The position numbers and the translations under genes are program-made. A stretch of DNA of 64,000 nt from the human T2T-CHM13v2.0 reference genome, Homo sapiens: assembly GCF_009914755.1 (NCBI RefSeq), contig NC_060926.1; one strand, written 5' to 3'. Positions 1 to 64,000 of the stretch are shown piece after piece. The notes under the pieces were generated by a model that did no database searches, was not told where the DNA came from, and saw nothing but the letters and a program-made list of their open reading frames with translations. Numbering within the stretch: the stretch's first letter is position 1; the number at the start of each line of letters is the position of its first letter.

Positions 1-103
1 TCTGTGATCTTAAGCTCTGAGTGGTAAGGCCGGGTTGTCTAACTTCAAAGCCTGTACTCTTTCTTACCTACTTTGTGAGTCTGCCTTCCCATTGTAGGTA
101 TAG

Positions 104-805
<702 letters not shown>

Positions 806-979
806 TAGTTTTACTAACTTCATGTAATATGATCTATTCTTTCCTAGAGATTTATCTACATATATTGCTTTTTCTTTTTTCCTTTTTGAAATAGTATCTG
901 CTGTCATTCAGCTGTATCAATGATATTCTTATATTTTATTATATATTTAAAGACAGACTTTTCACAAAAATGGTGTTTT

Positions 980-2048
980 TTTTAAATTTTTTTACTTTTT
1001 AATTATACTTTAAGGTCTGGGGTACATGTACAGAATGCGCAGGTTTGTTACCTAGGTATACATGTGCCATGGTGGTTTGCTGCACCCATCAACCTGTCAT
1101 CTACATTAGGTATTTCTCCTAATGCTGTTCCTCCCCCCGCCCCTTGCCCGGCCTGGTGTGTGATGTCCCCCTCCCTGTGTCCATGTGTTCTCATTGTTCA
1201 ACTCCCACTTATGAGTGAAAACATGCGGTGTTTGGTTTTCTGTCCTTGTGATAGTTTGCTGAGAATGATGGTGACCAGTTTCATCCATGTCCTGCAAAGG
1301 ACATAAACTCATCCTTTTTTATGGCTGCAATAGTATTCCATGGTGTATATGTGCCACATTTTCTTTATCTAGTCCATCATTGATGGTCATTTGGGTTGGT
1401 TCCAAGTCTTTGCTATTGTGAACAGTGCCGCAATATACATGTGCATGTGTCTTTATAGCAGCATGATTTATAACCCTTTGGGTATATACCCAGTAAAGGG
1501 ATTGCTGGGTCAAATGGTATTTCTAGTTCTAGATCCTTGAGGAATCGCCACACTGTCTTCCACAATGGTTGAACTAATTTACACTCCCACCAACAGTGTA
1601 AAAGCGTTCCTATTTCTCCACATCCTCTCCAGCGTCTGTGGTTTCCTGACTTTTTAATGATCGCCGTTCTGACTGGCCTGAGATGGTATCTCATTGTGGT
1701 TTTGATTTGCATTTCTCTAATGACCAGTGATGATGAGCATTTTTCATATGTCTGTTGGCTGCATAAATGTCTTCTTTTGAGAAGTGTCTGTTCATGTCCT
1801 TCACCCACTTTTTGATAGGATTGTTTTTTTCTTGTAAATTTGTTTAAGTTCTTTGTAGATTCTGGATATTAGCCCTTTGTCAGATGGATAGATTGCAAAA
1901 ATGTTCTCCCATTCTGTAGGTTGCCTGTTCACTCTGGTAATAGTTTCTTTTGCTGTGCAGAAGCTCTTTAGTTTAATTAGATCCCATTTGTCAATTTTGG
2001 CTTTTGTTGCCATTGCTTTTGGTGTTTTAGTCATGCAGTCTTTGCGGC
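980..2048 (-). mobile_element. 5'-truncated L1PA (L1PA6/7-like): ORF2 C-terminus plus 3'UTR
   Basis: ORF2 peptides [23 protein letters not shown] and [14 protein letters not shown]; TSD aaaatggtgtttt at 967-979 and 2049-2061. Confidence 0.93.
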
Positions 2049-3379
2049 AAAATGGTGTTTTAAATTCATAATTGAGAAAACAAAATTTAGAAGTACCTGT
2101 TCTTTTAAAAGAATCTGGAGTCTCTTTTCTTCACTAGGTGATTTAGCTGTGCTTATTACATGTGGTTTGCATTTGGCCTTTAAGGGAGAATATTTGGGAA
2201 CAAGATGAGTCTTAAACCTGCCTCCCTTTTTTTTTTTTAATAGCTAGCTTTCCTCACTTTTTATATTCGTATCCTTACCTACCTCATTTTAATGTTCACT
2301 CCCATTGTTCTATTGAAATCTACAAAATTGTCCATGACTCATGTAGACATAGTCCTAGTTTTCCCAGAATAGCCTTAAGTTATGCCTGTTAGTCTGACGT
2401 AGTTATTAATACAATTTCTTTTACACTCAAAAGCGTCCCAGTTTATATGATAAATTATGTGGTTTACCCTTTTTGTAAACTACATGTTGAGGAAGCCAGT
2501 GGTCATAGTTTAAACTTTACCTTGCTTGATTTTCAGTAGCATTTCACACTGTTGATTCTCTTTCTGTGGCCCAATACTCTTCTCTACTTGTCCTATCAAT
2601 ATTGGTTTCTTGGCACTTTGTCCTAGTGTCTCTGCTTTTCACACTTTTCCCATATTTTTCTGAAATCATATTATATGGTATCAGTTGCTTTTTACATATG
2701 CTTCTAATGCAGTTAGTCTTTTCTGGAAATTCTTATACAAATTGAATTTTCAACAAGCTGAAATAAAGATTGGTAAGATCTTTAAATATAATTTTTTTTT
2801 AGCAGTAAATTACATTATTTCCAGCCAAGTTCTAAAACTATCTTTGGAAGCCTTCAAACTTTGCCATACTATTTTTTCCTCTTTCAGTAGTAGCATAAGA
2901 TATCATGATATATATTTACTGCTTTTCTAAAAGTATCATAAGCTTTTCCCATTTTTACACTGAGTATTAGAATAAACCTTAGCTGTACTGAACTACCCAT
3001 AACTAGCCACGGATATTACAACAGGATCTCTGTACTTTCTTTTTATTTTTTAGCAGCCTCTATCTAGCCTTGTCTTGAATTGTTGTTAGATGATATTTTA
3101 AAATTTTATCTATACTTTTAATAAATACAGGAGCTGATACAATGAGAATTTGGCCACAGCGATAGCTGAAGACTAAAGGGAAAAAGCCTTATAGTAGTAT
3201 GTGATTCCTACCTTCTACTTTTACTTTTTTATATTCAATTTTATACCATATGCTTTGTGGTTCCAAACATAGCTCATAATTTTTCATGTCCCAGAAATTT
3301 TAGAATTTATCTTTTGAAACAGTCTTTGTAAAGTGGAATCTAAAACCATGTGTTGTATGACATAGGAATGTCTGTAGAT

Positions 3380-4600
<1,221 letters not shown>

Positions 4601-4808
4601 TTTAATTTTACACTGAATTATTGCTCTTTATATCTGTAATGAGGAAAGTACCAGTTTGAGTAAAAATAGAAGTCCTAATCATTTTATTTCATTAATGATT
4701 CCAAGGCGTTTTTTACAAGAACAGTAGTATTTAAGCAGTGTCATGAAAATAGTGAGTTTGATTAATTATATTCTGCTTATTCATCCTCTGGTTTCAATTA
4801 TATAGAAC

Positions 4809-5006
4809 AGTGATTCTCAATTTTTAACTTAAAAAAAATCCCAACATTCCTTAGCACTGTTGCATCAATATCAATGGCTCACTAGCTCAGAAGTGGAACA
4901 GTAGTTGTCAGTCATGGCCAGGGGTTAGTATAAATAATTTGTAAAAAGCCCCTAGTCCTTACTTCCTCATTGAGTTAGACCCTCTCTCGTCCATTGAGAA
5001 GTACTG
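4809..5006. mobile_element. hAT-Charlie (MER5/MER-like) MITE relic
   Basis: terminal inverted repeats cagtgattctcaa ... ttgagaagtactg. Confidence 0.45.
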
Positions 5007-5214
5007 AAAGAGAGTGTACTTAACTTCAGTGGACCCTGTTCTTAGATATTGTTAAACTTATTTAATATTTGGTAAAATAATTCTGTGGACTGAAACCTAA
5101 GTTTAATGTGTGGAAATTAAAAAGTGCAGTAGAGGCCCTCCTGACTGATGAGTATGACAGGTAGATAGGTAGTTGAATAAGTTGGTTAAAGTGAGGAATC
5201 ATTTAAAAAATATG

Positions 5215-5340
5215 AGCCGGGTGTGGTGGCACATACTTGTAATCCCAGCTACTGAGGAGGCTGAGGTGGGAAGACTGCTTGAGCCCAGGAGTTTGAGTCC
5301 AGCGTGGGCAACATAGTGAGACCCCCATCTTTGAAAAAAT
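5215..5340 (+). mobile_element. FLAM / Alu monomer
   Basis: gccgggtgtggtggc ... gagacccccatct plus A tail. Confidence 0.8.
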
Positions 5341-6589
5341 ATATATATACCTTAAACATTGTATTTTAACTTAAAACACAGAACTGTGTGTTCATTCTCC
5401 AGGCTTTTAACTTTGGGCAAAGTATTTTCAGGATATGATTTCCTTGACTGGAGTTCTCGCTCATCTTTTTTATAAATAGCACATCTATAAAGCATCATCT
5501 GTGGATCCAATTTTAATCTCTTTAAAATAGAGTTAGAATATAAAGCAATCTGAGTGTAAAATATACTTAGGCTTTTATGATTTTTCTGTCCCAAGGTTTT
5601 TTAGCTTTTTTTCCTGGCACTTGTTTTTATTTTATTGTCTCTCAAAAGCATATGATTCAATTTCTGTAATACCTCTCTGTGCTTTCATATGTCATTAGTT
5701 CATATACTTTTGATCTAAATTGTGTAATTATGATAAAAAGAACAATTAGCATGAATAGAAACAAAAATTGACTCTAGGTAACCATACGCCCCAGCCTGTG
5801 TACAGGGAATGAGCTATGAGCCTTGAGCATTCCATGTATTATGGGTATTAATATGTTTTACAGTGGGAATGGAAACTTCCTAGTCCAGTGAGTCAGTGAA
5901 GTTGGAATAGGTTAAAGAGAGTGAATGCATATATACTAATAATTTTTAATGGTAAAGATTTCGTACAAGCCTATCCTCCCACCACCCCCAATGATGTATT
6001 TAAACTTTGAGGATTTTTTTTTCAAGGCTTAAGAAGTTGGTGTGTGTGTGTGTTTCTTTTTTTTAAATGTGTGTTTTTTATCTTTGAAATATTGTTTGCT
6101 AAAGATTGTATTGATGTATTTTTTGCATAGAAGAAAGCAATTAAATGTACATCTCTTGAAATCATACAGATTTGGTTGATAAGATGAAATGAGATTAATC
6201 TAGGGATAAAAATTTTTTATTGATTGCAACAGAAAATACTGCATTATATCATTAGAATCAAGAAAATAAGGTTTTATAAACACACAGCTACCTCAGTATC
6301 ATGTCATATATTGGACATATGGTAATAATTACTGTAATGATGTACTAAGTACTTTTGTTAATGCTTCATGTAATTCTTTTAAGATGGATGTTTTTATTTT
6401 CTACTTTATAAATGAAGAAATTGATTCAGAGAGTGTAAATATTGTGCCTAAAGCCATATAGGTATTAAATGGAAGGCTGGGGTTTGAATTTAGGTATATC
6501 TGATTCTAAAGTATATATATTCTGTATTATTGGTTAAGCTTTTTAAAAAAATCTTATGAAATTTTTGGGTTGTGTGTGTCTTTTTTTAG

Positions 6590-6769
6590 ATGAAGAAAAT
6601 AGTTTACATGTGGTAGTGAACTGTGGAGAAGCATTACTGAAGAATAACACTTACTGGCCTCTTGTTAGTGATTTTATTAATATTCTTTCTCATCAAAGTG
6701 TGGCCAAGAGATTTTTGGAGGATCACGGTTTGTTAGTTACATGGATGAACTTTGTATCTTTCTTTCAAG
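6590..6769 (+). CDS. UBR3: UBR3 coding exon A (180 nt, phase 1-1)
   Basis: tttttag|ATGAAG acceptor and CAAG|gtatga donor; encodes (D)EENSLHVVVNCGEALLKNNTYWPLVSDFINILSHQSVAKRFLEDHGLLVTWMNFVSFFQ(G); frame continues into the next exon. Confidence 0.93.
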
Positions 6770-7018
6770 GTATGAATTTTATCCCTTTGTTAATTTTTTG
6801 GTTTACAAAATTCCTAATGCTAAATTATTAAATATCAATTAAAATACAATAGCACATCATTCACGCTACACATGAAATAGCTCATTATTTTAATTGGTAT
6901 TTGTAAGTACTTTAATAAATTGTTCATAAAACATACCAAGGAGTTAGGAAAAATGTCAAATGATTGAAAAAGAAACAGGAGTATAACTTTTTAAGCATTT
7001 AAACAAATTTAACTTAAT

Positions 7019-7149
7019 TTTTTTATTTTTAGTAGAGACAGGGTCTCACTATGTTGCCCAGGCTGGTCTAGTACTCCTGGGCTCAACCAATCCATTTGCT
7101 TCAGCCTCCCAAAGTGCTGGGATTACAGGGATTAGCCACTGTGCCTGGC
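7019..7149 (-). mobile_element. Alu left monomer (FLAM/AluJ)
   Basis: antisense Alu left arm. Confidence 0.8.
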
Positions 7150-7506
7150 TTTGAAGCATTTGTAACCATTAATCTAGAAATGTGAAATCTATTGTCTGAG
7201 AAAGATTCGTAACACGTAAAGCTTTCAACTAACATCAATTAAAATTTTTTTGACTTTCTTATCAAAAGATATTCAGTTTATTACATGAGATAATTCATAA
7301 AATGTTTCTAAGAAAACCTAGTTTGTAAAAAATTCTGAAAGGACTAGATTGTTTCATTTTTAGTAATTTACTTATTTCTATATGTACTGTGTCAGTAATG
7401 CTATTTGTGTGCATAAATGTGTTTGGGACTGGGAAATGTACTTGATATTTAATATGAATGTGTGCTTCCACTTGACAAGGTTTATATCTGCTTTAATTTT
7501 TGCCAG

Positions 7507-7640
7507 GTATGAACTTAAACAAGCGAGAACTAAACGAGCATGTGGAATTTGAGTCTCAGACCTACTATGCTGCCTTTGCTGCTGAACTTGAGGCCTGTGC
7601 ACAGCCAATGTGGGGGCTTTTATCACATTGTAAAGTTAGG
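7507..7640 (+). CDS. UBR3: UBR3 coding exon B (134 nt, phase 1-0)
   Basis: ttttgccag|GTATG acceptor, AGG|gtatgt donor; (G)MNLNKRELNEHVEFESQTYYAAFAAELEACAQPMWGLLSHCKVR; the QGMN..KR..EHVE motif is typical of UBR1/2/3. Confidence 0.93.
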
Positions 7641-8445
7641 GTATGTTGGAAATATTTTTGTTAATTTCTGTGTTTAAGAAAAAGACTTGTGAAAATATTG
7701 GTTTGTTCATTTGTATATAATGTGCAGTGTTTAATTTTGTTTCAAATTGAATTCAGCTTTATGAAAACTGACCTGAGACAGTAATTTTCATTCTTAGGCA
7801 GTTTGGAATTCATTATTATCAGATTTTTCCAGCCTGTTGCTATTGTGAACAGTCTTCGGAACTTCATTAGTCTCCACATTCATCTTTATTGTTTCATTTG
7901 TTATCAGTTGCCTAATGCTTCTTGTCTTTCAAGGAGTAGGATAGTCCTCAATATTACACTTTCAAGATTCCAAGGACAAAACAAGTATAAATTCCACAAA
8001 CCTTCCAGTGGTTGTTATATAATGTATATTATAATATATAATATTATAAGCATTGGTTTGATGGGTCTCCAGAAACCTTGGGCAGTCCAGACAAATGGAA
8101 TCCCCTGACCCTATTAAACTAAAGACTTGACTAAAATTTTGATAATAGACACCATGCAGTTCCAGTCTGTTATTCTATACCAGTAATCATGCTGGACAAG
8201 ATTTTGTAGTAGACATATTTTGAAGCCCTGGGTTCTAGTTTTGGCTCTGCTTCTTTTTTACTTGCGTGACTTGGTCAGCTCATTTAAAAATATTTGAATT
8301 TCTCAGTCTGTTTACTGACCTTTTAAAAACAAAGTGAAAGAGAAATGGGACAGTAAAGCCTGCTCTTTGTTATTGTGAAGCTGTCTTCCATCTACCACTT
8401 AAGCGTATGTGTTTCTTTAAGTAGATTTATACTTTCTTTTGTTAG

Positions 8446-8735
<290 letters not shown>

Positions 8736-9236
8736 TAACAGGTCTGATTATTCATGTAGATCCCCTTGTAGGTACATGAATTTTCTCAGGTTCTGAATTA
8801 ACTTTTAAAAACTATCTGTCCATACGATATTTCCTTTTGTGCCCTTTTTGTCATTTAATGGTATCTTAAATTATGTAATTGTCCATTCTGGAAACTTTCT
8901 TCCCTTGCTGTGCTAGCTGTGTTTAACCTGTAAGCAGATACTAAGAATCTTTCGTTCTAGAAATATTCCTCTCCTGCTTTTTTCCTTTATTTCTCTGTAT
9001 TTTAAAAATATGGATTATTAAGGTAATTTCTTAACTGGTTTTCGTGTTTCTAGACCCTTTCTACTGTAATCTGTCTCAATACCAAAGTTACTTTTCTAAG
9101 CTCTATATATCTCCCTCTCCTTTACTTAAAAATCATTCAAGTTCTCATCAATCTACAGGATAACATCTGTTTTTCCTATAGAGACATTTAAAATTCTCCA
9201 CAAGTTGCCCTCAACTTGTCTCTCATAATTCGTTAT

Positions 9237-9504
9237 CTTTTTTTTTAATTTTTAAATTTTTTTTTATTTTTTGAGATGGAGTCTCACTCACTGTCACCCA
9301 GGCTGGAGTGCGAACTCAGCTCACTGCAACCTCTGCCTCCTGGGTTCAAGCGATTCTTCTGCCTCCACCTCCCAAGTAGCTGGGATTACAAGTGTGCACC
9401 ACCATGCCTGGCTCATTTTTGTATTTTTAGTAAAGACAAGGTTTCACCATGTTGCACATACTTGTCTCAAACTCCTGACCTCAGGTGATCTGCCCACCTC
9501 AGCC
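9237..9504 (-). mobile_element. 5'-truncated AluS
   Basis: antisense Alu lacking its first ~35 nt. Confidence 0.85.
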
Positions 9505-10283
9505 TATAATTCATCTTCTTATACCCCCTCTCCCTCCATGCCTTTATTGGATTGATTATTATTCCCCAACATGCAGTGTCCTTTCTTGATTCCTGTGCTT
9601 TTGTTCAAGCTGGTCTCTTTCTTTGGCATATGGTCTTTCATTCTCTTTTGTTGGCTCAGAGTTTTTCTTGCATGAGAGTTATCTTGGAAGCTTAAAAAAT
9701 ATGTATGCATAAGCCCCAGTGTCAGAGGTTTTGATTCATTTGATATGCAGTGGGACCTGTGTAGTGATTCTAACCAAAATGAAGAACAATTAATGTTAAC
9801 TCTTTGAAATTTTAAAGTTTTCTTAAAAAATTCTCAAGACTCAGATATATAATCTACTCATTTATTCCTCCAGTCAGGTTTGTTTTCATAGTGTACCTTG
9901 TTTAATTTCCACTGTAGCATTTATCAAGAAACTGTCATATAATATGAGGTTTGTTTGTTCATTTATTCAAAAAATATATGCCAGACATTGTTTAGATGCT
10001 TAAGTTTTTGGTACTGAACCAAATAGATATGGTTCTTGCTCTCATAGGGGAGATAAATCTTAAGTAAGTAAACACATCGATTTACTTCAGAAGCTTTTGT
10101 AAGTGCTCTTTGGGAAAATAACAGGTTGTTATGAGGGAGAGTAATGAGTATGAGGACTGAAGATTTGAGTATCAGAGAATGCGTTTATGAAGAGAGAATA
10201 TGAAGGACCCAGCTCTGTGAATATTAAATTGGGGTTAGTGTTTGTCGTGGGGGAGATAAGAGGGAATAGCCTACCTTCAGTAG

Positions 10284-10596
<313 letters not shown>

Positions 10597-10889
10597 TTGA
10601 TTGGTCCTTTTAAGGAATTTGTGGCTGGAACCACAGAGTAAACAAGTTGGAGTTGGAGAGATAGGCAGAGATCAGATTATTATTGCAGGTATTCGCAGAT
10701 CATGTTAAGTACTCTTGGATTCAGTTTTAAGGAGAAGCCACTGAAGATTTTTAAGCAAGGGTTTAATGTGATCAGATTTACACTTAAAAGATCATTCTGT
10801 TCCTGGAGAAGACTGGATTTGAGCAGGAGTAGCGTGGGTGGGAAGCAGCAAGACCAGGAGTAAATAGACCAATTAAGAGGCTATGGTAA

Positions 10890-11203
10890 ATTGATCTCAC
10901 TTATATGTAGAATCTGAAAAAGTTGAGCTTATAGAAGTAGAGAGTAGAATGTTGGTTTCCAGAAGCTGGGGCTGAGGGAGTGGGAAATGGGGAGATTTTG
11001 ACTAAAGGGTACAAAGTTTTAGCTAGGGAGGAGGAATAACTTTGAAATCTATTGCACAACATGGTGACTATAGTTAATAATAATGTATTTTACATTTCAG
11101 AATTGCTAAAGGAATAGATTTGTAATGCTCTCACTACAAAAAATGATAAATGTCTGAGGTGATGGATATGTTAATTAGCTTGATATACCCATCCCACAAT
11201 GCA

Positions 11204-11234
<31 letters not shown>

Positions 11235-11296
11235 CTTGAAACATCACATTGTACCCCATAAATACATGTGTTTATTTTTTGTCAATTAAATAAAAA
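10890..11296 (+). mobile_element. L1MA-type 3' end with internal (TG)n(TA)n
   Basis: gatctcacttatatgtagaatctg...gtcaattaaataaaaa; microsatellite at 11203-11233. Confidence 0.75.
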
Positions 11297-12604
11297 CATG
11301 CTGTGACAATAGTCTAAACATGAAATTCAGGTAGCATATATTTGATATGTATATATTCAAAGTATATTTTGGATATTCAAGATGTATTTTTGAGGTAGAA
11401 TCTACAGGCTTGGTGATGGATTGTACATTGTTGATGAGAGAGAGAGACTTTTGAGTAACTGTGTATGGAAGTGCTATTTACAAAGCTAGTAAAGACTGAG
11501 AGAATGTCAAGTTTAGAGAGATCAGAGTTAGCTTTAAATAGGTTAAGTTTGAGATGTCCGTGAAATGTCCAAGTAGAAATAGTGAATAGGCAGTTGGATA
11601 TATAAGTCTCATGCTCAAAAAGTAAGTCTGGACTGAGGTTATACATTCTAGACCCTTCGGCATATAGAAGATATTTATCACCAAGGGATGGATGAGATTA
11701 AATAGGGAGAAAAGAGATGTGAACCCCGAAGAAAGAACTGACATTTAGATATTAAGGACAGGGAGAAGAGAAAAATCAGAAGAATGCCATGTCATGTATG
11801 TAAGCCCACGGAAGACGGAGCCTCAGTAAAGTGGGTTGATATGATATTGATATAAAAAGATCAATATTTTAGGAAGATTATTCTGACTACTGTGTTTAGG
11901 ATGAATTTTAATTATGAGGCTGAGGTTATGTTTATCTCTTTGATAATGAAAAATCATTATTTCCGGGCAGTAGTTCATATTTCAGCTTTCAAGGCTAGAA
12001 TTACAATGCAGTATGATTCACCTAATCTATGAAGTAAAGATAACAGAGAGAAAACAGGCTCCTGTTGTCCTGGCAGTATCTGAGAGAGTAACTTCTCAGT
12101 TATAGGAGCGTCTGGTTCCTAGATAAGACATTCTCTTCGTGAGCACTTACACTATGTGAGACATTGTTCTAGGCACTTTTCATATATTCTTATCTAACAT
12201 TCATTGCATCTCCTATAAAGTACATGGCATCATTCTGTTCTTTCAGAGGTTAAATGACTTAAGTTCACATAGCTATAAGTAGACGCTGAATTTGAAAGCA
12301 AATTTATCTAATTTAAAAACCAATGCTATTTATCACTTTGCTGTTACTGTTTTTAAAGCCAGAATTTCCAAAGCTTTTTAGCTGCAGTGCTGTCAGGGTT
12401 TAGAAGTATAAACTAGAAGAAACACTATTATTTATAGGAAAAAATGTTATTTCTCTGTTTAAATTTTCTACTGTAAAATATAAAACTTAAGGATTAAGTA
12501 ATTTAAAAGGAAACTTCACTTGATAAATTACTGTCTTTGTATGATTGCACTGAATGCTATTTGATTCTTGAAAACATTAAGGGCTAGTTAAAAAAAGTAA
12601 TACT

Positions 12605-12643
12605 ACCCAGATAGCTCAGTCAGTAGAGCATCATACTTTTAAT
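12605..12643 (+). pseudogene. 5'-half tRNA-Lys(TTT) pseudogene
   Basis: ACCCAGATAGCTCAGTCAGTAGAGCATCATACTTTTAAT matches 35/39 nt of the recalled tRNA-Lys-TTT 5' half GCCCGGATAGCTCAGTCGGTAGAGCATCAGACTTTTAAT; ends just past the anticodon; no T-arm or B box. Confidence 0.8.
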
Positions 12644-13699
12644 GCTCGATTAACTAATGACATGAAGATTGGATAAGAGGATGACATGTTTCTAGAATTT
12701 TACTGATACTTGCTTTCTGAGGAGAAAAATAAGCTGCAAAATCTTCATCTGGTGGCAACTATAGGTTACTACAGACTTGATAGAAGATTAATGTGGTCTT
12801 GACTCTTCAGAGCACTTAACTATTTGTCAGACATAGTGTTAACCTATGATACAGAGCATTTTATGTACATCATTTCACTTGCCTCTTCAGAACAGTACTG
12901 GGAAGTAGGTTGTATTATGCTTATTTTTACATGTGGAGAAACTGAGACTCATAAAATTTAAGTAATTTGCTCAAGGTCATAAAACTAGTAAGTTAGCATG
13001 CATACTGACTTTTTTGGGGGTTGAGGGGTGGTAGTAGTGGGAAAATAGGAGAGAGACAATCAGAACATGATTATTAAATATGCTGTATTTGTGAATGGAA
13101 TTGACTTGTCACCTTTTTAAAGACTCTTAGTACCTACTTGTCAAATTGTTCTCCAGAAGGGTGGTACCAGTTTACACTTGCGCTAAGAGCATGTAATGGT
13201 ACCTCATTGCCCAAATGCTTGATGAAATAGGAGAACTTTCGGTTTTAAAAGTTTATTTATCTGTGAGTTACCTGCTACTTTAGTTTGGTTGTGACAGATT
13301 ATTTATGATAACTTATAAGTGCCATTAATTTGTTTTCAATGAGAGGTATGGAATAGAATGTATCAAATACTATTTTATAAAGACAAATCTCATATAGCAT
13401 AGATTAAAACAGGATGAGAATGTTAGTAAGGTGACCAGGTAAGTGATTTCGGTCTGGATTGTGGCAATGGAAATAAGCATGAAGCTATATTATAATATCA
13501 AGCAAGAATTGACAGGACATGGAGATGAGTAAGGTGAAGGAGAAGTCAAGAATGAATGTGAGACTTTCAGCTTTTTAAAAAGGCATATTTATATAATTTA
13601 CATAGGTAGCTGATGAGTTTAACTCACGTGGATTTGATGCTTTCTGCACTTACACATTATACGTGATGCCCCAAAATATCTGTTTTTAACTTAAAAAAA

Positions 13700-14810
13700 G
13701 GAGATAAAATTCACCATTTAACCATTTTAAAGTGTATACTATTCAGTGGTTTATAGTGTATTCACAAAGTTTACCACTACTACCACTATCTAATTCCAGA
13801 GTATTTCCATCACCCCCAAAAGAAATTGCATACCTCCCAATTCCAACCTCCCCTCATCTCTTGGAAACCACTAATCTTTTTTCAACCTTTATAAATCTAC
13901 CTAGTTTGGACATTTCATATAAATGGAATCCTATAATATGTGGCCTTTTGTGTCTGACTTCTTTCACTCAATGTAATGTTTTCAAGGTTCAGCTGTGTTG
14001 TAGCATGTATCAGTACTTCATTCCTTTGTCTGGCTAATATTTCATTGTATGGATATACAACATTTCATTTGTCCTTTAATCAATTGATAGATATTTGGGT
14101 TGATTCTACTTTTTGGCTGCTATGAATAATACTTCTGTGAATGTTTATATACATTTTTTGTGTGAACATATATTTTCAATTTTCTGGAAATATACATAGG
14201 AATGGAATTGCTTGGTCTTATGGTAACTCTATATTTAACTTACCAAAGAACTGCCAAGCTTTTTTTTTTCTTTTTGAGATAGGGTCTCACTGTGTTGCCC
14301 ATGCTGGAGTGCAGTAGCATGATCATAGCTCATTGCATCCTTAAAATCCTGGGCTCAAGCAGCCCTTCCACCTCAGCCTCCCTCCCAAGTAGATAGGACT
14401 ATAAATGCACGCCACCACTCTTGACTAATTTTAAAATTTTTTCGCAGAGACAGAGACTTGCTGTGTCCCAGCTAGTCTTGAACTCCTGGCCTCAAGTGAT
14501 CCTTCTGACTTGGCCTCCCAAAGTGTTGCCATTATAGGCATGAGCCACTGTGCCCAGCTGCAAACAATTTTTCCAAGCAGCTGTACCATTTTACAGTCTC
14601 ATCAGCAATATATGAGGATTCCAATTTCTCTACATCCTTCCTAACACTTTCTGTTTTATGTTTTTAAAATTACAGCCTCTCTAGTTGGTGTGAATTGGTA
14701 TCTCATTGTGGCTTTGATTTGCATTTTCCTATGATGTTGAGCATCTTTGTATGTGCTTATTAGTCATTTGCGTATTTTCTTGGAAGAAATGTCTTTTTAA
14801 ATCCTTTGCC
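13700..14810 (-). mobile_element. L1M (MB/ME-like) 3' region, split by an AluJ
   Basis: aaaattcaccatttaaccattttaaagtgtat... through ...ggtatctcattgtggctttgatttgcattt. Confidence 0.75.
14260..14560 (-). mobile_element. AluJ
   Basis: diverged Alu with J-type features (gatcatagctca, gggctcaagc). Confidence 0.85.
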
Positions 14811-15537
14811 TGTTTTTTTTTGTTTGTTTGTTTTTTGTTTTTTTTTTTTGTTTTTGGTAAGCAAGCCTATCATTATTTCTATTTCTGTTTAATTTAGAAC
14901 TCGCCTATTTTGGTGGATCTGTTTTACCACAAAACATTGTAGTTGTCTTTTACAGTACTTTTATTTCAAGTGGTACACACATCATTTCTTCTCCCAAATT
15001 CTGTTGTAAGTCAAGGTATTCACAGGTTACTTACAGTCCACATATGCTCTGCCCTTTCTTTTTAATTGTGTAAAATACATATAACATTTACCACTAACTA
15101 TTTTTAGCTGTAAAATTCAGTGACTTGAAGTACATTTACAGAGTTGTACAACTGTCGCTACTATCCATGTCCAATACTTTTTTGTCAGCCCCAAAGAAAC
15201 TCTGTACCCATTAAACAATGACATTAGGGAATTTATAATAAATTGGGGGGGGTGTCTCTTGAAATGGAGTCTGATTTAAATCTATTTAAAATCTATTTCT
15301 GCTTTCATTCATTTTTAGAAATGTATTGTAAAAAAGGAAGCGTATTGACTTACTTAATTTTCATATTTGTCACTGGTTGTTTATGAAGGGAGAGTTTCTT
15401 GAAATGGCAAATATAATCTTAAAATCTATACATTTTACCATTTTATATATACACAATGCATATAATTACATATAATTTAATGTTGAAAATATATGTTTAT
15501 ATATCATAAATTTATTATATATAACTTACTATTTTAG

Positions 15538-15624
15538 GAAACTCAAGAGTATACCCGAAATGTTGTTAGATATTGCCTTGAAGCTCTTCAAGACTGGTTT
15601 GATGCTATTAACTTCGTAGACGAG
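15538..15624 (+). CDS. UBR3: UBR3 coding exon C (87 nt, phase 0-0)
   Basis: attttag|GAA acceptor, GAG|gtatgt donor; ETQEYTRNVVRYCLEALQDWFDAINFVDE. Confidence 0.92.
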
Positions 15625-16702
15625 GTATGTATATTTTTGATGTATGTAAATTTTTTGATGTATGTAAAGACATTTAAGAAAAGTGTTAGATTTCATTTAA
15701 TGTTGAAAATAATGAATACTTTTTCATAGGCGAGGGAAGGAAGTAATGAACATATTATTAGGCTTTGAAAAAGAAATCTAAAGGGGAGACTAGTTCTTTA
15801 GTTCTTTGACATTTAGGAGATTCTGGAGCGCACTAATATGTCTGCTTATTTCCTACAGAAGAGTGGCATGATTTGTTTTTCCATTATTAAGTATATGTGT
15901 CTCATTATTTCTCAGGGTGAAATAGTTTCAGTTGAATATATAAAAGTGACAATGCAAATGTGAATAGGATAGGGGAGATTAATGAAAAGGGTATCATACA
16001 ACTCTATTAATTGGACAGTGTTCTGTTTGTCAGAGTAGGAAAAGATGGACTTGAACAAAGGTGATTAGTGTTAATAATGAGAAGAGCTGGCACAGGACAT
16101 GGTATGTATGAATTGAACAAGTAATTGCTTTTATTCGTTGGCCAAGTTTACCATCAGAAGCTCCTTTTATTCCTCCTATGAAGTAGGGTCAGAATATGCC
16201 ATATGCAAAAGAAAGACCATGTTTCAGACAGCTCACCCCCACTTTATCTGATTTCTGAACCTGGGCACACAGAACCGTTGCTGTGTGTTTGTGTGTATAT
16301 GTGGAGGGCAGGCAAATTTTATCTCTTGTGTGTGTGTGTGTGTTTTTTTTTTCCTTTCTGTTTAAAAAATTTTTGACACAATCACAAATTTATTGAAAAG
16401 TTGAGTGGACAAAGAACTTTCTATTCTTGAACGATTTGAGAGTTCAGTTGTTGACTTGATGCCTCACTACCCCCATGCATTTCAGTGTTTCCTACAAACA
16501 AGGATATTTTCTTATATAGCCAGAATGCAACTATAAAAATCATTAATATATTATTAACATTTAATTCTTATAACTCATTCATGTTTTACCAGTTGTCCCA
16601 TGATACCTTTTATAGAAAAAGGATCTGGTTCAGAATTGCATTTTGTTATCATGTCTCTAATCTCCTTCTGGGACATTTTCCCAGTCTTTCTTTGCATTTT
16701 AG

Positions 16703-17013
<311 letters not shown>

Positions 17014-17869
17014 TGACATTTTGAAGAATGCCTCTCAATTTGGGTTTGTTTCATGATTAGATTCAGATTATGTATCTTTTTCAGGAATATTATGGAAGTG
17101 ATGTAGTCTTTTCATTGCATCCTATCTGGTAGTTTGTGATTTGTGTTCTTTACTAATGATGTTCCCTTTGATCACTTGATTAGGGTGGTACCTGCTAGAC
17201 TCCTTCATCATAAAATTACCCTTTTTCTCATTTAATTAATAAAGTATTTTGTGATCCAGTTTTCAATTCATTCATTTATTTTTGTCTCTAGAGATTCATA
17301 GTTTCTATTTTATTCAATGGGTTATAAGCTATTGCTGTTACTATTTGGTGCTCAGATTATTTCAGATTTGGCCAATGAGAGCCCCTTTAAGCTTAGTTTC
17401 TGCTTGTCCCATCATTTTTTGAGAACTTCCATGTTTTCTGGCCCATCAGGATGTTTCAGACTCATAGTTTCCCCACCCATTTCTGGAATCAATCATTTCT
17501 TTATGGATCCCTGGTTACTTTTAGTGTGGAGCAGTATTTAGAAAAATCTAGGTGCTGCTTGTGCTCATTGCTATTGGGGTATCACTGCTCCCAGGACTTC
17601 ACAGTGAACAGAGGAGTATATGTACATAAGTACATATACATATTTGCATCTATATTTTTCTGTCTATAGTGAAAGCTGTGAGTTCAAACTGATATTTTTA
17701 ATTCCAGTTTAACACTGTAGGACTTATTCTAGTTTTCTTCAACAGTGGGAAACCTGGCTTCCATTATCTTTAATATATTTACTTATCTATAAATACATAT
17801 TTATGTATGACCAATCTCATATATAAATATGAGAAGCAACTCTCATCTCAGTTGCCTCTCTTTCCCCTG

Positions 17870-18340
17870 CATGGATGCCCTCTTTTCCCTGCTTTGACTC
17901 TGAGTCCTCATCCTATTCCCCCTTTTCCCACACGTGGACACCCTCCTCATCCTGCCTGGGCTCTGACCCCCACTTTGGACTGCCCTTCTGTGGAGAAGCC
18001 CTGTTCACCCTCTTCGTGCTTGAAACTCCCGCACCAGACTCTTCCTCTTTTTGGATGCCCTCCTCATTCTGCCTTGGCTCTGATGCCTCCTGCTCTTTGC
18101 ACATGTGGATAATCTCCTTACCCAGCTTGGATTTTGATTCCCTATTCCAGGCTGGCCCCCTGTATTGTTGCCCTCCTTACCTCAGTCAGGCTTTGATTCC
18201 CCATGCCAGGTCAGTCCCCATTTGGAGGCCCTCCTCACCCAGATTGGCTCTGATGCTCTACACTGGTCTGCCCTGCTGTGTGGGTCCCCTCTGACTCTGT
18301 CCACATCTGATGCCCTATGCTAGGCCACACCCCCTATGCC
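17870..18340. repeat. Degenerate C/T-rich tandem repeat, ~58-bp unit, ~8 copies
   Basis: recurring tgga(tg)ccctcctcac/tcctgcc..ggctctga units starting near 17872, 17935, 17991, 18052, 18106, 18166, 18223 and 18281. Confidence 0.7.
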
Positions 18341-19164
18341 TGAGCAACCCCCAACATCTCAACCCCTCAATTACCCCAGCAGTTGCCCTCCTCAGTCTGA
18401 GCTCTGACTTCCCTCTCAGTTTCCTAACCTTTAGATGCTTATTTTTACCCTGCTCCCTCTCTTTACCTCCCAGTGGCTTTAGGAATGGTTTAGGAAGGGA
18501 AGAACCCTTTGTTATCTTTAATTCTAATCCCTCCTGCCCTGAATTAATTTTTCTTTACCCCTCATTACCCCTCCCCCAACATTTGTGTCAGCTCTTAGCC
18601 TTCAACCTAGATTTTGTACATTTGGATTTTGATTCTGCCCTGACCAACTCACCTTGATTCTTTGCCTTGTCTAATTGTTGGTCTTTAGGCTTAAATTTTG
18701 TTTATGCAAATGGTAATGAGTCAGTCTTCAGAGAGAACATTGTCCAGCCTTCACGGAGCACCATCCCACTTCCAACCTGCTTCCCTCCTTCTTCACCCTG
18801 TCCAGGGTCAGTCCCTCAGCTGGAGCTTTAACTGAAGCTTTTCTCAATCCAGTTTTCTTTGGTATTTGAAACTTCAGGAATTATTGTTGAAATAGTAGCA
18901 TCAGTAAGACAACAGTAAGATTGAACTGGGAGAAAATTATACACAAGAAAATGATATTTAAATTAATCATGCTTGGAATCATGAGTGTAGTGAAGGACAG
19001 TTAGAATCATGTATGACATACAGAGCAGCTGAACTCTAGGAAATAGTGTATCTGTTTTTCACACAGAAATATTTTTAGGAAGATATTGAATGTTATCAAA
19101 AATTTAAATGGATTCTTAAAAGAAGAGAAATTAAGTATAGAACTTAAAGAATCAAATAATATGT

Positions 19165-19473
19165 TATTTATTTATTTATTATTTTTTTCGAGATGGAGTT
19201 TTTGCTCTTGTTGCCCAGGCTGGGGTGCAATGACACAATCTTGGCTCACTGCAACCTCCACCTCCTGGGTTCAAGCGATTCTCCTGCCTCAGTCTCCTGA
19301 GTAACTGGGACTACAGGCGTGTGCCACCACACCCAGCTAATTTTTGTATTTTTAGTAGAGATGGGGTTTCACCATGTCAGCCAGGCTGGTCTCGAAATTT
19401 TGACCTCAGGTGATCCACCCACCTCGGCCTCCCAAAGTTCTGGGATGACAGGCACGAGCCACTGTGCTGGGTC
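19165..19473 (-). mobile_element. AluSq/Sx-like
   Basis: full-length antisense Alu. Confidence 0.88.
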
Positions 19474-19962
19474 CATGTCATGTTTTTATATGGTGCTTAA
19501 AGGTTTTATTATTCCTCCTTTTTTTGTCATTGGGAAGTGGAGATGCAGAGATATTAAATGACTTGCCTATTGTTATGTAGCAAGTTATGGTACTTCTGGG
19601 TCCACAGTCCTCATTTTGGAACTCCTTGTCTGGTAATGTTTTAACTGTATTGGTTGTTGGCAGTGGAAAGAGCTTTAACGTAGGCAGATCTGAGTGTAAA
19701 TTGTGGCTCTGCCATAATTCAACTAGCTATGTGGCCTTGGACAGATTTTTTTAAGTTTAATTGTTAATATATTTTTACTTTTTTTTTTTTTTTTTTAACA
19801 CTGCTGAGCCTATTTCCTCATCTATTGAAGGTGATAATATTAACCAGTGAGGATTGACTAAGAGGCACATATTACATGTGTGATAAACATTAGTTCTTCT
19901 TCCATCCTTGTGGGTGGATGTCAGAAGTTATTATGGTAATCTAGTACAAATCAAGCAAATAA

Positions 19963-20096
19963 TTTTTTTTTTTTTTTTTTAAGACAGGGTCTCGCCATCT
20001 TGCCCAGGCTGGTCTTGAACACTTGGGCTCAGGTGATTCTCCTGCCTTGGCCTCCCAAAGTGTTGAGATTACAGGTGTGAGCCATTGTGCCTGGCC
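19963..20096 (-). mobile_element. Alu monomer (FLAM-like)
   Basis: poly-T plus left arm only. Confidence 0.8.
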
Positions 20097-20886
20097 AATA
20101 ATATGTTTTGAACTGAAGTAAGCCAGATCAAACAATCATATAGAAACAGGAGATGGAATACATTTTCCTATAAGATAGGCCATTTAAGAGTTCTTAAAAA
20201 CATGAATATCATGTAGGGCAACAATTGTGAGTTTGTAGCAGGGTGGGTTTGGCTAGAGTCCTCTGGTAAGAGGAAAGTAGAACGTGCATTCATCCAGCAA
20301 ATATTTATTGAATGTTTACTATGTTGTAAACATAGGGGATACAGTGATAAAACAGTCCCTGACTTAAGGAAGTGGAAAACAAGTATATGGTTAATTTGAT
20401 TCCTGTGCTTCTGTAAAGTTGTGACCAGGTGCTATGTGGGACCATAAAAGGGAGCACCTGATTTAGCCTGAAGAACCCAAGAAAAGCTTCTTAGTAGAAG
20501 TGTCAACTGAGCAAAGTCTTAAAGATACAGTAATCCAGTGGGAAAAGGGATATATAGCATTTGCGGCAGGAGGAATAGTGTATACAAAGGCACAGAAGCT
20601 TAGTAAGTTAGGGATACTACCTATGGTGCATGAATTTATGTGACAGAAGATGAGGCTGGAGAGGTAAGCTCTTTCTTCTTAGGAATTGGAAGGTTATCAG
20701 GAGGCTAAAACCATAGGGAGTCATTAAAAGATTGTGAGTGGAAGAAGTTCAAGGTTAAATTAATGTTTAAGTAAGACTACCTTCTGGCAGCATATAGAGG
20801 GTAATAGGAGATATGTTAGTCAAGGTTCTTTTAATGCAAGGGGAAAAAATAATTTAAAGCAGCCTGAGTTAAAGAAGCAGTAATTT

Positions 20887-21955
20887 CATGTCTAAAACAC
20901 CAAAAGCAATGGCAACAAAAGCCAAAATTGACAAATGGGATCTAATTAAACTAAAGAGCTTCTGGACAGCAAAAGAAACTATGATCAGAGTGAACAGGCA
21001 ACCTACAGAATGGGAGAAAATTTTTGCAGTCTACTCATCTGACAAAGGTTCATCCAGAATCTACAATGAACTTAAACAAACTTACAAGAAAAAAGCAAAC
21101 AACCCCATCAAAAAGTGGGCAAAGGATATGAACAGACACTTCTCAAAAGAAGACATTTATGCAGCCAAAAGACACATGAAAAAATGCTCATCATCACTGG
21201 CCATCAGAGAAATGCAAATCAAAACCACAATTAGATACCATCTCACACCAGTTAGAATGGCAGTCATTAAAAAGTCAGGAAACAACAGGTGCTGGAGAGG
21301 ATGTGGAGAAATAGGAACACTTTTACACTGTTGGTGGGACTGTAAACTAGTTCAACCATTGTGGAAGTCAGTGTGGCGATTCCTCAGGGATCTAGAACTA
21401 GAAATACCATTTGACCCAGCCATCCCATGACTGGGTATATACCCAAAGGGTTATAAATCATGCCTCTATAAAGACACATGCACACCTATGTTTACTGCAG
21501 CACTATTCACAATAGCAAAGACTTGGAACCAACCCAAATGTCCAACAATGATAGAGTGGATTAAGAAAACGTGGCAGATATACACCATGGAATATGTGTA
21601 TATTCCAGCCATAAAAAATGATGAGTTCATGTCCTTTGTAGGGACATGGATGAAGCTAGAAACCATCATTCTCAGCAAACTATTGCAAGGACAAAAAACC
21701 AAACACCGCATGTTCTCACTCATAGGTGGGAATTGAACAATGAGAACACACGGACACAGGAAGGGGAACGTCACACACCAGGGCCTGTTGTGGGGTGGAG
21801 GGAGGGGAGAGGGACAGCATTAGGAGATATACCTAATGTTAAATGAAGAGTTAATGGGTGCAGCACACCAACATGGCACATGTATACATATGTAACAAAC
21901 CTGCACATTGTGCACATGTACCCTAAAACTTAAAGTATAATAATAAAAAAAATAA
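20887..21955 (+). mobile_element. 5'-truncated L1PA (L1PA3/4-like), sense orientation
   Basis: ORF2 C-terminal peptide (ORF 20888-21430), 3'UTR and A tail; TSD aagcagtaattt at 20875-20886 and 21956-21967. Confidence 0.94.
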
Positions 21956-23189
21956 AAGCAGTAATTTATTATGAATACATAGGGATGTCTCAGGGTTAGG
22001 GCACCTGGACCTCAGGGATGGACTGGAAATCTGAATAGGAACTCCTGTCGCCTGCCTTTGCTTTGCCCTGAGTGTATGTGCCTCATTTTTTCTTCCCTTC
22101 CTGTGCTTTGCCTATGTGGTGAAATACTGCCTTTTTATAGTTGCCTAACGTTACCATTTCAGGCATACTCCCAGATTGTCTGTGAATGTCTCTGAATCCT
22201 AGTTCAAATTTTTTAAGAGAGAAAGTCATTGCTCAAGCGGGGGTAGATGTCCCCTGCCCTGCCTCCAGTCAAGTATGGCTACTATAAACTTGACTGTCAG
22301 GCCCCAATCTCTGTGTGTGGTTGAGGTGGCAGAGAGTGGGAGAGGGAGACACATTCTGAGAAGATGGGAAGGTTGTGAGCTAGGCAGACACCACAAAAGG
22401 TGTTTTATGCAGGAGAATGGTAGAAGTAGGGGTTATCACTAAAATCTAGGCACTAGGTGTTGAGGGCCTGAGCTAAGGTTAGTTAGGTGCAGTGTAGACA
22501 GAAAGAAGAAAGTGGATTTAAGAGATACTTAAAAAATAAGTAAACATAATTTGATACCTCATCAAATATAGGAGGCTTGTGAGAAGGAAGAAGTCTACAT
22601 TTCATATTTAAATTACTGGGAATCTGGAGAAGAAATATTGAGGAGGATTGAGTTTTATGGCAAAGATACTGAGTTTGGTTTGGACACGCTGTATTTGTGG
22701 TCCTATGGAATATTAAGTATTGCTGTTCAGTAGACACCTGAATGTAAGATTTGGAGTTCAGGAGTGAGATTTCCACTGAGATTTGGGACTCATCTGGGTA
22801 GAGTTAGCAGCTGAAGCTGTGAATCTGGATAAATTCACATAGAAGACTATAGAGTGAAGAATGGAATCCAAGGACTCTCAGTATATATAGGAATAGAAGA
22901 AGTGCTTATCAAGTAGCCAGTCTGTGACATTAGACAAGGAAGGAATATGGACTTTAACGTTATGGAGAATGTGAACATAGGATATGCTAAAGCCCTGAAA
23001 GATAAAATAGGGTCCATGGCTTACTAGTTAATAGCAATATGTACTGGGTACTGTGCTGTTTTACTTATTTCTCGCAGCTACTAAACTCTTTATTATTCCT
23101 ACTTTAAGGATCAGACAACTTAGGCACAGAGAGGTAACTTGCCCATAGTTTTACAGCTGGGTGGTAGAACCAGGATTCTGCACTTAGGA

Positions 23190-23480
<291 letters not shown>

Positions 23481-23483
23481 CTA

Positions 23484-23786
<303 letters not shown>

Positions 23787-23904
23787 GAGTCTGCACTTAT
23801 CCACTGTGCTTAGTGCCTCAAAGGAAATTGAGGGAGATTCTGACTTAGCTAGTTAGTGTAGAATATGTTACTAAGGCGATTATGGTAATGGAGGGCAAAC
23901 TTTT

Positions 23905-24270
23905 TAAAATTTTATTTTTAATTGTGGTAAAATACACAGAAAACATAAAATTCACTATCTTAATCATTTTTAAGTGTATAGTTCAGTAGTGTTATGTGTA
24001 TTTGTATTGTCGTGCAGCCAATCTCCATAACTTTTTTATCTCATAAAATTGAAACTATACTCATTAAATAGCTACTCCCCATTTCCTCTTCCCCCAGCTT
24101 CTGGCAACCACCATTCTACTTTGTATCTCTACGAATTTGGCTGCTCTAAGAACCTCATATAGGTGGAATCATATAGTTACTGTCTTTTTGTGACTGGCTT
24201 ATTTTACTTAGCATAATATCCCGAAGGTTTATTCATGTTACAGAACATTGTTAGACTTTCCTTTCTTTTT
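23905..24270 (-). mobile_element. L1MB-like 3' end
   Basis: ttttaattgtggtaaaatacac... text; perfect 17-bp TSD atggagggcaaactttt at 23888-23904 and 24271-24287. Confidence 0.8.
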
Positions 24271-24799
24271 ATGGAGGGCAAACTTTTATTTATTAGAACA
24301 AATTTTTATAGCCTTTACATATTGAAGAGGATATTATTATCTTACTGGTTTTGAAAAAAATAATTATTTCAGGGATGGTGACATATTTAGACTCCTTATA
24401 ACCTCTATAATGTAAATTATATACATTAGCATAATTATCTGAATGTCCGGGATAAACATTTTTAACAAGAGAATATTTAATAAGAACTTAAAAAGCATTA
24501 AAAACAAACAATACCTTTTCAGTTCTTAACTCATTTGTTTAAGAAGGACAGCTGTGGTGTATTTTTGCCCTGTAGTGATTTTGTGATCCATGGGATTCAC
24601 AGATTTAAAATACAGTTTTTGTAATATTTACAGGAATGCCTAAGGTCATTCACATATTTTTTATGAAGTTTTGTTATGGAGGCTGGTGCGTTTGGTACTG
24701 TTTGGAAGCATCTTATCTAACTGGTGAAGGAATCTAACGATGCCCTGCATTTATACCTCTGTTTAGGGATGTGGTCAGAGTCTTCTTACAGTTTTGAAT

Positions 24800-25020
24800 A
24801 TGACAGTGGAGTCCAGATTAGCTCCCCAGTTCACTACTTTTGAACTTTAGGAAGTTAGTTAAGTTTTCTAAGTTTGAATTTTGCTACTTGTAGAATGAGA
24901 ATATTAGTAGCTCCTACCCCATAGCATTCTTCTGAGGATTAAATGTGGTAATGTGAATGAAGTGCTTAGCATGGTGACTGGCACATAGGAAGTGTTCAAT
25001 GAATGTTATATGTGACTGTT
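24800..25020 (+). mobile_element. MIR
   Basis: MIR core ...tgaggattaaatg...aagtgcttagcatggtgactggcacataggaagtgttcaatgaatg. Confidence 0.65.
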
Positions 25021-25413
25021 ATTCTTATTACTGTCATGATGTTTGGTATACATGCGTTTGAAGAGTCCCAAATGGTCTACTGTAGCTGGAAATCCATTCC
25101 ATCCCTTGTTTTAATAATAATTATTTGCTTTAGCTGAATTGAATTTAGGAAATATTAATCTGTACTGGATGCTTCAGAGGATTCAAAGTTGAGTAGAATA
25201 CAATTTCTGCCTTCAAGAAACTTATACTTAAGTGTTTAAAATGGAAAAATTTTATCTATAGTGATTTTGGAATCTGCATCTTCTAAAATGTTAAGTTTTG
25301 AACTAAAAGTATAGGAATAAATCCAGGTGAGAGTATGGTTTAAACATTTTACAACCATCTTAAAATTTCTATAAAATAGTCTTTGACTTGTGCATTTTGT
25401 TTGTTTATTCCAG

Positions 25414-25479
25414 CCAGCACCTAACCAAGTCACTTTTCATCTGCCACTACATCGTTACTATGCTATGTTTTTGAGTAAG
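25414..25479 (+). CDS. UBR3: UBR3 coding exon D (66 nt, phase 0-0)
   Basis: ttattccag|CCA acceptor, AAG|gtaaga donor; PAPNQVTFHLPLHRYYAMFLSK, containing the UBR-family HLPLHR motif. Confidence 0.93.
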
Positions 25480-25568
25480 GTAAGACTGTCATTAAACAAT
25501 TCTGTTCTTTTTTTTTTAATTTTCAGAAATAAGAATTGAATTAGTAACTTTTTTATTGTAATTTTTAG

Positions 25569-25658
25569 GCTGTGAAATGTCAAGAACTAGATTTGGATTC
25601 TGTTTTACCAGATCAGGAAATGTTAATGAAACTAATGATTCACCCACTCCAAATTCAA
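25569..25658 (+). CDS. UBR3: UBR3 coding exon E (90 nt, phase 0-0)
   Basis: tttttag|GCT acceptor after an 89-nt intron, CAA|gtatgt donor; AVKCQELDLDSVLPDQEMLMKLMIHPLQIQ. Confidence 0.92.
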
Positions 25659-26238
25659 GTATGTATTCAGGCATTTAAAAAGTTTTGAAGTGGATTCCTT
25701 GTTTAAGTGATTCTTCCTTTATTTATATGCCTTTCATTGTTATTATAGCTGAGATGTTTGAAAACTTTTTTTAAAAAGTTGTTATTGTATTTTTGCTAGA
25801 TTATGTTTAGGTATTTTTCATTTTATGAGATTTACTTTTTAGTTTTACTTTTTCCAGGAATTCTTTTCATGATATTTGCTTATGGGGTGGTATTTAACAT
25901 ACTATATAGCACTGTTTTGGGAGTCAGGAGATCCAAAAGATTCTAGCCTTGGTGCTACCACTGTTTTATTTTCCGCAAGGTTTAAGGTAATTCACCTCCT
26001 TGATTCTCAGTTTCCCTATCTGTATAGTGAGAGGAGAAAGAGGAGAGAAGAATTAGCTTATATAAGCACTGTGATTTCTTTTAATACCAGCAATGTAATT
26101 TGACAGGCCAGCTTTTTATATACATTAGAGGGACTTGCACTTCAATTTGTTTTTCCTGGCAATTTTAGATTTGTTAATTATTATAATATTGAACTTGAAC
26201 TCTGGGTGTTAGGAAACATAAAATTATGACTGCTTGAA

Positions 26239-26534
26239 GCCAGGTGTGGTGGCTCACGCCTGTAATTCCAGCACTTTGGGAGGCCAAGGCGGGCAGATCA
26301 CGAGGTCAAGAAATCGAGACCATCCTGGCCAACATGGTGAAACCTTGTCTCTACTGAATATACAAAAATTAGCTGGGCATGGTGGCGTGCACCTGTAGTC
26401 CCAGCTACTCGGGAGGCTGAGGCAAGAAGAATTGCTTGAACCTGGGAGACAGAGGTTGCAGTGGGCCAAGATCGCGCCACTGCACTCCAGTCTGGCGACA
26501 GAGTGAGATTCTGTTTCAAAAAAAACAAAAAAAA
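26239..26534 (+). mobile_element. AluSc-like
   Basis: gagaccatcctggccaac; flanking repeat atgactgc. Confidence 0.88.
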
Positions 26535-27103
26535 TGATGACTGCCTAGTTTTAGTTGACACTGGACATAAATACATGAAGAATTAAATACTGATGTAGTG
26601 AGAACATTTATTCTAACCTCCAATATTTGGAAAATTAGCAGTATAGATTTAAGATTGAGTTAGGGTGAATTAAAGATGTAGAATGTATTCATTGACTTTG
26701 AACAGTTGGTTTTATTTTATGCTTATTCTAGTGTCTTTCTTTAAACATGTATATTAGGATTGTTGTTGTTGTTACTTAGGGTTTTCTTGAGGGAGAAATA
26801 GAGTGAAACATAAGCATTGATTTCTTATGAAAGATGTCAGTGAAAATCATCATAAATGTATCCAGAGGCCAACATGGAAAACCAACTCATTTGTTTAAAC
26901 TCTAAAAAAGTGGCTATGTAAAAACATAATTATTGTTAAAAAAAATGTAAAAATGTATATTTCAACTGATTATCTTTAACATTGGACAGAATATCGGGCT
27001 TATACTATGATTACATCATTAAATATTTTGAAATGGTTATTTATAATATTTTGTAAAGATTGCATTTAGATAATTTATTCTTTGTCCAATTTACTTTTAT
27101 TAG

Positions 27104-27232
27104 GCAAGTCTTGCAGAAATCCACAGCAATATGTGGGTAAGAAATGGTCTGCAAATCAAAGGACAAGCCATGACGTATGTCCAGTCTCATTTCTGTAATT
27201 CCATGATTGATCCTGACATTTACCTGTTACAG
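27104..27232 (+). CDS. UBR3: UBR3 coding exon F (129 nt, phase 0-0)
   Basis: ttttattag|GCA acceptor, CAG|gtaagc donor; ASLAEIHSNMWVRNGLQIKGQAMTYVQSHFCNSMIDPDIYLLQ, containing the UBR-family MW(V/R)RNG motif. Confidence 0.94.
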
Positions 27233-27279
27233 GTAAGCCAGCTAGATAATGCAGATATACTTTAGAAGTGTCTCATTTG

Positions 27280-28116
<837 letters not shown>

Positions 28117-28169
28117 AGAAGAAGGAAAACTGAATATTGAGAAATAAAGCATTTTGTTTTCTTTTAAAG

Positions 28170-28222
28170 GTTTGTGCTTCTAGACTTGACCCAGATTATT
28201 TTATTTCATCCGTCTTTGAAAG
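28170..28222 (+). CDS. UBR3: UBR3 coding exon G (53 nt, phase 0-2)
   Basis: cttttaaag|GTT acceptor, AAG|gtaggc donor; VCASRLDPDYFISSVFE(R). Confidence 0.9.
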
Positions 28223-28315
28223 GTAGGCATAATTTTATTAAGACAGGTATTAGGAAGTGTCCAGTTAATTTTGTTTTAATTTATAAAAATATGTTTCAAA
28301 TATTTCTTCTTGTAG

Positions 28316-28449
28316 ATTTAAGGTAGTGGATTTGTTGACAATGGCATCACAACATCAAAATACAGTACTTGATGCAGAGCATGAGAGGTCGATGTTAGAA
28401 GGCGCTCTTACATTTCTTGTGATTCTTTTGAGTCTTCGTTTACATTTAG
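28316..28449 (+). CDS. UBR3: UBR3 coding exon H (134 nt, phase 2-1)
   Basis: ttcttgtag|A acceptor after a 93-nt intron, TAG|gtaaaa donor; FKVVDLLTMASQHQNTVLDAEHERSMLEGALTFLVILLSLRLHL(G). Confidence 0.92.
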
Positions 28450-28797
28450 GTAAAACTCACTGATACTAATACTTATGCATTAACTGTTTTCCTCCCTTTC
28501 TCCCCCTCCCTGTGGTAGTAACTGGCTTAGGGAAAAAAGGAAAGGATGTAGATAAATGTAAACAATGTTTCAAACTCTTGATATGTTGTACTGTAGGTAT
28601 ACCTTTTAGAATATCCTTTGCTTAAGGGAACTGCAAACAGCAGTTAAACTGCAGTTATGTTTGGAGCATAGCTTCTTTACTCTTTAATTTGAAGCATCTT
28701 ATATTTGGTAAAACAGCTTAGTAAAAAGTGTGGTAAGTTTTTTTCTTTATAATTTATGTATACTCAGATTTGTTAATTCCGTTTTTAATAATTTTAG

Positions 28798-28883
28798 GAA
28801 TGTCTGATGATGAGATTCTCAGGGCCGAGATGGTAGCCCAGCTGTGTATGAATGACAGGACACACAGTTCATTGCTGGACCTC
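28798..28883 (+). CDS. UBR3: UBR3 coding exon I (86 nt, phase 1-0), followed by a U12-type donor
   Basis: attttag|GA acceptor; (G)[28 protein letters not shown]; followed by ATATCCTTTT, and no GT donor occurs before the in-frame TAA at 28893-28895. Confidence 0.9.
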
Positions 28884-30202
28884 ATATCCTTTTAAAATTT
28901 TACTTTCTGTTAGTTGCAGGATCTAAAATAAGTATTTTTTATGATTAATAGTTTATCAATTTTTTGATTAATTTTTTTTCAAAGTTGAAAAATAATATAG
29001 AAAAAGAAGAACACCAATTGTGTGCTCAAGTATGTATTCAAGCCTGGTGACTGTTTTTTTTTTTTTAACCTCCTGTTATTACCTCTTGGGGAACTCTTCT
29101 TAGACTTTAGGGTAGATTTCAGGACTGAATGATGGCTTTGGCCACCCCAGCATTTAACCTCCTAGTGGACAGCATTACTGAACGTTTTATAAAAGGCAGC
29201 TAGGTCCATTTTGTCTGTGTAGCCAGGATGCAATTCATGGTTAACAGTTAAAGGTATACCTTACGATTATTATTACCAGGATTTTAAACATTTTGAGGGT
29301 TTTTCTGTAGAATTTGGTCTTAAAGGATTTTTGAATTTATAGATTTTTGTGTACAAACAGGGAACCTGTGGTTCTTTGTATAGGACTGAACATACAATGA
29401 GAATCTGATTATCTTTTTAAGTTAATGTTAATAAAATTTTACACAAAGATTATCAAGTAATTTTGTGATAAAAATTCTGGCCGAATTTAGTATTTGTATA
29501 TCTTATGACTATGTTTGGAAGAATTGGCTAAACTTTTTATTTTGTGAAATAAGTCCTATTAGAATGCCTGTTTGACAACCTTGATTTTTGTAAGCAGCCT
29601 CAATTTGATACTGTCTGATGATTTCCTTCAGTCATTATGAACTATGTGTCAGTGCTATTATAGAGTAAAAACGATCTCTGTGTCTTTCAATTTTAAAGAT
29701 TTATGTGCTTTAATGTGAGGAGAGAATCTTTTTGGTTTGCCTCTTTGCTTATATTTGCTTAGTATTTTTTTCTTTGGGGATGAAATTTTGTGTTTTTGGA
29801 AAAACAATCTTTGCTCATAAAAATCTTGGCTAATTTTTCACAAGTTCTTTCTGTTTTTTAAGGAAAAGTTATTTACAAAATGGTAAAAATGAAGACACAT
29901 TTTTAAAAGTTTTTCAATCGTTTTCTGAAATTTGATAAATTTATTTCGGGGAAAATATACCTGGGAACTACTGCAGCATACAATTTATTAGTAGGCTCCT
30001 AGATTAAACATATTTTCAAAAATCACAATTAAAAACAGTTATTATTGATCTGTTGTATTATATAGCCCTCTTGTGGCCAGCTTTGTATATTACAGCCAAT
30101 TACTATTTGTCTACTTCAGCAAAATGAGAAACTAGAGTACCTTGGAAAGGCTATAAATCTGGCTTTTTGTTACTAATATTTTTTTCTTGACATATATATC
30201 AT
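28884..30202 (+). other. U12-type (minor spliceosome) intron, 1319 nt, apparent AT-AT termini
   Basis: 5' end ATATCCTTTT matches the U12 donor consensus; TTTTTCTTGAC at 30181-30191 resembles the U12 branch site (TTCCTTRAC) with the branch A 12 nt from the 3' end; frame is kept when the intron ends at ...TCAT|ATT CCA GAA. Confidence 0.85.
30063..30079 (-). promoter_or_regulatory. Candidate CTCF motif inside the U12 intron
   Basis: minus strand TGGCCACAAGAGGGCTA resembles the CTCF core CCASYAGRKGGCR with some mismatches. Confidence 0.3.
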
Positions 30203-30344
30203 ATTCCAGAAAATCCTAATCCCAAAAGTGGCATTATTCCAGGCAGTTACAGCTTTGAATCAGTTTTATCAGCTGTAGCTGATTTTAAGGCTCCTGTTTT
30301 TGAACCTGGAGGTTCTATGCAACAAGGCATGTATACTCCCAAAG
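30203..30344 (+). CDS. UBR3: UBR3 coding exon J (142 nt, phase 0-1)
   Basis: IPENPNPKSGIIPGSYSFESVLSAVADFKAPVFEPGGSMQQGMYTPK(A); AAG|gtatgt donor; 5' boundary inferred from frame and U12 geometry. Confidence 0.88.
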
Positions 30345-30752
30345 GTATGTTTATATACATAAATGGACTCTTTCAAATATCAGTTCTTGAATGGTGAATT
30401 CTTCTGTGTATTAAAAGAAAATGTTTACCTTTTATTCGTTCAAGCTTTGGTTTTCTTTTCTCCATTTTGTTATAAATGTATGTCTTTATTGGTAAACAGT
30501 GATACTGCTTTCAATTACTTAGAAATCTATAGCTTTATGTTACACTAAGACTTCTTAGATGACTCTAAACTATAAAGGAAATTTATATTTGAACTCTAAT
30601 TCATTTTTATAAGTGATCATAACCATAAATGAACCAGAAACTATAAAACAAAATGTATATTAAAAAATATTTTGAATGTATTTACTCTCCAAATTTGATT
30701 TTGAAACAGCAAAAGAATCCTCACGACCCAAATTTTAACTTGAAATAGTTCA

Positions 30753-31063
<311 letters not shown>

Positions 31064-31854
31064 AGTCCACATAGAATGCTGATAGCACTTACTTACATTT
31101 TGAACCTATGTTAAATGCACAGAACATTTTCCTTAAGTGGATGATTGGTTTTGGAAGGTTTCTCCCGCATAGATTCATAGTTGACATCCTTGACAGCAGC
31201 CAGAAGTAAGTGAGGTTTTGATTTACACAGTCTTTTTTTGTTTGACTTTCATATTTTCACTTCTCTAAGTGAAAATTTTGAAGGAAGTAGCAGTTACGTG
31301 CTTCTTGACTCCCTCAACACGTTGTCTAAATGAAAAACCAATGCCCATTTTGAAGTTGTAAATAATATACACTGTACTGTGTGTGTTTGGCAAAGCAGAA
31401 CAGAAAAGCCTTATTTGGGATTTTTCAGGGAGTTCACAAGGAGCAAGAAAATCCAGTCTCTGGTTGGAAAGTATTCCATTAAAAGAAAAGCACAGTATTT
31501 TTTTAGTGTAGAGGATATTTTGTGTGTAAAATTAGATGAATTTGGGAGTGGAGTGGTGCTGTGGTGTAGTGCAGTGCTTATAAAAGTGTGATGTGACGAT
31601 TACATCTCTGTCAGACTCACTTGCGCTCCTCATTAAGAATGCAGGCCCCTGTGTCTCACCTCCTATCTGCTATCATCAGAATCTCTGTGGGTGAAATCTG
31701 GGAATCTGCTTTTTAAAACAAGCTGTTTAGATGACTGTTCTGAACAATGCTGAGATGGAATACTGGGCATTCGGAGATTAGAGCAAGGAAATTGAGTGTC
31801 ATATTTAAATACCATATGAATTATATTTGCTAGTTGTGTGGTTTAGGAAATTAG

Positions 31855-32160
<306 letters not shown>

Positions 32161-32529
32161 AGTTTTTTTATCTTTGGATTTGGCTTCTTATCTGTAAAAT
32201 AAGTTTTTAAACTTTTAAAAGTGGTTGAAACAAGCCTCTGGTTTCGGGGACTAAGCCTTAAGTGAATTTGTCATATTAATATAAAACCAACAAAAGCTGG
32301 CTTACTCCTGTTAAAGTGGGTGTGGGTAGTGAACCTAGCTTCTTCTCTGTCCTGCTATCTACTTGCTCCTAAAGTGGCCCCTGTTATACATCTGTGGTAA
32401 TTCAGCTCCATGGAACACTGTTTGAAGCCCACTGGACTAATTAATCACTGAAGTTTTCTTCCATTGCTAAGGTTGTGCAATTCTGATAAAAGCTTTGGCA
32501 TGTTAATTATGCAAAATAATAGACTTTAA

Positions 32530-32848
<319 letters not shown>

Positions 32849-33543
32849 GGACGATAAATGATTCTAGAAATACTAATAAAGATCTTTGTGAAGGACTGTC
32901 TTCAGAATTTTAAGTCATACTTCTGATACTTTAAGATGAATAGCTTGTTACATGAAACTAGGGACAGTGGTTAACAATGGTTAACAGTGTCTTGTGCTAG
33001 AAGGTTGTAATTATAGTGGATGGTTAGGGAGAAGCTTAAGCTTCTTACCATGTTTTCAAATGTTAAGAATTTTGCTAGAGAGAATGAGAGAAAAAAATCT
33101 ATTAAGGAGATACTCTTAAGGCGGTGGTTTCTAAAATTATTATCTCAGTTTATCCTTTAGATTTTTGCCACATCTAAATAGCCTCTCTACTGAAATATAC
33201 TTAGTATTTCACTATTTTTTAAAATGAGTTAACTTAAAAAAAACCTTGCCTCTTCCTAAGCGTGATTATTAGTGAGGTGTCATGAATTTTATTTGCAAGT
33301 TACAATTTTCTAATATACATTATACACATTAAAAATAATTACATAATTATTAAAATGAAAAGCTTTATATACTTAATACTTAAAATCATCTTGTGAACCA
33401 TCAGTTATACACATTCCACACACAAGATAGTGGTTCCTAATTATGCAGAAGGTAAGGAGACAAATTATCAGTTTTAGCAAAGGAGCAGAAAATCTTTTAT
33501 AAACAAAAAAGACTTATAAAGTGGGTCTCTTCAAAATCAATAG

Positions 33544-33852
<309 letters not shown>

Positions 33853-33913
33853 TCATTAATCTTTAAATCTAGTTTTCATGTTTTTACTTTTAAGTACTTT
33901 TTTTGTTTAATAC

Positions 33914-34037
33914 TTTTTTTGGGAAATGAGGTCTGTCTTTGTTGCCTGGGCTGGTCTCAAACTCCTGGGTTCAGGTAAGCCTCCTGCCTAAGCCTCCCAA
34001 GTAGTTGGGACTAGAGGTGTAAGGCATCATGCCCTGC
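33914..34037 (-). mobile_element. FLAM-like Alu monomer
   Basis: diverged monomer. Confidence 0.7.
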
Positions 34038-34386
34038 TTAACTTTAAATACTCTCAAAGATCCTAACCTGCTGTGTTTCTTTCTAATTGGCACCTTACAA
34101 ACAACAACAACAACAATGAAGTAAACTTTTCTGGTGAGGCATTGTTGTATTACAAAACTTTTGTTCTTTAGTGCTTGCTGAACTCAAGAGAACATTCCTG
34201 ATGATGAAATTGTGATTTTTGACTTAGAAAAGTAATCATGGCATCAAGCTTCTTAAGGCAAATACTATAATCAGATTAAATTGTTCTGTGTTTTAAATGT
34301 AAAATATACTTAACAAATGTAATAAGTCAATAAATATTGATTTTATTTCTGAGAAGTCAATGTTTCTACTTTCTTTTGAATAATAG

Positions 34387-34483
34387 CTGAAGTCTGGGAT
34401 CAAGAGTTTGACCCCGTCATGGTCATTCTTCGAACAGTTTACCGTAGAGATGTGCAGTCTGCAATGGACAGATATACTGCATT
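34387..34483 (+). CDS. UBR3: UBR3 coding exon K (97 nt, phase 1-2)
   Basis: taatag|CT acceptor, ATT|gtaagt donor; (A)EVWDQEFDPVMVILRTVYRRDVQSAMDRYTA(F). Confidence 0.92.
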
Positions 34484-35356
34484 GTAAGTCCATCAAATTG
34501 ATTAGCATCATAACAGTATTTTATATTTATATGGAAAAATTTCAGTGATAACACAGATATGATATGCTCTCATTAAAGTATACTTTCATTCTTTAAAGGT
34601 GAAAATAATAATTTAAGGTTTAAAAAATAATCTGGTGGAGATTTATGTTAAGATCTTTATCCAAAATTTGATGTTAATCTGATAAATTTAGAACATGATC
34701 ACTAAATTAAAAAACAGAAACTTATTTAGTTGCTGTTCCATCAGTGGAATTAAAGGCTTGGTTTTGTGTTGTTCTACTTTTGAACCAGTAGAGGAGGCAC
34801 AAGTTAAGAGAATAGAATTCTCTGACATCAGAGATGGTGACGGGTGTCTGTAATAAGTGAACATATTTCTGTGTTCATGACAACTGGGAAAATAGCCAAA
34901 GCAAAATTAATTTTACTTGTAAATATTTAACAAAATAGTTTACGGTATTGATGACTGCAGAAGACAAAAATTTTGAAAGATATCTTTTAAATGCAGAATT
35001 CAATTTTGTATGTTATTGTAAATTGTAGACCATTGTAAATGTATTATTTCACCTCTTTTTAAACCTTAATAGTTAATATTATATTGCCAAATATCACAAG
35101 ATATCATCTTTTACTTGTGCTTTCCTACAGCTAAAGTTAAACATTTAAAAAGCAAGTTTAAATGATGCAAATGTCCTTGATTTTGAGAAAGTATTAGTAC
35201 TTATCCAGATAACTATCAAAGTGAAACTTCTCTTTTGCCAAGACTATGCAGTAATAGAAATATCTATCACAGACAAATATCTGAAGAAAATTTTTAATGT
35301 GGAATTTTAATTCACTTCCTCCCCCAAACAAAACCAAAACGATCTTTAAATCAATA

Positions 35357-35379
35357 ACAACAACAACAACAACAACAAC
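35357..35379. repeat. (CAA)n microsatellite
   Basis: aacaacaacaacaacaacaacaac. Confidence 0.85.
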
Positions 35380-36635
35380 CCAGTTCAGCCATCGGCATCT
35401 CTCTCTCCGTTTCTCTAAACCCTTGGAGAAATTAGACTGAGGTTCTCTTTCTCTGGTTTCTTAACTCCCTCTTTTTCTGCTTTTCATATAGTTTTGTAAA
35501 AATGTACTTGCTTGTAGTCTTTTACTTAACTCTTAGCTCCTTGAGGGAATATATTTTTATCTCTGTATCTCGTCTACATCTTTAATACTTATCTCAATTC
35601 TGGCACTTAGTAGGTATTCATAATATATTTGTTGAATAAATAAATTTGAGTAATTCCTGTTGAAAAATTGAAAAATGAAGAAAATTGGGAAGAAGCATTT
35701 GCATGGAAAACCTTATTGAGACTTCATAAACACCAGTCTTAAATGGCTCTGCCTTTTTTTCAGGGTAGTGATGATGGTTAGTTGTTTTGAATGTATAAGA
35801 ATTAAGTAAATTTTATTCTCTTTTACTTTGTAGTTACTAGAAATTTGTACTGAGATTGGGCTGAAACTTTCAAAGCTTTGAAGGAATCATTAAATAATGT
35901 AATCAATTTTAAATGGGAAATTTTATTTAACAGTACATATTTATTGAATGCTCTGCCTCGGCCTCCCAAAGTGTTGGGATTACACACATGAGCCACCGTG
36001 CCTGGCCGATTTGTTTGCTATTGATCATTTTCATCTGCTTTTTAATTTTAAGGGACAAAAAGTGGCTTAACTGATTATACTGGGAGGGATCTTTTTTTAT
36101 TTGTAAGCAGGCCTTTTGGAGGTCATCTTGCAAACTAAAATGAAAAATGGTCAGATAAATTTAAACTTTTGTGTTCTCACAATTTAGCTCTGTGCCAGGC
36201 ACTTTAAAGGCAATCAGTAAATATTTGTTAAACGAATGAAAAGTAGATTTCTTTCAGTTTTTGTGCTGAGAGTTTAAGTGAAAGTAAGCCATTTGCTTTA
36301 TGTGATGCTTAGATGCTTAGAATTTTAGGCTCTTATTGCTGGAAAAGGCCTTTAAGATCTAGTCCAGGTTTTATAAAAGCGTCTTGTGGGCCATCACTGG
36401 AAGACAGAGTTGGGCAACAGCAAGAAGAGGCTTAAGCGAGTGAAAGTGGCTCATCCTGCTTCCCTCACTCCCTTCCAAATACCCCTGAGTGGGCATTCAA
36501 CTCTTAAAAAGAAAACAAAAACAATACAACAACAACAAAGCAAACCAGCAGTTGGAAAACCATCCATTCATTTCAGTGTTATATTTTATATATGAAGACA
36601 TTGTGGCTCAGAAAAGCTCAGTGAAAATATGTCTG

Positions 36636-36939
36636 TTTTTTGTTTGTTTGTTTTTGAGACAAGGTCTCACTTTGTCACCCAGGCTGGAGTACAGTGGCGT
36701 GATCATAGCCCACTGCAGCCTCCAACTTCTGGACTCAAGTGATCTTCCCATCTTACCCCCCTGAGTAGCTAGGACTACAGGTGCACACCACCATGCCTGG
36801 CTAATTGTTTAAAAGTGTTTTGTAGAGGTGGGTTCTTGCTATATTGCGCAGGCTGGTGTTGAACTCTTAGTCTCAAGTGATCTTCCTGTCTCAGCCGCCC
36901 ATAGTGCTAGGATTATAGATGTGAGCCATTGTGCCCAGT
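36636..36939 (-). mobile_element. AluJ
   Basis: antisense Alu; flanking repeat aaatatgtctg. Confidence 0.86.
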
Positions 36940-37471
36940 GAAATATGTCTGACAGTGGCAGTGTTGTTAGAACTATGAGCTAGGCCATTTCCAAAGATAG
37001 AAATGATTTCATAAAGCATCTGTTTTAAATTCAACTGTAAAGTACATTTTTAAAAATATGTAATTTCTTATATTTCTGTTGCCTCCTGTCTCCCATCTTG
37101 AAGGTTAATGGCTGCTGCCCCATGTTTGAAAGTATGATGTATGAGTTTATATATATCATTTTTGTCTCAAACTAGTCAATAATTACGTGTTGGTTTGAGT
37201 CACTTAAATAATTTTTTTCTGTCATGTAGCATTTCATTTGCATTATTCTATTAATGCTTTTGAAAAGAGCAGTCAAAATGATGTATTACTTGGGCCTTCA
37301 ACAAATATATAACCTTTATTTTGGAACAATTTATTAATCTAGGTGCCACATATTTAGTGGCTACTGCTTAAAGCAAACAAAGAAATGAAGTAAAATTAAA
37401 AATTGCTTTTTTTATGCTAAATGAAATAGAATAGTTGAAATATTTCATCATGACTATTGGGATCATTTTGA

Positions 37472-37846
<375 letters not shown>

Positions 37847-37987
37847 TAAATGCAAAGTTAATTTTATAGCATCTTCATAATCATAGGTACAGCATATTTC
37901 TCTGATATATTAATGATAGTTTTCTTATTTTTAAGATTTTTTTTCTTCATTCTATGTAGTATTTGTTTCCTCTAAGATGCGTTTTCT

Positions 37988-39140
37988 TTTTATTATTATT
38001 ATTATTATTATACTTTAAGTTCTAGGGTACATGTGCACAATGTGCAGGTTTCTTACATATGTATACATGTGCCACATTGGTGTGCTGCACCCATTAACTC
38101 GTCATTTACATTAGGTATATCTCCTAATGCTATCCCTCCCCACTCCCCCCACCCCACAACAGGGCCCGGTGTGTGATGTTCCCCTTCCTGTGTCCAAGTG
38201 TTTTCATTGTTCAATTCCCACCTATGAGTGAGAACATGCGGTGTTTGGTTTTCTGTCCTTGCGACAGTTTGGTCAGAATGATGGTTTCCAGCTTCATCCA
38301 TGTCCGTACAAAGGACATGAACTCATCCTTTTTTATGGCTGCATAGGATTCCACGGTGTATATGTGCCACATTTTCTTAATCCAGTCTATCATTGTTGGA
38401 CATTTGGGTTGGTTCCAAGTCTTTGCTATTGTGAATGGTGCTGCAGTAAACATACATGTGCATGTGTCTTTATAGCAGCATGATTTATAACCCTTTGGGT
38501 ATATACCCAGTAATAGGATGGCTGGGTCAAATGGTATTTCTAGTTCTAGATCCTTGAGGAATCACCACACTGACTTCCACAATGGTTGAACTAGTTAGTG
38601 TAAAAGTGTTCCTACTTCTCCACATCCTCTCCAGCACCTGTTGTTTCCTGACTTTTTAATGATCGCCATTCTAACTGGTGTGAGATGGTATCTAATTGTG
38701 GTTTTGATTTGCATTTCTCTGATGGCCAGTGATGATGAGCATTTTTTCATATGTCTGTTGGCTGCATAAATGTCTTCTTTTGAGAAGTGTCTGTTCGTAT
38801 CCTTCGCCCACTTTTTGATGGGGTTGTTTGATTTTTCCTTGTAAATTTGTTTAAGTTCTTTGTAGATTCTGGATATTAGCCCTTTGTCAGATGAGTAGAT
38901 TGCAAAAATTTTCTCCCATTCTGTAAGTTGCCTGTTCACTCTGATGGTAGTTTCTTTTGCAGTGCAGAAACTCTTTAGTTTGATTAGATCCCATTTGTCA
39001 ATTTTGGCTTTTGTTGCCATTGCTTTTGGTGTTTTAGACATGAAGTTCTTGCCCATGCCTGTGTCCGGAATGGTATTGCCCAGGTTTTCCTCTAGGGTTT
39101 TTATGGTTTTAGGTCTGACATTTAAGTCTTTAATCCATCT
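37988..39140 (-). mobile_element. 5'-truncated L1PA (L1PA4/5-like), antisense
   Basis: ORF2 C-terminal peptide (ORF 38595-39149), 3'UTR; TSD tctaagatgc(g/a)ttttct at 37971-37987 and 39138-39154. Confidence 0.94.
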
Positions 39141-39745
39141 AAGATGCATTTTCTATTGTTCAGTCTCTAGCTTTCAAGTTAGAGGCATTCCCCAGATGTC
39201 TGACAATGTTGACTGCTTGTTATTAAGAGCTCTTGAGTGCATTGGTGGAACTAGTAGATTCTGAATTTTAATATAGGGTGATTTGGGTAGGCAGGTTGGT
39301 TGAGAAGCACTTGTGTTAGATCTTTCTTTTTGGCCTGGTCAGATTCCTCAGGGAAGTATCCTCAGATATTGCCCAGAAGGAAATGGTATTGGTGCTATTA
39401 TTCTGTAAACGGATTGAGAGACAAGGCCTAGGGACTCTGAGTCAAATACTTATATGATGATTTTAATCTCTCATCCTCATATCCTCAATTGTACTTGCTA
39501 TTTGATCCTCCCCAGAGATGAGTTCTGTAGCCAAAATTCTGTTTCAGTGGTGGAAAGGCAGTTTTCATCCGATCCTCCTTATTTTAGCCCCTTGCCTTCC
39601 CACCTCCATTTATAAAGGTATCAGGTGCTGCCAATTTTGTTGCTCATTTTTTAATTGCACTTTTTATTATTGAGTTTTAAGACCTCTTCATATATTCTGA
39701 ATACTAGACTTATCAGTTATATGATTTGCAAATATTTTCTTTCTC

Positions 39746-40032
39746 CTTTTTTTTTTTTTTTGAGACACTGTCACTCTGTTGCCCAGGCTGGTGGCATGAT
39801 CACAGTTCTCTGCAGCCTTGGGCCTTCCCAGGCTCATGTGGTCCTGATTGGCTTCCCGAGTAGCTGGGACTACAGACATACGCCATCACACATGGCTAAT
39901 TTTTGAATTTTTTGTAGAGATGGGGTCTCTACATGTGTTGCCCAGGCTGGTTTGATCTCTGCAGCTTAAGTGATCTGCCTGCCTCAGCCTCCCAAAGTGT
40001 TAGGATAACAGGCATGAGCCATTGTGCCCGGT
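39746..40032 (-). mobile_element. AluJ within an L1M relic
   Basis: diverged antisense Alu. Confidence 0.8.
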
Positions 40033-40611
40033 CTGTAAATGTTTTCTGTCATTCTGTGGATTGTCTTTTTCACTTACTTGAAAGTGTTCTTTGGGTCACA
40101 AATGTTTTAAATTTTGATGAATTCCAATTTTTTTCTTTAATTTTCCTGTTTGTTGCCTAAATTAATTTAATTTTCCTTCTGTTGCCTAAATCAAGGTCAC
40201 AGATACCTAAACCTATGTTTTTCCCCAAGAGTTTTATGCCTAAAAATATAAAACTAAAGCTGAAGCTTTTACATCAAATTCTCTGGTCGATTTTGAGTTA
40301 GTTTTTATGTATGCTGTGAGGTAGTGGTCCAACTTAATTCTTATTCATGTGGTGTTCCTTTGAGTTTTAATAGACCTTGCCTGTTCAACAACCTGGGCCT
40401 CATACATCTTTTTTTGTGGATAACTTAAAACTACACATTCACTTTCTTTAAAGGTTTTAGGCTTGCTTAGGTTATTTCTTGAAAAAAATTACTAAGTTAT
40501 ATTTTTCTAAGAAATCTTTATTTTAAGTTTATATTTAATGATTAAAAAAATCTTCCTTGTGTTTTTATTCCTATTATTTATTTGTGTTTGCTATTTCTTA
40601 TTTTGAATTAG

Positions 40612-41038
<427 letters not shown>

Positions 41039-41039
41039 C

Positions 41040-41337
41040 TTTTTTTTTCCTTTTTTGAGACAGTCTCACTCTGTCTTCCAGGCTGGTGTGTAGTGGTGCA
41101 ATCTTGGCTCACTGTAGCCTTTAACTCCTGGGCTCAAGCGATCTTCCCACCTCAGCCTCCTGAGTAGCTGGGATTACAGGGGTGCATCACCATGCTTGGC
41201 TAATTTTTGTATTTTTTGTAAAGACAGGGTTTCATCATGTTGCCCAGGCTGGTCTTGAACTACTGAGCTCAAAGTGATCTGCTTGCCTTGGCCTCCCAAA
41301 GTGCTGAGATTACAGGTGTGAGCCACTATGCCAGGCC
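41040..41337 (-). mobile_element. AluJ
   Basis: adjacent diverged Alu. Confidence 0.85.
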
Positions 41338-42233
41338 ATTATTATCTTCTTTCAATTTAGTTTGGATTGTCTTTTTTCCTTTTCTTGGATACTTGGTCAT
41401 TGCTGTTGTTTCAGTGCATTTGGTTTTCATTTTTAATTACTCCCTTTTAATTTTTATTGTTATAGATTTTAAAAATATTTTTAATTGATATATCTTAGCC
41501 TTAACATTACCTTTTACACAGTATTTGAAGATACTTCTCTGATAGTTTCATACATGTATACAATGTGTAATGATCAAATCAGGGAAATTGGGATATTCAT
41601 CACCTCAAACATTTATCTTCTTTTTATGTTGGGAACATTACAGTTCTTCTAGCTATTTTGAAATATAAAATACATTATTATTAACTATAATTTGGATGCT
41701 TAGTTGTTGATTTTTTAACAAATGTATGGATTTTAAGGCTATGTATTTCCTTCTAAGTACTACTTTAGTTGTGGCCCACAACTTTTTCTATATAGTTTAG
41801 GCTTTAAATTTTTCTGTTATGATTTTTAATGGCTTCTGAATTTCTAAGAGCATAGCGCCTTAAAATGTCTGCATGTCTGGAGTTTTGAGTTATATTTTTA
41901 AGTTGGTTTCTAGTTTTATTTGCTATGTGACAAGTGAATGTGGTTCATGTATCTGTTTTTTTGATATTTTTGAGATTTACTTTGCATTCTACATAGTCAA
42001 TTTTTATAAATATTCTAAGCGCTGTTAAAATTATGTGTATTCACTACTTGTTGCATGTTGCCTTTGCCCATGCTTCTTAATTGTGTTGTTAAAAATCTTA
42101 AAACTGTTTACCAATGTTTTTCTGGCTCTCATTTAGATAAGTATGTTAATATCCTTTACTATGGTTGTAGATTTGTCGTTTTCTCTGTGTAATTCCCTCA
42201 AAATTTGCCTTTTGTATTATGAGGCTGCTATTA

Positions 42234-43266
42234 CAGTTGTCCCCTCTTATCTGTGGTTTAGTTTTCTGTACTTTCAGTTACCTGTAGCCAATGGCTGTCC
42301 GAAAATATTAAATGGAAAATTCCAGAAATAAGTAATTTATAGATTTTAAATTATATGCCATTATAAGCAGGATGATGAATTCTTGTGCCATCCTGCTCTG
42401 TCCCACCTGGAATATGGATTGTTCCTTAGTCCAGTGTACCATGCTGTATATACTACTCACTTGTTAGTTATTGACATTGTCTGCTCCTGACATCCAGCCA
42501 TCACATTGTCATGGCCTGATGATTCAGGATCACCTGAAGCAGATATTCCTCCTTCTGATGACATGTTGTTAGAAGGTCATTAGTAGCCCGATACCATGTC
42601 ACAGTGCTTACCATCATTCACTTCACTTCATCTCATCACATAGGCATTTTATCATCTCATATCATCCCAAGAATAACAGGAGTGAGTATAGTACAATGGT
42701 CCCCCTCTTATCCTCAGGACATGTTCCAAGACCCACAGTGGATGCCTGAAATGAGGGATGGTATCCAAACCCTATATATACTATGTTTTTCTCCTACAAT
42801 ACATACCTATGATAAAGCTTAATTTATAAATTAGAGATAGTGAGAGATTAACAGTAATAACTAAAGATAAAATAAAACAATTATAACAATACTCCGAATG
42901 GCATCCAATTGAAAACCTGTGAATTATTTCTGGAGATTTTCATTTAATATTTTCTGACCATGGTTGACCATGGGTAACTGAAACTGTGGAAAGTGAAACT
43001 AGGTATAAGGGGGACTACTATACATAAGGTATTTTGAGAGAGAAAGCATGTACACATTCACCTAACTTTTATTACAGTATATTGCTGTAATCTATTATCA
43101 CTTACTGTTGTTAATCTCTTACTGTGTCTAATTTATAAATTAACCTTTATCATAGGTATGTATGTGTAGGAAAACATAGTATGTAGAGAGTTTGTTATTA
43201 TCCATATTTTCAGGCATCTACTGGGGGCTTTGGAACGTGTTCCCTGAAGATAAGAGGGGACTACTG
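42234..43266 (+). mobile_element. MER44 (Tigger7-family) DNA transposon, host copy
   Basis: TIRs cagttgtcccctcttatc ... gataagaggggactactg, TA on both sides. Confidence 0.8.
42694..43020 (-). mobile_element. MER44A-like MITE nested in the opposite orientation
   Basis: TIRs caatggtccccctcttatc ... tataagggggactacta, TA at 42692-42693 and 43021-43022. Confidence 0.75.
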
Positions 43267-43965
43267 TATTTGCATACAAGTTCATAATTATCTTCTTGGG
43301 GAACTTGTTCTTACATCCCAGAAGAGACAGACAAGCTAATTCATTCTCCTTGTGAGTTACTCTTTCAGTGAGGGTAAAGCCTGTCAAGGGTCTCAGCTTT
43401 AGATGGGATCTCAGTTCTATCTCTGAGCCTTGTGTGAGCCCAACATACCTTGTGATCTGTTTGCTCAAGGACTTTAAAACCACTGGCACAGTGTTAGTGC
43501 TTGTCATTAATTCCTTCTTTTTTTCTGGTAACTGGAGAATTCCACTTTTGTGTGAGCTCAAATACGCATTCAAAAGATTACATTTATATTTTATCCAGCT
43601 TTTCCAACCATTCGTAGTGGGAGAATTTTCAGGTCGTCTATTTTGCTTAATCGTTACAGCTGGAAATTTCCTTGCTGAGTACTTCATGTGTATTCTTTCT
43701 GTTCATTTCTCTTTGTTAGCACTTTAAAGTTTATATATTTTTTAATTTTCAGCTTAGCTCTCTTTACTCATCTTTAGCCATTAGGAAAAGAAATAGTAAT
43801 GTTCATTGTGTAGAGAATAGATACCTCTTTGGCATTTTAAGCAATTTGATTAAAAATAGCACTGCATAAAATATTGTGACAGAAATTGGTGTCTATAAAT
43901 TACATTTAAACCACAGTTTGATTTTGAGGCTATCATCTAATTCTAGTTTTGTTTTATTTTTACAG

Positions 43966-44107
43966 TTTAAAACAGAGTGGAAAATTTCCTGGAAATCCCT
44001 GGCCTCCATATAAGAAAAGGACATCACTCCATCCTAGCTATAAAGGTCTTATGAGACTTTTGCACTGTAAAACTTTACACATTGTGCTATTCACTCTGCT
44101 TTACAAG
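43966..44107 (+). CDS. UBR3: UBR3 coding exon L (142 nt, phase 2-0)
   Basis: tttttacag|T acceptor, AAG|gtacag donor; LKQSGKFPGNPWPPYKKRTSLHPSYKGLMRLLHCKTLHIVLFTLLYK. Confidence 0.92.
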
Positions 44108-44793
44108 GTACAGTAGTAATTTGAATAGAAAGACTAAGCTTAGAATTTATTTTCAAATAATAATCCTAAAGGATAATATTTACATAAAAGTACCACTTAT
44201 AAAGCAAAGTGTATTTATGCATTTAAGATGTATGAAGATATGTTATAATCACATGTATTTGAAATCCAAGTTGAACATAACAGAATAGCTACAGCATTCT
44301 TTGTGAGAAACTATTTATCTTATCTAGCTACCGATAAAAGTATTTATTTATGGATTCTGTAGAACAGTAAGTGAAATACCGTGGAACTACAGGAGGTGTG
44401 GAATGAGCTACAGGGACCAAACAACCATCAGAACCCACTAAAATGACAAAACTAGAATGGCAGTTATGTGAGGCAGTGAATCTTAGGTTGGGGGGTTCTT
44501 TTTGCTTTTTCCCTCTAATCAGGAAAGTGACGTGGAAGGATTTGAGTGTGGTTTCTATGTGGCAAGATCAAAAATTGTTTTTGATAAACATTTTAGGAAC
44601 TAACAAGATGATGCTTTTACTTGCTTGTTATCTAAAATTTGTTTTATTTTGGGATCTTCTCACGTAAGACAGATTTATTTGACTAACATTAATTGTGTAC
44701 TCAAAAACTTGTGTGAAGCATAATATTGTATAGTATGTATGTGTGTATATAATAGGGATTTTTATAATCTCATCTGCATGAAAGATGAAAGAA

Positions 44794-45132
<339 letters not shown>

Positions 45133-47755
45133 CTATATAGACATGATAAATGTTATGCAGGTAGATACAAAGAAAACCTATTGTTCTTCTTCCTAATTAG
45201 AATTTGAAAAATTAAAAATTAAAAGAAATTCAAAGAAAAATGAGAATATTTGTTATACAAATTTCCAATTACTATGTACAATCATTTAACACATTATTTA
45301 AGAAAGTATGTATTTAGTTAGGTAGGAATTTTATTTTTTTTCTTAATCTTATAATGAAATAGTACTTTTAAATTTCTATACTTCTCTTCCTTTCAACCCT
45401 ACCCGTGACCAATTTTTCAGTGTACTTGTTTCTAAAGTTTTCCTGTTACGATTTTGGACAGGTGCCTCAAAAAACACCTTGGGTGGTTTATTTTCATTAG
45501 CTTCCAAGAGGGTTATTCAGTAATTGATTTAAAATGCTCTTTTTCTTTATTAAAAAATGTAGAATATCTTTTTGTACTGAAAAGATATTTGTATTTGTTT
45601 TACAAATAATGGACAGTCTTTGAATGTTTACTTAGTGCCAGATTTTGTTTGAAATGCTTTATATATACTTGTAGACATTATTTTGTTTAAGCTAGCAAAA
45701 ATCCTTATAAGTGAAAGTTCTGTTATTATTCTCCTTTTTCAGATATGAAATTGAGTTTTAGAAGTTAAATAACTAGTTCAGATGGGGAAGCTAAGTACTG
45801 TTATAAGTAATAATTAATAAGTGACAAGTAATTCATGAAAAATTAAGGAAGCCTTATGGCAAATTATTTATTATGCTCTTTCAAGTTATATTTTTCAATT
45901 TTTTGTATGCTAAATGTACAAATAGTATTTTATGAAAAATAAAAAGACAATGTTTTAGTTGTTACAAGACTATTATAAATGAATTTTTCTCAACTTTAAA
46001 ATAACTTTCTTGATTTTACTACTAGTAATAATAAAGTTCTCCATTGACATTGCGTTGGCAAGTCAACTTTTTAAAAATCAATTTTAGTAAACCACCTTTA
46101 TCTTCTGACATGTTTAATGTCAAAATAAAACTCCCTGGAAACATCATTTTTATTTCTTTTTTTTTTTTGAAGTACCTAATAGAGGGATGTTTTCCTCTTT
46201 AGCTCTTAAGTTACTCAATTAAAGCTGTAATCCCACAAGCTGTGAAGTGAAAATTTAATTGAATTTAGCTGGTAATGTTTTATTTATCAAGAGGAGATAG
46301 TATAGTAATGATAGTCAGTGGCCTGGGGGTCTGAGGTCTGTGTTCTAGTGTTGCTTACACTAGCTAGCTGGTTGTGTGGCTGAGCCTTGGTTTTCTCTCC
46401 ATAACATAGTGGATCAGAAAGGATGACTTCTGTGGTCTCCCAGCCTTCAGTCTCCTCCTGCTGCTGCCTCTGCTCCTCACATCATTGGCACCACCCACTC
46501 ACTATTTGTTGAACACCCATTGCTAGACACTATACAAAGCAAATGACAGATATTAACTCATGCAATCCTTACAACAATTCTGGGCTATAATTTCAGTTTT
46601 ATTTTTCTTTCTTTTAGTTTTTTTTTTTTTGGTTGGGGATGGGACAAGTGAAAGGGCTAGGAGGGGCTCTATAATTCCAATTTTAGAGATAAGAAAACTA
46701 AGACCAGAGTCTGTTGCTGAAGGTCAACTAGGAATAGACAGAAATTTGTTTAAAAATCTGTTTTTTAAAAGGTTTTGAATGCCTATGCTCTTCACCACTG
46801 TGCCACACAACAGATGAATATAGAAGCCCTCTGAATAGTCAGAAAAACATGAGAGAGTCAGTGACTTGAAAGTCTCTCTATTCTTTAATTGTGGTAGGTT
46901 AGGTCTTAAGCAATTAAGACCTCCTTTCCAAGTCCCCTCAGCCATCTGGGCAGCTTCTGTGAGGCTCAGCTTATCCTGTCCTCTTTTTTGCTCTCTGCTA
47001 TCTCGCCCACAATTAAAACTGCTGCTGCCTACAGAATTTCTTCCTTTCATCCTTTCCATCATTTGGCCAGATGACTTTTATAATGAGGACAAGATGATAT
47101 CTGCCAGGCCATTTTGTTACTTGTGGTATTTTAGGTATCTTCTGGTTAGTGGTCTGTTATATCATATTGAATGAGTGATTGGTGTAGGTAGCCCAGAAAT
47201 CCTGTGTAAGATGTATAAGGCTTGTATTGAGTAATCTATAGGTCAGATGTATCAAATTTTCCTCAGAGAAGCCTTTTTACTAACCACTTGCATTCCTTCT
47301 ACCTTTCTCCTCCATATAAATCCCACACTGACATACATAAGAATGTAGCTACTCAAAATACTCAGAGGCTCAGAACTTTAATTTTAGAGACATATTTTTA
47401 AGAACATTAATGTACCATAAACATTTATTGTGCTGCCAGTTATATGCCAGGTGCTGTGCTAAACACATTTGCATGAATTATCCTATTTGGTAAACTTATT
47501 TATCTGATGGCCTTGTCATCAAGAGTGTCAGCAAATTAGGATATAAAAATATTCTTATTAAATTATTTTATTAAATACTTATATTCGTATGAATTTTTTT
47601 AGTGGACTCTGACATACCTTTAGAAAATTTGTGAACTGGTATTTCTAGATATTAAAGTACTTTTCGTCTAGAACAGTAAAATATTTTTGGATCTCTAAAT
47701 GAAATACCTTTTGTGGAAAAAAGTAATTATGAGGCATTTTCTTCCCTTTTTAAAG

Positions 47756-47860
47756 ATTTTGATGGATCATCAAAATCTGTCAGAACATGTACTCTGCATG
47801 GTTTTATATCTGATTGAATTAGGACTTGAAAATTCTGCTGAAGAAGAATCAGATGAAGAG
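47756..47860 (+). CDS. UBR3: UBR3 coding exon M (105 nt, phase 0-0)
   Basis: ctttttaaag|ATT acceptor, GAG|gtaagt donor; ILMDHQNLSEHVLCMVLYLIELGLENSAEEESDEE. Confidence 0.93.
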
Positions 47861-49009
47861 GTAAGTAGTTTTTATAATTTAAAATTTTTAGATAGGCAGC
47901 CCCTATCTGGCTCCAACCAATTGTTGCCAAACCAGGCATGTTATACTTTTCCTAGTTATGACATACCTTAGGAAAATGTATTTGTGAATTCATCTTGAGG
48001 TGTATTTATGTTTTCATCAGACTCATAAGATCTTTTAAAGAACTACTAGAAAAGGCCCTTTGGGATCTTCAAATACGTACAGTTTTTTAGGGCCTTCATT
48101 GATACATTAAATTCTATTATGGAATTATTGAATTTGAAATTTGTAATTCCTATCACAAAAATTAAGAAAAATGTTTAATGCATTTTTGGTGTTATGCTAA
48201 GAAAATTGATTATTGGCAAACAATTACCAGTAATCAATAAATAACCAGTAAAACTGAAGTTAGGACTTAGCTCCAAAAATTCTAATAATTTGATTAGGGA
48301 TTATTTTTGAGTAACAAATTCTTCCTGTAAAGGTTTGAAGGTAATGGCATGAATATTGTTATATGGGGGAATGTTTAAAGTACTTAAAAGTTGTTACTTT
48401 GTTTCAGGACTTTAGAAGTATTGTGTCCATAAAAGCAATTGTTACTACAAATTAGTTTTACTAATGTGTAAGATTCTCCTCATCTCTTCCCTCCTAAATG
48501 ACAAAATATAACACAGCATAATAATAGCAAAAACAAGTTAAAGAAACCACTTTGTAGTTCTTTGTAGTCCAAGTTGAATCAACATATGTTCTTTCATAGA
48601 TGTTAAAAGGTTATAAAGATTCCTCTATGATTAGTGATACCTTTGGTTGATTTTTCAATTTCCTCCCAATTTGTCCAAATTAGCATTATTTGTATTACTA
48701 ATGGGTGAGGATGAATATTCTGTAATGTTCAGTATTCTAGATTGAAAAATGTATTTAAAAATGTATTTTAAATCAGGAATTTAGCTGATTCCATTGGACA
48801 TACCCATATTAGTATTGAGATATTCCTGCATTTTTTGTTTGAATTTGGTTTTATTATTTAAATTTATTCACTTTATAATTTGTGGATGAGACAATAAGGG
48901 ATTCAGGATTATGATAGGCAGTGGATGATTTTGGGGGGCTTGTTACATCTCCATTGTACCTTGGACGTGATGTGGCAAGACTTGATATTCATTTTTTTTT
49001 TTATTTTAG

Positions 49010-49183
49010 GCATCAGTGGGTGGACCAGAACGTTGTCATGACAGTTGGTTTCCTGGCAGTAACTTAGTGTCAAACATGCGACACTTTATAAACTATGTTA
49101 GAGTAAGAGTTCCAGAGACTGCTCCTGAAGTAAAGAGAGACTCACCTGCAAGTACTAGCTCTGATAACTTGGGTTCTTTACAA
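49010..49183 (+). CDS. UBR3: UBR3 coding exon N (174 nt, phase 0-0)
   Basis: tattttag|GCA acceptor, CAA|gtaagt donor; ASVGGPERCHDSWFPGSNLVSNMRHFINYVRVRVPETAPEVKRDSPASTSSDNLGSLQ. Confidence 0.93.
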
Positions 49184-50403
49184 GTAAGTGTAAATGTAAG
49201 AAAGAAAATAAGAAAAAGCTTTATGTTATGTATGTTATGTTGGGATATACTGTTCCTATAATATCCAAAAGAAAAAAAAATGTGGTTGTAGATAACTTTA
49301 AATTGTCTTTTATTTCCTCTGATATATCTATGTAACTTCTACCTTACCAGTCTTTTTCCCTTAATCTGCCAGAGTTCACGACGGCCTAAAGTTCTTCAAA
49401 GAGAGGTAGATGTGTATGATATTTTCATTAACTAGCAACATGGCTTTAACTGGAAATGGGGAAAAACCGCTTTGAAGTATTTGTGTGTGTATGGGTGTTT
49501 AATTAATATGGTTAAATTTAAAAGAAGGTTTCTTGGATTTATGTGTGTTTTTTTTTTTGACAAAGTGATTTAAGCTTAATATTAAAGAAAATTTATATTA
49601 TTGAGCTTAAAAATAATACTGAGTATAATAGTGTATTTTTCTTATTAGTGTTCAAAGTATTTTGGACCAATTATAGGTAGCATATTTGAGTCTCTTTACA
49701 TTCATCATTGCCACTGTATTACTAACATCTTAAAAATGACTTGGATATTTTCTAAATTAAAATAAATTTAATTGCTAGCAGCATGCTCATTTGCAAATAA
49801 CTTTTTTTTTGCTTCTATGGCAATTAACTTTGATAAAATAAGCCTATAAAGTCTTAAATTCTGTATATTATGGCTTTGGACTCATTTTGAAAATCAGCGC
49901 TCTCATTGCATGTAAGTTAACTTTTAAAAAGCAGTAATGAAAAATCTTGAAATGACATTGTAAGTAAGTAAACTTAAGCAGTTTTAGTCTCCACAACCTA
50001 GATTTTCGTGAGTAGAGAACATTGAATCAGACATTTCTTCTAGTAGAGTCTATTTGTAGGAGCTTTCTTGGTCTTTGACAACGTGTTTTCACTGTAAGCA
50101 AAAACTGGAAACTCTGTAAGAGGCTTTTGCCTCTAATGCTGGTAGAGAGTACTTTAAAAAACAGCTTGGATGTTAAAAAATAGTGTATACTGTCATTTAA
50201 CTCACAAAAGCTCAACTGATATTACAGCATCCTTTCTATGCTCGCTTTTAAAAAATAAATTCATTAAACTGACTCATATCTTAATTAAAAGATGTTTTCT
50301 GAGAGCCCTGGTGCAGTTTGATTGCTTTAGCAAAAAAGCTTTTTAGGAGATGAATTATTGAGGAAAATACTTAGTTTAAAAAAAAAACTGTTCAAAAAAC
50401 AAA

Positions 50404-50426
50404 TCATAGTCCTTGACCCACAAACC
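50404..50426 (+). repeat. Left arm of a perfect 23-nt inverted repeat
   Basis: TCATAGTCCTTGACCCACAAACC, exact reverse complement of 52138-52160. Confidence 0.95.
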
Positions 50427-51071
50427 AAAAACAAATCAAAAACAAATCACAAATCACAGTTTTAATTTCATATTAAAATTTAATAAAACAAATTAAATTT
50501 CATATTAAAATATGAAAGTTTGATTTTTCATCCTTATATTTCAATTTAGTAACTTTAAGCATTTATGTTAGAATTTTCAAACTTTAAAGTTCCTTAAAAG
50601 TGAAATTAATTACTAGTTCAGATTTATTAGCTTAGAAAATTTTTTTAAAAACTAATTTATAATTTTCTTAACTGGAAACTTTAGCAGTCTTCCAGAAGTT
50701 AGTAAGGAGTATCCTATTCTTCATGGATGTTGACCAGAACAGCTTTTCCTCTTTTAAAGTAATGAATAATTTAGTTTATGATTCTCTTTAATATGGCTGT
50801 AGATACTACTTAAGCTTTGTCTGTTTTCAGAAGGTTGAAAAGGAGATGTTACTGCTGATGATCTCCTCCTTATTACTGTTTCTAGATTGAGTGGGATTAA
50901 ATATATTTGAGAGAGAGGTCAAGGGAGAAATTTATTTAAAGAGCAAATCTATTGAATAAATCTTTGTATGAAACTGAGCATTCCCTTTAGAAAATATAGT
51001 ACTAATATGTTTTTAAAATGATGCTAAATAACTTCTCTTGATTTTTCTTTGTTTCTCTTTGTTAATGGTAG

Positions 51072-51532
51072 AATTCTGGTACAGCTCAAGTTTTCAGTTT
51101 AGTAGCAGAACGTAGAAAGAAATTTCAGGAAATCATCAATCGCAGTAGCAGTGAAGCAAATCAGGTGGTTCGTCCCAAAACTTCAAGTAAATGGTCTGCT
51201 CCTGGTTCAGCTCCACAGTTAACTACAGCCATTTTGGAAATTAAAGAAAGCATATTGTCTTTGCTAATTAAACTTCACCACAAACTCTCAGGAAAACAAA
51301 ACTCCTACTATCCTCCTTGGCTTGATGACATAGAAATTTTAATCCAACCAGAAATTCCTAAATACAGTCATGGAGATGGTATAACTGCCGTGGAAAGAAT
51401 TTTACTAAAAGCTGCATCGCAAAGTAGAATGAACAAACGCATCATTGAAGAGATATGTAGAAAAGTGACCCCTCCTGTACCACCTAAAAAAGTCACTGCA
51501 GCAGAGAAGAAAACATTGGACAAAGAAGAAAG
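51072..51532 (+). CDS. UBR3: UBR3 coding exon O (461 nt, phase 0-2)
   Basis: pyrimidine tract then aatggtag|AAT acceptor, AAG|gtaatt donor; NSGTAQVFSLVAERRKKFQEIINRSSSEANQVVRPKTSS...KKTLDKEE(R); includes ORF 51165-51536. Confidence 0.94.
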
Positions 51533-52137
51533 GTAATTTTTATTTTTAATGTTTTAAACGTGTGTATAGTTGAAAATTTGATATTTTCTTCCTTTTGGTC
51601 ATTTGAGGATAATCACCTGGATGTTTAACAGGAACAGTCATAGCTGATTAGTTTGTAACATAAATGGAATGGAGCATAGTCAGTGCTTGTACATGTGATG
51701 TATTGAGTTTATTGATGGACAGGTGAGACTTTCTGACCCCAATGTAAAATTACTACCTTAAACCTGTATGTCTCTTTGGAAAAATTGCTACTGCTTTTAT
51801 TGCTGTAGGGATCTAATAATTCTCTTACTGTTAAAGTTGAACTGTTCAGCTTTAAATGAGAATATTAAAAATATTTAAAATATTTCTCAAAATAAAAATC
51901 CAACTGCTTTAGTTTCTTTTGGTCTTTTCTAATCTTTATTAATATATGATTGCTGATTTTTAAAAAGTGATGTTTTAAAACACATTCTGACTAACTTATG
52001 CTTCTAGCTTTTGGATCTTTAGGTTGCTTATAATTTGTTGTTAAATTATATTTATAAACTTTTTTTTCATCTTTTGACTTTCTTGAAAAAAAAATGGGAT
52101 TTTTTTAAAATCTCAAGATATATACTATGTTATGTGG

Positions 52138-52160
52138 GGTTTGTGGGTCAAGGACTATGA
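52138..52160 (+). repeat. Right arm of a perfect 23-nt inverted repeat
   Basis: GGTTTGTGGGTCAAGGACTATGA, exact reverse complement of 50404-50426. Confidence 0.95.
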
Positions 52161-52849
52161 GCATGGTTTGGTTCTTTTTTTTAGTGGTACATTGTTTGCC
52201 AGAAGAGTTGTGTTACTGTGCATTGTCACAAATTGTTTCCCAAGAGCCTTGTCAACATTGCTGACCCTGCTGTCATAAACATGACAAGGTGAATCTTGAG
52301 AGATTGAAACTCTGCATAATTGTCAAACTCTTGGAAAGGGTTCAGTGTTTATTAAAGAAAAAAAAAAAGAGCATGCCTTCTAATGAGTGTACATAGGCTA
52401 AAAGACCCAGGACATTTAAAAAAAAGATTTCAGATCAAATTCAAGATAGTCATTGCTCACTTCTCTGAGGTTATAAATAATATTCATTGTTTTAATTTCT
52501 TTATTATTTAAGACAAATTTGTCTACCAAAGCAACAATTATAGGGGAAGGGTACACATTTCCCGTTAGGGAGGGTCCAAAGAGATCACATCAATATTATC
52601 TTAATTTAAGAACCTAGGACCTTTATCATCTCAATCTGTTTTATATAGGTAAAAATCATTGTCAACAGAGTTATCTGGACTACTGTTGTGAGCAGTATGA
52701 CTAATACATTATTTAGCAGTTTGAAGTGTACTTTAGAGGTATTTTCTGGATAATTTCATCTTCTTAGTTACTTTTAAAATTAAATATAGGCAGTTATGGG
52801 TTAAATGATCAGTGGAAGCAAGCCTAAGATGGATCTTACTTGATTGATC

Positions 52850-53850
52850 CGTTTCTCATTCATTGGGTGTCAGTCAAGCAGTTTTCTAGACATATCTGTG
52901 TCTGGTGTTGGACTTCCTGACCTCGAGGAATTGATACTATAATGGAGAGACAGACTGGTAAACAGATAGTTTGTTAGTAGTGTTAACATAGTGTAACAGA
53001 TACTATCTTAGGTACACAGGGTGTTAATGGGAGTAGTAGGACATAAGGCTAAGAAGGTAACCATGTATCGTTAACTCGCACAGGGTATAAATGGTTACAG
53101 GGAAACTGTGGAAGGATTTTAAGTGAGGAATAATATATAGGGTAATTACATGAGGGTAGATTAGAGTGGGGTAAGACTGGAAATTGGGAGAGCAAGCTAC
53201 TTAGTCATCTAGTGGGGCAGGTGTGGTAAGGGTCTGAACTAAGACAGTGATGATAATAAAGAGAGGAGGAGATGTGTATGAGATATTTAGCAGGTACAAG
53301 TTGTTAGACTCAGTCATCAGGTTGATGTGAGAAATGAGGGAGATGTCTTGAATGGTGCCCTGATTTCTGACTTGAATAATGTTCCTTTTACCAAGATAAT
53401 GGAGTGTAGGAGGGGTCCCAGGCTCATTAGTAAAAGTGATCTGTTCAGTTCTGGACGCTACTAAGTTTAAGAGGGACACCCAGGTGAAGGTGTCCAGTCA
53501 GATATAGGGTTTAAAACTTAAGGGAGAATTCTTAGAGCTACAGATTTGAGCAGCTAGGTAGTAGTAAATCCTTGTATATGGGAGAAGGTTTACAGTAAGA
53601 AAATGAGAAGACTGAATATAGAACTTAAGGGAAAAACATTAAAGGGAATGACTGAGGAAGGGGTACCTACAAAGGTGACTGACGAAGGGATGGCTGAGCA
53701 GAGTAAGAGAAAAACTGGGGTGAGTGGCATTAGAGAAGTCACAAGAGGAAGTTCAGAAAGCAAGAAACTTATCAAAATTGTTAAGTGCTACAGGAGTTCA
53801 ATAAGATTGGCCATCCTATTTGATTTGTTAGTTAGGAGGTCATCCGTTGG
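52850..53850 (-). mobile_element. Degraded L2
   Basis: purine-rich antisense L2 body; boundaries approximate. Confidence 0.5.
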
Positions 53851-53921
53851 TACCTGTATAAGGAGCAATTTTAGTCACATATATAGTTACACTACATCTC
53901 TGATGTAATTAAAAGTTTGTT

Positions 53922-54186
<265 letters not shown>

Positions 54187-55635
54187 TTATATTAATATAT
54201 GCAAAAGCTTATGGTAGATTAAGAATTTAGGAGAATTCCTAAATTGGAGTTATAAAGAACTAACACAAAATTTGTTTCCGTGGGAGAAAGGACATTCAGT
54301 AACATATAATTCAGATGACCATTCATTAAGTTTGAATTAGTAATAGCCTAGAATGTAATAAATCTACTGACAAAATTAGAAGGTTGAAAATGAGGTAAGA
54401 TTGTTATTTTTGTTAATTAGTGGTCTCTCTTAGTGGTCAGATCCTTCTTTCTGTTATATAATAGTATATCCTTTTATTTTGAAAGAAGATAAACAGTGAA
54501 TCAAAATCTGTTTTTCTTGATTAAGGGAATTTTGTAATTATTACTAATAATGTGATACTGGAGGACATAGTTTAGATGCTGCTTTTACAAAGGCCCTGAT
54601 GCTATTGTAATAAATAATATTCTAAAAATTTTAAAGGCTTTCTTTGTGATAGGTTTTGTTTTCTTTGAACAATGATGGTATTGACAAGGACTTGAAACTA
54701 ATTTTGTAGCAGACAGCTAAGGATTAAGATGACTCTATTTGGATCTCACCGTGCTTCTCACATTTGTCTTTCCTCTGGTTTCGTTTTGGATTTTCATAAT
54801 AAAGGCAGAACAGTTCATAAACACTTAATGAGGATCCATTTCCAAGTACTTCACCTTTAGACAAACTCAGCATCACTTTCATAATAGATTAACTTAATAG
54901 AAAACAAGATGCAAGCAGAAAACATTAGATGGTTGTAATAAAATGCAGCTTCAATGTCTTTAACCCAGGAGTTAATGGAAAATTTTTGAGTTGTCCTGAA
55001 TCTGCCAGAACTTGTATATGTTCTTGTTAATGGCCTTTATTTACATTTATGCCCATTTAGAAAAGCAATAATCTCGATTAAGAAAACATTCACAACAATG
55101 ACATCCCATTTCTGGTTAGTATAGAAACCTGCTATAGAAATGCATTTTAGTATTAGTGTCAAGCAGTTACATTTGAGGTTTTCTTATGTTTAATAGATTT
55201 TTAAAAAGTACACTCTATGGACATATGTATTCTAATTGTAAGTGTACATGTTTAAAGGTGAGCTGTAGAGTGAGTGGCATTAATTAAAGAAGTATGGCAA
55301 AACTTACAGATTTACGAACTAGTGATTCAGAAGACCAAAAATGTAGTCTGTCAATGCTGTTGTTGCTCATAGCATTTTTGGAGGTCACTTAGAGTGCTTT
55401 GAGCATCTAGAGCACATTTTTCTTTGCTTCCATTTCTTCCATTGTGGCAAATATTTGTCCTTTGAGGATGGATTTAATTTTAAAAAGCTTTTTATTTTGA
55501 AGTAATCTTAAACTTACATAAATGGTTCAGGAAGTTCTTTGTACCCTCAACTATCAGAATTAGCAGATTGATAGTGGTATTTGAGTATGATTTAGATCCC
55601 AAGTTTTGATAGTTGTCCCAATAATGTTTGATTTG

Positions 55636-55690
55636 TCTTGTCTTGTCTTGTCTTGTCTTGTCTTGTCTTGTCTTGTCTTGTCTTGTCTTG
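55636..55690. repeat. (TCTTG)11 pentanucleotide microsatellite
   Basis: perfect repeat next to an AluJ tail. Confidence 0.95.
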
Positions 55691-55709
55691 TCTTCTCTTC
55701 TTAATTCAT

Positions 55710-56010
<301 letters not shown>

Positions 56011-56037
56011 CCAATAATATTTCTTTTGTTACTTACC

Positions 56038-56340
56038 TTTTTTTTTTTTTTTTTCGTTTTTGAGACAGAGTCTCTTTCTGTCACCCAGGCTGGAGAGCAG
56101 TGGCGCGATCTCAGCTCACTGCAACCTCCGCCTCCTAGGTTCAAACAGTTCTCTGCCTCAGCCTCCCGAGTAGCTGGGATTACAGGTGCTTGCCACCATG
56201 CCCGGCTAATTTTTGTATTTTTAGTAGAGACAGGGTTTCACCATGTTGGCCAGGCTGGTCTTGAACTCCTGACCTTGTGATCCACCCGTCTCGGCATCCC
56301 AAAGTGCTGGGATTACAGGCGTGAGGCACTGTGCCCAGCC
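56038..56340 (-). mobile_element. AluS
   Basis: antisense Alu. Confidence 0.88.
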
Positions 56341-56979
56341 AGTAATATTTCTTATAGCAGAAAGATCCAGTTCATAATCACTCCTTGCATTTAGTTGTCA
56401 TGCCTCTTTGTTCTCCTTCAATATGGAAGTTTTTGTTTTCATAACCTTGGCACTTTTAAAGATTATGAAGCAGTAGTAACATTGTAGAATATCCCTTAAT
56501 TTGGGATTGTCTGTTTTCCCTTTATGTTTTGACTCAGTTTATACAACTTTGGCAGGAATGTAAATGAAGTGTTGCTGTTTTCTTTTCATTGTATCCCACA
56601 AGCTGTTATATGATTTCAATTTGTTTCATCACTGGTGATTAACTTTGATCATGTCTGCCAGACTTCTTCACAGTCAAATTACCTTTCCCACCCCACTTTA
56701 CAATTAATACGTAATTTGTGGAGAGATACTATGAGATATTGTAATATCCCAATTCATATCAACTTTATATTCATTTATTTTTATCAGTGTGGACTCATGG
56801 GTTCCTATTTTATTTTATGGGTTATAATCTCATATGCTTGTTATTAATTTTGGTGCTCAAATTATTACAGATTTGGCCACTAGGAGTCATGTCAAGCTGG
56901 TTTCCGGGTCCTTTTGATGTATTCCCATCATTCTTTGAGCATATTCCTATTTTCTGGGGCAATAAGATGTTCCAGGCTT

Positions 56980-57318
<339 letters not shown>

Positions 57319-57681
57319 TCAGCCATTTCTCCAAGGAGTCCTGGTTGCTTTTAGGAGAGAATGGTATTTAGAAACCCCAGTCCATGTGTTTATTCTAATG
57401 AAGTATAGCTGTCTCAGGCCCTCTTAGGACAGAGCTGGGGAAAATTGTGTGTGTGTTTCTTTGTTTGTCTGTGTTTGTGTTGGAAGGTAGTGTGAGAGAG
57501 GAAGGGAGAAATTTATATTTAGTTTTATGTCTGACTTTATGTACTGAAAACTGTGAGTTCACTCTGATACTTTCAATTCCAATCCATCCCTCTAGGAGTC
57601 ATTCTTGTTTTCTCTCTTTCTCAGTTTCCAGAGTAACTCTGTAACTCTCTACTTCTGCAGTGAGATACCTGACACCTATAA

Positions 57682-57797
57682 CTCTCTCTCTCTCTCTCTC
57701 TATCTGTGTATCTATCTATCTGGATAGATATATTTAACTTTTTTAGTTAAAAAATTACATATATTTAACTAAAATGTTATATATATATATATATATA
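57682..57797. repeat. Compound (TC)n/(TATC)n/(TA)n microsatellite
   Basis: seen directly. Confidence 0.8.
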
Positions 57798-58795
57798 ACT
57801 TTTTTAAAAATCAACTCCCTTATATATAACCACTTTCTTCTAATCTTTTACCATACAAATGCCCTCCCGTGCCAGGTTGTCGAGTCCTGACACTCTGTGC
57901 TAGGACATGTTCAGAAAGGGAAGAGAGGGGATGGGTAGATTTAATTTTTTGAAATGGCCAACATCATTGAGAGTTAACTTTGATGAATAAGTTGAGTGAT
58001 CAACCTGGATAATAATATTTTGGCTCAAAAACAGTATAAAAGAATTGTTGTTATAAAATAATAAGGCGAGTTTTTTATGTGGATCCTAAATTATCTGTAA
58101 ATGTTAGAAAAGGAGTGTTAACAATTTTTTGAATATTATTGGCAAAAATATGTAACTTCTCATGGTAAAGTGGACCACAGAACTTGACTTTGTAGTTGCT
58201 CCTGATTATCCCCACTAATTTCATGGGAGCAAATGTGTGGATAATTTAAAAATTACTGTATTTCATTCTTCTGAATTTTGTATGTTATATCCTTGAATCA
58301 TATCAGATTAATAGAAAAATACTTTTAGGTTTCCCATAACAGTGATTGCATAGACTCTCAGTTTAACATAATGCTTTGACTTCTATACTGTATAGATATA
58401 ATAAATGGTCATTAAAGAAACTGCTGTAGTATACTCTGTCCATTATGTTCTCATGTCTTCTGTATTATGGGTATGACACAAAGGACATCAGTTCCTCTTT
58501 GAGTTTTGTTCAAGTAAAAATTTATCTCTTCCGTGAACTAACATATAATTTACCTTTTCTAACCTTTCATTTTTTCTTCTTCCTCTCCTTCACTTCTTGT
58601 TTAAATTATTAATTTAACTTTTCCTTACTGGGAGTGAAACTTTATGCTTACTAGTATTGTTAGCATCACATAATCTGAAGAAACCTGTCTCCTTTCTTTA
58701 TTAGTTGACTTATTTTCCTATTCTTATGTTATGGTAACACTGTATTGGTGGATTTTTTTTTTTGGCAACCAGTTGCAATTAAAATATTCTTTGGA

Positions 58796-59226
58796 TGTCC
58801 ATCAGTGATAGACTGGATTAAGAAAATGTGGCACATATACACTGTGGAATACTATGCAGCCATAAAAAAGGATGAGTTCATGTCCTTCGTAGGGACATGG
58901 ATGAAGCTGGAAACCGTCATTCTGACCAAACTGTCACAAAGACAAAAAACCAAACACTGCATGTTCTCACTCATAGGTGGGAATTGAACAGTGAGAACAC
59001 TTGGACACAGGAAGGGGAACATCACACACCAGGGCCTGTCGTGGGGTCGGGGGAGGGGGGAGGGAAAGCATTAGGAGATATACCTAATGTAAATGACGAG
59101 TTAATGGGTGCAGCACACCAACATGGCACATGTATACATATGTAAGAAACCTGTACATTGTGCACATGTACCCTAGAACTTAAAGTATAATAAAATAAAA
59201 TTAGCCGTTAAGCTACAAAAAGAAAA
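58796..59226 (+). mobile_element. Short 5'-truncated L1PA with extra 3' sequence, sense orientation
   Basis: ORF2 end plus 3'UTR; perfect 15-bp TSD aaaatattctttgga at 58781-58795 and 59227-59241 at a TT/AAAA site. Confidence 0.93.
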
Positions 59227-59916
59227 AAAATATTCTTTGGAAGTAGATAAGGCATACATAATAAATATAATATAGTGAATTAATCCAAGGGAATATTTAG
59301 GGCTTTGTAATACAGTTTTATTCTTATGTTGTGTTTGAGACTCCTTCACATTCTTTTACTTTATACAAAATAAACCAAACTTGAAATATGTCCTAGTAGA
59401 AACGGGGAAACTTACTGGCTTCTGTTCATTCTCTGTTAGGAGAGGCCTATTCTTAGGGTAACAGTAAATATGACTATTCATATCTTTTAGACTTTGTTTA
59501 TATCTAAACATCATAGCTTCTTCTAGCAATCAGTTTACTGTTATTTGTGCCTGGGATTAAATTGTTAGTCTCTGCTAAAAAAATATGTTCTTGGTCTTGC
59601 TACCTTCTGACGTATACTTAGGAACTTGTGTTATTGGAAATCCAAATATTCTATCTACCTTAATTATTATTTCACATTTTAAAGTACATCTTGGCTTTTA
59701 TTTTTATCTATTAAACCAGTGAGTTTGTAACCTTTTAAAATTAGTAGAATCCTTTTAAGGACAATCAAGTATTAGAAGAAATTTAATACATAATACAGAA
59801 AATAGATTGTTCTCACCTGTGTGCCAGGGGCTTTTCATACATTATATACTCCTGAAATATAGTAGCTAGGTCTTAAGCGCATCTGATACTTAAAACTTTA
59901 TTTCTGTTTAATCTAG

Positions 59917-60005
59917 GCGACAGAAGGCTAGAGAGAGGCAGCAGAAATTGCTTGCGGAGTTTGCTTCACGACAGAAAAGCTTTATGGAAACTGCAATGGA
60001 TGTTG
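59917..60005 (+). CDS. UBR3: UBR3 coding exon P (89 nt, phase 2-1)
   Basis: aatctag|G acceptor, TTG|gtaagt donor; RQKARERQQKLLAEFASRQKSFMETAMDV, the basic-rich region that precedes the RING-H2 domain in UBR1-3. Confidence 0.93.
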
Positions 60006-61029
60006 GTAAGTCAAAATTATTAGTTTAGAACTCTCATAATTATACTTATTACTTTAGGGATGATGTAGTCCAGTCTTTTACTAATTTAAAACATTACACA
60101 CTTTTGATTTCTAGTGTTTATTTGGTCCTTAAACAATATAGTGATGGAAGATCAGACTTTTATTATAGACTTTTATTATATTCTGTTGTTAGTAGCTGTA
60201 ATTGTTAGGAAGTTCTTCCTGATGGTAGCAATATAGTATGCTCCTTTTGTTCTCTTCTGTTAAACGGTCTTTAGATTTGTGAGATCCATCAATGTACATT
60301 TACTTGTCTTGATCTTTTTCTGTGAAATTATCTTAAAATCCTTAAAATAGTTTCAAATGCTTCTAGTGCCTCTTTCTGGTATCCCTTCATTATTTCTTAA
60401 AATCAGGTGAACTTCTCATTTCCATTAAGATTAGCATTAGAATTTATACAGTGAGAGAGGATACCATGTTTCTGTATGATAGTAGCCTTTTACACACATT
60501 GGAGAAATAGATTAAATCTCAGTGTCAGTCTTTAGTTAACCAGGGTATTCCCTTCCCTGACTATTTCTTCCATTCCAGCAAATTTTTTTCTTTGATTTTT
60601 AGAAAAAATTGTGGAAAGAAAATAAAGTCATGCATTTAGTTAAAATACACACATATATGCATTCAAGCAGGCATGTACATTTTCATGCATTTTTGTTTAC
60701 CTAAACTCATAACCAACTTCCTGAAGAAATGTATAGCGATCAGTTCAGATTTAGCCTAATGGGTTCTAAACCATCTAGTGTAGTTAATGTTCAGGATATA
60801 ACTTTGACAGAAAGAATACAGATTGAGCACCCCTAATCTGAAAATCTGAAAATCTGAAATCTAAAATGTACCAAAATTCAAAACTTTCTGAGCATTGACT
60901 TTCCACTTGTGGCATCATGCCACAAGTGGAAAGTTTTTAACTTAAGATTCGTCTTTTGAGTTCCTTTTCTGGCAATTGTTGATTTCCTTTTCATTTGGGT
61001 CTGTTACTGGAGAGCTATGAAGTTCAAAA

Positions 61030-61300
61030 TCTCTATTAGGTTTTTCCAGAGGGACAGAAATGGTAGGATATGTATATATGAAAGGGAGTTTACTAGGGAG
61101 AATTGGCTTATGTAATTACAAAGATGACATCCCATGATCAGCCATCTGCAAGCTGGGGGATGAGAAAAGCTAGTACCATAGTTCATTCCAAGTCTAAAAC
61201 CCTCAAAACCAGAGAAGCTGAAAGTACAGTACCCGGTCTGAGGCTGAAGGCTGAAAACCCCCAAGAGGCCATTGTTACAGGTCTGAAAGACCAAAGGCCA
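61030..61300. mobile_element. MLT2 (ERVL LTR) fragment
   Basis: tattaggtttttccagagggacagaa...gccatctgcaagctg...cctcaaaaccagagaagctga is typical MLT2 text; truncated. Confidence 0.7.
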
Positions 61301-61434
61301 ATTTATCCATTTCTTTTAGGTTTTCCAACTGGTTGGCATATAGTTGTGGCATGATGCCACAAGTGGAAAGTTTCACACTTGACCTCTTGTGATGGGTTGC
61401 AGTCAAAACTATATTTCATTTACAAAATTATTTA

Positions 61435-61832
<398 letters not shown>

Positions 61833-62828
61833 TTATATCTATGTAAATATTCTGAAATCTGAAAAAATCTGAAATCTGAAACACTAATGGTCCCAAGCGT
61901 TTCAGATAAGGGATACTTAACCTGTACTGAAATTCTGTTTATGGAATTTATTTAGCATCAGTTGACTTTATCATATGAAAGAAGAGGGTTTAGTTTATTG
62001 ACACTACTTTCCCTTTCTCTCTCTCTTCTTTACAAAAATTGATAATTATATTTTTGTTTTTTTACATGTTTAATATAATTACAATATTTACGTATCGTTC
62101 TATTGTAGTAGTCAGTATCTTGATACCGCTTCATATAAAATGAACTAATAAGCACCCCATCCTTCCTTTCCTCTTTTACCTCTTGCCTTTTTTCAGATAC
62201 TTTTAAACTTTTAAATTGTCAAAGTTGCTGACATTTTGTTTTGCAGTCACATTAATGTCTTCCATATGAAGACATTAAAACAATGAAGAGTTTGTATTAG
62301 TATGACTTTTTGAATGCTGTTGAGTACAAGACTAGATAATGTGCTACATAATGGTTCTACATCGACTGTTTTTGAGTCCAGTGGCTCAACTCCTGGACCC
62401 CTTCAAAGAGACTATCTTTAGTACGTAGCCTCTTTTCTTCCAGTCCCTTGATTGCTAAACCCATACCACCTCTTATTTGTTTCTATATGGACCATGACTT
62501 TGTTATGTTGCCTTTTGTTTTCCTTGAAGTTCCCCAACTGTCTTTTTAAAATTTTATTTTTAAAATTTTATTGTAGCAAGAACCAATGTGCCTTTATGAT
62601 ATCTCTATTATTCTATCTACTCAATCATACAGTAGTCTTTTGCATGGAATTCTTTTCCAATGGACCAGTTCTTTTCCAATCTGGTCCATTTGTTCTCCAG
62701 GCATGCCTTATAGCTATTACCTTAGGATTTTCCCCTTTTGGGATTGATAATAGAGATTCTTACATATTAACGTCATCTTTTTAAAAAATCTTATTTTATT
62801 GGGGTACCAATTCAAGTATATATATATA

Positions 62829-62960
62829 TTTTTTTTCTTTTTTAAGAGTCAAGGTATTGCTATGTTACCCAGGCTGGATTTGAACTCCTGAGCTCAAGCA
62901 GACCTCCCACCTCAGCCTACCTAGTATCTGGGACTATAGGCATGCACTGCCATGCCTGGT
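62829..62960 (-). mobile_element. FLAM-like Alu monomer
   Basis: diverged monomer. Confidence 0.72.
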
Positions 62961-63377
62961 TCAGATCTTAATAATGCATGTTTGGTAGCTAAACCGTCTG
63001 ATTCTTTATTTCTGGAAGGGACTTTAGTCTACTCTCACACTTGATTGTTCATTTAGATGGATATAGAATTCCAGGTTGATAAACATTTTCTGTCACAACT
63101 TTACAACTGAAGGCATTGCCCTTTTGTCTTTTACCGTTCATTTGATAAAAAGTCTGGTGGTAATCTAATTCTTACACCTTTGTAGGTGAGCATTTTTTCC
63201 TTTCCTGTGACACATTTGTGATTATCTGATCCTTAGAGATCTGAAGTTTTATCATTTGTATCTATGAGATCTTTTCCCATCCTCCTTAGTGCTCAATGAG
63301 CCTTTTCAGTCTGAAGATTCATATCTCTGAAACTATGAGAATTTTTTCCCATGTTTTTTTTTTTTTTTTTGATAACT

Positions 63378-63992
63378 GGTATAGTCATCCTCCGAGATGG
63401 TTCTGAATGATCCCTGTCTCCTGGTCCTGATGCCCTGTGTAGTCTTCTACATAGAAGTGCATGACCTATATGGCAGAAGTGAAGGTATATTGTTTCTCAT
63501 ATTAGGTAATGAAAGACGTTGTGGCTTCTGTCTTTGTTACTTTTTCTCTCTCTTGGATTACTCATTCTGGTGGAAGCCAGCTGCCATGTCATGAGTATCC
63601 CTGCGGAGGCCCATGTGAGTGAGGAACTGAGGCTTCTTGCCCCAACAGTCGTGTGAGTGAGCTTGGTTGTGAAACTTCCTGTCCCAGTTAAGCTTTTATT
63701 TAATTTTGTTATTTTTTTTCTTAAAAATTTTTTTTTTTAATTAAAGAGACAAGGTACTTTCTGTATTGCTCAGGTTGGTCTGGCCTTAAAGCAATCCTTC
63801 TGCCTCGGCCTCCCAAAGTCCAGGATTACAGGTGTGAGCCACTGCACCTGGTGCCAGTTAAGCCTTTAAATGACTGCAGGTTTGACAGCAATTTCAGGAG
63901 AGCTCCTTAGACAGAACCATACCACTAAGCTGCTCCCAGATGCCTGACCCTCAGAAACGGTTTGAGATAATTCTTTTTAAGCCACTGAGCAT
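63378..63992 (+). mobile_element. MLT1 (MaLR LTR) split by an Alu monomer at ~63727-63853
   Basis: gaggaactgaggc, aagcctttaaatgactgcag, cagaaccat..ctaagctgctcccaga, ttttaagccact. Confidence 0.75.
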
Positions 63993-64000
63993 CAGGGTAT

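What the first reader, a model, noticed from the sequence alone, without database searches (positions are those of the whole stretch)
50404..52160. Perfect 23-nt inverted repeat in unique sequence brackets the largest exon
Seen: TCATAGTCCTTGACCCACAAACC (50404-50426) and its exact reverse complement (52138-52160) lie 645 nt upstream and 605 nt downstream of exon O. The sequence is complex and I see no transposon around either arm, so chance is very unlikely. Established: long-range intronic RNA duplexes control exon skipping and circularisation. Inference: the duplex loops out the 461-nt exon. Skipping joins N to P out of frame (GCG ACA GAA GGC TAG), removing the RING and predicting NMD; alternatively it yields a single-exon circRNA. 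A neutral templated-repair origin is the alternative explanation.
Basis: partly seen in the sequence, partly recalled or inferred. Interest (0 to 1): 0.75.

Follow-up and report, generated by a model that had tools for sequence, protein, structure and literature searches.

The report
Unique 23-nt inverted repeat around UBR3 exon
Two perfectly complementary 23-base stretches sit in the introns on either side of a 461-base UBR3 exon; they are real and unique in the genome, but most likely a neutral copying scar, with any effect on splicing untested.

Summary
The 23-mer at 50404-50426 and its exact reverse complement at 52138-52160 are the only two copies in the 3.1-Gb genome at up to 2 mismatches. 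At 3 mismatches there are 4 extra hits against 29 for the reversed control, so this is neither chance nor a repeat family.

Homology stops at the arm ends. The left arm interrupts a short A/C-rich tandem array. The array unit abuts the arm on the left and resumes inside its last 7 nt. Removing about 14 nt in silico restores one array, score 54 to 76. The right arm shows no comparable interruption.

My best reading is a templated insertion with microhomology at both junctions, copied in reverse from 1.7 kb downstream.

The RNA helix is thermodynamically strong: -42.3 kcal/mol, 23/23 pairs in the MFE. It is the only sizeable complementarity across the exon. Skipping does give ATEG-stop.

However, 30% of random placements with this spacer bracket an exon. 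The 23 bp are below the ~30-40 nt shown sufficient for circularisation. No expression or conservation data could be reached.

The parts
50404..50426 (+). Left arm of the exact 23-nt inverted repeat, in intron N-O, 645 nt upstream of exon O
52138..52160 (+). Right arm (exact reverse complement), in intron O-P, 605 nt downstream of exon O; the likely template or source copy
   Evidence: It starts inside a local TG-rich stretch. The intact region gives no TRF row, and the deletion scan gives only weak junction-spanning arrays, best score 39.
50407..50419 (+). Probable foreign core of the left arm (about 13-14 nt, 50% GC) that interrupts the A/C-rich array; the exact boundaries are ambiguous by 1-2 nt
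   Evidence: GC is 0.50 in the core against 0.29 and 0.14 in the flanks.
50393..50458 (+). A/C-rich tandem array (unit ACAAATCAAAA and relatives) into which the core appears inserted. The unit 9-mer lies at 50398-50406 (its last 3 nt are the first 3 nt of the arm), 50430-50438 and 50441-50449. TRF starts the array at 50420, inside the arm.
51072..51532 (+). UBR3 coding exon O, 461 nt (not a multiple of 3), with AG/GT splice sites; it is enclosed by the two arms
   Evidence: hub annotation
49184..51071 (+). Upstream intron N-O, which carries the left arm; it holds no better internal partner for the arm
51533..59916 (+). Downstream intron O-P (8.4 kb), which carries the right arm. It also holds several Alu copies that pair with each other and with an Alu in intron L-M.

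Best explanation
The repeat is a mutational scar. A short templated insertion or template switch (of the FoSTeS/MMBIR, short-template-switch or polymerase-theta end-joining kind) copied about 13-16 nt in reverse-complement orientation. The source lies in intron O-P and the recipient is an A/C-rich tandem array in intron N-O, 1.7 kb away. Microhomology at both junctions (TCA on one side, ACAAACC on the other) stretches the exact match to 23 nt. The event is probably fairly young, or else the arms are constrained, because all 46 arm positions are unchanged. It is most likely selectively neutral. As a by-product, the pre-mRNA can form a 23-bp helix that encloses exon O. That helix may slightly favour skipping (then NMD) or back-splicing, but nothing shows that it does. 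Shown: the repeat is unique, it has abrupt ends, the array is interrupted, and the helix is thermodynamically stable. Inferred: the direction of copying, the mechanism, the age and the neutrality.
For: Only two copies exist in the genome, and near matches are not enriched: 4 extra hits against 29 for the control. The flanks are single-copy.

Homology ends exactly at the 23 nt under strict scoring. The other sample-unique inverted repeats in 264 kb of UBR3 behave differently and extend as longer imperfect repeats: 104, 141 and 193 aligned columns.

TRF places a period-11 array at 50420-50453, starting inside the arm. The unit 9-mer occurs 5 times in 64 kb, and 3 of those flank the core at 50398, 50430 and 50441.

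Among 154 in-silico deletions, removing 14 nt (50405-50418 to 50407-50420) gives one array running from 50393 over 52 nt, with the score rising from 54 to 76. The same scan of 204 deletions at the right arm gives at best score 39 with 1.9 copies, and the intact right region gives no TRF row.

The core is 50% GC inside flanks of 29% and 14%. Template switching that creates inverted copies and hairpins is a documented human mutation class (PMC5453318, passages read).
Against: No outgroup or population sequence could be reached, so the ancestral state is not seen; the direction and the mechanism rest on anatomy alone.

The deletion scan picks the best of 154 trials in an A-rich context, without a formal null.

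At 50425 the arm has C where the array consensus has T, so the right-hand microhomology is imperfect. The array could also have expanded from a pre-existing arm end.

The right arm has a small ACTATG direct repeat nearby, which leaves the reverse direction open.

Published short-template-switch scans looked only within 100-200 bp, so 1.7 kb is beyond their range.

No other isolated exact inverted repeat of >=18 nt was found in the 264 kb sampled. Such scars are therefore not commonplace, and perfect preservation could also mean constraint.
Confidence: 0.58

Rival explanations
1. Functional long-range RNA helix. The 23-bp duplex forms co-transcriptionally, loops out exon O and measurably promotes either N-P skipping (frameshift, early stop, NMD) or a 461-nt single-exon circRNA, and it is maintained by selection or at least has a phenotypic effect. 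This is compatible with a templated-insertion origin.
For: Duplex energy is -42.3 kcal/mol. All 23 of 23 pairs appear in the MFE of the 1957-nt and 4217-nt contexts, with pair probabilities 0.97-1.0 and a net gain of -22.4 kcal/mol. Before the right arm is made, 13 of 23 left-arm bases are unpaired, including the last 10, so there is a free toehold. It is the only complementarity above 13 nt between the two flanking introns. Skipping gives ATEG-stop. Exons looped out by stable complementary regions have lower inclusion (PMC8052449, passages read). Short inverted repeats can drive circularisation (PMC4201285). Both arms are perfectly preserved.
Against: The 23 bp are below the ~30-40 nt shown sufficient, and that was in mini-introns with the repeats next to the splice sites. 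The same paper also states that stability alone does not predict circularisation. Here the arms lie 645 and 605 nt from the exon. The exon has canonical AG/GT sites, and RefSeq lists one transcript without skipping (hub table). No paper in the library names a UBR3 circRNA. Only 1-2 gene-level circular reads are listed in three tables of PMC3764148, with no exon named. Bracketing an exon is expected for 30.4% of random placements. Structures that loop out exons are generally depleted. UBR3 was absent from the held supplements of two long-range-structure catalogues, though the full lists are not held.
Confidence: 0.2
2. Relic of an old inverted duplication or of two opposed copies of an ancient, highly diverged repeat, of which only a 23-nt core survived intact, by constraint or by arm homogenisation.
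For: Loose alignment finds A/T-rich similarity on both sides of the arms (second alignment). Ancient families at 70-75% identity would escape the genome searches, which give lower bounds. Template switching between imperfect inverted repeats can homogenise arms (PMC8604942, search listing only).
Against: The flank similarity is gapped low-complexity sequence and disappears under strict scoring. There are no additional copies at <=3 mismatches above the control. The spacer contains a coding exon. A perfect 23-mer with no graded decay at its edges is not what an old repeat pair looks like. The array interruption points to an insertion.
Confidence: 0.1
3. Chance coincidence.
For: None beyond the A/C-rich versus T/G-rich character of the two contexts.
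Against: 0 of 100 shuffles gave 2 matches. Genome-wide there are only the two copies, and the control gives 0 at <=2 mismatches. The arithmetic expectation for an exact 23-mer inverted pair within 2 kb is far below 1, even genome-wide (my calculation).
Confidence: 0.01

Closest known systems
Template-switch and templated-insertion mutations (FoSTeS/MMBIR; short template switches of Loytynoja & Goldman 2017, PMC5453318; polymerase-theta templated insertions, recalled)
   Same: A reverse-complement copy of nearby sequence is inserted in one step, with microhomology at the junctions. It creates an inverted repeat or hairpin potential without selection.
   Different: The template is 1.7 kb away, whereas the published human scans searched only 100-200 bp around mutation clusters. 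The ancestral state is not observed here.
Intronic complementary sequences that drive exon circularisation (inverted Alus; short repeats of Liang & Wilusz 2014, PMC4201285)
   Same: Inverted complementary sequences lie in the two introns flanking an unusually long internal exon. There is no stronger within-intron competitor for either arm.
   Different: The repeat is 23 nt, not 30-40 nt or more. It is not Alu-derived. It sits about 600 nt from the splice sites rather than beside them. No back-splice junction is known.
Long-range intronic RNA structures that loop out exons (PCCRs, PMC8052449; RIC-seq-based PHRIC structures, PMC10691357)
   Same: The helix lies far below the -15 kcal/mol threshold used there, it spans less than 10 kb, and it encloses a whole exon. 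Such loop-outs are associated with lower inclusion.
   Different: Conservation, compensatory substitutions and RNA-RNA contact reads are all unknown for this pair. UBR3 does not appear in the held supplement files, which do not include the full catalogues.

Membership tests
Templated insertion / template-switch mutation | The inserted segment is an exact reverse-complement copy of a nearby sequence | tested here: met
   23/23 identity to the reverse complement 1711 nt away, and unique in the genome
Templated insertion / template-switch mutation | The segment interrupts an otherwise continuous recipient sequence | tested here: met
   The array unit lies on both sides of the core. TRF score rises from 54 to 76 after in-silico removal of 14 nt. 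The right arm shows no comparable effect. This is the best of 154 trials, with no formal null.
Templated insertion / template-switch mutation | Microhomology at the switch points | tested here: met
   The first 3 nt (TCA) and last 7 nt (ACAAACC) of the arm are in register with array units; 6 of those 7 match the array consensus
Templated insertion / template-switch mutation | The ancestral or outgroup allele lacks the insertion | not testable with these tools
   No other eukaryotic genome is held. A genome-contig scan with the exon O peptide found no relative.
Intronic complementary sequences for circRNA biogenesis | Inverted complementary sequences in both introns flanking the circularised exon | tested here: met
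Intronic complementary sequences for circRNA biogenesis | Repeat length at least that shown sufficient (~30-40 nt) | tested here: not met
   23 nt here, against ~30-40 nt (36 and 40 nt for ZKSCAN1) in PMC4201285
Intronic complementary sequences for circRNA biogenesis | A back-splice junction of the enclosed exon is observed | not testable with these tools
   No RNA-seq data are available. The literature searches found none. Only gene-level counts of 1-2 reads were found.
Conserved long-range splicing-regulatory RNA structure (PCCR-type) | Stable complementarity (<= -15 kcal/mol) within 10 kb | tested here: met
   -42.3 kcal/mol with a 1711-nt spacer
Conserved long-range splicing-regulatory RNA structure (PCCR-type) | Both arms conserved, with compensatory substitutions | not testable with these tools
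   No orthologous sequences could be reached
Transposon terminal inverted repeats / dispersed repeat family | Multiple related copies in the genome | tested here: not met
   in addition the spacer holds a coding exon
Known structured RNA family (Rfam) | A match at the gathering score | tested here: not met
   0 matches in the whole window

The most novel reading that the evidence does not exclude
A lineage-specific templated insertion from 1.7 kb away created, in one step, a perfect 23-bp intron-intron helix around a frame-shifting UBR3 exon. That helix now measurably diverts transcripts into NMD-coupled skipping or a single-exon circRNA. This would be a datable, de novo birth of a long-range RNA-structure splicing switch by template switching.
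Probability: 0.1. Interest if true: 0.6.

Novelty: new member of a known kind. Interest (0 to 1): 0.27.

Why it matters
If the anatomy is read correctly, this is a clean example of a template switch over about 1.7 kb. That is well beyond the 100-200 bp searched in published human scans, and it produced long-range RNA pairing potential across an exon in a single mutation. It would then be a natural test case for whether a 23-bp intronic helix some 600 nt from the splice sites is enough to affect exon inclusion or circularisation. Without conservation or expression data it remains a curiosity. There is no sign that UBR3 regulation depends on it.

Tried and rejected
Repeat-family origin: rejected by genome-wide pattern searches and flank searches.

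Chance: rejected.

Known RNA family: none at gathering score in the whole window.

Orthologous DNA: a genome-contig scan with the exon O peptide matched 270 pattern stretches, none confirmed. No eukaryotic relatives are held, so the conservation test could not be run.

The background therefore rests on 264 kb of UBR3 itself.

Literature:
- 'circUBR3' returned 0 papers.
- UBR3 plus circRNA returned 12 papers. The two I opened concern turkey and rat and give no exon detail.
- UBR3 plus hsa_circ returned 2 reviews.
- Jeck 2013 is not held.
- The Salzman 2013 supplements give only gene-level counts.
- The held supplements of PMC10691357 and PMC8052449 do not mention UBR3, and those of PMC10573301 are not readable. 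The full catalogues are not among the held files, so absence there says little.

RING location: a Pfam scan of 49 Cys-containing open stretches downstream of exon P found no RING. The test is inconclusive, because the domain may be split over exons or atypical.

Soft-masking as a repeat guide: the files carry no case information.

Full report
**1. The observation.**
The 23-mer TCATAGTCCTTGACCCACAAACC lies at 50404-50426, and its exact reverse complement lies at 52138-52160. There are 1711 nt between the arms. They sit 645 nt upstream and 605 nt downstream of the annotated UBR3 exon at 51072-51532.

None of 100 dinucleotide-preserving shuffles of the window gave two matches. In the whole own genome (3.1 Gb) a pattern search at up to 2 mismatches finds only these two places, and the reversed-pattern control finds none. 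At up to 3 mismatches there are 6 places including the two arms, against 29 for the control. There is therefore no enrichment of near copies.

The 471-nt stretches around each arm find only themselves in the genome. The one exception is a 67-nt, 85% AT-rich hit on another chromosome for the left one, matching window 50451-50517 and not the arm. The tool warns that such counts are lower bounds, so very old diverged repeats cannot be excluded.

Within the window there are 163 exact inverted pairs of >=23 nt. Of these, 11 have both arms outside the 20 masked stretches listed by the hub. By eye, 8 of those 11 are Alu sequence (recognised from recall). The remaining 3 are this pair, an AT-rich pair 30 kb apart, and a 28-nt pair at 60898/61344.

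**2. Anatomy.**
Homology ends exactly at the 23 nt. A strict local alignment of the +-300-nt flanks returns the 23-mer alone. A lax alignment only adds gapped A/T-rich low-complexity matches.

I also examined 264 kb covering the UBR3 gene (the window plus loci). Only three exact inverted repeats of >=18 nt with a spacer <=3 kb have arms unique within that sample: an 82-nt one, a 36-nt one, and this one. The other two extend as longer imperfect repeats, 104 columns with 102 identical and 141 columns with 120 identical. An inverted repeat at 42.7/43.1 kb likewise extends to 193 columns. The 23-mer does not extend.

The left arm sits inside an A/C-rich tandem array.
- Tandem Repeats Finder reports a period-11 array (unit ACAAATCAAAA, 3.1 copies, 91% matches, score 54) from 50420 to 50453, so it starts within the last 7 nt of the arm.
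- The 9-mer AACAAATCA occurs 5 times in the 64-kb window on both strands. Three of these are at 50398-50406, 50430-50438 and 50441-50449. The first straddles the left edge of the arm.
- In a scan of 154 in-silico deletions, removing 14 nt (50405-50418, 50406-50419 or 50407-50420) gives a single array running from 50393 over 52 nt, with score 76.
- The same scan of 204 deletions at the right arm gives at best a score of 39 with 1.9 copies, and the intact right region has no TRF row.
- The core is 50% GC, between flanks of 29% and 14%.
- The right arm starts within a local TG-rich stretch and runs into more complex sequence of 39% GC.

**3. Most likely origin.**
These features fit a templated insertion. 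About 13-14 nt, roughly 50407-50419, would have been copied in reverse-complement orientation from the site at 52138-52160 into a pre-existing array. Microhomology is present at both junctions: TCA on the left, and ACAAACC on the right, where 6 of 7 positions match the array consensus. The microhomology is what extends the exact match to 23 nt.

Template switching that creates inverted copies and hairpin potential is a documented human mutation class (PMC5453318). The passages I read show that the scan in that paper looked only 100-200 bp around mutation clusters, so a 1.7-kb jump lies outside what it could detect. Kilobase-scale switches are the domain of FoSTeS/MMBIR, and short templated insertions that of polymerase-theta end joining (both recalled, not checked here).

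The direction of copying and the mechanism are inferences from anatomy. The weak points are these:
- The deletion scan has no formal null.
- One arm base (50425) departs from the array consensus.
- A small ACTATG direct repeat lies near the right arm.
- No outgroup sequence could be reached.

On age, using recalled approximate human-lineage divergences, 46 unchanged neutral sites would be likely for an event of ape or Old World monkey age. They would be very unlikely (order 10^-3) for an event predating the placental radiation. The pair is therefore either fairly young or constrained.

**4. Does it work as an RNA switch?**
Thermodynamically the helix is strong.
- The duplex energy is -42.3 kcal/mol.
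- All 23 pairs are in the minimum-free-energy structure of a 1957-nt excerpt, with pair probabilities of 0.97-1.0.
- All 23 pairs also appear in a 4217-nt context, and forcing the left arm open costs 22.4 kcal/mol.
- Before the right arm is transcribed, only 10 of the 23 left-arm bases are paired, weakly, with 50721-50733. The last 10 bases are free.

It is the only sizeable complementarity between the two introns flanking exon O; the next best is 13 nt. Skipping exon O (461 nt) joins N to P out of frame and reads ATEG-stop. By the usual rule this stop is far enough upstream of later junctions to predict NMD (established knowledge). Looped-out exons have lower inclusion in a large catalogue of complementary regions (PMC8052449, passages read).

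Several points weigh against function.
- Short repeats shown sufficient for circularisation were ~30-40 nt and lay in mini-introns next to the splice sites. The same paper stresses that stability alone does not predict circularisation (PMC4201285).
- Here the arms are 23 nt and about 600 nt from the exon.
- Structures that loop out exons are generally depleted.
- RefSeq lists one transcript (hub table).
- No paper in the library names a UBR3 circRNA. Three supplement tables of PMC3764148 list only 1-2 circular reads for the gene, with no exon given.
- The position is not informative in itself. Of 57361 random placements with both arms intronic, 17451 (30.4%) enclose at least one whole exon, and 1251 (2.2%) enclose exon O alone.
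- A more conventional route to circles exists: an inverted Alu pair (44794-45058 against 56077-56340, 265 nt at 87%) brackets exons M, N and O.

**5. Comparison with what is known.**
By origin, the feature works like a template-switch scar. By potential effect, it works like an intronic complementary sequence pair or exon loop-out. It meets the complementarity and stability criteria of those classes. It fails the length shown sufficient for circularisation. Conservation, RNA contacts and junction reads could not be tested. It is not a transposon or a known RNA family.

**6. Verdict.**
This is a real, unique and non-random inverted repeat. The best explanation is a neutral templated insertion (confidence about 0.6). 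A measurable splicing effect has roughly 0.2 probability, and a selected function less than that. It is a new member of known kinds, and interest is low to moderate. The decisive data are outgroup alignments, population variation, junction reads under NMD inhibition, back-splice reads and RIC-seq contacts.

Noticed in passing
window 28884-30202 (intron between exons I and J): The intron begins ATATCCTTTT, a U12-type 5' splice-site consensus (recalled). It has a TTCTTGAC branch-site-like motif about 12 nt before its end. By the annotation it ends in AT rather than AC or AG, so it is apparently a minor-spliceosome intron with AT-AT termini.
   Followed up: partly
window 60898-60934 and 61344-61371: A 28-nt exact inverted repeat with a 418-nt spacer. 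Its left copy is itself an 18-nt palindrome with a 1-nt loop (60898-60915 / 60917-60934). It lies just downstream of exon P and next to a masked repeat at 61410-61745, so it may be a small palindromic mobile element.
   Followed up: no
window 42692-42881 and about 43080-43270: An imperfect inverted repeat (193 aligned columns, 153 identical, with exact cores of 19 and 17 nt) and a spacer of about 300 nt, lying within intron K-L some 700 nt upstream of exon L. It has the potential to form a long intronic hairpin.
   Followed up: no
window 44794-45058 versus 56077-56340: An inverted Alu pair (265 nt, 87% complementary) brackets exons M, N and O (740 nt together). This is a conventional substrate for a multi-exon circRNA. 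Other Alus in intron O-P pair with each other and would compete.
   Followed up: no
L022 (window coordinates about -9892 to -9789 and -8512 to -8431, upstream of the window in UBR3): A near-perfect inverted duplication with an 82-nt exact core (104 aligned columns, 102 identical) and a 1276-nt spacer, unique within the 264 kb sampled.
   Followed up: no
L004 (window coordinates 81913-81948 and 82649-82684): A 36-nt exact inverted repeat that extends to 141 columns at 85% identity, with a 700-nt spacer, in a downstream UBR3 intron.
   Followed up: no
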